This document shows positions 1-64,000 of a stretch of DNA of 64,000 nucleotides, in pieces. The DNA is from a virus (lineage: Duplodnaviria > Caudoviricetes): positions 1 to 64,000 of the IMG/VR virus record IMGVR_UViG_3300028832_000117. One strand, written 5' to 3'. The notes beneath the pieces are model-generated. The model did not search any database and was not told where the DNA came from. It saw only the letters and a list, made by a program, of their open reading frames with translations. The first letter of the stretch is position 1. Each line of letters begins with the position of its first letter. The position numbers and the translations under genes are program-made.

Positions 1-218
1 ATTCGAGCAGATCAAGAAAGACATCAGGTTTATGGGTCGCGCTCCACGATAAGCAGCAACCGTCACCTGTGTCTTCTCTGTAGGAATGCTCTGCTCTATG
101 ACATCATCTATCGTCCAGCCCCCAGCGGGAGGAACAGGGTCCCATGGATTGGTTGCGGTCAGATTTCTCCACGCAACCCCGTTCGCCAAGTCGCGCACTT
201 CCGAAAATACGCCTCTCA

Positions 219-728
219 TTATGGCACCTCCACCGTCACGTCCACAAGCTGTCCGTCTACAACCGCTATTGTCACGCGTCTTGCGTCGGCGACAGAACTC
301 GGGTGCCACTCGAACGGCTCCACGGTTATCGTCATGTCGCCTTTGGTGACCGCTATTGCGCCGGTTATGGTTGCCGGATACTCATGTGCAGCGCAAAGAT
401 CCTGCGGCGAGACATCGAGCGTAAGCGTCGCCGTCCCTGCGGTATACTCGTCGTCCACGGCCATCACAAACGCCCCCACCCGTACCTCGGGTTCATCCAG
501 CCAGCTCGCCGTCACGACAAGCGCCCCCTCATGCGTCGCGTTGTACGTGTTGCAGACCCAATCCAGAGGCTCGAAGGTGCACATTATCTCCATGCGGTCA
601 TCAGGATTCTTGCTCTGCGCAGAAGCCTTTCTCACGAGAGGACGCGACAGGATGTCCTTGTAGCAAAGTCTCCCCGCTCCCTGCCCGGCATCATTAGCTC
701 GGTGGCACAGCTTGCTGTATGTTGTCAT
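219..728 (-). CDS. hypothetical protein, probably virion-associated
   Basis: Last gene of the minus-strand operon that begins at the terminase; beta-rich 169 aa; start taken at MTTYSK. Confidence 0.6.
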   Translation of the reverse strand: MTTYSKLCHRANDAGQGAGRLCYKDILSRPLVRKASAQSKNPDDRMEIMCTFEPLDWVCNTYNATHEGALVVTASWLDEPEVRVGAFVMAVDDEYTAGTATLTLDVSPQDLCAAHEYPATITGAIAVTKGDMTITVEPFEWHPSSVADARRVTIAVVDGQLVDVTVEVP

Positions 729-1512
729 TCGCACCCTCCGCCAGATCGTTCCACCGCTTCATCCAGCCACAAACCTTCGCCCTGTATTCCGCCTTCTTGT
801 TCGCCGGCTGCGACGAGTGATCCCACGCGCAGTTCGCCGCCCTGGCCTTCACGAACGTGTCGTTGGCAAGATCGAGGGCTGTGACCCAGAATCCATCGCC
901 CTTGGCGTTTGCCCGCCAACGCATGAGGCTGTCCATGTCGCCGTCCGCGAGACGGAACACACGGCTTGAAACCTCGTGGTCCTCCCACGCCTTATGGTGA
1001 GCCGGGAATCTCTTCACGTCCTCAGCAAGCGGCCTCAGCACTTCGCGCTTCAGGGCGTAGCAAAGACCGAACACGCTCGTGTGGTTGTCGTTCCCGAAGT
1101 CGAAGGCGCCAGCGCACATGGCCTTGGGATCGGCCGCGAACTCCTCTATCCAATCTACCTTGAACATGCAGGTGTCGGCGTCCATCTTGACCAGGATGTC
1201 AGCGTCCGTGAGTTCTGCCGCCTCCACGAACGCTTCGCACTGTCCCTTGAGGTTTTCGCCGCCGAGTATCATGAAGCCTCGCCTGTAGCCGGTCGCGATG
1301 CGTCCCGCCCTCGGATGCGCGGCAAGGAACTTGTCGCGAGCCTCGCGCTTCACCGGACACCACGCATCGTCGACCATGATGAAGCTCGGCTCCAGCTTCT
1401 CGCTCGTGGCGAAGGCTCTTATCGCCGCCCTCTGCGACTCGAGAAGAAGCTCTGAATCGTTGCGGTAGCAGAGGAACGCCACCGTCACCCTTGTCTTTCG
1501 GTTCTCGCTCAT
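694..1512 (-). CDS. putative GT-A fold glycosyltransferase
   Basis: ADILVKMDADTCMF DxD motif after a hydrophobic strand; N-terminal VAFLCY strand; late WEDH motif; start overlaps the upstream stop (ATGA). Confidence 0.6.
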   Translation of the reverse strand: MSENRKTRVTVAFLCYRNDSELLLESQRAAIRAFATSEKLEPSFIMVDDAWCPVKREARDKFLAAHPRAGRIATGYRRGFMILGGENLKGQCEAFVEAAELTDADILVKMDADTCMFKVDWIEEFAADPKAMCAGAFDFGNDNHTSVFGLCYALKREVLRPLAEDVKRFPAHHKAWEDHEVSSRVFRLADGDMDSLMRWRANAKGDGFWVTALDLANDTFVKARAANCAWDHSSQPANKKAEYRAKVCGWMKRWNDLAEGANDNIQQAVPPS

Positions 1513-2945
1513 GTCTGGCTGCTTTCTTCCTGTTCCGTTCCGTTCGCGTTCGACGAACACTGGCACACGCTTTCAGGCACCGCCGTAGTTATCACGGTCC
1601 AGTCGTTGTGGAATGTACGGCTCACCAGAAGCCCGTTGTCCCAAACCTCGTCACAGAACTTTGCCTGTAGCTGATTGTCGGTATATCTTAAACCGCACAT
1701 TATCACATCCGCACTGCTGCCTGTCGTATGGTAGCCCGACCAGCTGGAGCCGCTTCCACCGCTTCCGCCGGAGTACCCGATCATTATAACCGGGTATCCC
1801 TCGCTGTCCAAGACGGTCTGAATCGTAATCCCGCTCTCCGGCACAGGCGCGAGCGCCGGCACGACAATCTCCACATCCGTATCGTCTCCGTCGGCCACTA
1901 TATTGCAAAGGTGCTCTCCCTTAAACAATAAGGGCCTTTTGTTTGCGGTTCCCGTCACGTGCAGGTAAGCGAGGGTGTTTCCTGTGACAAGCTCCGACGA
2001 ACCGCTGGAGCTTGGAGCGGTAGTGGTCTTCTTTGCCACGACTCCATACATAGGAGTGGTCAGATCGCCGGCCGAAGCGCACGAGTTCTCTGGTATGCCC
2101 AGCATGCCCAGGAGCGTATCGCTGCATCCTGACGCATCCGGTGCGACCGGCTCGTCGAAGTCCTTGATCTGGAGCTTGGCCTCCCCGTCGCCGGACGTCT
2201 TGTTCTCCAGGCTCACGTCGTCCGCTATGTCTTGTCCACCCGTGCTTACCGGCAGGTTCACCCCACGGTAGTCCCTCGTTATCTCGCCGCCCACGAAGTC
2301 GTAGAGCTTCACGTTGTAGACAACCTTGCTCGACCCCTGCGACTGATCGGGCGTCAAGCTCAGCGCGTACGTCCAAAGTATGTCGTTCGCATACCTGTGC
2401 CCAGGGCCATCGACCGCCATCTCGCTGCTCGCGCTTGTGCATCCCGTAGCTGTGCAGACGAGATATGCCGTCTCCCCACTACTCCCCGTTATCGTAAGGC
2501 TCTGCGCCACCGACTCCGACGAGCCGTCTATCCAGAATCCGCTCGCTTCCACGGTCCTCGTCGTCTTGTCGTATTCGAATATGGACGGATTACTGCTTCC
2601 TCCTTCACCGCCAAAGTTTATCGTGCTCGTCACGATGTCGTACTGCTCGCCGTCGTTGTCGCTTGACCCGAAACTCGCCACCTTGAAGTTGTACTTCGCC
2701 GACTCCCCCGAGCTCCCGCTGTACGCCGCACATCCACTGAACGTCACATAAGTCGTGTCAGTCGACGAGTTCTTGACGACATGTCCCCAAAGCTCCGTGC
2801 CGAGCGAGCTTCCGATATCGACATTGCCGTTGCTAGAATCCTTTATCGTGACAGGTGCGCCGTTCTCCAATACGCACCCGTCCGGCGCGAAGATGTAGTA
2901 CTTCGCGCTGTCTACGTCCCAGAACACGTTAAACGGCCGCGGCAT
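1509..2945 (-). CDS. putative tail/virion structural protein (Ser/Gly/Thr-rich, 478 aa)
   Basis: C-terminal part of ORF 1509..4553; plausible start MPRPFNVFW with GGAGG SD just after the upstream stop. Confidence 0.65.
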   Translation of the reverse strand: MPRPFNVFWDVDSAKYYIFAPDGCVLENGAPVTIKDSSNGNVDIGSSLGTELWGHVVKNSSTDTTYVTFSGCAAYSGSSGESAKYNFKVASFGSSDNDGEQYDIVTSTINFGGEGGSSNPSIFEYDKTTRTVEASGFWIDGSSESVAQSLTITGSSGETAYLVCTATGCTSASSEMAVDGPGHRYANDILWTYALSLTPDQSQGSSKVVYNVKLYDFVGGEITRDYRGVNLPVSTGGQDIADDVSLENKTSGDGEAKLQIKDFDEPVAPDASGCSDTLLGMLGIPENSCASAGDLTTPMYGVVAKKTTTAPSSSGSSELVTGNTLAYLHVTGTANKRPLLFKGEHLCNIVADGDDTDVEIVVPALAPVPESGITIQTVLDSEGYPVIMIGYSGGSGGSGSSWSGYHTTGSSADVIMCGLRYTDNQLQAKFCDEVWDNGLLVSRTFHNDWTVITTAVPESVCQCSSNANGTEQEESSQT

Positions 2946-2956
2946 CGTCGTCCTCC

Positions 2957-5806
2957 CTACTGCTGCCCGCCCGCTGCAGGCGTGGCGCCGGCCTTGGATG
3001 CGGACAGCACGACCGGAAGCTCCCTGAGCGCCTGCGCAAGCTCCTTCATCCCTTCGTTCGCGTCGCGGCCAAGGGTGCCCGTGCGGAACCCGCCGATGTC
3101 CAGTATCTTCAATATGGCCGTCGCCAGATCCTGGCTCTCGTCGCCGTGCTTGCAGCTCGCGGTGCATGTCTCCCAGTTGCCGCTGCCGGAAAGCTCCGCA
3201 CGCTTCCACTCCGCGCAGACCGTACCCACGCTGTCCATGTACGGCCCGCTCACCAGCCTCACCGCAAGAACACCCGCGTCTTCCCTGCCGGGGTTCGCCT
3301 GCTCCTCGTCGCTGAGGTAGTCGACGTAGGCGCTGCCCCTCACATGGTACAGCTGCACCGTCATCTTCCGGTGGCGCCTCCACCTGTTGCGCTCGTCGAA
3401 CTTCACTTGGATCACGTCTATCCTCGGCCCCGATCTCATGAACTTGTAGTCGGCCATCGAAGCCCCGCGCCCCGGAACGTTCGTCATCCACGTCGCGAAA
3501 CCGTCGTGGAGCCCGAACGAGTTCACCGAGTCCTGCACCGTAAGCGCATAGGCTCCGCCGGGATACCCTACGTTCTCGCTCGGCTGGTTCCTGTACTGGA
3601 TGACATGCACCACCGACCCGTCCTCGCGCTCGTACTGGTAGCGGTGCTTCGCCGCCTTGGCCGTCACGACCTCGGTGGTGTTGCTCGCCGTGCCGTTCGC
3701 GGTCCTGGCCCCGCTCTTGCGTACGATCCTGCCGGCGGAGAACTGCGTCTCCACGTCCTGGACGTCGGTCTCGTTCCTCGTCTCCGAGTGCCTGTGCGAG
3801 AAGTTGTCCTGCGTGCACTCCTCGGAGACGGAGCCGGCCGGGGAGACGCCGGCCGCCGTGGACACTACATCGTACAGCCCGCCGTCGGTGATCCTGTACG
3901 ACACGCTCTCCCCGATCCTCACGGGGTCCGGCGGAGGGGACTGCAGGCTGCGGTGCCTGCGCCTGACGGTGAGACCCCCCAAGGTCATCGACTTCTCGAC
4001 CTCGGCGTTGGTGACGCTCCTCTCCTCGACGGTGCGGACGGTGACGTCCCAGGTGCCCTCCTCGGTCTGGCGGGCCGATTTGCGGCGTGTCCTTCCGTTG
4101 CCCGCCTCGTCCGCCTCCGCAGGTGGCTGCGCAGCCTGGTTGGATGTGGTGGAGTCGACGTGCTCGAAGACGGTCTTCCGGCACTCCGTGCCGATCGTGC
4201 CCGCCGCCTCCGCGGTCGTCACGGTCCTGGTCGTCACGTAGAGCCCGCCGGGCGTGACCTCGCTCTGCCTCGTCTCGCCGACGGCGAGCCCCGTCTCCGC
4301 AAGCGGATTCGCGACGTTCCTGTCGACGACGGTCCTCTGCGTCCCCCTTAGGGTCTTCCTGACGGTGATCTGCGCGTTCGCCTTCTGGAGCTCCTGGCGG
4401 TCCTCGACCGTCACTTCGTACGAGCCCTCCTCGGTGATCCTGGACGTCTGCTCGTACCGGTGGCCGGCGCCCGCGTCCCGGTAGTGCTTCGCGGGCTTCG
4501 CCGGCTGGACCGTGCGGTCGGACTCGACGTGCTCGAAGACGGTGGTGGAGCACGCGCTCCCGGCGTCTATCGGCTGCGCGGACCTGTCGACAGCCACGAT
4601 CTCCTGGTCTATGCGCCCGGAGTCGGTCACGGTGTTCGTCACCGTCCCGATGCCCGTCGGGTCCGCGGCCGCGGACGTCATGTGCCGGTTCACGGTCCTC
4701 ACGGTCGCGCCGCGCACCGTCCTGCGCACCTCCACGACCTGACCGGTGCGCGTCTTCTCGGTGCGCGTCGAGACCGTGTTGTCGTACAGCCCGTCCGGCC
4801 TCAGCTCGCCGCGGTGCTCCGTGACGGTCCCGGCCGCCGCGTTGTGCGTCGTGACGTCGGCGAGCTTCACCGCCTGCGCCGACGTCTTGACGGCGAGGCG
4901 CCTTTCGGTCTCCGTGTCCGTCGACGAGCGCTCAGCCTCGACGTTCTTCACGGCGACGGTCGTGACGACGGAGACGTTCCACGTGCAGTCGTCGTTCTGC
5001 CTGAGGTTCCTCCACTCGACGGTCGTGCCCCTGGCGTCGCCGCACTGCGCGGGGACCTGGGCCGCGCTACCCGTGCCGGAGTCGATCCTGAAGCCGGACG
5101 ACGGGTTCCCGTAGAGGTTGGTGCAGTCCTGCTGCGTGACCTGGCGGAACTCCGTGCACTCGACGACCGTCGCGGCCCCGATGCGCGTCTTCGCGGTCCT
5201 GGTCACTATCGCGTACCTGTAGGTGCCGTCCTCCTGGCGCGCGACCTGCTGCAGGGACACGACGACGCCCTGGCCGCCCGCAGGCAGCGTGTCGGGGAGC
5301 GAAGGCTCGTCCCAGTGGTACTCGGTCGTCACGGTCTCGACGCAGTCGGCGGAGCTCTCGACGGAGTCGCCGTCCCCGGCCTCCGTGGACTCCACGAGGT
5401 CCTGGACGAGGGTGTGCCTGTTCTCGTTCGTCGACCTCCTCTGGTCGTCGAGGTTCGTCTGGTCGTCGCGGATCCAGCGGGTGCGCGTCGGCTTGTAGGT
5501 TCCGGGGATGTCGACGCCGTTCACGATCTTGCCGGTGTACGGCGCGAGGCTCAGGAGATAGCGCTCCGCCTCGGGGACCAGCGCCCACGGGCAGCCCTTC
5601 GCGAAGCGCGTGAGCCTGACGGGCTTCATGGTCCTCTCGTACGAGACGACGGCGTTCGCACCCTCGCCCGTCGACGTCTCCTTCAGGGACACGCGGTGCT
5701 CGAGGACCTGGAGGCGCCACGAGCCGCGAAGCCCGGAGGGATCCGACAGTCCGTCGATCCACCTAACGGCCTCTGCGTTGAAAGTCTCTGCTGGTTCGTC
5801 TGACAT
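2957..5806 (-). CDS. large Thr/Val-rich virion protein with internal repeats (949 aa)
   Basis: Long ORF with strong codon bias; repeated units CSTTVFEHVES / CRKTVFEHVDS / CTQDNFSHRHS; downstream of terminase. Confidence 0.7.
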   Translation of the reverse strand: MSDEPAETFNAEAVRWIDGLSDPSGLRGSWRLQVLEHRVSLKETSTGEGANAVVSYERTMKPVRLTRFAKGCPWALVPEAERYLLSLAPYTGKIVNGVDIPGTYKPTRTRWIRDDQTNLDDQRRSTNENRHTLVQDLVESTEAGDGDSVESSADCVETVTTEYHWDEPSLPDTLPAGGQGVVVSLQQVARQEDGTYRYAIVTRTAKTRIGAATVVECTEFRQVTQQDCTNLYGNPSSGFRIDSGTGSAAQVPAQCGDARGTTVEWRNLRQNDDCTWNVSVVTTVAVKNVEAERSSTDTETERRLAVKTSAQAVKLADVTTHNAAAGTVTEHRGELRPDGLYDNTVSTRTEKTRTGQVVEVRRTVRGATVRTVNRHMTSAAADPTGIGTVTNTVTDSGRIDQEIVAVDRSAQPIDAGSACSTTVFEHVESDRTVQPAKPAKHYRDAGAGHRYEQTSRITEEGSYEVTVEDRQELQKANAQITVRKTLRGTQRTVVDRNVANPLAETGLAVGETRQSEVTPGGLYVTTRTVTTAEAAGTIGTECRKTVFEHVDSTTSNQAAQPPAEADEAGNGRTRRKSARQTEEGTWDVTVRTVEERSVTNAEVEKSMTLGGLTVRRRHRSLQSPPPDPVRIGESVSYRITDGGLYDVVSTAAGVSPAGSVSEECTQDNFSHRHSETRNETDVQDVETQFSAGRIVRKSGARTANGTASNTTEVVTAKAAKHRYQYEREDGSVVHVIQYRNQPSENVGYPGGAYALTVQDSVNSFGLHDGFATWMTNVPGRGASMADYKFMRSGPRIDVIQVKFDERNRWRRHRKMTVQLYHVRGSAYVDYLSDEEQANPGREDAGVLAVRLVSGPYMDSVGTVCAEWKRAELSGSGNWETCTASCKHGDESQDLATAILKILDIGGFRTGTLGRDANEGMKELAQALRELPVVLSASKAGATPAAGGQQ

Positions 5807-5850
5807 CTTGCGGTCCTGGAGTCCTTCCGGTTTTATCGAACAACACGGGT

Positions 5851-5880
5851 ATTATAGCATACGTCCGCCCCGGAAGTCAA
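5851..5880 (-). promoter_or_regulatory. sigma70-type promoter with extended -10
   Basis: Minus strand TTGACT-N18-TATAAT with TATGC immediately before the -10. Confidence 0.7.
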
Positions 5881-7703
5881 TCGTCCGCTTCGCCCGAAAA
5901 CGCATCCTCTCCGTAGTCGTCCGAGGGAGCCGAACGCGTCTCCATCCTCACTTCCTCCTGCCCCGGGACCGCCATGTCGGCGGCGGGCCTGGGGAGGTCG
6001 CCGAAGGGGAGCATCCCGAGGGACTCCTTCACGGCCAAGGCGGCGAGCGCGCACGCGTCGCAGACGTCGGGGGACCTTCCGAACCTCGGCTTGAAGACCT
6101 TCTTCGGCTCCATCCTGAGCGGATTCTTGAGCTCGTCGGACTTGTCGGAGACCGTCATGAAGTGGCGGGTCGTAAGGGCCCGTCTCGCCTCCTCGGGGAG
6201 CCCGCGCACCTGGCCCGCCCTGCAGAACTCCGCGAGGACGCACCACGCCTCGGTCCCGCGGTCGGCGTAGGACTCCTTGGCGGGCTTGGGGTCGTAGGCC
6301 CTGAACTGCCGCTCGGAGGCGCGCTCGCCGGAGTTGACCGCCATGATGCCGAACGCGCCCGAGCGCATGATGAGCTCGCCCGCGAGGCCCTGGTTGGCGG
6401 ACGCGTCCACGGCGACCTCCGACCACCTGCGGGGCATGAAGGGCTTCGAGCGCATGAGCGCCGTCACCTGCTCGCGCATCTGCTCGACCGCGGGGTGCCT
6501 CGCCAGCTTCGAGCCGTCGATCTTCAGGTAGTGGAGCCCGTCCGTGAAGTCGAGGACGCGCCGCCCCAGGTGGTCCGACCTCACGAGGCAGCGGACAAGG
6601 CACGCGCCGTCGCCGCCCTCCGTCCAGGCGGGGTCGATACCTACCGCGCTCGCATGGACGGACGAGGGGTCCATCGCCATCGGCTCCGTCACGCCCTGGC
6701 GTATCGCGTCGCCCTCCTCGAGCACGGGGACGCCGCCGAACCCGGAGGCGAGCGGGAAGCCGCGGACCATCTGCCAGAACTGCGGGGCGTCGGGGTTGCC
6801 GTGGCAGAGCTTCAGGGTCTGCTCGACCTGGCTCCTGCGCAGGAGGAACGGGAGCTCGCGCTCGAGCTCCGGGTTTTCGATGCACGGGGACTTGAGCCCG
6901 TCCTGGTGGCGTACGAGGTAGCCGAACTGGGAGCGCCAGCAGCCGGTGTCCGGGGTCACGCTCTTCGCGCCGTTCTCCGGAACCGCGTACTCGCACGAGG
7001 GGTCCGACCACGGCGCGGGGTTCGCGAGGGCGGCGAACTTGAAGTCCTCGCAGACCGAGAGGTTGGTGATGGCCGTCTTGATCTCCTCGTGGTTGTTGAT
7101 GGTCGCGAGCTCGTCGATGACGAGGCGGACGTACCTCGAGTGCGCGCCCTGGAGGGTTCCGCCGTCGTTCAGGGCGACGCCGTGGATGCCGGCCTTCGCA
7201 CCCTTGGTGCCGGTCATCGAGTCGTCGTCGCGGCGGTTCAGGATCGCGTACCCCGTCTCCGTGATCTTGCCGGGGACGGTGAAGAGGTCGTTGTGCTGGA
7301 GGAGGTCGAAGTAGCGCTCCACGGACTCCCAGGTACGCTTGCGCAAGGCCTCCTTCGTCGTCGAACCGACCAGGATGGTCGTCTCCGTCGGATCGACTAT
7401 CCAGTCGAGGACGCAGAAGCAGCCTGTGTCCGAGCTCTTTCCGCAGGATGCGCAGCCCCAGGTGATGACGCCCTTCTCCGTCACCCAGTCGTGGGCGTGC
7501 TCCTCAGCCCAGCGGTGCACCTTGAAGCCGTCGCCGAAGAGCTCGACGCACGCCTCGAGAAGGGGCACCCAGGGGTCCTTCACCTCGACCCCGCGGTCGC
7601 GCAGGATCTCGCGCCACTTCTTGGCGACGAACAGCTTGATGAAGGTCTCCGAGGTTTCCTTGGGCCAGTCGAGGCCGTATCTGGACTTGTAGGTGTCTGC
7701 CAT
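5877..7703 (-). CDS. terL: terminase large subunit
   Basis: Walker A GCASCGKS, Walker B VRLVIDE, RNase H-like nuclease VGIDPAWTEGGDG and C-terminal RSPDVCDA. Confidence 0.88.
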   Translation of the reverse strand: MADTYKSRYGLDWPKETSETFIKLFVAKKWREILRDRGVEVKDPWVPLLEACVELFGDGFKVHRWAEEHAHDWVTEKGVITWGCASCGKSSDTGCFCVLDWIVDPTETTILVGSTTKEALRKRTWESVERYFDLLQHNDLFTVPGKITETGYAILNRRDDDSMTGTKGAKAGIHGVALNDGGTLQGAHSRYVRLVIDELATINNHEEIKTAITNLSVCEDFKFAALANPAPWSDPSCEYAVPENGAKSVTPDTGCWRSQFGYLVRHQDGLKSPCIENPELERELPFLLRRSQVEQTLKLCHGNPDAPQFWQMVRGFPLASGFGGVPVLEEGDAIRQGVTEPMAMDPSSVHASAVGIDPAWTEGGDGACLVRCLVRSDHLGRRVLDFTDGLHYLKIDGSKLARHPAVEQMREQVTALMRSKPFMPRRWSEVAVDASANQGLAGELIMRSGAFGIMAVNSGERASERQFRAYDPKPAKESYADRGTEAWCVLAEFCRAGQVRGLPEEARRALTTRHFMTVSDKSDELKNPLRMEPKKVFKPRFGRSPDVCDACALAALAVKESLGMLPFGDLPRPAADMAVPGQEEVRMETRSAPSDDYGEDAFSGEADD

Positions 7704-7710
7704 GGCGGCT

Positions 7711-7740
7711 ATTGTATCATAACGTGATGTGAGGTGTCAA
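7711..7740 (-). promoter_or_regulatory. sigma70-type promoter for terL (probably leaderless transcript)
   Basis: Minus strand TTGACA-N18-TACAAT with TATGA extension; ATG follows the -10 after only 7 nt, no SD. Confidence 0.7.
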
Positions 7741-7985
7741 GGGCCCGACGGGGAACCTCCAACCACAACAGGAGCCATTCACGGATCTGTGAACTCCCCG
7801 CCGGGCCCTCGACGGATATTATAGCATATTTCCGGACGCCTGGGGTGGCGAAGGGAACCTAGGGTCCCTCTGGCGTTTCTCACGGACAGGTCTATCGTAA
7901 CGGGTTTCACCTCTTTCAGAAACACCTCCTCCGAGGACCCGTGCCGTATTAATATATTACGTAACCCCTCTACCCGTAATCCGCC

Positions 7986-8062
7986 CAGGAGACCGCTATC
8001 GTCAGTAGATTACCTTGCTCCGCAGGCTCCGCAAGGTAATCTCCTGACTCCGCGGTCTCCTG
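7986..8062. repeat. long imperfect inverted repeat / hairpin between the divergent arms
   Basis: CAGGAGACCGC/GCGGTCTCCTG (11 bp), GTCAG/CTGAC, AGATTACCTTGC/GCAAGGTAATCT (12 bp). Confidence 0.8.
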
Positions 8063-8165
8063 TGCCACCCGCCCCGCCAGGCAGAGGTATGAATCATACC
8101 CTGTGCAAGCAGTCACGGTGACCGCTCACATCCAACAGTAAACAATCCCAGAAAGGAACCACACA

Positions 8166-8603
8166 ATGGACAACACCAATACCACTCCCGCTCCCGCTCC
8201 CGCTACCGCTGAACAAGCGAAGAAGCCTGTCATCCTCACTCTGCCGCCGCAGAAGTTGAGCGTGTTCGTCAAAGTGCAGGACGGCAAGCCTTCCCTGAAC
8301 GGCGATTTCCGCGCTGTTCCGCTCAACCCCCACGGTGCGACCCGTGCATACTTCCTCGGCGTCGATGTCACAGACAAGGCTGCGGAGCAGATTGACAACC
8401 TCAGCGAAAAAGCCATCGATTCGAAAGGCGCACCCTACCTCGCCTGCGGTCTCGTCACTGCCAAGGTCGAAGTGCTGAGCCCTCGCTACCCGCAGGAAGG
8501 CGACACTACACCCGAGGTATCCTACCGTGTCAAGGTGCTCAGCCTCGAACGCGCGGTGGACGCAGCATCCAACAGGTTCGCCTCGAAACTCGGTCTTGTC
8601 TGA
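8166..8603 (+). CDS. hypothetical protein (145 aa), first gene of the early arm
   Basis: AAGGA SD, beta-rich ORF followed by an intrinsic terminator. Confidence 0.75.
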   Translation: MDNTNTTPAPAPATAEQAKKPVILTLPPQKLSVFVKVQDGKPSLNGDFRAVPLNPHGATRAYFLGVDVTDKAAEQIDNLSEKAIDSKGAPYLACGLVTAKVEVLSPRYPQEGDTTPEVSYRVKVLSLERAVDAASNRFASKLGLV

Positions 8604-8610
8604 CCAGCCA

Positions 8611-8642
8611 AGCCGCACGCTCCTCGGAGTGTGTGGCTTTTT
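8611..8642 (+). terminator. rho-independent terminator
   Basis: AGCCGCACGCTCC-TC-GGAGTGTGTGGCT followed by a T-run, just after the stop at 8603. Confidence 0.75.
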
Positions 8643-9175
8643 GATGCGAGAGGGCTCCGCCCTCTCGCGCTCTCCTCCCTACCCTGCGGGAACGCAGGGC
8701 AGGTTGCGGGGGCTCATCGACTGTCTTGACGCAGACCCCGCGGTGGAGTCTGCACCTCACACGGCGACGCCCGACCGCAGACGGGGCGACTGCCTCCCGC
8801 GCAGAGAATCGCGGGGCGTCAGCGGGGCGCGTAAGGACCCGCAATGATGCCTGACCATGGCGCTGCGCCCCGCGCAAGCGGGGTCATATCCTCTTTCGGA
8901 AAAGTCGCCCTAGGCTGCCTCGGTAGCCTAGGGCCTCTTTACAATCCTGTCTCACAGAAGACGGGTCGCTTCGGCGGCCAACCCTCAAACCGGCGAGAGG
9001 GCGTGCGGGCTCGTGGACCCGCCCTGGTAACCCTGGACAAGGACACATCGCGTCCCCAGGTAGGTGCGTCGGGTGATGTGACAACCCGGAAAGATGACGG
9101 GAGCCCCGTGGGAGTCGGGGCGGTTTTCAAGCAACCTTTGGAGACGGCGTCTTTGAAGGTGCATCCGAGGGTGCA

Positions 9176-9516
9176 TTCGAGGTACGATCGGGTGCCTTTG
9201 GGCACCTTTCGAGCCGTGTCAGCAACTGTACACCGAGATAACTGCACAAAAATGCCACTTAAAGTGCAAAAAGGTTGAAAAAGGGTCAAAATGGCGCTAG
9301 ACAGATGCTGACATTTTCGGGTTTTGACTATTCGAGCGTTTCGAGCGACTTCGAGTTTATTTAGTGCGATTAACGGGTTCAAAAAGCCCGTTTCGAGACG
9401 GTATAATAAATTATTATATTATTTTTATAAATGTTGGAAAGTAATAATATATAATATATAATAATTTTTACTATATAGGGTAACTTAAAAAAAATCATAG
9501 TCACGGCGTTTTCGAG
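9176..9516. other. putative replication origin (AT-rich core with TTCGAG repeats)
   Basis: About 95 bp that are almost purely A/T at 9402-9495 in a high-GC genome; TTCGAG at 9176, 9208, 9331, 9340, 9350, 9392 and 9511, all in one orientation. Confidence 0.55.
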
Positions 9517-9714
9517 CCTTCGACACGCAGCAAACCCGCTCCGTTCTAGGCTCCCCTGGTACCCGACCCCTCCCGAAAAAATCAGTATCTGTAAAAATTT
9601 TTCCCCGTTTTTCTGACACTTTCCCTAGAAGTATCAATTGACACTTTCCCTAAAAGTGTCAAATACCCTGCCGATTTCCACCAACAAAACCACAACAAAC
9701 CAAGGAGACCAAAG

Positions 9715-10005
9715 ATGAACAAGATATACTGCATCATCCTCAGCTGGAACTACAAGAACCAGCAGGACCAGCAGAACCAGAACTTCGACATAGCCCCTGT
9801 GCGCTACCGCTCGAAGTCCGCCGCAGCCCTCTGCGCCAAGGAGACCGTGGAGGCCGAACTGAACCTCTTCTCCAAGGTGAACGAGGTCGATGCGGGAGCC
9901 TGCAAAGTAGCAAAGCACAGGACGCGCGACGTATGGACGCTCTTGGTCGCGGACGGCTCCAAGCCCTACACGTTCAGGGCCGAAGTCGTCGAATGCATCC
10001 TTTAG
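9715..10005 (+). CDS. hypothetical protein
   Basis: AAGGAG SD, 96-aa ORF with phage-typical codon bias. Confidence 0.7.
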   Translation: MNKIYCIILSWNYKNQQDQQNQNFDIAPVRYRSKSAAALCAKETVEAELNLFSKVNEVDAGACKVAKHRTRDVWTLLVADGSKPYTFRAEVVECIL

Positions 10006-10319
10006 GACGATTTTGGAGGTTCCGTGTCCGCGCCTCGCGCCGGGTTGCGTACCTGACGGCGTAGAGTGCGTTTTGATGCGTGCTCCGCAACCGTTTCAAC
10101 GGTGCGTCCAACGCCCTCACGGAATCTCCAGACGTGAGCTCCAACACGTTAACACGGGAGCAACGCATACGATCACGTGCGAAGTAGGGGGGAGGGACCG
10201 TCGTTCCCGTTGATCCCGGTGATCGCGCGAAAGCAGCAAGCCTGCGCGATAGCAGTACGGTGCAGTCAGCCACCTCGACGGCGGAGGTGCCAACTTTTTG
10301 GAAGAACAGGAGGGCATTT

Positions 10320-10496
10320 ATGGAAGAGAAGACCTTGAGGACTTGGCGGGCGATGGGCCCGTCGGGTCCTATGGAGACCGTCGCGAAGACGAGGGCGAAG
10401 GCGGAGGCCAACCTCCGCTACCGCCTCTCGTCCGAATGCGGCATGACGAAATACGCCGCGAAGTCCTACGACCTCTCGGACCTGAAGGAGGTGTAG
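10320..10496 (+). CDS. hypothetical protein
   Basis: GGAGG SD; 58 aa; abuts the next gene. Confidence 0.6.
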   Translation: MEEKTLRTWRAMGPSGPMETVAKTRAKAEANLRYRLSSECGMTKYAAKSYDLSDLKEV

Positions 10497-10497
10497 C

Positions 10498-11160
10498 ATG
10501 GCGACGAGAAACCCGTACTCCATCAGCACGGGCCAGATGTACGGAATGTACAGCTGCGGCCTCAAGTGGTGGATGAGGAACCCCGGGAAGCCCCCGGGCC
10601 CGCGTTCGTCGGATCTGCACAGGGAATGGTTCATGTCCCTGCGCTTCACCGGGATCCACAACCGGCACACCACATACTTCGGTTTCGACGACGATATGAT
10701 CGAAGAGGCCATCCTCGGCCCGCGCGGCTACCACACGATGGTGTGGAGCAGCGTGCTCGACATCCTTGTGGACAGCAAGGTGCTCGTCTTCGACGTGCGC
10801 GAAAGATCGCACTACAACGCGAACTACAACCTCACGGTGGACGAGTTCCGCGCGGATTGGACACCGCACGCCGACCTCGGTTTCCTCGGTTCCCCGTCGG
10901 AGGCCGAGTGGATGGAGCCGAGCGTGCGTCTCGGCGCGCAGCTCGAGTGGGCCGAGCACGCCCTTTCGGGAACCCCCGGCGTGCGGGTGCTCCTGGTGCG
11001 CAACCATACGCACAGGATGCCCTTCGAGTCGACGCGCCCGCCTGACGACTGGAAGAGCGCGTCGCTGCTCCTCTTCGAGCCGTGGCAGTGGGCCGCGTTC
11101 CACGCGACGCTCCATTCGCTGTGCGCACCGTATCTCGCGGGCGTGCCGTCGTTCGAGTGA
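10498..11160 (+). CDS. hypothetical protein
   Basis: AAGGAGG SD; 220 aa. Confidence 0.7.
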   Translation: MATRNPYSISTGQMYGMYSCGLKWWMRNPGKPPGPRSSDLHREWFMSLRFTGIHNRHTTYFGFDDDMIEEAILGPRGYHTMVWSSVLDILVDSKVLVFDVRERSHYNANYNLTVDEFRADWTPHADLGFLGSPSEAEWMEPSVRLGAQLEWAEHALSGTPGVRVLLVRNHTHRMPFESTRPPDDWKSASLLLFEPWQWAAFHATLHSLCAPYLAGVPSFE

Positions 11161-11733
11161 TTTCACGCCTCCTCCGCAGCAATGCCCATGGACGGGATGG
11201 AAAGTCCGTTTCGACGCGGACGGCGGAGGGTACAAGGCGTCAGGCCGGCCGGAGCCTTTCAATCCGGCAGCCGGGAAAGCCGCATTCCGATGAGGCTCTG
11301 CGGGACAACCCCAATGGCTCAAACTCCAAGATACGACCCCGAGACCGACGGGGCCGGACGGAAGGTACGCACAAGACGCCAGGAGCCCGAAGGCACCCCC
11401 GCGTCGCACGCTCTCCCTCCGGTAGCCCGGAATCCCTGTCCCGTAGGGTGGACGGTAATGCGTCCGTCGCGATCCTGTGAAGGAACGCCGGGACGGGGGT
11501 CGGTACAAGTCCGGCGGGGAAACGAGACCGGACGGGCGCCTGGAACGACGCCCACACACCATCGGAAGATCGTTGGATACCTAAGATGCGCTGCTGCCTG
11601 CTGGACGCCATGCGCCCCGCGCAGCGGAGATGCGGTTCCCTTCGAACGATGGAGGGCGGGTGAAAGTCCCGCCGCTTTGATTTCATCGACATAACCCATT
11701 CCAATCCAACCAAAGCAAAGGAGGGCAGACGAC

Positions 11734-12258
11734 ATGTTCCCCGGAACCGAATGCACGAAAGTGGCCAAAGAGGCCGTGCGAAACCACATCAAAGACATAT
11801 TCGACAGGTTGTTCTACGCGCAGGTAAGCCTCGCGAAGGAGGACGACAGATCCGAGCAGGCCGCGAAGGCCGACAAGCGCAGCTACCGCTCGTTATGCTA
11901 TTGGGACGCCCGCCACCTGTTCGATCCGCTGGTCCAGTACGTCGCTTCGGTGCTCGTGGACCTGACCATCGGATGGTTTTGGCCGTCCGGATGCGATGAT
12001 GCGGGCGACGGAATCGTGCTGTGCGGATTCGCCGACTTCTACCACGAGGAGATCCTGGAGAAGATATCCTCGATGTGCGACGACATCAAGGACTACTACG
12101 ACGACACGCAGCTTGCGACGACCTGGAGCCGCTACGACGAAGACATACGCAAATCGCTCAAAGCCTACAAGGACCTGTTGAGCCAAAGCGAAACGTACGT
12201 GTACGGAGTGGAGGACAGGAAGGCGGAGACCGGCTCCAACGGCTCTCCCGTTCTGTGA
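11734..12258 (+). CDS. hypothetical acidic protein
   Basis: AAGGAGG SD; 174 aa. Confidence 0.75.
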   Translation: MFPGTECTKVAKEAVRNHIKDIFDRLFYAQVSLAKEDDRSEQAAKADKRSYRSLCYWDARHLFDPLVQYVASVLVDLTIGWFWPSGCDDAGDGIVLCGFADFYHEEILEKISSMCDDIKDYYDDTQLATTWSRYDEDIRKSLKAYKDLLSQSETYVYGVEDRKAETGSNGSPVL

Positions 12259-13142
12259 GCCGATGCTGTTATCGATTTTTTGAAAAGGTCCGTCTCCGTT
12301 CCGGACCTGTGTTAACGAACGGACGCCGCGGCATGTGACGCCGCCTCGAGTATGCCAGACAAGGGAGCGAACCCCGAGGGGCCCAAGGGACCGGAAGGAG
12401 CGCCGGGTGCGCGTTGACGAAACGCGAACGGCACGTCTCCGGACGGTCCTTCATGGCTGGAACGCCGGGAACACATGGATCCCTCGAATGGCGGGTGCTG
12501 CAGAAGGAGCAACCCCACCGCGAAAGGGAGGGCTTCGCATATACGATGCAGCCGTGGGTCGGGATGAATACTCAAAAGACACGACCGGCAGGGCAGGCGC
12601 TGGAGAGGAAGAGGCGGAATGGCGGCCGCGGTTGAAGGAAAAAGAGCGGATCCGCGCCTTGAAGCGAGAAGGCGGATCCCCGGACCTGAACTCGGGGTCC
12701 CCATATGAAACCGGGTACGACACTGCGCTCCGCGTAAAGGAGGCACGACGTGGGGGACGACTCCCTCACAGGTGACATCTGGACCCCTTCGAGAACAAAG
12801 GAGAAGGGATCCGCTTCCGCAGGCTCACACCTCACCAAAGAGCCTGCTTTTCCGTTTTTTGAAGACACCATCCGGTATTGATTGTCGCGTTGTTCCGGGG
12901 CTACAAGGCCTGTCGACAAGTTCTCAGCGGATTGACAGTGGAACTAGCGCGGTCAGTAGGAGCCTCCCAGCAGGGCCTTTACGGTCCTTTCATGGTCCTC
13001 CGAACTTCCGGTCTACGCAGACGCCCAGGGCTCACGGCATGTTCGTAAGACGGTACGCCCCGAAGAACGCGACGCGCAATCGAAGGAGGGTTCGACTCCC
13101 TCCGGTGTCACCCTTTCCACCAACAGACAAGGAGACGACAAA

Positions 13143-13241
13143 ATGAAGGAAATCAAGGACGCAGCGCTCGGCGTCGCATACATCGCGGGCGCCGTAGGCC
13201 TCGCGTATCTCGCGAACGCAATGACGGGAGGTGCGCTATGA
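13143..13241 (+). CDS. small membrane peptide (32 aa; not in ORF track)
   Basis: AAGGAG SD; MKEIKDAALGVAYIAGAVGLAYLANAMTGGAL; stop overlaps the next start (ATGA). Confidence 0.6.
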   Translation: MKEIKDAALGVAYIAGAVGLAYLANAMTGGAL

Positions 13242-13462
13242 ACTGCCCGAACACCGCACTCATGCTGTACTCGCCTCTGGCGGGACAGGTGGACATGCTC
13301 ACATGGACGGTGTGGGCGCTCGTGGTATGGAACACGCTCCTCACGGGCCTCGTGCTCTACATCGCGTTCTACGCGAAGCACAAGGTCGAGGACGCCACCT
13401 GCGGGTTCGCGGCGGCGCTTCAGGAGTCGCTTCTCAGCAACAGGAAGGAGGCCGTGAAATGA
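13238..13462 (+). CDS. small membrane protein
   Basis: GGAGG SD, one hydrophobic segment, ATGA coupling on both sides. Confidence 0.65.
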   Translation: MNCPNTALMLYSPLAGQVDMLTWTVWALVVWNTLLTGLVLYIAFYAKHKVEDATCGFAAALQESLLSNRKEAVK

Positions 13463-13923
13463 GCGAAGGCATGACAAGGAACGAGATCCTCGGACGCATG
13501 CGCGACGAGGGCTACGCGACGGTCCTGGTCAACAGGGTCGAAGCGCTCCTCGACGCCTCGGGCGGCGACATCGCGGAGTTCGCGAAGCTGACCCGCGGCC
13601 AGCTGATGGGACTCTACAACAGAGGGAATCCGAACTCCACGGAGAAGGGGCTTGGCGGAGGCACGTTCAAGGCGTTCGACAGGTTCGTGAGGATCTGGAA
13701 GGACTCCCTCAACGACGTGAGGCAGATCGCCCGGGAGACCGTGAAGGCCCAGGAGGCCAGGGAGGCCGAGAAGGCCGCGATGCGCCAGGAGATCCTGGAC
13801 CGCGAAGTGATCTTCGACGTCCTCACGAGCGCCATGGCGGCGCTCGGGACGCTCAAGCTCGACAGGTGCTCGCTCGGGCGGCTCCTCGACATGTACGACC
13901 TCGCATCAGGCAACGCCAAATAG
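13459..13923 (+). CDS. hypothetical protein (154 aa)
   Basis: AAGGAGG SD; start MSEGMTRNEIL. Confidence 0.7.
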   Translation: MSEGMTRNEILGRMRDEGYATVLVNRVEALLDASGGDIAEFAKLTRGQLMGLYNRGNPNSTEKGLGGGTFKAFDRFVRIWKDSLNDVRQIARETVKAQEAREAEKAAMRQEILDREVIFDVLTSAMAALGTLKLDRCSLGRLLDMYDLASGNAK

Positions 13924-13932
13924 GAGGTCGAC

Positions 13933-14820
13933 ATGAGCCACCATTCGGTTGAATCGATGAAGGACGTCGCGTTCCGCAAGGGACGCAACGCCTTCAAGAA
14001 CGATGAAGAGTACCTGCGCGCATTGCACGGGGAAGAGCTGGAGGATGAGTCTTTCGAGGACGAAGAGGACGAGCCTCTCGACGAAGAGGATGAGCCTCTC
14101 GACGAAGAGGATGAGCCTCTCGACGAAGAGGATGAGCCTCTCGACGAAGAGGACGAGCCTCTCGACGAAGAGGATGAGCCTCTCGACGAAGATGAAGCCA
14201 CCAGATACTGGAGCGACTTCGAGTCGTTCCTGGACGACCTGCTGACAGACGGATCCGCCAACGCAATCAACCGTCTCTTCGACTGGGTGATCGAATACGA
14301 CGCTGGAAACAGGAACATCGGCATCTCCGTCGAGCACGGAGGCACCACTCTGCACCTGCAGCCGGATGTCGACGACGATGCTCCATACGAGCTCAAGTTC
14401 AAACTGTCCAGAGAAGGCGAAGAGGACATGACAGGCGGATACGACTTCACCGGCCTTGTCGCCTACCTGGAGCAGATTGTGGACGAGGAGGATTCTCCGT
14501 TCGTCAACATCTGCAATATGGTCGACAACGAGCTGACGACGGCGGACTTCCACGGAGACCTGGGCGGCGTGTGGAGGGGAGACATAGCGGAACACCTTGC
14601 ACATATGCCGACGAAGGCAGAGGTGGAGTGCAACCTTTTCCTCAAGTCGATGGACGGAGAGGACGAGGACGCCCATCTGGAGTTCAGGCGCAAACCGCAC
14701 CTGCCGGACGGGGACACGACCTGGGTGTTCGACGGCGAACCGTCCAAGGAACATTCGGGCAAGGGATGCCCTACCGTCCTGCTGCGATGGCTGTTGGACA
14801 ACCACAAAGGTCTGCTGTAG
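13933..14820 (+). CDS. highly acidic protein with a DEEDEPL tandem repeat
   Basis: 295 aa, AGGAGG SD, very D/E-rich throughout. Confidence 0.75.
   Translation: MSHHSVESMKDVAFRKGRNAFKNDEEYLRALHGEELEDESFEDEEDEPLDEEDEPLDEEDEPLDEEDEPLDEEDEPLDEEDEPLDEDEATRYWSDFESFLDDLLTDGSANAINRLFDWVIEYDAGNRNIGISVEHGGTTLHLQPDVDDDAPYELKFKLSREGEEDMTGGYDFTGLVAYLEQIVDEEDSPFVNICNMVDNELTTADFHGDLGGVWRGDIAEHLAHMPTKAEVECNLFLKSMDGEDEDAHLEFRRKPHLPDGDTTWVFDGEPSKEHSGKGCPTVLLRWLLDNHKGLL
14059..14184 (+). repeat. 21-bp tandem repeat x6 (VNTR, in frame)
   Basis: GACGAAGAGGA(C/T)GAGCCTCTC repeated six times. Confidence 0.95.
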
Positions 14821-15274
14821 AAAGACGATCTTCCGTCCGGAGCAAAGACCGGACGGAGACAAAAGCCATCGCATGGCAAAAAACCAAGCTGATGCGAAGT
14901 GAACGGAGCGCCGTGATGAACGGAGACCGTGCCATTTTCTGCAGTACGGCGCCTGTCTGCGTCGGTAAAGTACAACGGCCCGCTCGAAGAAGACCGGGTG
15001 GCTGTCTCAAGGCGGTGAAATTCCGCCGGATCTTGGCGGCCTTAGAATCATGACAGCAGAGACCAGACACTGCTACACCAACCCCGGCGGACATGGGGAG
15101 TCCGATAGGGGCAGGCGCCGAATCAGCCTGCAGCTATTTCAACAGTGGAAGCGGGACAGGACGCGTCTCGCGATTCCAGGATGTGCTCCTTGGTTTTGGC
15201 CTGGGGTTAGGAAGAAAGCGTCCGGTTAGACACGGCGGTAGTCCGTGCAAATCTTCAGGTGGAGGAGGACGACG

Positions 15275-15520
15275 ATGGCCAGATGCATACACGAGGTTAT
15301 GGCTCCGGTATACGACCGGTTCAGCAATCCCTTTTCCGATGGAACGGCAATGAATATCGCCGAACTCCGTTGTGTTTGCGGGTGCTTGGTATCGACGCAT
15401 CACGGAATGGAGTGCACCGATCTGGAACTGAAGATCCGATGCTCCCATTACAAACCTGAATCGGTAGTCAATCGGATGCCGAACGAAGCGGAGGACAGAC
15501 ATGAACCACCGCCCGTGTAG
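15275..15520 (+). CDS. Cys-rich mini-protein (array member 1)
   Basis: GGAGGA SD; MARCIHE...CSHYKPESVVNRMP. Confidence 0.65.
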   Translation: MARCIHEVMAPVYDRFSNPFSDGTAMNIAELRCVCGCLVSTHHGMECTDLELKIRCSHYKPESVVNRMPNEAEDRHEPPPV

Positions 15521-15806
15521 ATATGCGACCTTGACACCTCTCAACACCGACATTGTCCATGAGCTGTTGGGTGACTATTCTTTTTGGAGTCATCCTTCAT
15601 TCAAACATAGCCAAGGATGTCTGGAGCTTACGACATGTAGACACCCGGACCGATACGAGCCTGGCTTCTTTTTGTCGGCAGATTTGACTGTCGTCACACT
15701 TCGAGGGGCCGAATGCATGGTCTGTCCGATACCTGGAAGGCGTTGTCCATTCTACACGGTCCCCAGCTGTATGAACTCATTAGAGGAGGACGGACATGCC
15801 ATGTGA
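15501..15806 (+). CDS. Cys-rich mini-protein (array member 2)
   Basis: GGAGGA SD; ...CPFYTVPSCMNSL. Confidence 0.65.
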   Translation: MNHRPCRYATLTPLNTDIVHELLGDYSFWSHPSFKHSQGCLELTTCRHPDRYEPGFFLSADLTVVTLRGAECMVCPIPGRRCPFYTVPSCMNSLEEDGHAM

Positions 15807-15993
15807 CTACAGATCGTGCCGATTCCTCAGTCCGAACGAAAAGGTCTTCAGGAACTGGAACGGGCGAACGCGGTGCCTGCGGAAATGCAATGCCTACAGA
15901 AGCCCTTGGGCCGGATGCGTTAGGGAATCTTCGAGGTCGAAGGACTTCGACTGCGGACATTACCAACCGGCGTCGATGTTGAACCGCCTGTAG
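15796..15993 (+). CDS. Cys-rich mini-protein (array member 3)
   Basis: GGAGGA SD; ...CGHYQPASMLNRL. Confidence 0.65.
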   Translation: MPCDYRSCRFLSPNEKVFRNWNGRTRCLRKCNAYRSPWAGCVRESSRSKDFDCGHYQPASMLNRL

Positions 15994-16011
15994 GACCAAG
16001 GAGGTGCGATC

Positions 16012-16278
16012 ATGCCGACACGATGCGAACACGAGGTCGCGGTCCCGGTGGTGGATCCGTTCTCCCTCCCAGTCCACCGGGGAGACGACACGGCGTGGCA
16101 TCATTCCTACCACATACGCTGGATATGCAGGTGCCCGGAGGCACCGCATGCGTTCAGAATGCGCGCCAATGCGATACAAGACTGCGAACTCGGGACGGAG
16201 GAAAGCGGCTGCGAACTGCGCTGCAAATACTTCAAGACGGCCTCGGTTCCCAACCGGTTGCCTCCTGCAGCGACATAG
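16012..16278 (+). CDS. Cys-rich mini-protein (array member 4)
   Basis: GGAGAGG SD; ...CKYFKTASVPNRLP. Confidence 0.65.
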   Translation: MPTRCEHEVAVPVVDPFSLPVHRGDDTAWHHSYHIRWICRCPEAPHAFRMRANAIQDCELGTEESGCELRCKYFKTASVPNRLPPAAT

Positions 16279-16294
16279 AAAGGAGGCGCAACGA

Positions 16295-16510
16295 ATGCCG
16301 CAACGACTCAGACCGATCGAAGAGTGCCTGTATCCGTGCGTGGACGAACAGTTCATGAGTGAACCGTGCACTCCAGAGGAGCGCTCCGAATGCGCACGGT
16401 ACAGTCCGATCCAAACCCGTCTCAATGTGGAACCCGTATCCATGAGGCCGCGCCCGGACAGCGTACCCAACAAACTACCCTTCACCAACCAAACAAAGGA
16501 GAAAACATAA
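16295..16510 (+). CDS. Cys-rich mini-protein (array member 5)
   Basis: AAGGAGG SD; ...CARYSP...DSVPNKLP. Confidence 0.6.
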   Translation: MPQRLRPIEECLYPCVDEQFMSEPCTPEERSECARYSPIQTRLNVEPVSMRPRPDSVPNKLPFTNQTKEKT

Positions 16511-16511
16511 G

Positions 16512-16652
16512 ATGATAGTAAAGGTTCTTACCTACGTCATAGGAGGCGTCCTCGCGGTCGGCTTCCTGTGGTATGCGGGAAAAGTAGTGGTTGCCGGCCT
16601 CAATGCCGTCAACTCTTCACATCAAACAACAAAGAAAGGAACGAACAAGTGA
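16512..16652 (+). CDS. small membrane peptide (46 aa; not in ORF track)
   Basis: AAGGAG SD; MIVKVLTYVIGGVLAVGFLWYAGKVVVAGL...; stop overlaps the GTG of the SPFH gene. Confidence 0.55.
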   Translation: MIVKVLTYVIGGVLAVGFLWYAGKVVVAGLNAVNSSHQTTKKGTNK

Positions 16653-17956
16653 GCAGAAACGACGACGAAACAGACTTCATGAAGAGCTTCAAGGGCATGC
16701 TCTGGATGCTGGGCCTCATAGGCTTCGCGATCCTCGTGCTGTGCCTCCTGAACCTGCACCGCAACGACGTGCAGAACATACAGGTCGTGCAGTCGATCGA
16801 CGGAGACGTCGACATCAGACGCGACGGCGGATGGTACGTGATGTTCAACCCGGAGATCTGGACCTATCCCAAGGCGAGCGTCGAGATCTGCTGCATAGCG
16901 GAGAAGGACGCGATCGACATGCAGTTCTCGAACAAGTCGACGGCGAAGCTCAACTGCCAGATCGGCTACAGGATCGACTCCGCAGACGACGAGACGTTCC
17001 TCAAGCTGCACCAGCAGGTCGAGGGCGACGACGAGAAGATATGGCTGAAGGTCGTATCGACCCTGCAGACCATAACGCAGTGCATCGCGTCGCAGTACAC
17101 GCCCTCCGAGTCGGTCGAGAAGTTCGCCGAGTTCGCGCAGCGCATACGCGACGGCATCCTCCACGAGAAGTCGCTTCTCGCGGAAGGCATCGACGTCGTG
17201 TCGTTCTCGTGCGCGGGACTTCCCGAGTATGACGACGACACGAAGAAGCAGTTCGCCAAGCAGAAGGAGGCGGACCTCGCCAAGCGCCTCGCGGAGGCCG
17301 AGAAGCTGAGGCTCGAGTCCGAGAAGACCAAGGTCGAGGCGAACTACGCGATGCAGATCGCGGAGCAGAAGGGACAGGCCGAGGCCCAGATGGCCAAGGA
17401 CGTCCAGTCCGCCGAGCGAGACAAGAAGCTCGCGGAGATCGCCGCCCAGAAGCAGGTCGCCGTGCAGGAGCTCGAGAAGCAGGAGATGCTGATCAAGGCC
17501 GCCAAGGAGAAGGAGGTCGCCGAGATCGAGGCGGAGAAGCAGAAGCTCTTCGCGAGGATCGAGGCCGAGAAGGAATTGGCGGTCGCGGAGGTCGCGAAGA
17601 GGACCGAGGCGGAGAATCTGGAACGCGTAAAGCTGGAGGCCGCGCAGAAGGTAGCGCAGGCCGAAGCCAAGAAGCAGTCCATCGCCTTGGCCGGCGAGAT
17701 CACCGAAGCCGAGCGCGTCCGTCTCCAGATCGAGAAGGAGACGCGCATCGGAGTGGCGGCCGCGTATGCGCACGGCATCGGCCAGATGCGCCTTCCCGTC
17801 GTCATGACGACCGGTGGAGCCTCCGGCGGAGAAATACCGCAGGAGGGCCTCTCCGCTGCGATGAAGACGTTCTTCGACGTCAAGAACGCTGCCGCCGCGC
17901 TCGAGCTCCTCGAGCACGACGACACGACCGTCCTGCCGCAGCAGCCGCAGCAGTAA
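16649..17956 (+). CDS. SPFH/band-7 (flotillin-like) membrane protein
   Basis: N-terminal TM helix, SPFH-like core, long AE/AK-rich coiled coil, C-terminal LPVVMTTGG. Confidence 0.8.
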   Translation: MSRNDDETDFMKSFKGMLWMLGLIGFAILVLCLLNLHRNDVQNIQVVQSIDGDVDIRRDGGWYVMFNPEIWTYPKASVEICCIAEKDAIDMQFSNKSTAKLNCQIGYRIDSADDETFLKLHQQVEGDDEKIWLKVVSTLQTITQCIASQYTPSESVEKFAEFAQRIRDGILHEKSLLAEGIDVVSFSCAGLPEYDDDTKKQFAKQKEADLAKRLAEAEKLRLESEKTKVEANYAMQIAEQKGQAEAQMAKDVQSAERDKKLAEIAAQKQVAVQELEKQEMLIKAAKEKEVAEIEAEKQKLFARIEAEKELAVAEVAKRTEAENLERVKLEAAQKVAQAEAKKQSIALAGEITEAERVRLQIEKETRIGVAAAYAHGIGQMRLPVVMTTGGASGGEIPQEGLSAAMKTFFDVKNAAAALELLEHDDTTVLPQQPQQ

Positions 17957-18051
17957 CGATGTGCGCGCACCCACTGCATGGGAGATCCAGTTCCTTGGAG
18001 GGGACAACGATGCAGAGTCAGTCACGGTAGGATTTCCGTGCGACTTTTGGC

Positions 18052-18174
18052 GCCTGTGTTCAGGGGGATGGCCAAACCCCCGGCGGGACGAAGGCCGGTT
18101 CCGCTTTCCAACGGGAGGATGCCCGGAGCCGAAAGGACGGGAGATGCCAGTTCGAATCCGGCACACAGGCGCCA
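18052..18174 (+). ncRNA. tRNA-like RNA with an 8-bp acceptor stem, canonical T-loop and encoded CCA, but no decoding anticodon loop
   Basis: GCCTGTGT/ACACAGGC-G-CCA; T arm GCCAG-TTCGAAT-CCGGC; D-like arm GGGGG-ATGGCCAAA-CCCCC; three further internal hairpins. Confidence 0.55.
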
Positions 18175-18574
18175 TTACCATTGCAGATCCGCGCGGACGC
18201 GCTACACGGACGTCTTCGGTTTCCTTCTTTACTTCCCGAAGACTCCGCTCTGGACGTTTGCGACCGCCGTCGGGACCCGGCGCGCGTGGATCGGTCCCTT
18301 TCTCTGACTCTCACCGGCTGGAGAATGACCAGAGAGGACGAAGACCTAAGTCCTCCGTGTGCGACGTGGCCGGAGCGAGCCTCCAGCCGGCCGAAGCTTT
18401 CGCGCGATTTGGGCTTCGGGTTGAGCATTCTCGCCCAGCGGTCTAGGATTCGCACCATCGGGCCGACGATACGGGCCCGTTTCATATTTTCACGTCGCGC
18501 GACGGAAGACAGCTCCGGCTACGCTACTCGGCCGGTCATGATAGCTGGGGTAAAAGCCCTCAAAGAGAGCACCT

Positions 18575-18602
18575 TTGACATTTCACGCATTTTCATTATA
18601 AT
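18575..18602 (+). promoter_or_regulatory. consensus sigma70 promoter upstream of the tRNA
   Basis: TTGACA-N16-TATAAT. Confidence 0.7.
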
Positions 18603-18670
18603 GAAGATTCAGCGGCATTATATTCCTTTCATGACCATGTTCTCCGCCGAATCTTCATTATAATGAAAAT
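18589..18670. repeat. perfect 22-bp inverted-repeat pair, each copy containing the palindrome TTCATTATAATGAA
   Basis: ATTTTCATTATAATGAAGATTC (18589-18610) and GAATCTTCATTATAATGAAAAT (18649-18670). Confidence 0.9.
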
Positions 18671-18678
18671 CTTCATAT

Positions 18679-18758
18679 TGCGGAGTGGAGGAGCAATTGG
18701 CAGCTCCGCGGGCCTCATAAGCCCGAAGTTGCGGGTTCGAGTCCCGCCTCCGCTACCA
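18679..18758 (+). tRNA. tRNA with CAT anticodon (Met; initiator-like 1:72 mismatch; Ile2 not excluded)
   Basis: Acceptor TGCGGAG/CTCCGCT-A-CCA, anticodon arm CGGGC-CTCATAA-GCCCG, T arm GCGGG-TTCGAGT-CCCGC. Confidence 0.88.
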
Positions 18759-18778
18759 TTTTCAAGGAGGGCTCGCCG

Positions 18779-19051
18779 ATGGACACTAGAATAAAACCAT
18801 GCAAATGGGCGACAGGCGCCCTGGACGCCATACAACTGAAGTGGGGGAAACGCTCTACCGTCTATCGACGGTGTTGCAAAGCTCCAGGAACACAGGACAT
18901 CGGTCCATGCGTATACTGCCAGGAGAACTGGCTGCGCGCGGACAGTACGGCGATGGACGAGCTTTGCCGCGCGTACATAACCTGTCGGGGGGCCTATTCG
19001 GCAGTCAGCCCGACACTGAACCGGATAATCCCGGAACCGAAGATTTCGTAG
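18779..19051 (+). CDS. Cys-rich mini-protein (detached array member 6)
   Basis: AAGGAGG SD; MDTRIKPCKW...CRGAYSAVSPTLNRII. Confidence 0.6.
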   Translation: MDTRIKPCKWATGALDAIQLKWGKRSTVYRRCCKAPGTQDIGPCVYCQENWLRADSTAMDELCRAYITCRGAYSAVSPTLNRIIPEPKIS

Positions 19052-19349
19052 CCTGTGTGCAGGGTGGAAAGCACCGATGGTGCAATACAAGTTCCCGGCA
19101 CAGGCGACCAGACGCCTGCAAAGGCGCCCGTACGGAGTTCGATTCTCCGTCTCGTCTGGATGGCGGGCGTACGGATGTTCTGGCGTATGGACGGCGGCCC
19201 GTCCAGCGAGCACGGCGCATCCGTGTGAAAGACACGTACTCCCGGACTTCCGGCCAGGCGCAAGCCTGTCTCCGGCTGATGTGCCGTCGCGTATGATCGG
19301 AAGTCGTACGCAAACCATTTTCAACCACAAACAAGAAGGAAACAGCGAA

Positions 19350-19685
19350 ATGACCGTAAAGACACGGACCGTCGAGGAGCAGGTCGTCATATGCGACGCC
19401 TGCGGCAAGGAGATGCCGTTCTACGGCGAGTCCAAGGAAGGACGGCTGCTGGAGGCGATCGGAGACACCGGCTACACAAGACACGTGAAACCCGGTGCGA
19501 AGCGCAAAGGCAGCACGTACTCACCGGACGACTGCTGGTGCCTGTGCCATGACTGCCAGCGAAAGCTGGAGAGCGAGCACAGAAGGATAAAGAAAGAAGC
19601 GGACAGGATGCGTGATGAAGCACTGTGCCGCATGGTAAAGCAGCTTCCATCGAGGGAGGCCTCCGGCGGTTTGACTCCGTCATAG
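19350..19685 (+). CDS. zinc-finger protein (CxxC...CxxC) with a coiled-coil tail
   Basis: ICDACGKE and LCHDCQ motifs; AAGGA SD. Confidence 0.65.
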   Translation: MTVKTRTVEEQVVICDACGKEMPFYGESKEGRLLEAIGDTGYTRHVKPGAKRKGSTYSPDDCWCLCHDCQRKLESEHRRIKKEADRMRDEALCRMVKQLPSREASGGLTPS

Positions 19686-20129
19686 GGCGTCCTCGAGGCA
19701 AAACACTTCCTCAGGAAGGCCAGCGCACGGCTCGAGTGCGTGAACAATTGGACCAAGACTGGGTTCCTTGCATCTGTAAAGGTGCTACCAGGGTCCAGCG
19801 GGGTAATGGTTAGGAACATAGTCCCCGTCGCGTTGTGGCAAGTCGCGCCTTGCCTCAGGTACATGCCGGTACCTTGAACGGTAATCCGCTTACCCAGCGG
19901 TGCTTTACTGTACGGCATATTCGATTTAACCATAGGCGCAGGGTCCCGAGGACGCCTGCGTCTCCGCAGGTCATGGTCTAAGGGCCGAAAACGGCCGTGG
20001 CAAGTAATGGATTTGCATGCAGGTCCTAGGCGCCCTGCATGCTGAGCGTCCCCGGGGCGCGAGGTTCCGTTGTTCCGGGTTCGAATCCCGGTGGCCTGCG
20101 GGTTTTGATTTCACCAACAAGGAGGAGAC

Positions 20130-20495
20130 ATGGACAGAAAACTGTATCGAGTGGAGGACCCCACCGGAAAGCACGGGCTGTGGCGGGATTTCGACGGCCG
20201 GTTCAATCCGGTGTTCGACAAACTGAGCGAAGGCCTTGCACGCAGCCTGAACATGGACGATTTGCCAGCCGTATACAAGGCCGACGGCAAGTCATGGTTC
20301 GCAGCTGCTCCGACGAAGGATACGCTGAAGCACTGGTTCTCCCGCAAGGACGTCGAGGAGTTGACGGCCTTGGGCTATGGAGTGTACGAATTCACGGCGA
20401 CGAACTGCCGGGACATCTCGGACTTCGAGACGATCTTTACGCGCGAATCTGTGAAATCCGTCGTTGAACTGACAATCGACGACATATGGAACTAA
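20130..20495 (+). CDS. hypothetical protein directly upstream of the NAD operon
   Basis: AGGAGGAG SD; 121 aa; 10-nt gap to pncB. Confidence 0.75.
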   Translation: MDRKLYRVEDPTGKHGLWRDFDGRFNPVFDKLSEGLARSLNMDDLPAVYKADGKSWFAAAPTKDTLKHWFSRKDVEELTALGYGVYEFTATNCRDISDFETIFTRESVKSVVELTIDDIWN

Positions 20496-20505
20496 AGGAG
20501 GAGAC

Positions 20506-21723
20506 ATGGACCAGATAATAACATCGCTCCTCGAGAACGACATGTACAAGTTCTCGATGGGCCAGTGCATACACAACAGGTTCCCGGAGGACACCGTCAC
20601 ATGGCGGTTCCGATTTCGGAACTGGAAGGAGCTCGGCCCCGTCACAGGCGACATGGTCGCCGAGATACGCAGGCAGGTGGACGCCTACTGCTCTCTGTCG
20701 TTCACCGAGGAGGAGCTGGGGTATCTGCGGTCGATACCGTGGATGAAGTCTGCATACGTGGACTTCCTGAGACTCTGGCATCCGCGCCGCTCCGAGATAT
20801 TCATCAACGAGGACGGCGTCGACGAATGCGGACTCAGGATCTCGGCGAAGGGATCGTGGCTCAATACGAGCATGTACGAGGTCCCTCTTCTCGCAATCGT
20901 GAGTGAGGTGTACCTCAGGATGCGTGATCCAGACGGCTACATGGAGCTCAAGACAAAGGCCATGCTCGAAGGCACCCGCATAGCGGAGAGCGCCTGGCAC
21001 GACCGCGTCGGAGTCTTTTCCGAATTCGGCATGCGCCGCAGGTTCTCGAAGGAACTTCAGGATCATATGGTAGCGACGCTTTCGCTCGGCAAGCGCTCGA
21101 ACGGATTCGTGGGCACCAGCAACGTGGCGCTCGCGAAGAAGTACGGAGTGATACCTGTCGGGACGATGGCGCACGAGTTCGTGATGTGCGCCGGCCAAGG
21201 CCAGCACCATCTCAACCCCGCGTACTCCAACCGCTTCATGATGGAGGCGTGGGAGGCGGAGTACGGCATCAAGAACGGAATAGCGCTTACCGACACGCTC
21301 GGCACGGAGCTGTTCCTCAGGGACTTCGACGAACGCCACGCGACGCTCTTCAGCGGTGTGAGGCACGACTCGGGCGATCCGTACGAATGGGGCACCAAGA
21401 TCCTGAAGCACTACGAGTCGCTCGGAATCGACCCCAAGACGAAGACGCTCCTCTTCAGCGACTCGCTGGACTTCACGAGGGCCCGCAAGCTGCGCTCGTT
21501 CTTCGAGAGCCGCGCGAAGGTGGCCTTCGGGATCGGGACGTTCCTCGCGAACCCGTCGCCCGTCAAGCTGAACATCGTGATGAAGGTCGTCGAATGCAAC
21601 GGCTCGCCCGTCGCGAAGCTCTCGGACACGCCCGGCAAGGGAATGTGCGAAGACGAGGACTACGTGAACTACCTGAAGCGCGCCATCGACTGGCGGCTTG
21701 CGCATGAAGGGAGGAAGGCATGA
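20506..21723 (+). CDS. pncB: nicotinate phosphoribosyltransferase
   Basis: SLLENDMYKFSM, EFGMRRRFS, GTSNV, GTMAHEF (phospho-His motif), LTDTLG, GVRHDSGDP, FSDSLDF, FGIGT, LNIVMKVVECNGSPVAKLSD.PGK. Confidence 0.95.
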   Translation: MDQIITSLLENDMYKFSMGQCIHNRFPEDTVTWRFRFRNWKELGPVTGDMVAEIRRQVDAYCSLSFTEEELGYLRSIPWMKSAYVDFLRLWHPRRSEIFINEDGVDECGLRISAKGSWLNTSMYEVPLLAIVSEVYLRMRDPDGYMELKTKAMLEGTRIAESAWHDRVGVFSEFGMRRRFSKELQDHMVATLSLGKRSNGFVGTSNVALAKKYGVIPVGTMAHEFVMCAGQGQHHLNPAYSNRFMMEAWEAEYGIKNGIALTDTLGTELFLRDFDERHATLFSGVRHDSGDPYEWGTKILKHYESLGIDPKTKTLLFSDSLDFTRARKLRSFFESRAKVAFGIGTFLANPSPVKLNIVMKVVECNGSPVAKLSDTPGKGMCEDEDYVNYLKRAIDWRLAHEGRKA

Positions 21724-22850
21724 CGAAGATAGTGTTCGGAGGAACGTTCGATCCCTGGACGCCGGCGCACGAGGAGATCGTGCGCCGACTCCACCAGAAG
21801 TACGCCGACGACAACGTGCAGATCGAGATCATCCCGTCCTGTGTCGGCTGGCACCGTACGGACAAGCTCCCGCTCTTCACCCTGGACAACAGGGCCATCA
21901 TCATCAGCAAGAGGATCGAGGCGAACCACTGGTGCTATCCTCCGGGGAAGATCGACCTGTGCCTTGAGGAGTACAACTTCGCGAGACTGTGCCCCAAACT
22001 GGCGGATTCACGGGGGTTCATAGACACCCTGCAGAGCCGGATACTGGCGTGGGGACCCAACGTCTCCCACATCAAGTTCGTGATTGGTTCGGACGAGTAC
22101 AAGCTGCTGCCCAAATGGAAAGGCTCCAAAGATCTCCTCAAGATCGCGGAGCCCATCGTCGTGAAGCGCGGAAACGAGCCGCTCCCGATAGGAGTGGAGA
22201 CGCTTGAGCTCGGACCCAACTTCAAGGACATCTCCGCTTCGCTGATACGCAAGGGCATCCTACACCACAGGCTGACGATGGACGACTACGTGAAGGACCG
22301 CGCCATATGGAACCAGACACATGCTCCGGCGGAGCTGCGGCTGCACACCCCGATCTTCGACGTCTACAACATCCCGAGCGACGACCCGAAGTTCCGTCCG
22401 GTGTGCGTAAACGCACCCGACTGGGTGACGGTGATGGTGCAGAAAGCCCGCAAGTTCCTCTGCGTAACGCAGAAGCGCTGGGGCACGAACGACGAACGCA
22501 CCGAGTTCGTAACGGGCATGGCGAATGTAGGCGAACCGCGCGCACGCGCCGCCTACCGAGAGCTCCGGGAGGAGACCGGGCTTTCGTTCCCCGGCCGGAG
22601 CCACGATGCGCTCCAGTACATCGGAAGCGCCCCCGTGAATCCGGCGTTCATGTCGAACCGTATGCACTACTTCTACGTGAACCTTGACGACGCGAAAGCG
22701 AAGCAAGGTGAACAGAAGCTCGACGAACACGAGAAGATAACGCTGTCCTGGGAGGACGAGAAGTTCCTCCGTTCCGACGCGTTCGACGCGCCTGCGCTGA
22801 TGGCGGCGGGCTGGTTTTTCCTGGATAAATTCAGAAAGGTAAACAAATGA
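21720..22850 (+). CDS. nadD: nicotinate-nucleotide adenylyltransferase fused to a C-terminal Nudix hydrolase (ADP-ribose pyrophosphatase-like)
   Basis: FGGTFDPWTPAH, FVIGSD..KLLPKWK, DISASLIR; perfect Nudix box G-MANVG-E-PRARAAY-RELREETGL. Confidence 0.88.
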   Translation: MTKIVFGGTFDPWTPAHEEIVRRLHQKYADDNVQIEIIPSCVGWHRTDKLPLFTLDNRAIIISKRIEANHWCYPPGKIDLCLEEYNFARLCPKLADSRGFIDTLQSRILAWGPNVSHIKFVIGSDEYKLLPKWKGSKDLLKIAEPIVVKRGNEPLPIGVETLELGPNFKDISASLIRKGILHHRLTMDDYVKDRAIWNQTHAPAELRLHTPIFDVYNIPSDDPKFRPVCVNAPDWVTVMVQKARKFLCVTQKRWGTNDERTEFVTGMANVGEPRARAAYRELREETGLSFPGRSHDALQYIGSAPVNPAFMSNRMHYFYVNLDDAKAKQGEQKLDEHEKITLSWEDEKFLRSDAFDAPALMAAGWFFLDKFRKVNK

Positions 22851-23638
22851 TAAACAAATATTCATTCGATCCTGCCGCGGCCGTCGACGCCGTGGTCAGG
22901 CAGTGGAAGGCCTGGGCAGAGGCGAACGGCATGAAGAAGGCCGTTCTCGGCATGTCCGGAGGCTGCGACTCCTACGTGTGCGCCAAGCTCGCCGAGATGG
23001 TGTTCGGCAAGGACAACGTCACCGGCGTGATGATGCCGAACGGAAACCAGACGGACATCGACGACGCCAAGGAGGCGATCGCCAGCATCGGCATCGACTC
23101 GACGACCATCAACATCGCCGAGCCGTACGACACGCTCCTGAACGAGATCGACTTCATGTTCGTGAAGCCGATATCCGAAAGGACGAAGGTCAACCTCGCC
23201 CCGCGCCTCAGGATGTGCACGCTCTACGCGATCGCGCAGTCCCTCGAGAATGCATGTGTCGTGACGACCGGCAACCTCTCGGAGGTCATACTCGGATACA
23301 CTACGATGTGGGGGGACATGGCGGGCGACTACGCTCCCATAGCTCCGTTCACGAAGACCGAAGTCCGTTGGATGGGCATCTTCCTGGGGCTCAAGAAGGA
23401 GCTCGTCATGAAGACGCCGGGCGACGGCCTCTCGGGCAAGACCGACGAGGACGCGTACGGCTTCACGTACGAGGAGTTCGACCAGGCGCTCCGCACGGGC
23501 GGCTGGACCGACAAGTTGGTCCACAGGGCCATTCCGCGTATCAAGGCGAACGCATTCAAACAGCCGGTGCTGCACGCGATAGCCGCACCCGAAACAGACC
23601 TCAAACTGGCAATGCCGGAAAGGACGCTACTCACATGA
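22847..23638 (+). CDS. nadE: NH3-dependent NAD+ synthetase
   Basis: VLGMSGGCDS PP-loop, NLAPRLRM, TGNLSE..LGYTTMWGD, KTPGDGLSGKTDED.YGFTYE; no glutaminase domain. Confidence 0.93.
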   Translation: MINKYSFDPAAAVDAVVRQWKAWAEANGMKKAVLGMSGGCDSYVCAKLAEMVFGKDNVTGVMMPNGNQTDIDDAKEAIASIGIDSTTINIAEPYDTLLNEIDFMFVKPISERTKVNLAPRLRMCTLYAIAQSLENACVVTTGNLSEVILGYTTMWGDMAGDYAPIAPFTKTEVRWMGIFLGLKKELVMKTPGDGLSGKTDEDAYGFTYEEFDQALRTGGWTDKLVHRAIPRIKANAFKQPVLHAIAAPETDLKLAMPERTLLT

Positions 23639-24201
23639 AAGTACTATTGATAGTCGACGCCCAGATGGATTTCACCTCGGGCGCCCTCGGTTCCGCAACC
23701 GCGAAGGAGACAGCCGACCGGCTCGTCGAGTTCGTCAAGAACCGCCGTACGGAATACCAGTGCGTAACCGCGACGCTGGACACGCACAAGGCCGCCGAGT
23801 TCCACACGAAGGAGACGGCCGAGGGCGAAGTCGTCCCGCCGCACTGCATCGCAGGCTCCACGGGGGCCGCGCTGGTCGACGGGCTCGCCCCGTTCGTGGA
23901 CGAGCTTCGCTCCAAGTCGACGTTCATGCTCCGCAGCAAGACGCTGTTCCAGGGTATTGGCGCATGTGCGGACTCGCCGGAGTGCACGATCGATGTCTGC
24001 GGATTCTGCACCGACATTTGTGTCGTCTCGAACGTACTGAAGCTCCGCGCGGAGTTCCCGAAGGCCCGCATCAGGGTATTGTCGGACTTGTGCGCAGGTA
24101 CGACGCCGCAGGCGCACGACGCCGCGATACAGGTCATGAGATCCTGTCTTGTCGGGGCCATCGAGTCCAAGGACGCAAAGGGGGGGGGGGGACGGTCATG
24201 A
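23635..24201 (+). CDS. pncA: nicotinamidase (isochorismatase-family cysteine hydrolase)
   Basis: LLIVDAQMDF, TLDTH, PPHCIAGSTGA, KSTF, GFCTDICV (D-K-C triad); ATGA-coupled to nadE; substrate inferred from context. Confidence 0.85.
   Translation: MKVLLIVDAQMDFTSGALGSATAKETADRLVEFVKNRRTEYQCVTATLDTHKAAEFHTKETAEGEVVPPHCIAGSTGAALVDGLAPFVDELRSKSTFMLRSKTLFQGIGACADSPECTIDVCGFCTDICVVSNVLKLRAEFPKARIRVLSDLCAGTTPQAHDAAIQVMRSCLVGAIESKDAKGGGGRS
24180..24191 (+). repeat. G12 homopolymer at the pncA 3' end / RBS of the next gene
   Basis: AAA-GGGGGGGGGGGG-ACGGTC-ATG. Confidence 0.9.
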
Positions 24202-24734
24202 CATTGATGTACCTTACCGCATGCGACAGTGACGGTCGAGACTACACCATCCTCCTGGATGTGGCTCGCATTGCTACGATCGCGCCATATGCCGAACCGT
24301 CCTCCAGATCTTCGTGGTTCGCCGATCCTGGTTCCCGCCGTCCCGGAAACCGTGAGTACCTTCGGGTAGTCATGGAGCCCGATCGAGAGTATGTGGTGCT
24401 GGCCAGCGAATGGCCGCGCCTCAAACAGATGCTCACGCGCTTGAACGGTGGAGGCTTCAACCGGCTCGGCAACGATACCGACGAGCTGGAGCAACCCAGA
24501 TACCTGTCGTCCGCACCCCGTCCGCGACACGAAGAGAGGGTAGAATCGCGCCCGCCGGAAGTCTACAGACGAGGCGATCCTACTCTGACCGTTGGCGGCC
24601 CGTCCGACGATGCGGTTATGGAGATGGCGGCCGGGACGCTCGAGGCACGCTTACGCAGATGCGCGGAGGCCATCTCCACCGGATATGCCGTCAGCGCAAG
24701 CGAAGGAACGGCGACATGCTCGTCATCAAGATGA
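24198..24734 (+). CDS. hypothetical protein (178 aa)
   Basis: ATGA overlap with the pncA stop. Confidence 0.6.
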   Translation: MTLMYLTACDSDGRDYTILLDVARIATIAPYAEPSSRSSWFADPGSRRPGNREYLRVVMEPDREYVVLASEWPRLKQMLTRLNGGGFNRLGNDTDELEQPRYLSSAPRPRHEERVESRPPEVYRRGDPTLTVGGPSDDAVMEMAAGTLEARLRRCAEAISTGYAVSASEGTATCSSSR

Positions 24735-24964
24735 CCCCGGTGCCCAAGGCCCCCGTCGTGTCCGGCGAGGGCCTGTACGCCGCGGTGCTGTCCACAAACC
24801 GCTCGCACTACGAGGACCTGGGCCTCAAGGTGCGGGCGAAGACAGCCTTGCAGGCCGAAGAGAAACTCCTCTTCTGCTTCAGGCGTGAACTCAAGGGAAA
24901 GACGCTGGACTTCGATCCGGCCAGATTCACGGAAAGGGAGGCGACGGATGAGGCGCAAGACTGA
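24716..24964 (+). CDS. hypothetical protein
   Basis: AAGGA SD; MLVIKMTPV. Confidence 0.55.
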   Translation: MLVIKMTPVPKAPVVSGEGLYAAVLSTNRSHYEDLGLKVRAKTALQAEEKLLFCFRRELKGKTLDFDPARFTEREATDEAQD

Positions 24965-25169
24965 CGAGGAGCTGATGGGTGGGATCCTCGACGAGGTGGT
25001 GAAGTTCTACAGCAACCACCACGTCACGAGGACGACGCTCGACTTCTTCGCGAAGAAGGCGACGCTCGTCATGCAGCGCAAGCTCCCGCTGCGCCGGTTC
25101 TGCATCATGCGGATCCCGGACCCCAAGGAGGACGAGAGATTCCTCTACCGAAGGACGTTTTTCAATTGA
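24948..25169 (+). CDS. hypothetical protein
   Basis: GGAGG SD; MRRKTDEELM. Confidence 0.6.
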   Translation: MRRKTDEELMGGILDEVVKFYSNHHVTRTTLDFFAKKATLVMQRKLPLRRFCIMRIPDPKEDERFLYRRTFFN

Positions 25170-25630
25170 CTCTACGTGACGGTGCCTGAAGGCTACGTGC
25201 TCTACGCGACCTAGGAAGCGCACGAAAGCGAGACCTTAAGCCGGGAGAAAGTCGGCGGGTCCGGCGACGGCCCCGCCTCAAAGAACGCGCGTGAGAGTCG
25301 GCAAGATACCGCATCAGACCTGTGCCGCGCCAGGGTGGTCAGATGCGCCGGACGCGGACGGAGACGGTGGTTCGAATCCACCCCGTGTCTAGAGGAGGGG
25401 GTAGCTTGCTCGCTTGGGCAAAACCCAAGCCAGGTCCCATGCGTCCCTGCCGCCGGAAGACGGCAGGGGCGGAGACAGGGTGGCGCAGCGGTGAGCGCGC
25501 CGTCCGTGTCCGGCTTTTTCGATTTCCGAAGGTTCCGCGTGGAACCCGGAAAACCACGTTTCCCGGGTGGGCAACGTGTTGCGCAACACAAACAACAGGA
25601 CGCCAAGCGTCCGCAAGAAAGGAACAAACA

Positions 25631-26128
25631 ATGAAGGCAAAATACATGGCTAAGCCCGTGTACGAGGAAGTCGAGCTCATAGGCAAGACCTGCAGCGAGA
25701 CGACCACAGGAACCATCGACCGCAAGAAGATCGGTCGTGTGCTGATCACCGAGGCCGCGGGCTTCGAGGACGGCAAGCACGAGGTCGTCAGCGGCGACGG
25801 CACCGTGATCCGCACGGTCACCAAACTCGACGAGACGGTCGGCATCAAGCTCCGCGTGGAGTTCGTCGGCGAGATCAAGTCCCTCTCGACCTACACGGTC
25901 TACAAGGGCTGGACCGCTGCGAACAAGGAGAACCCCGAAGTCATCGACCTCTTCACAAAGGACGAGGACTGCCAGCTCCTCAAGATCGTGAACGTCGCCA
26001 AGCGCATGTCGGACGCCCATCCCGAATGCGACGGTCAGTGGATGATCGTCGACGTCGCGACCAACAAGCGCGTGTTCTTCCGCCCCATCAAGGATGTGGA
26101 CGCGAAGGGCATGATCGTCGGCGAATAA
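25631..26128 (+). CDS. hypothetical protein (165 aa, strong codon bias)
   Basis: AAGGA SD; followed by hairpins. Confidence 0.75.
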   Translation: MKAKYMAKPVYEEVELIGKTCSETTTGTIDRKKIGRVLITEAAGFEDGKHEVVSGDGTVIRTVTKLDETVGIKLRVEFVGEIKSLSTYTVYKGWTAANKENPEVIDLFTKDEDCQLLKIVNVAKRMSDAHPECDGQWMIVDVATNKRVFFRPIKDVDAKGMIVGE

Positions 26129-26213
26129 ACCGCACGGGGTCGTACCCCGAGAGGAGGGCTCGCCTGCCGGCGGGCCTTCTTCCTTACCGAATCTTCCAAC
26201 ATAAAGGAGGGAA

Positions 26214-27167
26214 ATGAAGGGATTTACCAAAATTGAAAGTCCAGAGGACTTGAGGCCGGGTGACGTGCTTTTGCTTCCTCCGGGGATTCGCGCCTTGCAC
26301 GCCACGTCGTCGACGCTTTCGAAGCACGGTCTCTCCAGTGGAGATACCTGTCGTTCAGCGAACGACGCCAGACTGGTGGCCAGGATATTTTCGGCGACGG
26401 GCGAAACCGGTGCGGCCCTTATGGTCAGCACCGCCGATATCGTCGACGTCGCATCGACCACACCGGTCAACCGCGGGGCCAACACGCTCGACGCATATGC
26501 TCCACCGCGAAGGAAGATACGCACCGTATTTGCGCATCTGCTGGATGGTGACATGCTGCCGATGTCCGGGGACGATAAAGGCGCAGCCATCTTGGGCTGC
26601 ATAAAGCCACTCGTAGACGCCGTGTACAAAAGGTTCATGGAGGTAGCGCCGTCAGAGGCGTATTCCGCCATAGAGACGAAAGAGTGGCTGTTGAGAACCC
26701 ACCCCAAAGCTCCGGCGTGGCGTGCGCTCAAGCTTATCATGGAGCCTCCATTCGCGATCGGACCGGAATCGGTCATGTCGGTGGTACCGGTACAACCACT
26801 GGATGTCTCCGAAACACGCACCGCGATCACACGACGGCTGCTCTGCAGCGACAACGTATACAGGCCCAACAGTACGAAGGCGAATACGTTGACGATGGTC
26901 GAGAAGACCGTGCTGCATTTGATTTCACACGGCATGGAGATCCACCGTCCCGACTCGGACACGTGGGCGCTCCTGGCCGAAAAGGTGCTTGAACGCCACG
27001 CAAGACAGGCCGTAAAGCAGATACTCAAAACCCAGAAGACCATCGCGGACTTCACCGAGGCGATGAAAGCCGATCTCGAGAAATTCCACAAGATGGCGGG
27101 CTGGTGGGAAGGGCGCTCGGCGGAACTGGCCGCCAAGAGGTCTTACGTCAAATCACCATACAGGTAA
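26214..27167 (+). CDS. hypothetical protein
   Basis: AAGGAGG SD; 317 aa. Confidence 0.7.
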   Translation: MKGFTKIESPEDLRPGDVLLLPPGIRALHATSSTLSKHGLSSGDTCRSANDARLVARIFSATGETGAALMVSTADIVDVASTTPVNRGANTLDAYAPPRRKIRTVFAHLLDGDMLPMSGDDKGAAILGCIKPLVDAVYKRFMEVAPSEAYSAIETKEWLLRTHPKAPAWRALKLIMEPPFAIGPESVMSVVPVQPLDVSETRTAITRRLLCSDNVYRPNSTKANTLTMVEKTVLHLISHGMEIHRPDSDTWALLAEKVLERHARQAVKQILKTQKTIADFTEAMKADLEKFHKMAGWWEGRSAELAAKRSYVKSPYR

Positions 27168-27180
27168 GAAAGGCTTAAAG

Positions 27181-27666
27181 ATGAGCAAATGGAAAAACCT
27201 TATAGTAGACATGGGGAACATAACGTGCTGGGAGGCGGTGCTCACGGGGGCGGACGGCAAGGAGGTCGGTCGGTTCACCGTGGACAGACGCTTCGGCATG
27301 AGCCTGCTCCGGTTCACGGAGGGCGTGCTGCGCATCATAGGCGCTCCGGTCGTGTTCCTCACGGCGTACGACGCGCACGGCGACAGGTTCCCCATAAGGA
27401 TGCCGGTCATAGCCGACGCACGTGCCGCCACCGACGACTACGGAAGCACATCGCTTACCTACATGCAGCAGATGTTCAACGATTTCGCCAACTCCGGCCG
27501 ATGGACCCCCACGCTCGAGAGCTTGACGGGCGACCGATGGACCGTGGAGTTCTTCTCCGTAGACGACGCACCGGACGTCGCCCTACAGGAAAGCTCGGCG
27601 GTGACCCCTGCCGCACGCGGATCGTCAGGGCCTAGGTTCAGAAAATCATTTTTAGGAGGATCGTAA
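27181..27666 (+). CDS. hypothetical protein
   Basis: 161-aa ORF in an operon. Confidence 0.7.
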   Translation: MSKWKNLIVDMGNITCWEAVLTGADGKEVGRFTVDRRFGMSLLRFTEGVLRIIGAPVVFLTAYDAHGDRFPIRMPVIADARAATDDYGSTSLTYMQQMFNDFANSGRWTPTLESLTGDRWTVEFFSVDDAPDVALQESSAVTPAARGSSGPRFRKSFLGGS

Positions 27667-27668
27667 AC

Positions 27669-28880
27669 ATGAAGAACGACAATGAACTGTTCATAGGCGG
27701 AGACCCGAGGTTCCTCTCGGGCGCCGGATTGAACATGCGCGCATCGACGTACGACTGCGGGCCTGTGACCATACCGACGGGGGCGACCGTACTCACATCG
27801 AGGACGATAGGCTTCGAACGTCTCGCCAACATCGGTCCGATCAACGCACTCGTCGAGAACGGCGTGGCGGTGCGACGCGGCAAGCTCCCGTACCATCATC
27901 GACCGCACCTCAACGTATTCCTCCGACCGGGCGAATGGCCGTCTGCAGGCGTCGAACTCGAGACCGAAGAACGTACCGACATCGACAAGAACGCCATGGA
28001 GACGGCTTTACAGTCCAATTGGTTCCACTTCGAGTCGGACTCCTCGCTCTGTACGGGGAACAGGAGCGGCTATGAACTCATCACCGATCCGCTGCCGCCG
28101 AGGTTCTACAGGAACCCGAGGCTGTGGGCGGGACTGCAGAACATCTTGACGCCGTGGGTCGAATCCTGGGCGTTCGCGCAGACCGGTCTCCATGTCCACG
28201 TGGGGCTCACGCAGTTCGAGGAGATGAAGGACGAGCTGGGATTCTTCACAACGCTGTATGATCGGCGCGCGTTCGCCAAATACCTCATCGCCTACCTCTA
28301 CTTCATGGTAGTGGACAGGACGTTCTCCGACCGCATATTCCTGCGCAAGCCCGGAAGCTACTGCCACACGCCGAGCGACATCTATCCGCTGCCAGTGTGG
28401 AAGCCCGGGATGACGGGGGCGTCGGTCGTTCAAGACGTCTTGGCGGCCGTCTGCCAGTACTCGGTGGGACACGGCAGGTATACGGACCACACAGCGAAGC
28501 TGAGCCGTCTCGCCACGGCGGGCACGCTGGAGACTACTGCAGCGTCGGCCAGGCGCCGCATGAACATGAACGAACTCAACATAGCCGGGAACTCGCTCCC
28601 GGAGGCCATAGGATTGTCCGGAACCTTCAGCGGGCATGGTTCGGAGGTGAACATGGGCAACTCGCAGACCATAGAGTTCCGTCGCGGCAAGGGAACGCTC
28701 AATGCGGTCTCGATACTGCAGATGGTAGAGTTCGCTACGCTGCTCGTCAGGTTCGCCGCGAAGATGCTCAAGCGCCCGAACGACCCAGTCGGACCGAAGG
28801 AGATATGCCGCTACATGGCGGAGAACACGACGTCGGGGGCCTTGAAGATCCTCGCCGAACAACAGATGAAAGGAGGCTGA
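27669..28880 (+). CDS. putative amidoligase (COOH-NH2 ligase family)
   Basis: AGVELETE, ESDSSL, GYELITDP, TGLHVHVG, TIEFR motifs. Confidence 0.85.
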   Translation: MKNDNELFIGGDPRFLSGAGLNMRASTYDCGPVTIPTGATVLTSRTIGFERLANIGPINALVENGVAVRRGKLPYHHRPHLNVFLRPGEWPSAGVELETEERTDIDKNAMETALQSNWFHFESDSSLCTGNRSGYELITDPLPPRFYRNPRLWAGLQNILTPWVESWAFAQTGLHVHVGLTQFEEMKDELGFFTTLYDRRAFAKYLIAYLYFMVVDRTFSDRIFLRKPGSYCHTPSDIYPLPVWKPGMTGASVVQDVLAAVCQYSVGHGRYTDHTAKLSRLATAGTLETTAASARRRMNMNELNIAGNSLPEAIGLSGTFSGHGSEVNMGNSQTIEFRRGKGTLNAVSILQMVEFATLLVRFAAKMLKRPNDPVGPKEICRYMAENTTSGALKILAEQQMKGG

Positions 28881-28884
28881 CACC

Positions 28885-30312
28885 ATGTGTGTGCTTATAG
28901 CTGCCAAACGGAAGAAATTCGTAAAACGCGCCGAGATCGTCGAAGCCATGAGGATGAACTCGTCCGGCTTCGCCATGATGGCCGTAAGGCCCGACAACTC
29001 GAGGGATTCCATAAGGACCCTCAGCGACAAGGAGCTTCTCGACTTCTTCGACAACAAGGTGAAGGACGACGACGCGATCGCGTTCCACGCCCGCATACCG
29101 TCGAGAGGGGAGAAGAGCCTCGAGAACGTCCACGGATGGATGATCGAAGGCGTGTGGACGGGCCACAACATGACCATATCCACACTCGACGAGGTGATGC
29201 GCGAAGACAAATGGGACAGGACCGATTCGGAGTACTTCTTCCGGAACATCTTCGGACCGCTCTACAAGGGCTTCGGGGACGCCGCGTTCAAGGACGGCAA
29301 GTTCCACCCGTACATCGACCGGATAATCCGGTGCTTCATGGGTTCGAGCAACAAGTTCCTGTTCGTGATGCCCGACGGGACATTCGTGAGATACGGCACG
29401 TGGGTCTGCGAATCCGACCGCAAGGAGAACGGGGAGATCGCCTTCTGGGCGTCCAATTCGACCTACAAGGTGTATGAACGTTCGTGGCCTGCGGCATCCG
29501 ATAAATCGACCCGCAGCGCCTACAGGTCCGACGAGCGGGGGTACATGGAGTACTGGAAGAACAAGTGTGCGCTCAACTCGCCCGTAAACACAAACAAAAC
29601 GACGGGTGCGATCGAATTCGACGGTACGACGCTTGTCAAAGCGGTCGGAGCCCTTCCGGTCATACGTACCGGGCTCAAGCTGCACATCCTCGCCAACGCG
29701 GCCAAATACCGCGAAGCGATGACAGACGACCTGCCCGGGGGGTGCGAGCCCGGTTCGACGAAGGCGATCGCGGCCGTCTGCCGGATGCCCGTCGATTTCG
29801 TGACCGACAACGAGGAGCTTATAGACGCGGCGAACCCGTGCGAGTACCTGCCTAACGGCGAAGTCATGGGGAGCACCAACCACTACCATGCATGGGTAGA
29901 CGGATGGTCCGCCGCGCTCGAGGAGTACGTCGAACTGTCCGGCCTGAAGACGAAGGTCAGGTACTTCCACATGGCGGAGACGCAGATGAAGGCCGAATTC
30001 GAGAACCTGGAGGACCGCATAGACGCGGCCCTTGTATCCATCGACTGCTGCGTGGACTTGATGGGGGAGACCCCGGAAGAGGCCTTCACCGCGTTCGCGA
30101 TGACCCGTTCACGAAAAGGCAAGCCGACGATGACCAAGGCCGCGTTGACGGACCTCATCACGCCGGACACAAATACGGCCGAAGAAGCCCTTGCCGCAGT
30201 GACCACGCTGCTGACCGGCATACAGGCGCTCATGTTCGGGGAAACTGAAGAGCAAGACCAGGAGGACATATCGTCCGATCCAGAAACGCAGGAAGGAGTG
30301 CTAGAGGGATGA
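28885..30312 (+). CDS. class-II (Ntn) glutamine amidotransferase with a C-terminal extension
   Basis: N-terminal catalytic Cys (MCVLI), NSSGFA, FHARI, ENVHG, HN, TDSE; adjacent to the amidoligase. Confidence 0.8.
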   Translation: MCVLIAAKRKKFVKRAEIVEAMRMNSSGFAMMAVRPDNSRDSIRTLSDKELLDFFDNKVKDDDAIAFHARIPSRGEKSLENVHGWMIEGVWTGHNMTISTLDEVMREDKWDRTDSEYFFRNIFGPLYKGFGDAAFKDGKFHPYIDRIIRCFMGSSNKFLFVMPDGTFVRYGTWVCESDRKENGEIAFWASNSTYKVYERSWPAASDKSTRSAYRSDERGYMEYWKNKCALNSPVNTNKTTGAIEFDGTTLVKAVGALPVIRTGLKLHILANAAKYREAMTDDLPGGCEPGSTKAIAAVCRMPVDFVTDNEELIDAANPCEYLPNGEVMGSTNHYHAWVDGWSAALEEYVELSGLKTKVRYFHMAETQMKAEFENLEDRIDAALVSIDCCVDLMGETPEEAFTAFAMTRSRKGKPTMTKAALTDLITPDTNTAEEALAAVTTLLTGIQALMFGETEEQDQEDISSDPETQEGVLEG

Positions 30313-32753
30313 ACATAAAGACAGCATTCAAGAAGGCCGTGGAGGTCTATCCGGAGCGGGAAAGAAGGGTCGCCCTGGCGGCCTTCGTGACCCGCTACTC
30401 GAGAGGCTGGCACCTGTCGGACTACAGGTGCGTAGGCCTCGACGCCGACGTAATCAAGCTCTTCCTCAAGGAGTGCGGTTTCGGGCCAGGCAACGTGAAG
30501 GACGAAGTGACGCCGCGCGATCCAGAGTCGCACCTGCTGCAGTGGCCCGATCGACACGGGCTCATCGGCAAACTGGCGGCGGAGCTCCAGGAGACGCTCT
30601 CCACGGAACCACGCCGCATAGAACTCTACGCGGCGCAGCTCGATCTCGCGCCGGACCCCGCCCCGCATCTCAAGGACGACACCGTCGTCAGCGAAGACAC
30701 CCCTGCGTGGGATCCTCTCTCGCTGTATCCGTCGACGCTCGCGCTCGCCACCAGGCTGCACGAGGCGAAGGACAGCGCCGATCCCGATTCGGTGCAGTGG
30801 GCGGAGTCATGGCTCACCAAGGACCCCTCGGTACGCACGATCATGGCGCCTCTGTGGGTGCTGGAACGCGCGATGCCGGGTCAAGTCGGTCTCTTCTCCG
30901 CCACATGGAGGTCGTCTTCCGGCCAGACGTCCGCGATCCCGTTCTCGTTCGGCCGGTACATCCGCCGGGACGAACCGCTCTCGCCTCCGTTCCCGGTCAT
31001 CACCTCGATGCCGGTGGCGAACGTGTGGGGCGTCTCGAGCAGACACGGGAGCACGCCGCTCGACGGCTATGTCGCACTTACGCTAGGGGACCTGATGGAC
31101 GTCGAACCGGACGCTCCGAGGACGCCTCTGGCCAAGCGCCGCGACATGTGGATGCACATCGAAAGCGCCTATGTGACCTGCGATTGCGTGAACGGCAGCC
31201 TCAAGCGGATAGAGCTTCTGACCAGACCGGAGCGTCTGTGGAAGTACGTGTGCTCGATCTTCGAGGCGACGTACCGGCACAGGGTCGTGCTTGTGCCCGA
31301 CCAGTGCATGGTGCATTCCGGGCAGAGCCGCAAAGCCGAACTGTCTACCGTATCGGCGCTGGACAACGACGTCATCAACGGACGGAGGCTGGAGGTCCGT
31401 GCGGCCCTGGTGTTCTCCAACGAGGAGCCTGCGGCGTCCACGAAGTCCTGCGGCGCCGAATACGTCGCGCCGGGCGCCCCGAACTTCGTCGTCCTGCCGG
31501 ACGATCCGAAGCCGGGGACCGACCCGTACGTCCGCGACGACGGACGCTTCGACCTCACGGGGACGCTGGCGCTCGAGTGGTACCTGATGACGCACATGCT
31601 CTCAGGGGCTCCGTTGCGGCCGCCGGCCACAAGATCGCGGGGCGGCGACCCGCATGTGGTCAAGGCCATCCGCGAATGGGCGGCCGGAACGACGCGCGCT
31701 CCAGGCGAAGCGCAGCCTCCGGACGAGACGGCGGTCAAGTACGACTTCCGCTACGGCTACAATGCGGGAACGCATATAGCCTGTTCGATACTGGACGACA
31801 TGCGCAGAACGCTGGGCATAAAGGAATTCGCCGCCATCAAACCCGACGACTGGCGCGGAGCCAACAAGGAGCTCCACGGGGTCCAGAAGCCGGTTGTGGC
31901 ACTGTATTCGTGCGTCCTCGGCAAGGGAAGCCCGATCGTGGATCTCACGAAAGGCGCCACGCCCGACGCGGTTACGGCGGCGCTCGATATCCTCGCGGAC
32001 CCGGCGGTGCAGCTCGCCACGCCTGCCGCTCCGAAGGACGTGATGGTTGTCGTGGAGACGCAGATCAAGTTCCCGGAGTCCGGCGTGCCGCTGCAGGCGG
32101 GCCGTTGGTCGGTGGACCAATACCTCAAGGACCTGTTCCTGTGGGGCTTCATGGTGAACCAGTGCAAGCATCCGACCTATACGCTCCAGTCGCGCAACAG
32201 CGAGGAGCCGACGCAGAGGTTCATCCGCGGCGAACTCGCGGCGCTCGCCGTTCCGCAGTATCACTTCCTGTGGGCGAAGAACGCGAACGACGAGACGCGG
32301 TTCAAGGATATGAAAGACGACCGCGACTACGATGCGTTGTCCTGCCTGACGGCCAGATCCACGGTGGTCAGCATGCTCAAGGATTCGTACGGCAGGCTTG
32401 TCCTGGCGTTCAAGGTCCAGGCGCTTTCGCCGGTAGAGTGTGCGTGCAGGGCGGCGTTCCGCTACTACACGAACGCGCCGATCCTCGGCAACGAAGCCAT
32501 GGAGAAGACCCTCCGAGTGCAAGCCGAAAGGTTCATCGTGTTGGACCCGGTGGCGCCGGACCTCAGACGCATACTGAGAGCCCATATCCTGGGCGACGGC
32601 TATGGCGTGGTACCGGGATGGACATCGGTCGCGAGCCCGTGGTGGGACGCGAACTTGAGGTCGTCGCAGCCGCCGTCGTTGGATACGTACAAGTTCTCCT
32701 CCGAGGCGATCGAAGGCCTTACCGGCTCCGCAATCGTGGGAAAACTGTCGTGA
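30309..32753 (+). CDS. large hypothetical protein (814 aa)
   Basis: ATGA-coupled ORF with no motif recognised. Confidence 0.7.
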   Translation: MNIKTAFKKAVEVYPERERRVALAAFVTRYSRGWHLSDYRCVGLDADVIKLFLKECGFGPGNVKDEVTPRDPESHLLQWPDRHGLIGKLAAELQETLSTEPRRIELYAAQLDLAPDPAPHLKDDTVVSEDTPAWDPLSLYPSTLALATRLHEAKDSADPDSVQWAESWLTKDPSVRTIMAPLWVLERAMPGQVGLFSATWRSSSGQTSAIPFSFGRYIRRDEPLSPPFPVITSMPVANVWGVSSRHGSTPLDGYVALTLGDLMDVEPDAPRTPLAKRRDMWMHIESAYVTCDCVNGSLKRIELLTRPERLWKYVCSIFEATYRHRVVLVPDQCMVHSGQSRKAELSTVSALDNDVINGRRLEVRAALVFSNEEPAASTKSCGAEYVAPGAPNFVVLPDDPKPGTDPYVRDDGRFDLTGTLALEWYLMTHMLSGAPLRPPATRSRGGDPHVVKAIREWAAGTTRAPGEAQPPDETAVKYDFRYGYNAGTHIACSILDDMRRTLGIKEFAAIKPDDWRGANKELHGVQKPVVALYSCVLGKGSPIVDLTKGATPDAVTAALDILADPAVQLATPAAPKDVMVVVETQIKFPESGVPLQAGRWSVDQYLKDLFLWGFMVNQCKHPTYTLQSRNSEEPTQRFIRGELAALAVPQYHFLWAKNANDETRFKDMKDDRDYDALSCLTARSTVVSMLKDSYGRLVLAFKVQALSPVECACRAAFRYYTNAPILGNEAMEKTLRVQAERFIVLDPVAPDLRRILRAHILGDGYGVVPGWTSVASPWWDANLRSSQPPSLDTYKFSSEAIEGLTGSAIVGKLS

Positions 32754-32761
32754 CGCACAGA

Positions 32762-32801
32762 AAGGCCCTGCCCCTCGAAGAGAGGGGTGGGGCTTGTTTT
32801 T
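32762..32801 (+). terminator. rho-independent terminator
   Basis: AAGGCCCTGCCCCTC...GAGGGGTGGGGCTT followed by GTTTTT. Confidence 0.75.
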
Positions 32802-32813
32802 ATCTCAACGCCG

Positions 32814-32842
32814 TTGACCCGGGGTAGCGGATATGGTATAAT
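32814..32842 (+). promoter_or_regulatory. promoter of the replication module
   Basis: TTGACC-N17-TATAAT with TATGG extension. Confidence 0.75.
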
Positions 32843-32880
32843 CTCCACCCGTTGCCCCGTTTGACGGGAAAGGAAACCTG

Positions 32881-34182
32881 ATGAAACTTTTGGATTGGCA
32901 AAAACCGCTGGCCGAACGCCAGACCGAAACGCTGAAGAGGGAGCGATGCTTCCTCATGGCGGCGAACACGGGTGCGGGCAAGACGTACCTCGCCGCGCAG
33001 ACGATAACCGACCTCAAGCTCCCCACGATAGTCGTAGCCCCCAAGATCTCGCTCACGCAATGGGCCAAGGTCCTCGAGGGGATGGGCGCGACGCCGTACG
33101 TGAAGGCGATCGTCAATCCCGAGAAGCTTGTGACGTCGAAGAAGCAGAAGCTCTACGACAACGACCTCGGGTGGCAGACGGACGCGAAGTTCCTCATCTT
33201 CGACGAAGTCCACCGCGGTGCCAGTGGAGAGAAATCGAAGACCACGAAGGCCTTGGCGCGGTGGTGCAACAAACTGCACCCCGACAACAAGGTGCTTGCG
33301 ATGTCCGCAACCCCGTTCGAGACCCCGATGAAGATGCGGGCGCTCGGCTACCTCTTCGGCTTCCACAGGTTCGTGGACGCGAGCTGGTACGACTTCCTCA
33401 AGGCGAACGGGTGCTTCATATCGAACCGCGGCGGCAGGGGTCATCTCGAGTTTACGAAGGACAAGCTGCGTGCGACGCGCATCATGCGCAACATCCGCGA
33501 GAGGATGGGCGACAGGTTCCTTGCGGTCACGCCCGCCGAGATACCCGACTTCCCCGACGAGGTGAAGGAGGTCGTCCTGGTGGACCTCGACAAGAAGGAC
33601 CACGACGCGCTCGTGCAGGCGTATTCCGAGATGCCGGACACGATGAAGAAGCTCTCCGAGGACGAACGCGTGAAGCTCACGCGCCTCCGCCAGCAGGCCG
33701 AGTTCTGCAAGGCGGGCGTGCTGGCCGAGATGGCGATGAACCTCGTGGAGGACGGAAACTCCGTCTTCGTCTGCGTCAACTACACCGACGCCAGGCTTCG
33801 CATACAGATGCAGCTCGAGCAGGCCGGGGTTCCGTTCGCCTCGATATACGGCGGGCAGAGGGACTCCGAGCGGCAGAAGGGCATCGACGACTTCCAGGCG
33901 AACAGGGTGCATGTCATGATCGGCATGGCCCCAGCGTGCTCCGTGGCGCTCAGTCTCCATGACGAACACCACGAGAGGCCGAGGGTGTCGCTCATCAGCC
34001 CCGGGTACTCCGTATCGGAGTTCGTCCAGGCGCTGGGCAGGATCCGCCGCGTCGGCGGAACGACCGCCGTGCAGAAGATCGTCATATGCGCCAACTCCGT
34101 CGAGGAGCGCGTGGGCAGGGCGATCGAGCAGAAGATGGACAACCTGGCGGCGCTTTGCGACGCCGACTTCGAAAGAAGGTGA
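32881..34182 (+). CDS. superfamily 2 DNA helicase
   Basis: ANTGAGKT Walker A, IFDEVH Walker B, SATP motif III, QALGRIRRVG motif VI. Confidence 0.9.
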   Translation: MKLLDWQKPLAERQTETLKRERCFLMAANTGAGKTYLAAQTITDLKLPTIVVAPKISLTQWAKVLEGMGATPYVKAIVNPEKLVTSKKQKLYDNDLGWQTDAKFLIFDEVHRGASGEKSKTTKALARWCNKLHPDNKVLAMSATPFETPMKMRALGYLFGFHRFVDASWYDFLKANGCFISNRGGRGHLEFTKDKLRATRIMRNIRERMGDRFLAVTPAEIPDFPDEVKEVVLVDLDKKDHDALVQAYSEMPDTMKKLSEDERVKLTRLRQQAEFCKAGVLAEMAMNLVEDGNSVFVCVNYTDARLRIQMQLEQAGVPFASIYGGQRDSERQKGIDDFQANRVHVMIGMAPACSVALSLHDEHHERPRVSLISPGYSVSEFVQALGRIRRVGGTTAVQKIVICANSVEERVGRAIEQKMDNLAALCDADFERR

Positions 34183-34216
34183 ACCGTGGAACCGTACGTA
34201 AACAAGGAGAGAAACG

Positions 34217-34411
34217 ATGCCAGCAAGACCTGAATGCCCTTTCTGCGGAAGCACCTATACGACCCTTGGGTTGTTTCCGGACCCGACCGGGATATCCACG
34301 CCCTATGCGGTTGTCTGCTACGACTGCGGGGCGCGCGGACCGACGCATCCGACCGCCGAGGGAGCGGAAGCCCATTGGGCCGAAAGGAGGCAACCCCATG
34401 GAAGTGCTTGA
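34217..34411 (+). CDS. Lar-family (restriction alleviation-like) zinc ribbon protein
   Basis: CPFCGS...VVCYDCGARGP...AEAHW. Confidence 0.7.
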   Translation: MPARPECPFCGSTYTTLGLFPDPTGISTPYAVVCYDCGARGPTHPTAEGAEAHWAERRQPHGSA

Positions 34412-34617
34412 GTGCAAGAGCGTGGACGGCGCGATCACGGCGATACCGATGGACCGCATCGACTCGATAGCAAGGAGCCTGTACCGTAGCGCCGTCATGG
34501 TGACGACGAAGAGCGGGCAGGAGTACCACATCGAGAAGGACTGGCGCATAGTCGAGGTGGAGGGCTGGGACCAGGTGCTCGAAAAAATGTTTACACAGAA
34601 GAAAGGAACGACACAAG

Positions 34618-35931
34618 ATGTACAAGGTACCCCGCGTAAGCCCGTCGGCGCTGGCCGCAACGGAGCAGTGCCCCCGGTTCCGGCCGGACGGCAAGGACAA
34701 CGACGCGTCGATAGACGGAACGCTGTTCCACGAAACGATGGAGGAGCTGGTGGTCCACCACCCGCCGGAGACGTGGCCGGAGGTGATCGCAAAGATGGAG
34801 CTGAGCCCGGATCTCCGGAGCCTGGTCCTCTCGGCGTCGGCGACGGTCAAGGACCTGGCGTTCGCGCCTGAGTACACCGCGGTCCCGGCGGGGCGCAACG
34901 CGCTCCCGCCGAGCTTCCAGGTGTACCCCAACTTCCGTCTCAGGATGCGCGGCGGCAAGCCGAGGGTGGCTCCGCTCAAGCCCGGGGTCTACCCGGAGTG
35001 CGAAGTCGACCGCGGGCAGAACCGCCACGGCTACATCGACCTCATGGTCGTGACGCCGGAGGGGCTTGTGTTCATCCTGGACTACAAGTCCAACCGTGCA
35101 AGCAAGAACTTCCGCCTGCAGCTCGCGGCGTACGCATGCGACGTGAACAGGCTCTGCCCTGCACACGATTCGTTCGTGTGCATCATAATCGCGCCGCGTC
35201 TTGGCGAGGAGGACCAGCTCCGCATGGAGCTCGGCCCGTCCGACCTCGCCGTGTTCAGGCGTCGCATCGAGCGCATAGAGGAGCTCGCCGATCGGTCCGC
35301 CAACGACGACGAGATACCCGGCCACCCGTGCGACGCGTGCCAGTACTGCCACTGGGCGGGCATATGCAAGTTTCAAGCCGAGGATGCGGTGGCCGTGGCC
35401 CGTTACGAGCCGACGGTCGCCCGACTCGTGCAGCGGGGGATATATGCAGGGGAACCTCTCACGCCCGAGACGTTCCGTGCGCCTGCGACCCCCGCACAGC
35501 GCGGTCTGCGCCGTGCTGTACTGAAGAACCTCGAGGCCATGATTGACGCCATGAAGGACGGAGACAAGGAGTGGGTGCGGCTCAACCCCACCACCGAAGT
35601 CCCCGGCTGGAAGGTGTCGTTCGCCAAAGGACGCTCCGTTCTCGACAAGACGAGGATGAAGGATATCCGGCAGGCGATTATGTCCCGTTTCGGGTTCACT
35701 CCGGAGGAGCTGGCGGACGTGTCGGTGGTCGACGCGAAGCTCCTGGAGGAGAACCTCGTCACGGTATGCGGCTATGCGAAAAAGGCCGCGGCCGAAGAGG
35801 TGAAGCGGTGTCTGGAACCGTTCTCTGCTGCCGGAAGCCCTGTGCTCCGGTGGACGCAGGTCCGGGATCCGGCATCGGATGTCGACGCCGAATTCGTCGA
35901 CGTGACACCAAGGGAAGCCATAGGAAACTAA
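34618..35931 (+). CDS. PD-(D/E)XK Cas4/RecB-like exonuclease with Fe-S cysteines
   Basis: SPSAL..EQCPRF, GTLFHE, GYIDL...LDYKS, QLAAYA, CDACQYC..AGIC. Confidence 0.85.
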   Translation: MYKVPRVSPSALAATEQCPRFRPDGKDNDASIDGTLFHETMEELVVHHPPETWPEVIAKMELSPDLRSLVLSASATVKDLAFAPEYTAVPAGRNALPPSFQVYPNFRLRMRGGKPRVAPLKPGVYPECEVDRGQNRHGYIDLMVVTPEGLVFILDYKSNRASKNFRLQLAAYACDVNRLCPAHDSFVCIIIAPRLGEEDQLRMELGPSDLAVFRRRIERIEELADRSANDDEIPGHPCDACQYCHWAGICKFQAEDAVAVARYEPTVARLVQRGIYAGEPLTPETFRAPATPAQRGLRRAVLKNLEAMIDAMKDGDKEWVRLNPTTEVPGWKVSFAKGRSVLDKTRMKDIRQAIMSRFGFTPEELADVSVVDAKLLEENLVTVCGYAKKAAAEEVKRCLEPFSAAGSPVLRWTQVRDPASDVDAEFVDVTPREAIGN

Positions 35932-35952
35932 GGTAACCGGAAAGTAACAAAC

Positions 35953-36879
35953 ATGAGCCAAGGTAAACAGCCAGCGGCGGAACCGCTCGATGACGTCGTT
36001 GACGCGATGAACGCGAGCGAAACCGCAGTAGCCACGGTTCCGACAGGAGCCGTATCGACAGAGGTCAAGGTGCAGGGGGCCCAACTCGAGTTCCCCTTCA
36101 TCCGCATAGGCCAGGGAATGAGCACGTGGAAGACCACCGAGGGGCGCAAGCCGCAGATCGGAGGTCTCTACATCGGCAAGAACAAGGAGAACAACGTCCT
36201 GATCGCCGACGAGGGCAAGGAGGCCGGTATCTGCGGCATCCTCCTCGAGGTGGTGCAGGGCTTCAAGGAACGCCGCCAGTGGCAGGCCGGAATGGGCGCG
36301 CCCAAGCGTTGGATCGTCGGAACGCCGAAGGAGGACGGAACCCCGTCCACCGAGGCCGAGGTCCTCGCGAAGGCCGCAGAGGAGGGCTTCTCCCTCCAGC
36401 CCAAGGAGACCGGCGAGGTGTGGCCCGACACAGGCCGCCCGAAGCTCGTGGCGAACCTCGACAGGTTCTGCTACGTTCTCATGCTGGTGCCGGTGCCTGA
36501 TACGTTCGAGTCGGACGACTTCCGTCTCGTCCCGATCGGGGACCGTCTGTACACGACCGCGCGCTTCGAGTTCGAGAAGCAGTACTACAAGTCCGTCATG
36601 TCGGTGCTGCAGAACATCGAGGCGAGGGCGAAGTTCGCCCACCGTCACGACAAGACACCCTACCAGTTCTCCGTGAACGGAATGGTCGTGCACATCTACT
36701 CGACCACGATGACCAACCGAAACGGCATCGAGTACGTCGGACCCGCGTTCGAGCGAGCCCTCAGGGACGGAAAGCCCTGGGAGTTCACGACCGAGGAGAA
36801 GTCCGACTTCACCCAGTTCCTGATGTCCGCGAAGGCGGGCTACGCATCCGCGGAAGACGCGGAGTCGACGGAGTGGTGA
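35953..36879 (+). CDS. putative ssDNA-binding/annealing protein
   Basis: Position between nuclease and polymerase, strong codon bias, acidic C-tail ending in an aromatic residue (EDAESTEW). Confidence 0.5.
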   Translation: MSQGKQPAAEPLDDVVDAMNASETAVATVPTGAVSTEVKVQGAQLEFPFIRIGQGMSTWKTTEGRKPQIGGLYIGKNKENNVLIADEGKEAGICGILLEVVQGFKERRQWQAGMGAPKRWIVGTPKEDGTPSTEAEVLAKAAEEGFSLQPKETGEVWPDTGRPKLVANLDRFCYVLMLVPVPDTFESDDFRLVPIGDRLYTTARFEFEKQYYKSVMSVLQNIEARAKFAHRHDKTPYQFSVNGMVVHIYSTTMTNRNGIEYVGPAFERALRDGKPWEFTTEEKSDFTQFLMSAKAGYASAEDAESTEW

Positions 36880-36899
36880 TGAACGAAGGCTGAGACCTG

Positions 36900-36944
36900 T
36901 AACCCGCATGGTTCCGGAAGGAATCGTGCGGGTTATTTTTTTTT
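36900..36944 (+). terminator. rho-independent terminator
   Basis: TAACCCGCATGGTTCC-GGAA-GGAATCGTGCGGGTTA followed by a long T-run. Confidence 0.85.
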
Positions 36945-36956
36945 CTTCCTGACCCC

Positions 36957-36986
36957 TTGACACCATGCAAGGAGTTATGGTACAAT
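36957..36986 (+). promoter_or_regulatory. promoter
   Basis: TTGACA(CCAT)-N18-TACAAT with TATGG extension. Confidence 0.75.
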
Positions 36987-36996
36987 ACGCGTCACC

Positions 36997-37509
36997 ATGA
37001 AGAAGATAGAGTCAAAGAACGGAACGAAGAGATACGTGTTCGAGAAGGGCGACGGCGTGCGCCGCAGGTTCCTTCCGTTCATGGAGGAGTGGCGCGTCAG
37101 GCTCCCGGACCCCAAGGAGTATGCGCCGCGTGCGCGGCTCAGGCATCCGCACGAGTGGTACCTCGACGAGAGGCACATCATGCAGAGGCCGAGCATGGGG
37201 CTCCTGTCGCTCGCGCAGTTCGCCGAATGGATGCTGTACATGACGCAGATGAAGGCCCACGGCAGCAAGGCGCACGTCGCCGCAACGAGGCTCTTCCTCT
37301 ACATACAGAGGCGCATGCGGGCCTACATGCACAGGCAGGGCCTCGACAGGCCGCTCACGCGCAGGATGACGGCGATCTACAGGGGAGCGGCACGCATCGC
37401 GCTCGAGAGGGCGCGGCACGCCTACGGACTCTATGTGCAGCTCGAGCCGCCCAAGAAAGACCCCGATGCAGTAGACCCCCTTGACACCATACGTAACGAT
37501 ATGGTATAA
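36997..37509 (+). CDS. hypothetical basic protein
   Basis: 170 aa with its own promoter. Confidence 0.65.
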   Translation: MKKIESKNGTKRYVFEKGDGVRRRFLPFMEEWRVRLPDPKEYAPRARLRHPHEWYLDERHIMQRPSMGLLSLAQFAEWMLYMTQMKAHGSKAHVAATRLFLYIQRRMRAYMHRQGLDRPLTRRMTAIYRGAARIALERARHAYGLYVQLEPPKKDPDAVDPLDTIRNDMV

Positions 37510-37510
37510 T
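37481..37510 (+). promoter_or_regulatory. promoter of the DNA polymerase gene
   Basis: TTGACA(CCAT)-N18-TATAAT with TATGG extension. Confidence 0.8.
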
Positions 37511-37545
37511 GTACGACGTTTTTGACAAACACAAGGAGACATCTA

Positions 37546-39627
37546 ATGTCAAGCAGAACAGAAGACGAGCTGGCCGTAGCGATAGACTACGAGACCTACT
37601 ATCACTCGAGGGAAGGATACTCCCTCTCAAAAATGCCGACGTGGCAATACTGCGCGGACCCGCGCTTCGACGCGTACCTGGTGGCCATATGCGGCTACGA
37701 CATCTTCAGGAACCCCTCCGGCCTGGTCGCTACGGGGGACGTCAAGCCGGGGGTATACAGACGGCTGGACGACGGACGCGAACTGTACATCGGGAGACCT
37801 GAGCAGTTCCAGTACTGGGACGCGATAAAAGGCCGCCTATGCCTCGCCCACAACGCTTCGTTCGACCAGGTGGTCACGGTCGAGCTCGCCAAGCGCGGCA
37901 GGATCCCCGCATTCATGGGCGAGTCGAAGTGGGCGTGCACGGCCGACCTGTCGAGCTTCCTCATGGCTCCGCGCAACCTGAAGGGCGCGATGAAGGAGCT
38001 GTTCGGGAAGGAGATCTCGAAGGAGGTTCGAGCCGGCATGGACGGGCGGCACGACTACGAGCTCAACGAGAAGGAGTACCGCGACCTGGTCGAGTACGGC
38101 GGGTCCGATGCGGTCGAGTGCCACGACCTGTGGCTGAAGTACTCCTCCGAGTTTCCGTACATGGAGCGCCGCATCTCCGAGTTGAACCGTCTTTCCACCA
38201 TAAGGGGCATCAAGCTCGACGCGGAGTACGTCCGCAGCTCGCTCAAGGAACTCGAGTCCTACCTGGCGGTCGTGGCGTGCGACATCCCCTGGTACCCCGA
38301 GAAGGCGCTCGGTTCGCTCCCCGCCCTCAAGAAGGCCGTCGTCGACATGGGCCTCACACCCTGCAAGTCGTTCAAGAAGGACGACCCCGGGTTCCTCAGG
38401 TGGCAGGAGCAGCACGGCGACATCCCGTTCATCAAGGCGAGGCAGAAGGCCATCTCGATCTCCATGTGCATCGCCCGCCTCAAGACGATGCTGGAGACGA
38501 TGGACCCCGACGAGCGCTCGCACCCCGCGTTCCTCTTCTACGGAAGCCACACCGGCCGCTTTTCGGGACGCTCCGAGTCCGCCGGCAACATGAACCTCCT
38601 GAACCTGCCGCGCAAGCCCGTCCTGAGCGGGGACGAGCATGTGTTCAACGGAGCCGGCGTCGACATCCGCGGCATGTACATAGCCGACCCTGGACGCTCG
38701 CTGTACGTTGCGGACTACGCGCAGATCGAATCGAGGATGTCCCTCTGGCTCGTCAACGACACCCATATGGCCGAAGCGCTGAAGCGCGAGGGCAACCTCT
38801 ACACGGCCAACGCGGTCGCGATGGGCTGGTGCAAGTCGGGCGACGACATCAAGCACACGGCCCCCGAGCTGTACCGTCTCGCGAAGTGCTGCGTGCTCGG
38901 CCTGGGCTACGGCATGGGCGCCGTGAAGTTCATCGACTCCTGCAAGTCGCAGGGCCTCGACCTTCCGTCGGTCCCCGTGGAGGAGTGGCCTCCGATCGAC
39001 CGCCGCCTCCTCTTCATCCTGCGCAACGTCGCAGGCGTCCGCGGAGACCCCTACGCCCCCGTCAACCAGCATCGCGTCGGGCAGGTCATCTACTCGTTGC
39101 GCACCGTCGACTCCTGGCGCCAGGCGAACCATCTCGTCTGCGAGAAGTGGAAGGAGCTGGAGGCCGCGTTCAAGGCGAGGGCCATCGCGGGCAAGGAGAC
39201 CGTGGCGTTCCGCCTTCCGAGCGGACGCATCAAGAGGTACTGGAACCCGCAGCTCGCGAAGGAGCCTACGATCGAGGTCGGCGAGGACGGACGCGAACAC
39301 CCGTCGTTCCGCATCGCCATGCGTGCGAGCGTGATGCGCGGCGGCCCCGCGACGTTCTTCACGGGTGGGTCGCTGCTCGAGAACATCATCCAGGCCAGCG
39401 CCCGCGACCTGCTGATGAGCGCCATAGTCGAGGTGTGCGACAGGCATCCGAACTGGAACTACGTGTGGAACGTGTACGACGAATGCATCATAGACGTCCC
39501 CGACGAGGAGGTGCCGCTCGCCGAGGTCGAGATCCCGAAGCTGATGACGGGCGGCGACCACATCAAGTGGGCCGAGGGCCTCCTGCTCGAAGTCGAGGGC
39601 GGAGCATGCAAGAAGTACCACAAGTAA
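37546..39627 (+). CDS. polA: family A DNA polymerase with 3'-5' exonuclease
   Basis: AIDYET (ExoI), AHNASFD (ExoII), HTGRFS, ADYAQIESR (motif A), AKCCVLGLGYGMG (motif B), ENIIQASARD, VYDE (motif C). Confidence 0.92.
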   Translation: MSSRTEDELAVAIDYETYYHSREGYSLSKMPTWQYCADPRFDAYLVAICGYDIFRNPSGLVATGDVKPGVYRRLDDGRELYIGRPEQFQYWDAIKGRLCLAHNASFDQVVTVELAKRGRIPAFMGESKWACTADLSSFLMAPRNLKGAMKELFGKEISKEVRAGMDGRHDYELNEKEYRDLVEYGGSDAVECHDLWLKYSSEFPYMERRISELNRLSTIRGIKLDAEYVRSSLKELESYLAVVACDIPWYPEKALGSLPALKKAVVDMGLTPCKSFKKDDPGFLRWQEQHGDIPFIKARQKAISISMCIARLKTMLETMDPDERSHPAFLFYGSHTGRFSGRSESAGNMNLLNLPRKPVLSGDEHVFNGAGVDIRGMYIADPGRSLYVADYAQIESRMSLWLVNDTHMAEALKREGNLYTANAVAMGWCKSGDDIKHTAPELYRLAKCCVLGLGYGMGAVKFIDSCKSQGLDLPSVPVEEWPPIDRRLLFILRNVAGVRGDPYAPVNQHRVGQVIYSLRTVDSWRQANHLVCEKWKELEAAFKARAIAGKETVAFRLPSGRIKRYWNPQLAKEPTIEVGEDGREHPSFRIAMRASVMRGGPATFFTGGSLLENIIQASARDLLMSAIVEVCDRHPNWNYVWNVYDECIIDVPDEEVPLAEVEIPKLMTGGDHIKWAEGLLLEVEGGACKKYHK

Positions 39628-39638
39628 GGAGTCGCGCA

Positions 39639-41975
39639 ATGTCAACCAAGTTCCTGTATCTTCCCAACCTCGCCACCACGGACGTCACGGAGATCGAAAA
39701 GCCGTGGGACGTGGTCCTCTCCGACGAGGTCCAGGCGCTCAGCACCGAGGACTACAAGCGCAGGTGGCGCAACCCCGACACGAAGCACTGGCTGCTCCTC
39801 CTCGCCGAGGGGCGCGTCGCGGACCAGGTGGTCTCCGTCCTCAACCCGGCGGCGGTCCTCTATGGCTTCGCGGCCGACTACGACGGCACGGTGACCCCGG
39901 ACCTCTACGAGGCCCTGAGGACGAAGAAGGGTCCGACGAAGTACAGGCCCGCCTGGTGGTCCACCTCGCATTCGGGGAAGCTCCACCTCTTCTGGCTCTT
40001 CGACCGCCCGGTCTCCGTCGTCAACAACAAGCATGCGATGAAGCTCATGCACATCGTGGCCGCGAAGATCAAGGCGGCGATGTGGGCGGCGGGATACGAC
40101 CCCACATGCGAGAAGCCGACGCAGGTCATCGACATCGGCCGCGAATGGAAACCCGTGGACGAGTCGGCGCGCATCCCGGCGGACGAGGTCATAATGTGGG
40201 ACGTGAAGCTCTTCGAGCGGGAGGCGCAGTTCCTCGTGGACGAGCGCGTGGACATTCCGTTCGACGTCGCCATCGACGAGCTCCGCAAGCGTTCGTGGCC
40301 GCATCCGCTCCCCGCGACTATCACGGAGGGAACGAGGTGCCTCCGTTTCTGGGACCCGGACGCCGACAATACGACGGGTGCGCAGTTCACGTCGGCGGGT
40401 GTGCGCGTCTACACTCCGCACGACAACGGGTTCGTCTCGTGGAAGTTCCTCCTCGGCAAGGACTTCTGCGACGAGTATACGGCCCATTCCATGGCCCCGT
40501 TCTACGAGGACACGTTCTACTTCCCGGCGAAGGACGTGTACTGGCGCTTCCTGAGGTACGACGAGCACCCGCATTTCGAGCCGAGGCTGGAGAAGTCGCT
40601 GAGGCGCGACATGGTGATGGAGGCCAAGGTCTCCACGCGCAGCCCGAAGGACGGGCTCTCCCCGATCGAGGAGGTGCTGAAGAACATCGGCGACCGCCAC
40701 GCCGTGAAGTACGTGGCGCCACTCCTCTACGAGCGCACGGGTCGCGTGTTCTCGCCGGCCCTCGGGGACTACGTCCTGAACATCTCGACCGTGGTTCCCA
40801 AGGCCCCCGCGCCGCCCACTCCGGCCGATCCTATCGAGGTCGCCCAGCTCACCGAGAAGGGCGTGTTCCAGTACCGCGACGATCCGTTCCTGAGGCGCTG
40901 GGACAATCCGTTCGCGGTCCGCGACTTCCCGCACATCCACAGGCTCCTCACGGCGTTCTTCTCGCGCCCGTCCGCCTACCGCAAGTGGACCGTGGAGAAG
41001 GATGGGGACCCGCTCTGCGTACATGATGCGCTCGAAGGGCAGGGGCAGCTCTACTACCTCATCTCGTGGCTCGCGCACTTCTACAACGGCGCGTGCTCCA
41101 CGATGAAGGGCAAGGGGCAGGTCCTCTTCCTCGCAGGCGACACCGGGCTCGGGAAGTCGTTCTTCGTGCAGCAGATAGTCGGAGGCCTCATGGGAGGCGC
41201 CGACGACGCGGCCAAGTTCTACGTAGAGAACTCGCGCTTCTCCTCCACGCTCGCGAAGAAGCCCGTCCACTACATAGACGACCGCCTCGGCTCGCTCGCC
41301 AAGCGCAACCGCTTCGCGTTCACCGAGCGCCTGAAGACGCTCGCGGCGAACAGCCTCCTCCGCTACGAGGAGAAGTTCGGCTCGTCGGTCGAAGCCCTGC
41401 CGTGGCCCGGACGCCTCGTCGTCCTCTCCAACCTGGACAGGCAGTCGCTCTCGGTCCTTCCCGACCTCGAGATGTCGACGCGCGACAAGTTCATGATGCT
41501 CAAGATGATGGGTGCGAGGTTCGAGTTCGGCACCGAGGCCGAGAACGCCAAGTGGCTCGCCGAGGAGCTCCCGCACTTCGCGTGGTTCCTCAGGCGCTGG
41601 GAGACGCCCGGCGTGATGATGGACGCGCGCTTCGGCGTTGCGGCGTACCAGCATCCGGACCTCGCGAGGGCGTCCGCCGAGAACGGCGTCACGCTTATCG
41701 TAGCGGACGCGATACTCGACCGCATCGAGGAGGACAGGGCGCTTGCGGACCCGAAGGGCTCGGAGAGCGACAGGGGAGGCTGGGCGTTCGAGGGGCGCCT
41801 CGTCAAGATGTACCAGTGGCTCACGGAGAAGAACCCGTCCAACATCAGGGACTTCGACAAGCAGGACCTCATGAACTGCCTCGATGCGTTCCTGCGCTCG
41901 GGCGCGTACAACCTGGACTACGATACGGTCACCCGTGTCTGGCGGATCGCATATGATTTCAGAAAGCCCGCTTGA
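39639..41975 (+). CDS. primase-helicase (N-terminal primpol-like domain + C-terminal P-loop NTPase)
   Basis: FAADYDG and SHSGKLHLFW primase-like motifs; GDTGLGKS Walker A, HYIDD, VVLSN. Confidence 0.75.
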   Translation: MSTKFLYLPNLATTDVTEIEKPWDVVLSDEVQALSTEDYKRRWRNPDTKHWLLLLAEGRVADQVVSVLNPAAVLYGFAADYDGTVTPDLYEALRTKKGPTKYRPAWWSTSHSGKLHLFWLFDRPVSVVNNKHAMKLMHIVAAKIKAAMWAAGYDPTCEKPTQVIDIGREWKPVDESARIPADEVIMWDVKLFEREAQFLVDERVDIPFDVAIDELRKRSWPHPLPATITEGTRCLRFWDPDADNTTGAQFTSAGVRVYTPHDNGFVSWKFLLGKDFCDEYTAHSMAPFYEDTFYFPAKDVYWRFLRYDEHPHFEPRLEKSLRRDMVMEAKVSTRSPKDGLSPIEEVLKNIGDRHAVKYVAPLLYERTGRVFSPALGDYVLNISTVVPKAPAPPTPADPIEVAQLTEKGVFQYRDDPFLRRWDNPFAVRDFPHIHRLLTAFFSRPSAYRKWTVEKDGDPLCVHDALEGQGQLYYLISWLAHFYNGACSTMKGKGQVLFLAGDTGLGKSFFVQQIVGGLMGGADDAAKFYVENSRFSSTLAKKPVHYIDDRLGSLAKRNRFAFTERLKTLAANSLLRYEEKFGSSVEALPWPGRLVVLSNLDRQSLSVLPDLEMSTRDKFMMLKMMGARFEFGTEAENAKWLAEELPHFAWFLRRWETPGVMMDARFGVAAYQHPDLARASAENGVTLIVADAILDRIEEDRALADPKGSESDRGGWAFEGRLVKMYQWLTEKNPSNIRDFDKQDLMNCLDAFLRSGAYNLDYDTVTRVWRIAYDFRKPA

Positions 41976-42001
41976 CACCATGAGAGGAGATATGCTATAA
42001 T
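41972..42001 (+). promoter_or_regulatory. promoter
   Basis: TTGACA(CCAT)-N18-TATAAT with TATGC extension. Confidence 0.8.
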
Positions 42002-42010
42002 ATGGACACC

Positions 42011-42490
42011 ATGATGAAAGAGGAACAGACAGTATACTGCGGGTTCGACCCGGGCAAGGACGGCGCCGCTGCGTTTCTAGGCGGCGGGGAGGTGTATGTA
42101 GTGCCTTTCGACAAGGCCAGGTACATACAGGCGCTGCTGCTGTTCCAGCATGAAGGGTACAAGATACGTGCCGTCGTCGAGCATGTCGGCGCGATGCCGG
42201 GGCAGGGAGTGACAAGCTGCTTCTCGTTCGGCGAGTCGTTCGGCTGGCTGCAGGGGGTGCTGGACGCCATTGGCGTGTCGTATGAACTGGTACGTCCCCA
42301 GCGCTGGAAGAAAGAGTTCGGTTGCACGAAGGATAAGAACACGTCGATTGCCGTTGCGAAGCGGTTGTTCCCCGATGTGTCGCTTCGTAGAACAGAACGG
42401 TGCACGAAGGACCACGATGGTATGGCAGAAGCCTTATTGATGGCGTGTTTCGCCTTTCGTAAGATGGGAGGAACTGTCCATGGCGCGTAA
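42011..42490 (+). CDS. ruvC: RuvC-like Holliday junction resolvase
   Basis: CGFDPGKDGA, VVEHV, VRPQRWKK, DGMAEALLMA; start placed downstream of the -10 (42002 alternative). Confidence 0.85.
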   Translation: MMKEEQTVYCGFDPGKDGAAAFLGGGEVYVVPFDKARYIQALLLFQHEGYKIRAVVEHVGAMPGQGVTSCFSFGESFGWLQGVLDAIGVSYELVRPQRWKKEFGCTKDKNTSIAVAKRLFPDVSLRRTERCTKDHDGMAEALLMACFAFRKMGGTVHGA

Positions 42491-43148
42491 GGTCCCTCTC
42501 ATTCCGATAGGAAGCGTCTTTGGCCGGCTGACGGTGGTCGGACATACGACCCTCCGGGGGCGACGGGCGTGTAAGTGTTTGTGCGAGTGCGGTGCGTCTC
42601 GTATCGTAGCGTCTTCCGACCTGCGACTCCATCGTACACGTTCGTGCGGTTGCTACAACCAAGAGCAGCGTCTTGTATCCTCTAAGACCCACGGAGATTC
42701 GAGAACACGACTCTTCCGTATCTGGGCACTCATGATCGAGAGGTGCAAACCAGGCAATGTCCAAGCGAAGAATTACGGAGATCGTGGGATACGTGTCTGT
42801 GACGACTGGCAGAACTACGAGGCCTTCCGTGCGTGGGCCCTTGCGAGTGGGTATAGTGATGAGCTGACCATCGAACGTATTGACGTTGATGGTGATTATA
42901 CCGCTGAGAACTGCACATGGATCCCGAGGGCACGACAAGTGTTCAACCGTCGTACAACGGTTCGGGTGACCTTGAACGGTGAAACTAAATGTCTGTCTGA
43001 ATGGTGCCGTGAGAAAGGCGTAAAATACCACACAGCTATTGCTCGCTATAACAACGGTTGGGCAACAGAGCACCTTTTCGATCCACCTATTCCGCATGAG
43101 GTCTCTTTCAGAGGATCTGAATATATCAGGAGGCACTTCCATGGCTGA
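42480..43148 (+). mobile_element. free-standing HNH-type homing endonuclease gene
   Basis: CLCECG, RSCGC, NYGDRGIRVCDDW, LTIERIDVDGDYTAENCTW; more AT-ending codons than its neighbours. Confidence 0.8.
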
Positions 43149-43815
43149 AATGCTCAACCCGGTCGACGACGTGTTCCTCGACGAGAGCGGCAACCCGATA
43201 GGCCAGCTCGTCATGGCGAACTCCGTGCCTCAGGCGATGCCGGACACGGCGGTCGAGACCGCCGACGCGAACCTTGCGAAGTCGAAGGAGGAGGAGCTCG
43301 GGATGGACCTGGAGCTCTACCCCTACTACGAGGACATGGACAAGCGCCAGAAGGCGAAGCGCCTCTTCATCGTCGAATCGAAGACGGTCGCCGAGATCTC
43401 CAAGGCCACCGGGGCGCCCGAGCGCACGGTCGCGATGTGGGTGTACAACGAGCGCTGGGACTCCCTCGTCAAGAAGGAGCTGGCCGTCCGCGACATGCAA
43501 GCCAAGCTTGCGCTCGCGAAGATACGCGTCGAACAGCGCAACGTAATCGCCCTCGAGCAGCTCGAGCAGGCGAAGACCATCCGCAACCGTGCGGTCAAGG
43601 CGGTGGACGGCGGTGCCGTCAAGAGCGGCACGGACGCCTGGGCCGCGGCGGCCAAGGTCGAGCAGACCATCCTCGGCATCAAGGAGGGCGGCGACCTCGC
43701 GTCCGTGGCCGGCGCGACCGAGGAGGACGAGGACAAGAAGAGCGAGGGCGGCAAGAAGCCCCTCGTGGTCATTTTCAACGGCGGCCTGCCCGCCGCGACA
43801 AGGAGACCCCTATGA
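43141..43815 (+). CDS. HTH protein, terminase small subunit-like
   Basis: AKRLF...TVAEISKATGAPERTVAMWVYNERWD helix-turn-helix followed by helical oligomerisation-type segments. Confidence 0.5.
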   Translation: MAEMLNPVDDVFLDESGNPIGQLVMANSVPQAMPDTAVETADANLAKSKEEELGMDLELYPYYEDMDKRQKAKRLFIVESKTVAEISKATGAPERTVAMWVYNERWDSLVKKELAVRDMQAKLALAKIRVEQRNVIALEQLEQAKTIRNRAVKAVDGGAVKSGTDAWAAAAKVEQTILGIKEGGDLASVAGATEEDEDKKSEGGKKPLVVIFNGGLPAATRRPL

Positions 43816-44132
43816 AGAACGAATGCCCGGAATCCCTGGACAAGAGATGGGACCCGCGCTGGGACGCGAGGCCGGAGCTGTTGAGGCTCGCCGGCCCCAC
43901 CGTGGACCCCGACACGATAGACAAGATACTGGACTCGATGATCCTGCTGGTGGGCGGACGCCCGAAGACCTGCTTCGTCGGGTTCGGCACGTGGACGCGC
44001 AAGCCCTACCGCCGGAAGACCCCGGACGGGCGTACGCACTCCACGATGCGCATATGCTTCAACCTGGCCGACGCCGCGAAGAAGAGGCTTTACGGCGGAC
44101 GCCACATGCAGAAAGAGGAGATACAGAAATGA
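43812..44132 (+). CDS. HU/IHF-like DNA-binding protein
   Basis: FVGFGTW..KPYRRKTPDG arm motif. Confidence 0.55.
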   Translation: MKNECPESLDKRWDPRWDARPELLRLAGPTVDPDTIDKILDSMILLVGGRPKTCFVGFGTWTRKPYRRKTPDGRTHSTMRICFNLADAAKKRLYGGRHMQKEEIQK

Positions 44133-44283
44133 GCAAATGCTATACAGGCGTCGAGAGACGCGTAGCGATCGAGCCGAGCCTGGTCGAGTTCGTCCAGGTG
44201 GGCGATGAGGTGTACGACGTAAACGAGGTGATCGACGCCATAAGGAAGGCCGGCCTCACAAACAGGAAGAAGGGAGCGAAAGA

Positions 44284-44811
44284 ATGAAGAAGACTACAGA
44301 CGGCAAGGTCGTCAAGGGCAAGCTGATCGCCGAGAAGGAGGTCACCCTGCCGAACGGACAGAACGTGAAGGTCAAGCTCGTGGACTGCACCGAGCCGAAG
44401 ACCCCCAAGGTGCCCAAGGCAGCCTGGGGCACTGCGGAGTTCGCGGACGAGTTCAGTTACTTCGAGGCGCCCAAGGCCCTGCAGGCCAGGGTGCGCAAGG
44501 TGCTCGACAAGTCCGTCACGGACCTCATCGACACCGTGGAGGCCGTGGGTTCCCGCGGAGCCTGCGCGGTCGAGTTCTGGAACCGCATGGTGCGCCTCGG
44601 GGAGCTGGACAGGCTCGTCAAGCCTGTGGCCAAGCTTGCCATAGTGAACGCGAACGCGGCCATCGACACCCTCGGGATCAACCTTCTCGTGATGGTGCGC
44701 GAGCTCGTCAGCGTGAACCTCAAGGCCGAGTGGACCAAGAAGGACACCAAGAAGGATACCAAAAAGAAAGCCAAGAAGGTTGAGAAACCCGCCACGAAGA
44801 AAGGAGAGTGA
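44284..44811 (+). CDS. hypothetical protein with a Lys-rich tail
   Basis: 175-aa ORF in an operon. Confidence 0.7.
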   Translation: MKKTTDGKVVKGKLIAEKEVTLPNGQNVKVKLVDCTEPKTPKVPKAAWGTAEFADEFSYFEAPKALQARVRKVLDKSVTDLIDTVEAVGSRGACAVEFWNRMVRLGELDRLVKPVAKLAIVNANAAIDTLGINLLVMVRELVSVNLKAEWTKKDTKKDTKKKAKKVEKPATKKGE

Positions 44812-44814
44812 CCC

Positions 44815-45051
44815 ATGCGTCTCATACACATAGAAGTCGTATCCGGCGAGCGCAAGTCCGTCCCGAACAGCTTCACACCCCCGAAGCCGAAACCCGCAGC
44901 GAAGAAGGATTCCCCGCTCCTCACGGTGCGCTCGGACCTCGCCGAAGTCAGGGAAGCCCTGCTTGAGGGCAGCGACAGGAAGGCCCTGAGCCTGGTGGAC
45001 TATACGCTCGACTGCATCGACGAATACATCACCGAGGGAGGGCAGGTCTGA
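44815..45051 (+). CDS. hypothetical protein
   Basis: Coupled small ORF. Confidence 0.6.
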   Translation: MRLIHIEVVSGERKSVPNSFTPPKPKPAAKKDSPLLTVRSDLAEVREALLEGSDRKALSLVDYTLDCIDEYITEGGQV

Positions 45052-45323
45052 TGGCCGGCGGATCCATCAAAGTCGCGCTCACGGAGGATTGGGTGAACCC
45101 GATCGGCGGGTTCAACGAAGTCGTCGACGTCGAACGCGCCTATAAATGGATAGCGAACGCTGCGGCGTCGGGCCCGTACCGCAAGGCGGGCTACAACCGC
45201 AGCATCTTCGAACCCAAGACGAAGAGCATCGTCGTGGACTTCGGCGACTACCGTACGTTCGGCCTCATCCGGTTCGAGACTATAGACGACATGTACGCCA
45301 AGACGAAGGAGAGCCCCTCATGA
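45051..45323 (+). CDS. hypothetical protein
   Basis: Coupled small ORF with GGAGG SD. Confidence 0.65.
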   Translation: MAGGSIKVALTEDWVNPIGGFNEVVDVERAYKWIANAAASGPYRKAGYNRSIFEPKTKSIVVDFGDYRTFGLIRFETIDDMYAKTKESPS

Positions 45324-45964
45324 TGGAGATCGTGGACGAACTCGTGACCCCCGGCTGTCCACAGTGCGCCGTCAAGCACCTGAGCGCCGCCGTCGCGTAC
45401 ATCGCGGACGGCGAAGCCCAGACCAATCACGTGCCCAGCATCGTGATCGGCACCTACATGGCGCGTGCCCTCATCAACCTCGTCGAGACGATGGAAGGCT
45501 ACAATACGCACTTCGACTTCGCGATCGGCCTCCTCCAGAGGGCCGAGGAGCTCGCAGCATCGGAGGAGGGCTCGTCCGCGAGGCTCTTCATGTACGCAGC
45601 GAGGTCCATCCGCGTCAAACTGATCGCGGCGGGGCCCAAGGATGACGCGATAGGTTCGGCGATCACGAGCCTCGAGGCGTCTGTCGATCGTGCATGCATG
45701 GCCCTCGGGCACATAAGGGAGGCGATGCGCGAACTGCCCGGTCGCGGAATCGACCTGACGCTTGACGTGAAGTGCCTCGCCAACATGATCGCCAAGATCC
45801 GTGACGAATACCTTCTCGAGCCGGACGCCACGACGGCGCCGGTCGACGGGAACAAACCAGCCACAGAAGGAGAAACCGACATGGCTATGAAGAAGAAAGC
45901 AGGCTGCAAGGGTACGACCAAGTGCGCCTGCAAGGGTGGCAAGACCGCCAAGAAGGGCAAGTAA
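45320..45964 (+). CDS. hypothetical protein (CPQCAVKH motif; Lys-rich C-terminal peptide with a possible internal start at 45881)
   Basis: ATGA coupling, AAGGAG SD. Confidence 0.6.
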   Translation: MMEIVDELVTPGCPQCAVKHLSAAVAYIADGEAQTNHVPSIVIGTYMARALINLVETMEGYNTHFDFAIGLLQRAEELAASEEGSSARLFMYAARSIRVKLIAAGPKDDAIGSAITSLEASVDRACMALGHIREAMRELPGRGIDLTLDVKCLANMIAKIRDEYLLEPDATTAPVDGNKPATEGETDMAMKKKAGCKGTTKCACKGGKTAKKGK

Positions 45965-46062
45965 GCCCCAGGCCCGGGCGGAGGGAGTTTCCACCTCTTT
46001 CGCACCTCCGCCCGGCGCCTTCAAGAACCGCGAAATGGTGGAACCTAAGGAGAGCAATCAAG

Positions 46063-46413
46063 ATGGAAAAGACAGACAAGAAGCCGGTCGAGAAGACCGC
46101 ACCGAAGTGGGGCACGAAGGAGTGGATCGCGGCATACCCGTGGTCCAAGATGGACCGCAAGCGCAAGCGTCGCGTCATCGCCGCGCTGTCTAAGGAGCGC
46201 GGAGACCTCCTCACACAGGACGCGGGCAAGGTCACGTTCCTCCACGCGTGCATGGCCAATACGTTGTTCGAGTCGAAGAAGACCATAGAGCGCGTGTGCA
46301 AGCTGTTGGACACGATCGACGCTTCGGCGGTGAAGGTCCTGGACGCGGTGGTCGCTGCGTGGCTCACGGAGGCCTGGGGCCTCTGGACGGACGCCGCGAA
46401 AGGCAAGAAGTAA
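46063..46413 (+). CDS. hypothetical protein
   Basis: AAGGAG SD. Confidence 0.65.
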   Translation: MEKTDKKPVEKTAPKWGTKEWIAAYPWSKMDRKRKRRVIAALSKERGDLLTQDAGKVTFLHACMANTLFESKKTIERVCKLLDTIDASAVKVLDAVVAAWLTEAWGLWTDAAKGKK

Positions 46414-46424
46414 GGAGGAAGCCG

Positions 46425-46700
46425 ATGCCGCGTGTCACGACTACGGATCTGGCGGGCAGGGATGTGTACTCCGTTCGCCGCTACTGCGTGAAGTGCCACG
46501 CGGTGTCGCGCCTCCGCCGTCGGGCCAAAAGGTGCCCGGTGTGCGGGGAGCTTCTCGTACTTACCAAGGAGACCCAGGGCCGGTGGAGCAACCCGTTCTA
46601 CAGGCCCGAGGTCACCGGAGAACCACCGATGAAGATAGAGCAACCATGGCTGCCGGGGCTCGAGCCCGGGGAGGACGGACAGGATGTGCGTTCTCGCTGA
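46425..46700 (+). CDS. zinc-ribbon protein
   Basis: CVKCH...CPVCGE; AAGGAGG SD. Confidence 0.6.
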   Translation: MPRVTTTDLAGRDVYSVRRYCVKCHAVSRLRRRAKRCPVCGELLVLTKETQGRWSNPFYRPEVTGEPPMKIEQPWLPGLEPGEDGQDVRSR

Positions 46701-46972
46701 CACGATAAGCGACTGGGAGTTCGCGATCCTTCTGGTCGCCGGACTCCTCCTTGTTCTCATATCGGAGAGCAGGTGACCGATACGCGAAGCAAGCTCGACG
46801 CCGCATACGCAGAGGTCATGTCGAGACCTTTGACGCCTGATGAACTGAAAGGTTTCATAAAAACTGAAAAGAAGACAAAACAGGTCCGACCTTACGTAAG
46901 TGTGGGTATCGCAAGACACCGCGAGAAACGCGGACCGAAGGTCGAACTCGGAGTGAAAGGAACATTCTGACC

Positions 46973-47287
46973 ATGACGATAGAAGAACTGAAGACACAGC
47001 TGACGGAGGAGTCAGCACTACTCGTGGCGGAGACCCAGAAGGTCGTCGATCTCATCACCGAGGCCGCCGCGGTAACCGCGGATGGCATGGAGGTCGCGAG
47101 CTTCTCGACCGCCAGGATGCTGATGGACGGACTCAATGCAAGGCTGTCCGGTGCGGACCTCAAGAGCCTGGCAGGTGCGGCAAACGCGATCGCCCGTCTC
47201 GCCAAGGAGACCGTGGAGTCCAAGGGAACCCCTGAGCCCGTCGAAAAACCCGTGAAGCCCGCGAGGCCGATGAGGACCGATGTCTGA
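46973..47287 (+). CDS. hypothetical helical protein
   Basis: AAGGA SD; 104 aa. Confidence 0.65.
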   Translation: MTIEELKTQLTEESALLVAETQKVVDLITEAAAVTADGMEVASFSTARMLMDGLNARLSGADLKSLAGAANAIARLAKETVESKGTPEPVEKPVKPARPMRTDV

Positions 47288-47570
47288 CGGGTTCTACATA
47301 AAGCCCCTGCGCGGAACGGTCATCATCCATGACGACCAGCCGGAGACCACGGTGGGCGGGGTCGCCATTCCGGACACGGTGTTCGGATGCAGGCACCTCG
47401 ACTTCACCGTGGTCGCCGTGAACCCCGAGGACAAGCTCGACTTCGGGGTCGGCTCGGTCGTCATACTGGACGATCCGAACGTCGCAGGGGACATGAACCA
47501 CAGGAGGATGATGGACGGCGTGGTGTACCGCGCCGTCCCCGTCGAACACATAATCGGAGTGAAGGAATGA
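47280..47570 (+). CDS. groES: GroES-like co-chaperonin
   Basis: IKPLRGTVII...ETTVGGVAIPD...VVAV...VGSVVI...EHIIGV, 96 aa. Confidence 0.7.
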   Translation: MSDGFYIKPLRGTVIIHDDQPETTVGGVAIPDTVFGCRHLDFTVVAVNPEDKLDFGVGSVVILDDPNVAGDMNHRRMMDGVVYRAVPVEHIIGVKE

Positions 47571-47929
47571 ACACGATAATGCTTATGTTGCTCGGACACC
47601 TGGTGTCCGACTATACCCTCCAGGGATGGCTGGCGGACGCCAAGCAGAGAAACTGGTGGGCGGTCCGCACGTCGGAGCTTCCTGCCGAATCGAAGGTACT
47701 ATACCGGCACGATTGGATGGCGGGGCTTGCGTGCCATGCGCTGTACTGGTCGCTGGTGACCTTCCTTCCCCTGTACGGACATCCGGCATGGTGGGTAATC
47801 GTACTGTCGCAGGCGTCGGTTCATGCAGTGGTCGACCATCTGAAGTGCAATGCGCACCGCATCAACCTGTGGCAGGATCAGCTTCTGCATCTCCTGCAGA
47901 TCCTTGTGGCGTATTGGCTTTTCGTCTGA
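47567..47929 (+). CDS. DUF3307-like membrane protein
   Basis: GHLVSDYTLQ, HAVVDHLK, DQLLH motifs within TM helices. Confidence 0.75.
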   Translation: MNTIMLMLLGHLVSDYTLQGWLADAKQRNWWAVRTSELPAESKVLYRHDWMAGLACHALYWSLVTFLPLYGHPAWWVIVLSQASVHAVVDHLKCNAHRINLWQDQLLHLLQILVAYWLFV

Positions 47930-47946
47930 ACGGGGAGGACCGGGAA

Positions 47947-48333
47947 ATGATACTCAACGTGATTTCGATGATCGCAGCGGCGGCAGGGTGCTTCGCTCTC
48001 GGGGCCTCCATAGGGTACCGGCGCGGGCGCATCCGCGGATACAGGGCCGGCCGTATCGCGACGTACGACGAAAAGGAGTTCCTGCCCCTGCTGCAGACGA
48101 TCCACAGATATGTGGATCTGATGCGGGAGCAGTTCACGTATGTACTGTACCGCTGCGGAGCCGACGCCCTCAATGGAGTGTCCTGCAGCGACCAGGGCTA
48201 TGTGTTCGCCGACCGCGTGATACGCATGTTGTGGTCCCGCACGGTTGGCGAGGCGGACAGGGCGTACCACGAGCTCAAGGAGAAGCGCGACGCTCTCGTG
48301 ACGTACGTGAACAAGGAGGAGCCGTTCCTGTGA
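47947..48333 (+). CDS. membrane-anchored hypothetical protein
   Basis: N-terminal TM followed by GYRRGRIRGY. Confidence 0.6.
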   Translation: MILNVISMIAAAAGCFALGASIGYRRGRIRGYRAGRIATYDEKEFLPLLQTIHRYVDLMREQFTYVLYRCGADALNGVSCSDQGYVFADRVIRMLWSRTVGEADRAYHELKEKRDALVTYVNKEEPFL

Positions 48334-48524
48334 TCAACCCGTCCATATACCCCGAACTCCCCGTGAGCTGCGGCGTGTGCAGACGCACGCTCGGGAAAGA
48401 CGAGAAGATCTACTGGCTGTGGATCCGCGCTCCATATGACTCGTGGGGGACCGGCGTGTGCCGCGCCTGCCACGAGAAGCACGGAGACGAGGCGAACATA
48501 AAGGACCTGCACCATGAAGGGTAG
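48330..48524 (+). CDS. small zinc-finger protein
   Basis: CGVC...CRACH; GTGA coupling. Confidence 0.55.
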   Translation: MINPSIYPELPVSCGVCRRTLGKDEKIYWLWIRAPYDSWGTGVCRACHEKHGDEANIKDLHHEG

Positions 48525-49158
48525 GACATATATCCACTACATGACTGCGCATCCGTTCAGGCGGATGGTGGTCACGATCGTGGGCGATCCGACCGCTGGG
48601 CTCGACCGTGCGGGACGGTTGCTGGGACTCGCGGACATGGAGGGGTTCAAGGCCCATATGGATCCGAAGACGATGTACGACGGAACCCTGGGCAAGCAGC
48701 CGTTCTGCCTGTGCGGACGCACGGTCTTCGACGACCGTGACGTGGTCATATGGTTTCCGAGGTTCCCGTATCCGTCCACGCTCGTGCACGAGCTCGAGCA
48801 CGCCAAGGACTACATATTGGGGGCGTCCGGCGTCAAGGACACCGAAGGCGAGGTGGACGCGTACATGCTGGGCGAGCTGTGCCGCCATTTTTTCCGCATG
48901 TTCGAGATCGACGTGCGCAAATCAACGAAAGGAAGACTGACATGGTCGGAAGGAGCAACACATGAGCTGGAACAAGAAGATGCACACGCCGGAGTCGGCG
49001 AAGGGGATGTTCGACGGAAGGACCAAGGCGTCCCTCCGGGCGGAGCAGTCCAGGCTGAGGGCGAAGGACACGAGGACGGCGGCCGAGCAGAAAAGGCTCA
49101 GGCGCGTCAACTTCGCGCTCCGCGCCAAGAACGACTTCGGAAAGGCGAAGTGACATGA
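48514..49158 (+). CDS. HExxH (zincin-like) protein
   Basis: TLVHELEHAKDY...EGEVDAY; its 3' end overlaps ORF 48962..49153. Confidence 0.55.
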   Translation: MKGRTYIHYMTAHPFRRMVVTIVGDPTAGLDRAGRLLGLADMEGFKAHMDPKTMYDGTLGKQPFCLCGRTVFDDRDVVIWFPRFPYPSTLVHELEHAKDYILGASGVKDTEGEVDAYMLGELCRHFFRMFEIDVRKSTKGRLTWSEGATHELEQEDAHAGVGEGDVRRKDQGVPPGGAVQAEGEGHEDGGRAEKAQARQLRAPRQERLRKGEVT

Positions 49159-49397
49159 GGCGCAAGATAATGATAATCGTCGAAGACGACGAGCAGCCGG
49201 CGACCAACAAGGGCTGGCCGGACAGGCAACCGGGGCTTCCTTCGATGCCCTGGGTGCCTGTCAACCCGTGCGGGGAAGAGGAGCCGTACGACCCCTGCAG
49301 GAACTGTCCGAACCGGGGAAAGGGTGCGTGCCTGTGCGCGCTGCCGGCCATGTTCGGGCCGAACAGGATAACCTGTTCCTCCACCACAGCCGGGTGA
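49155..49397 (+). CDS. small Cys-rich protein
   Basis: PCRNCPNRGKGACLCALP; last gene of the plus arm. Confidence 0.55.
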   Translation: MRRKIMIIVEDDEQPATNKGWPDRQPGLPSMPWVPVNPCGEEEPYDPCRNCPNRGKGACLCALPAMFGPNRITCSSTTAG

Positions 49398-49403
49398 CAG
49401 AAG

Positions 49404-49437
49404 AAACCCTCGGGCCTCTTTCAGCCCGAGGGTTTTG
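49404..49437. terminator. bidirectional terminator between convergent arms
   Basis: AAACCCTCGGGC...GCCCGAGGGTTTT. Confidence 0.75.
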
Positions 49438-49524
49438 CCTCCTGTTTCGCAGGGCTCTCCCGGCTCGGAGGCGCTCCTGTCAATGAAGGGTAAATGCACT
49501 CGAAACCCCGTCCCTGCGTAAATC

Positions 49525-50208
49525 CTATTCCATGTCCTTGAGGCAGCCCGTGAGGACGGCGCCGTACATGAACTGCCGCTCGAACGCAGGCCATGCGACG
49601 CGGGCGAATCCGCCTTTGCCCCATTCCACGCCCCACGAGTTCTGCACCCAGCAGCCCGTCTGGTCGTAGCCTACCGCCTGGACGGCGTGACCGCCGATGT
49701 AGCGTGCGTTCAGCGAGGAGATGTCCTCCTTGCCCTTGTACCATTCGTCCGTGATGTTGAGCCCGACGAGGCAGCAGTTGTACCTGTGGATCGCGGACTT
49801 GACGTCGAACGGCGAGACGAGCGTGCAGACGCGGCACTTGTCGCGGCTGAACACCCCGTGCTCCAGAAGCGCCGTCAGTATCGCCGTGAGCGTCGTACCG
49901 TCGCCCTTGGGGTTCCCGTCGATCGACTTGGCGTACTCGTAGAGCTTCTTGGGGTCGATGTCGTCCGGTATGTGTCCGTCTATGCGCCACTTGATGTTCT
50001 CGGCCATGGACGTCGCGGAGTACGCGGCGCACATGGGCGTCGACCCCTGGTCCTCCGTGTGAGTGGCGCTCGAGAGGCACAGGACCGAGAGCGGCACTGC
50101 GCGGGTGCGGCCCCGGAGGACGCTCCCCAGAAGACGGTCGGCCTTCGGGAACTTGCAGAATCCGACACGGTGCGTATCGGGATCGAACTTCGGTTTGAAA
50201 AGACCCAT
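49525..50208 (-). CDS. papain-like C1 cysteine peptidase
   Basis: DQGSTPMCAAYS (Q, C), GGHAVQAVGYD (H), QNSWGVEWGKGGF (N). Confidence 0.88.
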   Translation of the reverse strand: MGLFKPKFDPDTHRVGFCKFPKADRLLGSVLRGRTRAVPLSVLCLSSATHTEDQGSTPMCAAYSATSMAENIKWRIDGHIPDDIDPKKLYEYAKSIDGNPKGDGTTLTAILTALLEHGVFSRDKCRVCTLVSPFDVKSAIHRYNCCLVGLNITDEWYKGKEDISSLNARYIGGHAVQAVGYDQTGCWVQNSWGVEWGKGGFARVAWPAFERQFMYGAVLTGCLKDME

Positions 50209-50339
50209 CAGTCTGTTCCTTCCGTTTGCATGATTATGGTACCGTCGGAGAGTTCGCATCCGACCGGGATGTCGACGACAGCCGGCCGCGGTGTGACGCA
50301 GCCGGCCGTGAGAAGGACGAGGAGGACGGTCAGTCGCAC
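50208..50339 (-). CDS. small lipoprotein (o-spanin-like; not in ORF track)
   Basis: GTG start with GAGGAG SD; MRLTVLLVLLTAG-C lipobox; Pro-containing 43 aa; stop overlaps the peptidase start. Confidence 0.55.
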   Translation of the reverse strand: MRLTVLLVLLTAGCVTPRPAVVDIPVGCELSDGTIIMQTEGTD

Positions 50340-50474
50340 GGCGGCATCTCCTCGTCCGTGAACCTGGGTTCACGCTCCTTCCGGAAACCGGGTACCCCCG
50401 GTTTCCGGAGTTTCCTCGGCTTCCAGCCGCGGGCTTTCTGCCCGGGTTTCCACTTGCCGCCCACGGTCAGCGCC

Positions 50475-50870
50475 TCAGGACTTGACGACGAAGGTCCCGT
50501 CGGGGGCCTTCACCATATCGACGCAGGACTCGTCGTCCGGGGACATCCACGCGGCGTACGCCTCGTTGTATCCGGCGATGACTCCGGCGAGCTCCTCCTT
50601 GGTGACCTCGAGGTCCTGGAGCGCCGAGACGACCTTCTCCACCGCAAGGACGGTCAGCGCGTACGCCGCCTGCCACTTGACGGGGATGAATACCTTCACG
50701 ACCGTGAGGACCGAGAGGACCTTCAGCGCGAAGTTGAGCGTCGCGCGTATCTTGTCCTTCGTCGGATCCGCAAGGCCCGCCACGCGCTCCTTGAGGAGCG
50801 TGAGCCCGTAGTCCGCCAGATCCACGAACTTGCCGCGGATCACGTACCAGAACACCTTCAGTTTGCTCAT
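50475..50870 (-). CDS. membrane protein (holin-like candidate)
   Basis: Central hydrophobic hairpin; lysis-like position. Confidence 0.5.
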   Translation of the reverse strand: MSKLKVFWYVIRGKFVDLADYGLTLLKERVAGLADPTKDKIRATLNFALKVLSVLTVVKVFIPVKWQAAYALTVLAVEKVVSALQDLEVTKEELAGVIAGYNEAYAAWMSPDDESCVDMVKAPDGTFVVKS

Positions 50871-50892
50871 GTCTTTGTTCCTTCTCCGGAGG

Positions 50893-51282
50893 TCAGTCGA
50901 CCCCCTGTGATTTGTTTACGACGGCCAGAAGCCACCCGATGAGGCCCGAGCCTCCCGCGGCGGCCGTCCAGCCGAGAATCTTGAGGAGGAGCACGGCGCC
51001 GGAGGCGCGGAGCTTGCTCTCCTGGTACTCCTTCACCACCGGGCCGTGCTCCTCGAGAACCGTCTTGCGGATCTGGCGTATGTCGTCGCGGACGTTGTCC
51101 AGCTCGGACTCGAAGGAATGGTCCTTCTCGGCCATGTCCTTCACGCGCTCCGCCGTCTTGCGCTGGCAGTCCACCAGCGATATGACCGCATGGCCCATGG
51201 CGCGGAGTATGCGCTTGTCGTCGTTGGCCTGAACGGCCTCGTTGTACTCGCGGTCGATCATCTCCTGCTGTTCGCGTGTCAT
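50893..51282 (-). CDS. coiled-coil protein with a C-terminal TM (holin/hemolysin-like candidate)
   Basis: Heptad region followed by GAVLLLKILGWTAAAGGSGLIGWLLAVV. Confidence 0.55.
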   Translation of the reverse strand: MTREQQEMIDREYNEAVQANDDKRILRAMGHAVISLVDCQRKTAERVKDMAEKDHSFESELDNVRDDIRQIRKTVLEEHGPVVKEYQESKLRASGAVLLLKILGWTAAAGGSGLIGWLLAVVNKSQGVD

Positions 51283-51302
51283 AAGCGCACACTCCCTTCA
51301 GG

Positions 51303-51443
51303 TCATGCCCCGGGCTGTATCTCGGCCAGGAGCTCGCGGTACTGTTCGTCCGTGAGCCTGCCCGCCGCGAAGAATACGTCGAGCATCGCCGCCGTGAGCT
51401 TGCCGCGCTTGGCGAGCTGCTTGCAGAGTTCGTATGTGGTCAT
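51303..51443 (-). CDS. XkdX-like small tail-fibre-associated protein
   Basis: LDVFFAAGRLTDEQYRELL; AAGGA SD. Confidence 0.65.
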   Translation of the reverse strand: MTTYELCKQLAKRGKLTAAMLDVFFAAGRLTDEQYRELLAEIQPGA

Positions 51444-51459
51444 GGTTGTCGTCCTTTCT

Positions 51460-51597
51460 TTAGTTGATTCCAAGTTCGATGAGGCACAGACGGTATTCCT
51501 GGTCCGCGCACGTGTCGAGGAGCGTGTCCTCCAGCTGGCTTGCCGCACACGCTAGCGCGTACTCAAGCAGCTTCCGTTCTCTGATGTCGAGTTCCAT
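51460..51597 (-). CDS. small tail-fibre chaperone-like protein (45 aa; not in ORF track)
   Basis: AAGGAG SD; MELDIRERKLLEYALACAASQLEDTLLDTCADQEYRLCLIELGIN. Confidence 0.6.
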   Translation of the reverse strand: MELDIRERKLLEYALACAASQLEDTLLDTCADQEYRLCLIELGIN

Positions 51598-52693
51598 CTG
51601 GGTGGTCTCCTTTCTGCTTTAGGATTGATGAGAATTGTATCATATTCCGGACGAGACGTCCACTGTTTCCCTTGCGGATGCAGGCCATGACGCACTCGAA
51701 GCTGGTGTCGAAGTCGTCCCAGGACGCCCTGCCCTCGCGGCAGAGCTTCGCCAGCCTGCGGAGGCGCCTCTTTATCTCCTTGACCCTCTTCGGATCCCGG
51801 AACATCAGCACCTTCCCGGTCTCCGTGACGCGGAACAGGAACCCCAGGAACACGACGCCGTCCTTGGCGAGCCGGACCCTCGTCTTGTCCGGGTGGAGCC
51901 ACATGCCGGCCGGCGCGAGCTCCCCGGAGACCTCGGCCCTCACCGCGCCCATGTCCTCGTCCGGCGCGCCGAGGATGTGCCAGTCGTCCATGTAGCGGAT
52001 GTAGAACTTCCGGCGCATCTCCTCCTTGACGTGGTGGTCGAACGGATCGAGGTACGAGATGCCCGCTATCTGGACCATCTGGCTTCCGGGGTTGTAGCCC
52101 TTCTCGCCGAGGTACTGGTGGCGGAGCGTCCTGACGACCTCGCTCTTCGTCCACGGATCGGTACGGCTCCCGAACATCTCCTCGGTAAGGTCGTGCCGCA
52201 TGTTGTCGTAGTAGCCCTTGATGTCGCCGGAGAGTATCTGGAACCGGTTGGACCGCCACTTGAGCCACGCGTTGTGCAGCATGCGCTTCATGTGGAGGAG
52301 CGCCGCCTCCGTGCCCTTGCCCTTCTGGCACGCGAAGTTGGTCCAGATGAAGGACCTCGTCATCCTCGGGTAGAGCACGATGTCGTTGAGCCCGCGCTGG
52401 TAGGTGCGGTCGCGGAAGGTGATCGAGCGCGCCGTGCGCTTCTTCGGGTACGTGATGTGCACCGTGCGCACGGGCCCTTCGCGGTAGCGTCCGTTGGCGA
52501 GGTCGTCCGCGAGGTCGACGGTGCGGTCGATGATGTGGAGTATGTAGGCCTGCGACGAAAACTTCCGGCCCACGCCCTTCCAGCACTTGCGTGCGGAACG
52601 GTAGAGCGTTTCGGGATCCGTCGCAAGCCTACGGTATTTTTCGGAGGCGGGCAGACGGACAGCGTCCGCATCTGGCTGCGGCGCCTCCGCCAT
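51563..52693 (-). CDS. DGR reverse transcriptase
   Basis: PKKRTARSITFRDR, NFACQKGKGT, GDIKGYYDN, GYNPGSQMVQ, YIRYMDDW, FLGF; start placed at MAEAPQ downstream of the TR. Confidence 0.93.
   Translation of the reverse strand: MAEAPQPDADAVRLPASEKYRRLATDPETLYRSARKCWKGVGRKFSSQAYILHIIDRTVDLADDLANGRYREGPVRTVHITYPKKRTARSITFRDRTYQRGLNDIVLYPRMTRSFIWTNFACQKGKGTEAALLHMKRMLHNAWLKWRSNRFQILSGDIKGYYDNMRHDLTEEMFGSRTDPWTKSEVVRTLRHQYLGEKGYNPGSQMVQIAGISYLDPFDHHVKEEMRRKFYIRYMDDWHILGAPDEDMGAVRAEVSGELAPAGMWLHPDKTRVRLAKDGVVFLGFLFRVTETGKVLMFRDPKRVKEIKRRLRRLAKLCREGRASWDDFDTSFECVMACIRKGNSGRLVRNMIQFSSILKQKGDHPDGTRHQRTEAA
51634..51662 (-). promoter_or_regulatory. promoter inside the 3' end of the RT gene, driving downstream genes
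   Basis: TGGACG-N17-TACAAT with TATGA extension, matching the phage promoter pattern. Confidence 0.5.
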
Positions 52694-52815
52694 CGTCTCC
52701 GGGCTTGATTCTGGACGGTCGTCCGTCCAGCAGGTGCGCAGCTCCCTGCGTATGTGAACTGGTGTCATACCCGTCCAGGAACGCCGCGAGGCGGCGCCAC
52801 TTACAGGACAGGCGA

Positions 52816-52944
52816 ACGCAGTCGGGGGCGAGGCCGTACGAGTTGTTCGCGTTGTTGTTGTTGATGTTACCGCTCGTGTTGACATTCCAGACGTTGTTCA
52901 CGTTGTTGCGGTTAGGCGAACGCAGCCACAGGTTGCAAGCCGAG
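52816..52944 (-). repeat. DGR template repeat (TR)
   Basis: 129-nt AAC-rich copy of the VR; all substitutions fall at TR adenines on the coding strand. Confidence 0.95.
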
Positions 52945-53484
52945 CTCATTTAGCGTCGCACCTGTTTCGCCTCCGGAGGACTGCTCCGCCGGAGGTGAAA
53001 TCCTCTTCAGCGCGGCGTCGAGGAGAGGGGTCTCGGACGGCGCGTCCTTCGGGTGCGCCAGCTCTCCGTATCTTTCGACGTCGCACTTGTGCCAGGCCTT
53101 CAACTTGTTGGAGACCTTGACGAACATGTCCATCCAGTACCAGAACTTCTTGGAGTCCAGGCGGAACTGGGGCTTGACCAGGTCGAAGTACGCCTCCAGG
53201 ACGTCGCACGACGTTATGGCTTCGTCCTGGAGGGCCAGGCGCTCATGGGCGCGCCAGGGCTCCTTGGTCACGTTGATCCTGTTTGCGGCCCGCGCCGACA
53301 CGTACACGTGCAGGAGTTCCCTCTGGATGAGGTAGAGGGTCTCGTTGTGGAAATCGTCCGCCGGATTGAAGTGCTTGGGGTTCCCCATGATCCGCACGGA
53401 GTGTATGTAGAGGTTCCGTGCGTCGATCAGCACCTGGAGCGGCGTTTCGTTCCAGTCCCTTGCGTGTTTCGTGCCCTTGCCCAT
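52912..53484 (-). CDS. avd: DGR accessory variability determinant (Avd-like four-helix bundle)
   Basis: Position between target and TR; AANRI, ERLALQDEA, KLKAWHK-type motifs. Confidence 0.85.
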   Translation of the reverse strand: MGKGTKHARDWNETPLQVLIDARNLYIHSVRIMGNPKHFNPADDFHNETLYLIQRELLHVYVSARAANRINVTKEPWRAHERLALQDEAITSCDVLEAYFDLVKPQFRLDSKKFWYWMDMFVKVSNKLKAWHKCDVERYGELAHPKDAPSETPLLDAALKRISPPAEQSSGGETGATLNELGLQPVAAFA

Positions 53485-53499
53485 GGTGGCCTTTCATTT

Positions 53500-53527
53500 A
53501 TCCCCCTCGCGCAAGCGCTCGGGGGAT
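53500..53527. promoter_or_regulatory. GC-rich hairpin downstream of VR/IMH (DGR target-recognition element)
   Basis: ATCCCCC-TC-GCGC-AA-GCGC-TC-GGGGGAT, 12 nt past the target stop. Confidence 0.65.
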
Positions 53528-53539
53528 TTTCCTTTTGGA

Positions 53540-55966
53540 TTAGTAGATGACGCAGGCGGGGGCGAGGCCGTACGAGTTGCTCGCGACGTTGTAGCTGCTG
53601 ATGCTACCGCCCGTGCCGACATACCAGACGTGGCTCACGACGCTGCGGCTAGGCGAACGCAGCCACAGGGTGCAAGCCGAGGTCTTTGCCGTCTGCCTGT
53701 ACTGGATACGCGCGGTGGACGCGTTGTTGTTCGCGGCCGCGTTGTCCATCGCAGCCACCCAGAAGGAGTCCGCGGTGTTCTCGTTGTCGTTCACGCTGCC
53801 GTTCATCTCGGCCCCCGAGTCGAGGAAGAACTTGTCCACGGTCGTCACGATGTCCGCCTGGCCGGAGTAGCACTGGACCTGCACCGGCTGGATGTAGTCG
53901 AGCAGGGCCGACGTGCAGCCCGCCATGTAGCCGCGGGTCGTCGAGAGCTGCGACGGGGCGACGTCGCCGGCGTGCTGCGACGTCCACCAGCCTCCGAGCT
54001 CCGAGGCGGACGAGTTGATGTACTGGCGGACGGCCGAGTGGTCGTAGCGGTTGGAGCCGTACGAGAACGCGTCCCTTGCGTTGTATGCAAGCCCGTGCTT
54101 GTAGATCTCGAGGTAGCCGGAGTACGGGAGCGACTGCCCGGCGGAGAGGCCGAGCCACACCAGCGAGCCCTTGACCATCGTCGCCTGCACCGCAAAGTGC
54201 TCGGAGTCGTTGTCCGGCGTCGTGGAGTCGGCCGTGGACTTGGCGAGGATGCACTTGTACGCGACGCCGTCGTACGAGCAGTACGAGTTGAGCGCGTAGG
54301 TCTTCGACGCGTCGAACGCGGCGGCCCAGCCGTAGTAGCCGAGCCCGGACTCCGCGGTCGTCTCGGTGGACGAGTCGCAGAGGACGGGCGACTCGGCCGC
54401 GTCGAACTGCATGTCGTACGTCGCGTACTTGCGGCGCAGCTTGACGCCGAGATGCGAGTTGCCGTCGGCGTCCTTGTAGTTCTTGACGTCCACGACGACC
54501 ATCGGGTTCGTGATGACGGTCGTGCCGTTGTCGGACGTCCAGGTGTCCTCGATCTCCTTGCCGAGGATCGCGGTCTTCGCGTCGGCGGCCGTCATGCCTT
54601 CCTGGCGGATGAAGCCCTGGATGCCGGCGAAGTCCGTGATGGACGAGGCGTCCTGGTACGTCAGCGTCACGAACGTGTTGGCGTTCGCGTTGCCGTGCGC
54701 CGTGGAGGGCGAGAAGTGCCCTGCGAGCGTCGAGGTGATCTGGACGAAGTACTCGGTGCCGCGGGGGACGAGGAAGCTCACGGGCTGGCCTTCGTACGAC
54801 GCGGTCTCGCGCAGCGTGCCGGTCGACGCGTCCGCGCCCTCGTAGAGGCTCACGGTCTGTCCGGTCACGGTCACGCCGTCCGCGGTCGTCGCGGAGACGA
54901 CGATCGTGACGTACGCGTCCACGGCCTTGGAGAGGGCATTCGCGATCGTCTGCGACGCGTCGTACACCCCGATGTAGAGCTTGCCCGTCACCGCGTCGGC
55001 GATGCGGACGACTCCGGCCGTCGTGTCGATGAAGATGGTGCAGAGGTACAGCATCGGGGACGACTCGATCGCCGAGACGTCGAACTGGACGTGCTGGCCC
55101 TGGTCGTTTATCGTGTTGAGGCGGGCGAGTATGGACGCCATCGTCTCCGTCGGCTCGGTGAGCTTCACGATGGTCGTGAAGTCCGTGGATAGCTTCATCG
55201 CGGTCCAGTGCGTCGTGTCCTCGTCGGGCGTCGCCGTGTTGGCCGCCGTCACCGCCGCCTTGCAGCGGTAGAGCTTGCCTTCATGGCGCACGATCTTGTC
55301 AACGGCGTACGCGGTCGTCTTGGCGAAGTCGACCGCCTGCCCGGCGGAGTCGAGCTTGCCGGTCAGCTGGTCGGAGACGTCGATCGCGTCGATCGCGGAC
55401 CAGACCGCGCCGGACGTCACGAGCGCCGTCGAGTTCTCCGTCACGGAGGTCGTGATGGATTTGCCGGAGTCCGAAAGATGCCCGGTGGCTGTGAGGGTTG
55501 CCACATTTCCTGCAGCGGACGGTACCGCCTTATCGGCCTTCCTGGCGAGCTCCGCGTAGGCGCCGCCGGTCGTGAACTTCGTAGTGCCGTTCTCGGCCGG
55601 TGTCGCGCTGTCGCCCGTGTTCACCACGTTGGCGAGGCCGACATCGGTCTTGGTGAGCGTGACGGCGCCGGTCCTTCCGGCGACGGACGTGACCGCGGCG
55701 GTCGGGACGACCACCTCCACGTACTTGGCGGACTCTTCGTCGTACTTGTACGTCTTGCCGGTCTCGTCCGAGCGGTAGTACCTGCTGGGGTCGCCGGGCT
55801 TAGGAAAATCGTCCTTGGACTCGTAGTTGAGGACGTCGGTCACCTGGCCGGGGACCTGCTCGTCCGGGACGGTCCCCTCGGGGGAGAGCGTGGCGTAGGC
55901 CTGCTCGGCCCTGCGGCGCAGGTCCTTGTCCGTAAGGGTAAGCACGTTTGTCTGCTTCAGCGTCAT
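53540..55966 (-). CDS. DGR target: tail fibre / receptor-binding protein with a C-terminal C-type-lectin-like variable domain
   Basis: VTSVAGRTGAVTL fibre motif, two small CBM12-like modules, WLRSP...GLAPAC VR. Confidence 0.88.
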   Translation of the reverse strand: MTLKQTNVLTLTDKDLRRRAEQAYATLSPEGTVPDEQVPGQVTDVLNYESKDDFPKPGDPSRYYRSDETGKTYKYDEESAKYVEVVVPTAAVTSVAGRTGAVTLTKTDVGLANVVNTGDSATPAENGTTKFTTGGAYAELARKADKAVPSAAGNVATLTATGHLSDSGKSITTSVTENSTALVTSGAVWSAIDAIDVSDQLTGKLDSAGQAVDFAKTTAYAVDKIVRHEGKLYRCKAAVTAANTATPDEDTTHWTAMKLSTDFTTIVKLTEPTETMASILARLNTINDQGQHVQFDVSAIESSPMLYLCTIFIDTTAGVVRIADAVTGKLYIGVYDASQTIANALSKAVDAYVTIVVSATTADGVTVTGQTVSLYEGADASTGTLRETASYEGQPVSFLVPRGTEYFVQITSTLAGHFSPSTAHGNANANTFVTLTYQDASSITDFAGIQGFIRQEGMTAADAKTAILGKEIEDTWTSDNGTTVITNPMVVVDVKNYKDADGNSHLGVKLRRKYATYDMQFDAAESPVLCDSSTETTAESGLGYYGWAAAFDASKTYALNSYCSYDGVAYKCILAKSTADSTTPDNDSEHFAVQATMVKGSLVWLGLSAGQSLPYSGYLEIYKHGLAYNARDAFSYGSNRYDHSAVRQYINSSASELGGWWTSQHAGDVAPSQLSTTRGYMAGCTSALLDYIQPVQVQCYSGQADIVTTVDKFFLDSGAEMNGSVNDNENTADSFWVAAMDNAAANNNASTARIQYRQTAKTSACTLWLRSPSRSVVSHVWYVGTGGSISSYNVASNSYGLAPACVIY
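53550..53681 (-). repeat. DGR variable repeat (VR)
   Basis: 132 nt encoding SACTLWLRSPSRSVVSHVWYVGTGGSISSYNVASNSYGLAPAC at the target C-terminus. Confidence 0.95.
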
Positions 55967-55984
55967 GGTTTTTGTTGCCTTTCT

Positions 55985-57121
55985 TTATGTTGTTTTGACC
56001 AGGGTAGGCGTGCCACCCGCGTCTTCGATGTGATAGCCTGTGTCCACAAGGTTGCCGTCGGAGTCGAAGGCCGCGAGGTTGCCTGCGGTGAACGACGTCG
56101 GTTTCGCCGCCCGCTCCTTGATGAGGCCCCAAACGGTCACCACTTCATAGTCCTTCTGGTCCTGACTCGACCAGCCTGGCGCCAGCGCGCCCGCGGCGTG
56201 GTCCTGCGTAAACCTCAATACTGCAACCTCAGTGCTGTAACCGTTAGACGACCAGTTGTCGGTGACGATCGTTTCGCCCCTGGGATAGGGGGTCTGACTG
56301 GAAAACTTCGGGGCTACAATGCCCAACGGAACGGATTCGAGCTTCAGGGCCAAGGTGCCGGAGGTCCCCGGAAGCCAATACTCTATCGGCGTCCCGTTGG
56401 TGCCGGTCCTGAACGAAAAGAACGCAACCCCGGGGCTGTGTGACATCGGTTTGCCGAACATCCGCAGCTGCATGCCCGTCTGTTCGTCCGTCAGCACCAG
56501 GAGTTCCGGATTGCTGGCTGAGCTGGCTCCTATGATCTGCAGCCTTCCGCTGCTGGAGATAGTGCAGGCCCCGTAGTTGTCCAGCTTCCTCTGGGTCATC
56601 GCTGCAAGCAAGTCGTAGACGGTGGTGGTATCGACCACCCATTCGCTTGACTCGTCGGGAGGCTCGTGCCCCTGGGCATAATGTGTGGCTGTGCACTTGT
56701 AGATCTGCCCCTTGTATGCTACACGATTGTCGTGGTAGTAGTTGGGATCCTGGCTGGACGACCATTCCGGGACGACCTTTTCGAGCAGGCTTGCCAACGC
56801 AGAGAAGACTGTCCCGGAGGTCGGCACACGGGCATCGCCCTCTGCCACTGCCGTAGTGGTTTCAGGAACGCTGATGTCGACTCGCTTGGCGACTGGAGAC
56901 ACTTCGGAGCTGTTGACGAAAACCTGCTCGATCACGTTCGCCTGCGCCCCCGACTCTATGCCGTCCAGCTTCTCCTTGGCCCACGCGGGGAGCCGGGGCT
57001 CCTGGGGTCTTGGGGGAACGACGGGTACCGTCGCCTTCGGTATGGTTGGTCTTGCCCATATCCCTGTCCTGGGTACCACAACCCCGGCTCCCGGTATCTC
57101 CGCCGTTCCGCTCATGGTCAA
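55985..57121 (-). CDS. tail fibre-associated protein
   Basis: KLDGIESGAQANVIE motif, CBM-like VAYKGQIYKC...PPDESSEW, AGNLAAFDSDGNLVDTG. Confidence 0.7.
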   Translation of the reverse strand: MTMSGTAEIPGAGVVVPRTGIWARPTIPKATVPVVPPRPQEPRLPAWAKEKLDGIESGAQANVIEQVFVNSSEVSPVAKRVDISVPETTTAVAEGDARVPTSGTVFSALASLLEKVVPEWSSSQDPNYYHDNRVAYKGQIYKCTATHYAQGHEPPDESSEWVVDTTTVYDLLAAMTQRKLDNYGACTISSSGRLQIIGASSASNPELLVLTDEQTGMQLRMFGKPMSHSPGVAFFSFRTGTNGTPIEYWLPGTSGTLALKLESVPLGIVAPKFSSQTPYPRGETIVTDNWSSNGYSTEVAVLRFTQDHAAGALAPGWSSQDQKDYEVVTVWGLIKERAAKPTSFTAGNLAAFDSDGNLVDTGYHIEDAGGTPTLVKTT

Positions 57122-57447
57122 CCTACCACTCCCTTCTCGATGTAGCTGAAGAACTTCTCAAAGTCCTGCTTGTTGAAATGGATCCCGAGGAGCCCTACGT
57201 AGAGCTCTCCGGCCGTGTCGACCCCGGCTATCGCCGCTTTCTTGAGAACGTCCACGTCCACCGTATCACCGTCCATGATACCAAGGGCGGTCATGAACTC
57301 GGACGGAATGATCCTCACCGAGAGCTTGCCCGTCCCGACAAGCGCGCCGAGGGCGAACTTGCGCATGGGAGCCTTGCACTCCGGTATGAGGACCGACTGG
57401 ACGTACTGGTTCAGCCTCTGGTCGAACTCTGCTGTCGTCATCTTCAT
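57118..57447 (-). CDS. hypothetical protein
   Basis: AAGGAG SD; 109 aa. Confidence 0.7.
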   Translation of the reverse strand: MKMTTAEFDQRLNQYVQSVLIPECKAPMRKFALGALVGTGKLSVRIIPSEFMTALGIMDGDTVDVDVLKKAAIAGVDTAGELYVGLLGIHFNKQDFEKFFSYIEKGVVG

Positions 57448-57504
57448 GTCTCAAATCTCCTTTTGTCGGCGGGCGCCCGGCGAAGGGCGCCCGCCTCGTG
57501 GCCG

Positions 57505-57936
57505 TTAGCCGTTCGTGGTGGACGCGGTAGCCGTCTTGGCGACGAGCGCCGCGGGGGTCACGTCAACGGCGCCCCAGCCGGGGGCGACGTTGCGGTTCGG
57601 GACCATGAGCTGGGTCAGCGAGTAGAGCTGGCCGATCTGCGTGGCCGCGAACCCGAGCTGCGCCTGCTGGGTGGCGTTGATCGCCATCTGGGGCGCGATC
57701 GCCCTGTCGGTGTACGCCTGGGCGCGGGTCTCCGCGAGCTGCACGCGAAGCTCCATGTTCTCGTGCGCGAGCGGGTTGACGCCTGCGGCGGGTCCGCCGA
57801 ACAGCGGGCTGCCTCCCGGAGGGAGCAGTACGCGTGCGGCAAGGCCGCCTATGGCGACACCTGCGATGGTCCAGAGCGCGCCCTTGAGGCCTTTGCCCTC
57901 GTAGGCACCTTCCGTCCTGTCTGTATCTTCTGTCAT
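57505..57936 (-). CDS. hypothetical protein with an N-terminal TM
   Basis: AAGGA SD; 143 aa; followed by a GC hairpin. Confidence 0.65.
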   Translation of the reverse strand: MTEDTDRTEGAYEGKGLKGALWTIAGVAIGGLAARVLLPPGGSPLFGGPAAGVNPLAHENMELRVQLAETRAQAYTDRAIAPQMAINATQQAQLGFAATQIGQLYSLTQLMVPNRNVAPGWGAVDVTPAALVAKTATASTTNG

Positions 57937-58007
57937 CGTGGGTTTCCTTTCTTCTTTGTTGTTTCAGTATTCCCCACGGCACCGTGCCGCAGGGAAATCC
58001 CTGCGGC

Positions 58008-58283
58008 TCAGGCCTTTTCGGCCTTGACGAGCGCTTCGGCCTCCTTGACCTTTTCGCCCTCCTTGGTCTCGAGCGACGCCCACAGCCACTTTACGGCTGC
58101 GAATATCGCCTTGGCCCTGTCGTGCGACACTCCGTGCCGCAGAACCTCCGCGAGCGCCGTCCTCACGCCGTCGCAGGAGTCCTCGACCTCGCGGTCCACG
58201 AGGTCCGTCAGGGCGGAGATGGCATGCTCGCGGCATTCCGCGTACATCTCCATCTTCACCTTCATTTCGTTTGCTGCTGTCAT
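58008..58283 (-). CDS. hypothetical protein
   Basis: AAGGA SD; 91 aa. Confidence 0.6.
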   Translation of the reverse strand: MTAANEMKVKMEMYAECREHAISALTDLVDREVEDSCDGVRTALAEVLRHGVSHDRAKAIFAAVKWLWASLETKEGEKVKEAEALVKAEKA

Positions 58284-58499
58284 GGTTCAGTATTCCTTTC
58301 TTGGGTGTTGGCCGAGGCGGGATTGCCTTGGCCGGAATACTTGCACCTTCGACTACCGAACCAGCGCAGGGTTTGTTCTTGACAGAAGAAAAAGGAGACA
58401 ACGCGGGAACGCGAGAGGCCGAATCAGGCCTCTTTGCCATATCAGATGCTTTTGTGCCCTTCATGTTCGCGTTGCTCCTTTTAGAGCTCTCCGGAATAT

Positions 58500-58529
58500 A
58501 TTATAGCATAATGCGGTTTGCGAAATCAA
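58500..58529 (-). promoter_or_regulatory. promoter
   Basis: TTGATT-N18-TATAAT with TATGC extension. Confidence 0.7.
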
Positions 58530-59377
58530 GCAAGATCGTTCCCGTCCGTGAGTTCCAGGATGCGCCGCTGCTGCGTGGAGAGCGACGCTCCGGAGTCGCG
58601 GCGACGGCGCAGGAACGCAAGTTCGTCCTTGTTGGGGACGCGCATCCCGGCTCCGGACGTCGGATTCCCGTTCCAGTCCACCATTCCGCCGCCGGTGGCG
58701 GTGACCTTCACGATCGGCTCCTGCGGCTGGGCAGGCTGGGCAGCGGGCTGCACAGGTTGGACGGGCTGCGCGGCCTGCGCGTTCTCGGACGGGTCCAGCG
58801 AGAACTTCACGAATCCGCTCCTGCCGCGCTCCACGCCCTGCGCGTCCGCGGTCTCGACGAGTGCGCGCTGCTGCGCGCTCATCGAGGCGCCGCTTTCGTA
58901 GCGCCTGCGGAGGAAGTCCAGCTCGGAGCCCGTCATGGTGACCCCGGCTCCCTCGGCGGCCTGGGCAGAGCCGGTCTCCTTGGGCTTCTTTCCTGGCGCG
59001 GGGCTCCGCGGGCTCTCGCGCATCCTGACGACCATGTCGTGGAGGCGCTGCACGGCGGACTGCTCCCACTCGTTCTGCGGAGCCCCGACCTCCATCACCA
59101 TCTCCAGCATCTCCGCGGTCTCCTCGAGCTGTTCGTCCGTCGGATCCTTGACGGAGGTGTCGAGGGTCGCGATGCGGGCGAGGATCGTGCGCCTAAGCTG
59201 CAGCTCGTCGTCGGCGTACGCCGTGTCGCTGAAGAACCTCCGCTGCTCCTCGGTCGGCTCGGAGACCGGCTCGAAGCCGTTCTCCTCCATCACCAGACGG
59301 AGCGCTTCGTCGAACGCGACGCACAGGGCATCCCTGCTGTCCTTGAACACCTTCGGGTTTATTACGATCCTTGCCAT
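58526..59377 (-). CDS. putative virion protein with a duplicated C-terminal motif
   Basis: ELDFLRRRYESGASMSAQQRALVE and ELAFLRRRRDSGASLSTQQRRILE. Confidence 0.65.
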   Translation of the reverse strand: MARIVINPKVFKDSRDALCVAFDEALRLVMEENGFEPVSEPTEEQRRFFSDTAYADDELQLRRTILARIATLDTSVKDPTDEQLEETAEMLEMVMEVGAPQNEWEQSAVQRLHDMVVRMRESPRSPAPGKKPKETGSAQAAEGAGVTMTGSELDFLRRRYESGASMSAQQRALVETADAQGVERGRSGFVKFSLDPSENAQAAQPVQPVQPAAQPAQPQEPIVKVTATGGGMVDWNGNPTSGAGMRVPNKDELAFLRRRRDSGASLSTQQRRILELTDGNDLA

Positions 59378-59378
59378 A

Positions 59379-61658
59379 TCACTTGCCCTTTCTCTTACGA
59401 CCAAGCTTGAACCGCGTTGGCAGTACTCCAATCGTCAGCTCCGCGGCCGGAATCTCGACAGCATCGGAGGTCAGTCCTCCGGTTCCATCACCGTAGAAGC
59501 GGGCATCGGAGGGGATACCGTGTCTGCTCAACGACCCGTTCAGAAAACGGGCCCCGTTCTCCATGAGTGCAAGGGCAGCACGCGTGGTGCCCTCTTTGCG
59601 GGCTATGACCCCAAACCTGGGCTCAGATCTCTCCGTGTCATACCAGTTCGTCCCCGGCCCGGTGCCCCACACGTTCCTCGTAAATACATGCGAGGTGTTC
59701 GTCAGGGTACCAAGATTGGTATAGCTGTCCTTCATGCTCACGTTGGCCGGGTTGTTGCGCTTGCGGTCAGTGTCATTCGCATGGACAATGAGTCGGGCCT
59801 TGTGCCCGTTGATGATTGCCTGCACCGGCAGGTTGCCTTGGTCAAGGGCGCTTTCTCCGGACATTCCGTAGAACACCTTGCCAAGGCCCTCAGCGTCTCC
59901 CGACGCCGACGAAGCTCTACGCCACATCTCACGCAAAAGGTTCTCACGTACTTCAGCATCGGGGTGCCCGGCGCGCGCGGACACTACATCCGGAGTCATG
60001 ACGAACAGGCTTCCATTCCACTTCCCGGCATACCTGACGTCGTCTCCTTGCGCATACTTGGACTCTACGGAGAAGGTGGGGTGGTTAGGCTTCTTGTATT
60101 TGTCTACAAAATGCGTGCCGTCCTTAATGCCTGTCTTGATGGTTTCCGGGTCCAGCCAATAGCCTCGTAGATCGTAGTCATGCTCGGACTGCAACAACTC
60201 GGGCAGGGTCCTCCGCCAGGCCTGATACTCGGCTTCACGCTCTGTCGGGACTTCCGTGTCATAAGTCTTTCTCGTCGGCTTCGCCTTAGCCGCCTGCTGT
60301 GGCGCCGCTTCGTCCACCATACTCCCGTCTTCCAAATCATAAAACCCTGCGGCCTTCGGGTTCGCCTTGAAGAACTCCACGTCCTCCGGAGTGTAGTCCT
60401 CGGTCCTTTGCACGACGGGGTAGCCGAAGATCGACTCGGGGACCTTGTCGGATGCGAGGAAGTTCCTGAAGTTCCTGTGGCGGCTGTCGCCGCCCTTGCC
60501 GGCCTGCTGCACGGCGACGCTCGCCGAGTAGGCCCCGTTCGCGCGGACGACGTTCTGTCCGCTGTCGAGATGGTACATGAGATCCACTCCTCCCGGTTCC
60601 ACCGGTTTGATTCCGAAATAGGGGATGTCGCGGCCGATGTTGTAGGTCCTGTCGTACGTGCGGTACTCCGCCTGCGACAGCTCCCTCCCCGGCAGCAGCT
60701 TGCCCGCCGCGTCGCGCATCACCTCGTGGTGGTCCGTTACGCGCATCACGGGCGTCACGGGCTTCCCGCGCACCGTGTACGGAGCGCCGAGGAACGTGAG
60801 CGACTGGTACGGAAGATACCCGTCGTTGTACACGTCGTAGAGCCTGGGGTCCTTGACGAACCTGTCGCGGGACATCGCGGACGCGTGGTTCGGTGAGAAC
60901 GTAACGTCGCCGAGGCCCCTGGTCCGCATCATGAACTTCGTGCCGACCGGCTCGCCGACGACCGTCGCCGCGTCCCCCTTCGCGAGGACGTCGTACGACT
61001 TGAGGTTCGCGTTGTCGTAGAACCTCCTGCCCGCGCGGTGCGACTGCAGCGTGGCGTTCAGGTCCGCGACGTCCTTCTCGTACATCCAGTACATCCAGTA
61101 CGGGTTCGCCGCGTCGTTGAGCTTGCGCACGGCCTCCTGCTTCACCCTGAGCGGGGCGTTCGCGGCGTCGATGCTGGAGGCGACGGCCGGGATGTCGCTC
61201 AGGGCGATGCGCTGTCCGTTGGGGAGCGGGACGCGCTCGCTGCGGTACAGCTTCACGTCCGCCTCGCGCGGAAGGAGGACGCGTCCGTCGTCCGTGACGA
61301 GGATGAGGTTCCCGGGGCTGTTGGAGAACATGGACTTGGGCGCAGCCACCACGGATGACGCCGCCTGCCTGTTCTGCAGCGGGACCGTGGCGCTCCCGAG
61401 GAAGCGCTTGTCCACGATGCGCGGACCGCGGACCGGATGCGGGTTGAACCTCATCCGCCCGACGGCCGCCGCGGGTCCCGCGGAGAGTCCGTACTGCGAC
61501 GCCTCCTCGGCGAGGGCCATCGCCCTCCCGAGCTTCGTCGGGTTCTCGGGCGTCCCGAACAGCGGGTTGAGCGCGGCCAGCACGCCCTTCCGGACCGCCT
61601 GGCCGACCCGGGCGAACCCGGGCACCTCCTTCACCGGTTGCGATGCTGCGTATGCCAT
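59379..61658 (-). CDS. large mosaic virion (internal/ejection-like) protein, 759 aa
   Basis: Start MAYAASQP overlapping the upstream stop; contains the module YDLRGYW...HFVDKYKKPNHPTFSVESKY. Confidence 0.6.
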   Translation of the reverse strand: MAYAASQPVKEVPGFARVGQAVRKGVLAALNPLFGTPENPTKLGRAMALAEEASQYGLSAGPAAAVGRMRFNPHPVRGPRIVDKRFLGSATVPLQNRQAASSVVAAPKSMFSNSPGNLILVTDDGRVLLPREADVKLYRSERVPLPNGQRIALSDIPAVASSIDAANAPLRVKQEAVRKLNDAANPYWMYWMYEKDVADLNATLQSHRAGRRFYDNANLKSYDVLAKGDAATVVGEPVGTKFMMRTRGLGDVTFSPNHASAMSRDRFVKDPRLYDVYNDGYLPYQSLTFLGAPYTVRGKPVTPVMRVTDHHEVMRDAAGKLLPGRELSQAEYRTYDRTYNIGRDIPYFGIKPVEPGGVDLMYHLDSGQNVVRANGAYSASVAVQQAGKGGDSRHRNFRNFLASDKVPESIFGYPVVQRTEDYTPEDVEFFKANPKAAGFYDLEDGSMVDEAAPQQAAKAKPTRKTYDTEVPTEREAEYQAWRRTLPELLQSEHDYDLRGYWLDPETIKTGIKDGTHFVDKYKKPNHPTFSVESKYAQGDDVRYAGKWNGSLFVMTPDVVSARAGHPDAEVRENLLREMWRRASSASGDAEGLGKVFYGMSGESALDQGNLPVQAIINGHKARLIVHANDTDRKRNNPANVSMKDSYTNLGTLTNTSHVFTRNVWGTGPGTNWYDTERSEPRFGVIARKEGTTRAALALMENGARFLNGSLSRHGIPSDARFYGDGTGGLTSDAVEIPAAELTIGVLPTRFKLGRKRKGK

Positions 61659-64000
61659 CAGTAGTCGTATCCTTTCCGAATCCCGAACGGGTCGCGGAAT
61701 CCTTCGCGCGCCGCCTCGGTCACCTGTGTCATCTCGGAGTCTGTGATGCCTTTGCGCTGGGCCTTGAGCTTGTCCTTGAGCGACCTGACCGCGTCGACCT
61801 TCCTGGTGCCGAGCCTGTTGATGGCACGCACCACCTTCGCCACCTCGCGGACGTCGTAGTCGTCGCCGGGCTTCTCCGGGAGGAGCTCGAACAGCCTGCC
61901 GTAGAGGCGCGGAAGCACCTGCCCACAGGCCGTATTGAGCTGCTGCTGGGGGTCGAACCCGTTGGTCTCTGCGTCGTGCAGTATGTCGGCGACCGGGTTC
62001 ACCGGTCGCTTGGACTTGCGGCCCTTGACCGTGAAGCCTCCGTATGCGTAGCCCGCGCGGTCGTTGTTCGCCCACGCCGTCAGCGCCTTGACGAGCCTCT
62101 TCTGCACCGCCGTCTGGGACGCGCCCATCTGGACGGGCCCGAAGATCGGAAGGGCACCCGCGTCGCCGTTCCTGTGCATGCCTCCGACGGAGAACGGCAG
62201 GAACGCCTCGGCGAGGTTGAAGAGCGCGGAGTCCGTCGTCGGCGAGAGCCACCTCTCGAACTGGCCCTGCTCCTCCCACGGGAGCGAACGCTCGATGTAG
62301 CCGAGGCTCCTGCCGACCACACCCTCCAGGACGCGCTGCAGCGGCATGGAGAGCTTGGAGTTGAACTGGGCCCACGCGTCGTCGAACCAGCGGAAGAACT
62401 CCCAGCCCTGCTTGCCGAAGTGCATGTAGTAGTGGCGCGCCTTGGTCGTGCGGTTCGCAGGGTCGCGGCCGGTGTAGAGCGGAACGATGCTCGGAGTGAG
62501 CGCACCGGTGCCGGCGCCGACCGCCGCACCTATCGCCGCGGTGAGACGGTTGCCTCCGCCGGCGAGGCCTACGAGGCCTCCGGCGATCGCGCCGAGCGAG
62601 GTGGCGAGCGGACGTCCGCCCTCCTTGAACGAGCGGGCGAGCCCGCCGAGCTTCGTCTCGTCGAAGCGCGCGATGGCCTTCAGAAGGGGCGTCAGGTCGA
62701 ATGCGGTCCACCTGGTCTTGTCCTCATTCTCCCACGTGCCCCAGCGGTCGTCATCGTCGCCACTGCCTCCGAGGGCCTTGGCGAGCGCGAGCGTCACCAC
62801 CTGGAAGAGCGCCGGGACGCCTATCATGACGCCGAGGAACATGCGCATCCACCTGCCGGCGAAGTACTCGCGCTCCTTCCTGGACATCGTATGCCCGCCG
62901 GACAGCATGTCGGTGATGACGCTTCCGCCGCCGGCCTGCCACGCGCCGACCGTCCACTGCCACGAGAAGAGCATGGAGTTCATGAGCGCACGGGCCTTCG
63001 GGTGGGCCCACGCGAACTGCATGGGGTCGATGCCGCCGATCTCGGCGTTGATGTACCTCGAGTACCTCCTGAGGTCGCGCACGGGGTCGAACGCCTTGCC
63101 TGCGGCCTTCGCCGCATGGCGGAGCTTCATGCACATCTGCGCGACGACCGCGAGCTTGGTGGCGTTGAGGACGTAGTTGAACGCCTTGTCGCCCTGCCGG
63201 ACGAGGAGCGCATCCATCATGCGGGCGAACTTGCCTGCGGCCGCGGCGCCCATGCTGTGGCGTATCGCCTCTTTCATGCGCTTGACGTCCTTCAGGAGCA
63301 CCGTCTTGTCGGGTTCCATCGGGTTCGTGACGCTCGTGGAGACGGATATGCCGAGGGCCGCCGCCCAGGAGTACATCTCCGCGAGGAACGGATCGTTGGA
63401 GTCCATCATCCGCACGATGTCCTTCATGCCGATGTAGTCGTGCGTGATCCAGGCCTTGCCGCCGAACATCCCGCGCACCTTGTTCGCGAGGTCCGGGTGC
63501 TCCTTCATCCAGTCTCCGACCCACTTCCAGTTCGATCCGATCGTGGACATCGCGCCCACGGCGCCCATCGGGGACTCCCAGCGGGTCGCCATCGGGAAGA
63601 AGAACGAGAAGCTCACGGAGAGCGACTTGGAGTACGAGAGGGCGCGCTGTATGGCCGCACGGGTCGCCGCGCCGCCGATGCCGAGCGTCTTGCCCGCGTC
63701 GAGGTAGTGCTTGAGGTAGCCCATCGCCTCGCCGCCGGCCGTGGCGTTCATGTAGTCCTCACCGCTTCCGTCGAGAACCATCCAGCGATCCACGGAGACG
63801 AGCTGCGAGTCGTCGCCCGGAAGCTCGGTGTACCCGAGCTCGCCGATCTGCGCCTTGCGCGGCTTGCCCTCTATCTGGTGCTTCTGGCGTATGGCCTCGT
63901 ACATGGCCCTGGCGTTGTCCACGCCGGATCTGGCCGGATCGTACACCTGGCCCACCTCCGGGTTCATGGCCTGCCACCACTCGGCGAGGTTGCCCCAGAA
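61658..64000 (-). CDS. C-terminal part of a very large virion (ejection/tape-measure-like) protein; start lies outside the window
   Basis: Frame open to the window edge, hydrophobic segments, helical. Confidence 0.6.
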   Translation of the reverse strand, partial: FWGNLAEWWQAMNPEVGQVYDPARSGVDNARAMYEAIRQKHQIEGKPRKAQIGELGYTELPGDDSQLVSVDRWMVLDGSGEDYMNATAGGEAMGYLKHYLDAGKTLGIGGAATRAAIQRALSYSKSLSVSFSFFFPMATRWESPMGAVGAMSTIGSNWKWVGDWMKEHPDLANKVRGMFGGKAWITHDYIGMKDIVRMMDSNDPFLAEMYSWAAALGISVSTSVTNPMEPDKTVLLKDVKRMKEAIRHSMGAAAAGKFARMMDALLVRQGDKAFNYVLNATKLAVVAQMCMKLRHAAKAAGKAFDPVRDLRRYSRYINAEIGGIDPMQFAWAHPKARALMNSMLFSWQWTVGAWQAGGGSVITDMLSGGHTMSRKEREYFAGRWMRMFLGVMIGVPALFQVVTLALAKALGGSGDDDDRWGTWENEDKTRWTAFDLTPLLKAIARFDETKLGGLARSFKEGGRPLATSLGAIAGGLVGLAGGGNRLTAAIGAAVGAGTGALTPSIVPLYTGRDPANRTTKARHYYMHFGKQGWEFFRWFDDAWAQFNSKLSMPLQRVLEGVVGRSLGYIERSLPWEEQGQFERWLSPTTDSALFNLAEAFLPFSVGGMHRNGDAGALPIFGPVQMGASQTAVQKRLVKALTAWANNDRAGYAYGGFTVKGRKSKRPVNPVADILHDAETNGFDPQQQLNTACGQVLPRLYGRLFELLPEKPGDDYDVREVAKVVRAINRLGTRKVDAVRSLKDKLKAQRKGITDSEMTQVTEAAREGFRDPFGIRKGYDY

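Follow-up and report, generated by a model that had tools for sequence, protein, structure and literature searches.

Six small Cys-rich ORFs lie on the + strand between positions 15275 and 19051 of the 64,000-nucleotide stretch of phage DNA analysed here (the window), and the question that they raise is whether they are copies of one gene and, if so, what their related C-terminal ends are for. Five of them form a tandem block: member 1 (P0001, 15275..15520, 81 aa, with conserved Cys at 4, 35, 47, and 56 and a tail that begins at Cys56), member 2 (P0002, 15501..15806, 101 aa, conserved Cys at 6, 46, 72, 75, 82, and 90), member 3 (P0003, 15796..15993, a basic protein of 65 aa with six conserved Cys), member 4 (P0004, 16012..16278, 88 aa, the closest paralogue of member 1), and member 5 (P0006, 16295..16510, 71 aa, in which Cys 11, 15, 25, and 33 are followed by a variable linker and then an invariant tail). 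The putative sixth member (P0005, 18779..19051, 90 aa, basic) lies just 3' of a tRNA-Met gene. What the first-pass annotation gave for the six ORFs (coordinates, lengths, ribosome-binding sites, N-terminal Cys, and every C-terminal end) was confirmed, with one small change: the start of the fifth ORF is at 16295 and not at 16296. Each of the six ORFs has 65–101 codons and a ribosome-binding site of the GGAGG type, and their Cys content is 5.6–9.2% as compared to 1.0–1.6% for neighbouring enzymes. The genes of the tandem block are closely packed, with overlaps of 20 nt and 11 nt and gaps of 1–18 nt; the final ~12 codons of member 1 overlap the ribosome-binding site and start of member 2.

Orthologues of every copy were present on short ENA/Logan metagenome contigs, at 45–97% identity to the six ORFs and with in-frame indels. 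Because these orthologues keep the same length class and preserve both start and stop, we concluded from the comparison that all six ORFs are real genes. Over the whole set there were about 40 orthologues, including 12 orthologues or relatives of member 1, seven orthologues each for member 2 and for the 18779 ORF (among the latter P0040, at 57% identity), P0012 and P0016 for member 3, P0008 and P0036 for member 4, and P0021 and P0022 for member 5. The GC3 of the six genes (0.54–0.73) was well under that of conserved phage genes (0.82–0.91), a value compatible with fast turnover or weak selection.

Homology among the six ORFs, as assayed by profile-profile alignment with hhalign, was unevenly supported. 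Support was strong for 15275 and 16012 (E 1e-13; 42% identity overall, and phmmer E 1e-7 for 16012), good for 15796 (E 1.5e-5 against 15275), and moderate for 16295, whose similarity (E 2e-4 to 1e-3, the match to pooled 15275, 15796, and 16012 giving E 2e-4) covered the tail region only. The 15501 ORF gave E values of 0.02–0.04 with the core members; 18779 gave E 0.01 with 15501 and no profile-profile signal with members 1, 3, 4, and 5. In a leave-one-out HMM test, each orthologue group was withheld in turn and all 1,185 ORFs in the six frames of the 98-kb genome were ranked; members 1 (E 9e-6), 3 (E 0.003), and 4 (E 1e-6) came first, member 5 came third with E 0.7, and member 2 was not recovered. 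An exact-spacing motif derived from the columns that do not vary across three members, C-x2-[YF]-x3-S-x2-N-x-[LMI], matched four adjacent ORFs only among these 1,185, with 0.015 matches expected from residue shuffles. We assign 15501 to the family at the motif level, from the motif and from its position inside the array. A looser motif matched exactly the six ORFs genome-wide against 0.06–0.23 expected, being a pattern fitted post hoc. The proposal in the first-pass annotation that all six constitute one paralogous Cys-rich set thus held, by profiles and motif, for at least four or five of them; 18779 is a doubtful member of the family, with a weak link to 15501.

The scaffold shared by these proteins opens with a basic residue and then Cys at the N-terminus, continues with two central Cys, and closes with a last Cys-x2-Tyr/Phe and S-x2-N-[RK]-[LMI]; Pro often follows the S-x2-N-[RK]-[LM] of the tail module. 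In a 21-sequence alignment one Cys column was invariant and two were nearly invariant, which together with the N-terminal Cys makes four conserved Cys; the last two Cys were 3 to 11 residues apart depending on the paralogue. Within orthologue groups the termini were most conserved and the loops least. The tail decile had the highest mean column frequencies (0.83–1.00) and the loops the lowest (0.47–0.63), and the indels were located in the loops, so that the original picture of conserved termini and variable loops was borne out at this level. The stronger statement, that the inter-Cys loops are unrelated, holds only in part, in view of the overall identity of 15275 and 16012 and of the N-terminal P-C-[KR]-[YW]-A-T and central [FW]-L-x-A-D-x-T that 15501 and 18779 have in common.

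In members 1–4 and all their orthologues, Tyr, Ser, and Asn always fall at +3, +7, and +10 relative to the Cys; the tail of member 2 has the exact core spacing, but Ser replaces the Arg/Lys. In the member 5 group the last Cys-x2-Tyr is followed by a linker of 16–22 residues whose sequence and length vary, and only then by the tail, which is 100% conserved, an arrangement compatible with a tethered linear motif. The strictly fixed distance from the last Cys in members 1–4 is also what would be seen if the tail simply belonged to the fold. No DNA repeat common to the paralogues was found, and they differ in the codons used for the invariant Ser (TCG in three copies, AGC in two) and at the Leu/Met position (ATG, CTG, TTG, TTA, and CTA); these sequence comparisons show that it is the protein, not the DNA, on which selection acts in the tail. 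Any residues beyond the tail arise only because the next gene's ribosome-binding site and start codon are read through in frame, so that the tail is the true end of the domain; member 3 terminates exactly at the N-R-L of the tail. AlphaFold2 gave pLDDT values of 54.7 for P0001 (21-row alignment) and 37.2 for P0002 (15 rows), models too poor for geometry or fold comparison, and residues 63–70, which belong to the tail, were the least confident part of the weak P0001 model. The first-pass annotation had named the joint lack of a common predicted fold and of profile-profile similarity as what would speak against the family; no fold was predicted, and significant profile-profile similarity was found in a subset of the six.

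An HMM search was run against 1.84 billion representative proteins, and matches of the family HMM were confined to this phage clade. No match was obtained in Pfam, NCBIfam, or PHROGs at E up to 1–10, and no relatives were found in Pfam, PHROGs, NCBIfam, PDB sequences, GenBank phages, IMG/VR, or the ESM Atlas; no homology to a characterised anti-defence inhibitor came up in these general collections. These searches show a family limited to a narrow clade of uncultured high-GC phages and without recognised relatives. P0038, a eukaryote-like coiled-coil protein, is also hit by the family HMM, as it happens to contain a similar string. Among known proteins, the small zinc-binding phage regulators (P2 Ogr, P4 Delta, and Mu Com) are like the family in having fewer than 110 aa, at least four conserved Cys, and otherwise no recognisable domain, and both are presumed to be metal-stabilised mini-domains. 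However, P2 Ogr-type proteins have two CxxC or CxxxxC knuckles, whereas the Cys of the family are mostly single and 3–30 residues apart, and the family has no match to a zinc-finger model and an extra conserved tail. A classical zinc ribbon or finger was rejected on the same grounds, with no conserved CxxC pair in members 1, 3, 4, and 5, one in members 2 and 6, and no match to a curated model; the ordinary zinc-ribbon-like ORFs of this genome (34217–34411, 48330–48524, and 19350–19685) have paired CxxC/CxxxxC knuckles. DGR variable proteins were likewise rejected, as blastn-short of the array and sixth ORF against the template/variable repeat region at 52700–53750 gave chance matches of 8–15 nt.

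One nucleotide past the end of member 5 begins a gene for a 46-aa single-pass membrane protein (16512..16652, + strand), which overlaps the start of the last gene in the same tightly packed string, encoding an SPFH/Band-7-like protein (16648..17956, + strand; PF01145 at E 2.6e-4, under the curated cut-off, and phrog_11908 at E 7e-19). A related phage, L001, keeps this pair, with the membrane-protein counterpart 5' of an SPFH gene whose product is 64% identical to that of the window, but where the window has the array L001 carries YqeY and DUF2828/DUF7788 genes; from this comparison, the array occupies a variable accessory slot. Farther downstream a sigma-70 consensus promoter matching at 12/12 positions (18575..18602, + strand), inside a 27-nt inverted repeat (I1), lies 5' of the tRNA-Met (CAT) gene (18679..18758, + strand; detected by ARAGORN, and by Rfam RF00005 at 44.3 bits) and of the sixth ORF, which begins 20 nt beyond the tRNA. 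Because of this perfect promoter, and because the neighbouring proteins are nearly all ORFans by Pfam and PHROGs, the neighbourhood looks early or accessory in character. All six genes are distant from the terminase and virion genes.

The reading that we favour, tentatively and at a little short of an even chance, is that these genes encode a panel of small early accessory binders, probably zinc-stabilised, which arose as tandem duplicates and carry a common C-terminal handle. The five genes at 15275–16510 would descend through old tandem duplications from a single gene for a small cytoplasmic protein, of which the 18779 gene may be a sixth copy, and they would be packed for coupled translation in an early-looking block on the + strand. 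One structural metal ion probably sits in the four-Cys frame, with a putative Zn(Cys)4 site as the likeliest arrangement, between conserved ends consisting of a short N-terminus (basic residue and Cys) and the C-terminal module. Zinc enters here as a prior expectation, most members lacking paired CxxC knuckles and the spacing of the ligands being long and variable. The low GC3 of the six genes and the poor showing of members 2 and 6 in the profile tests also weigh against this reading. As the most likely working model, the proteins would be small binders for host takeover or counter-defence, the variable loops giving each copy a separate target and the shared tail serving as a common handle for one partner, host or phage. 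We infer metal binding, early expression, binder function, and the shared partner.

The explanations that compete with a panel of binders differ mainly in what they make of the frame and the ends. One is that 18779, and less probably 15501, are unrelated small Cys-rich proteins whose tails are alike by chance, which we consider a substantial possibility although clearly the lesser one. The confinement of the profile signal of 18779 to 15501, the shift of its Cys-to-Tyr and Ser-to-Asn spacings by one residue each (+1), and the loss of its Ser in P0040, its most distant orthologue, all favour chance, as does the post hoc fitting of the loose motif that covers it, a similar string having arisen by chance in P0038. 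Yet that motif matches no other ORF in the genome, 18779 and member 2 share their N-terminal and central stretches, and member 2 itself lies inside the array with the exact five-position motif, for which the genome-wide expectation was so low. It is rather unlikely, but still plausible, that the proteins are simple paralogues with no common partner, each acting by itself on its own target, and that the tail simply completes a small metal-stabilised fold as its final structural element, conserved because it packs on the core. The exact Cys/Tyr/Ser/Asn spacing in members 1–4 and their orthologues, and a tail that coincides with the true domain end at which member 3 stops, favour this explanation; against it, the invariant tail of member 5 is preceded by a variable linker, which is not normally tolerated next to a rigid element of a core, and the tail was the least confident part of the weak P0001 model.

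It is distinctly unlikely that the family consists of small redox or sensor proteins, with an iron-sulfur cluster on the four conserved Cys or with these Cys serving as redox or disulfide switches. Single, widely spaced Cys are unusual among zinc fingers and are present in some Fe-S proteins, and most members have such Cys, at long and variable spacing and without CxxC knuckles. However, Pfam and NCBIfam gave no match to WhiB or any other Fe-S family, and the spacing of the last two Cys ranges from 3 to 11 residues among the paralogues, a variation that cluster-binding motifs rarely allow. The WhiB-like (Wbl) proteins that actinobacteria and their phages encode are small, have four conserved Cys, and occur in high-GC phages, but they were rejected by the lack of a PF02467 match (Pfam, E up to 10) and of C-x(n)-C-x2-C-x5-C and G-[VI]-W-G-G in the alignments. 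T4-like internal-protein loci (IPI, IPII, and IPIII) encode small, fast-diverging proteins with a shared capsid-targeting sequence, and IPI is an anti-defence protein. By analogy the conserved ends could be a virion-loading signal for injection and the variable part an anti-host payload, which we regard as very unlikely. The likeness is one of logic only, a constant terminal sequence with a variable rest, without sequence similarity; in T4 the constant part is a cleaved N-terminal signal on the product of late genes, whereas here it comprises both termini and the Cys frame in an early-looking block, distant from the terminase and virion genes, with one gene behind a host-type consensus promoter and no prohead-protease-type site identified. 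Least credible of all is that the ORFs are RiPP-like precursors, the ends being maturase recognition sequences and the Cys-rich middle the core. A row of small Cys-rich ORFs whose ends are conserved and whose middle varies bears a superficial likeness to precursor-peptide arrays, but 65–101 aa is long for such precursors, no maturase or transporter families were matched among the array neighbours, and the CheckV-complete 98-kb genome, searched with positive controls, contains neither radical SAM (PF04055) nor YcaO (PF02624), a result that applies to phage-encoded maturases only.

Within the preferred reading of a panel of binders, a more specific version has a slim chance of being correct: the loops would grasp different host proteins and the S-x2-N-[RK]-[LM]-P tail would deliver them to one host or phage machine, for instance a protease, the SPFH membrane scaffold transcribed together with the array, or the RNA polymerase of the phage itself. 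Such an adaptor panel would be the bacterial-virus counterpart of animal-virus degradation-hub adaptors, and by analogy its logic, variable recognition with one constant docking peptide, would resemble that of SspB-type adaptors docking on ClpX and of viral multigene host modulators. To our knowledge, the tail resembles no docking motif.

Proteins for host takeover and counter-defence that await discovery lie mainly among the small ORFans of phage accessory regions, most of which cannot be prioritised because each is a singleton. This array provides an internal contrast, in which five or six diverged copies and their orthologues separate the frame, the variable surface, and the constant tail. 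If the tail is not a docking peptide, the family would be another lineage-specific set of small metal-binding proteins, of modest importance; if it is, it would point to a host or phage hub exploited by this phage clade.

The five tandem ORFs of the array and the sixth ORF lie on the + strand at 15275–15520 (member 1, 81 aa), 15501–15806 (member 2, 101 aa), 15796–15993 (member 3, 65 aa), 16012–16278 (member 4, 88 aa), 16295–16510 (member 5, 71 aa), and 18779–19051 (sixth ORF, 90 aa). All six Cys-rich ORFs listed in the first-pass annotation were found in the sequence, and the C-terminal ends quoted there were all correct. Each has a GGAGG-type ribosome-binding site 6–8 nt before its ATG, and the Cys content of the six proteins is 5.6–9.2%, versus 1.0–1.6% in neighboring enzymes. 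Gene spacing through the array consists, in order, of overlaps of 20 and 11 nt and gaps of 18, 16, and 1 nt; the five array genes are packed for coupled translation. The array leads directly into the gene for a 46-aa membrane protein and then into an SPFH/Band-7-like gene, whose start overlaps the stop of the gene before it. The sixth ORF lies 2.3 kb downstream of the array, behind a perfect sigma-70 consensus promoter and a tRNA-Met. Intergenic DNA near this ORF carries T-arm-like GGTTCGA(A/G)TCC segments at 18138–18161, 18723–18746, and 20067–20090; one of them is the genuine T arm of the tRNA-Met, which alone passes ARAGORN and Rfam.

CheckV rates the virus record, of 98,311 bp, as complete; its first 64 kb make up the window. 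The array region belongs to a + strand block starting near 8–9.4 kb, with the terminase gene opposite, on the − strand, and the neighboring proteins are nearly all ORFans by Pfam and PHROGs. Neither a credible ribosome-binding-site-led ORF nor a sigma-70-like promoter is present in the roughly 450 nt preceding the array (14821–15274), and no + strand terminator-like site was found from 11673 to 20994. Upstream of that interval, 13933–14820 encodes an extremely acidic protein of 295 aa (net charge about −67), in which six tandem 21-nt repeats each specify D-E-E-D-E-P-L; the protein matches no family and may act as a DNA mimic or polyanionic decoy. GC3 is 0.54–0.73 in the six Cys-rich genes versus 0.82–0.91 for SPFH, pncB, and nadD-like genes within this block, and the segment from 14 to 16 kb, at a GC of 0.564, is the second-lowest of the window.

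Profile searching of 5.8 billion clustered proteins, together with cluster look-ups and an exhaustive HMM search, recovered orthologues of all six ORFs from ENA and Logan metagenome assemblies. They are 45%–97% identical to the window copies and keep start, stop, and length class, with indels in frame; we conclude from this that the six ORFs are real genes. Orthologues of different groups came from contigs of equal size: 1,590 bp for groups 1, 2, and 3, 1,501 bp for groups 2, 3, and 5, and 3,323 bp for groups 2 and 4 (groups being numbered as the members, with the sixth ORF as group 6). Such matching sizes among the hits point to several paralogues sharing the same short contigs, in which case the array would be syntenic in relatives. 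JGI metagenomes gave a single match, a 2.4-kb contig (Ga0310690_10181831) 99.2% identical to 17765–20165, in which 12 of 20 differences are concentrated at the 3′ end of the SPFH gene (17769–17839) and two more form a CC insertion right after the tRNA-Met; none falls within the sixth ORF.

The first-pass annotation had treated all six ORFs as one family. The orthologue groups were aligned separately and compared with one another by hhalign. Group 1 matched group 4 over about 70 columns (E 1e-13) and group 3 in the tail (E 1.5e-5), the tail being the S-x2-N-[RK]-[LMI] segment that follows the last Cys-x2-Tyr/Phe; groups 1, 3, and 4 pooled matched group 5 at E 2e-4, with confident alignment in the tail columns only. 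Group 2 matched this core at E 0.02–0.04 and group 6 matched group 2 at E 0.01, and group 6 gave no hhalign signal with any other group. Leave-one-group-out HMMs, run against the full set of 1,185 six-frame ORFs from the genome, placed groups 1, 3, and 4 first (E 9e-6, 3e-3, and 1e-6) and group 5 third (E 0.7) and did not recover groups 2 and 6. A motif restricted to positions that never vary across groups 1, 3, and 4 (Cys, then Tyr/Phe at +3, Ser at +7, Asn at +10, and Leu/Met/Ile at +12) matched those groups, group 2, and no other ORF genome-wide, where shuffles expect 0.015 matches. At least four of the ORFs, which we regard as secure members, are thus very probably paralogues of one new small Cys-rich family, which arose by tandem duplication. 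We accept member 2 as a probable fifth by its motif and position, whereas the membership of 18779 is doubtful, since this ORF is tied to the family solely through N-terminal and central stretches in common with member 2. The spacings in its tail region are each one residue longer, and the Ser is replaced in P0040, its most distant orthologue.

Across 21 sequences the common frame consists of a basic residue and then Cys within the first 4–11 residues, a central Cys, a Gly-x(0-2)-Cys, and the last Cys-x2-Tyr/Phe followed by the tail. The proposal of variable loops between the Cys residues and a constant tail was borne out within orthologue groups, where the decile holding the tail was the most conserved by column (0.83 in group 1, which has 13 sequences; 0.97 in group 4; and 1.00 in group 5), followed by the N-terminus, and the loops, which bear the length changes, were lowest (0.47–0.63). 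A conserved four-Cys frame with conserved termini and variable loops is established. That the tail might instead be an RNA or DNA element placed before the next ribosome-binding site was rejected, since the paralogues have no DNA repeat in common and the codons are synonymous or not interconvertible: both TCG and AGC serve as codons for the conserved Ser, and five different codons occur at the Leu/Met position. Conservation thus acts on the protein and not on a nucleic acid signal. Past the tail, members 1 and 2 (15482–15520 and 15779–15806) resemble each other only because the ribosome-binding site and ATG of the downstream gene are read in frame (GAGGAGGAC-R-GACATG); gene overlap dictates the protein sequence at these ends.

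No model in Pfam, PHROGs, or NCBIfam matched any member, a PDB sequence profile search gave nothing beyond a chance match at E 2.2, and ESM Atlas queries with the proteins of member 1 and of 18779 gave no usable match. None of 50,697 GenBank phages searched by tblastn carries the family, nor does any IMG/VR contig by single-protein or alignment scans, and our literature search found nothing relevant to it. Nine matches came from the exhaustive HMM search, which covered 1.84 billion representatives. Eight are from the phage clade of the window; the ninth, a 1,065-aa coiled-coil repeat protein, was spurious. GTDB genome contigs gave one match, at 2720–2794 of the Planctomycetaceae MAG contig CALCHI010000473.1, in a 652-aa membrane protein that carries F-S-N-P-F-S-D-G-T-A, identical in member 1, just upstream of a C-terminal DUF4129. 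We rejected this protein as a homologue, since tens of chance matches are estimated for the pattern in 596 Gb; the 10-residue string could be a short motif in common. The family is real, restricted to a very narrow clade, and without known relatives.

Two other readings were dismissed: the lack of any radical SAM or YcaO gene in the genome speaks against RiPP precursors, and the lack of similarity between the array and the DGR template speaks against a DGR target. When a small cytoplasmic protein conserves four Cys residues, the reason is usually a structural Zn(Cys)4 site, and the four-Cys frame would probably hold one here, although this is less certain than usual because the ligands are unpaired and variably spaced. 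WhiB motifs are absent from the family, as are the classical paired zinc knuckles, which do occur in three small ORFs of the ordinary zinc-ribbon-like type at other places in the genome. AlphaFold2 models made with family alignments (mean pLDDT 54.7 for member 1 and 37.2 for member 2) were too poor to judge a common fold. The tail may be simply a core element of the fold, and its fixed spacing in members 1–4 fits this explanation. In member 5, however, 16–22 residues that vary in sequence and length within the orthologue group separate the last Cys-x2-Tyr from an invariant tail, and member 3 stops exactly at the tail; for these reasons we favor the tail as a handle common to a panel of binders. 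This model of a binder panel with a common handle is, as a whole, advanced tentatively.

A related phage, IMGVR_UViG_3300001598_000039, keeps the pair of genes for the small, single-pass membrane protein and the SPFH protein (16512–17956 in the window, 9746–11227 in the relative), the SPFH proteins being 64% identical. The genes upstream of the pair are wholly different, with YqeY and DUF2828/DUF7788 genes in place of the array, and no family member is present in the 88 kb of its sequence that was searched. The array thus occupies a variable accessory slot. A full-length DnaJ is encoded after the SPFH gene in the relative (11326–12507). Tandem families of small ORFan proteins are a familiar kind of gene in phage accessory regions; to our knowledge, the combination of a Cys frame, variable loops, and a constant tail matches no described phage family. 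Position, packing, and the ORFan neighborhood suggest that the members act early as accessory proteins, binding components of the host or the phage, and the family is a well-defined target for experiment.
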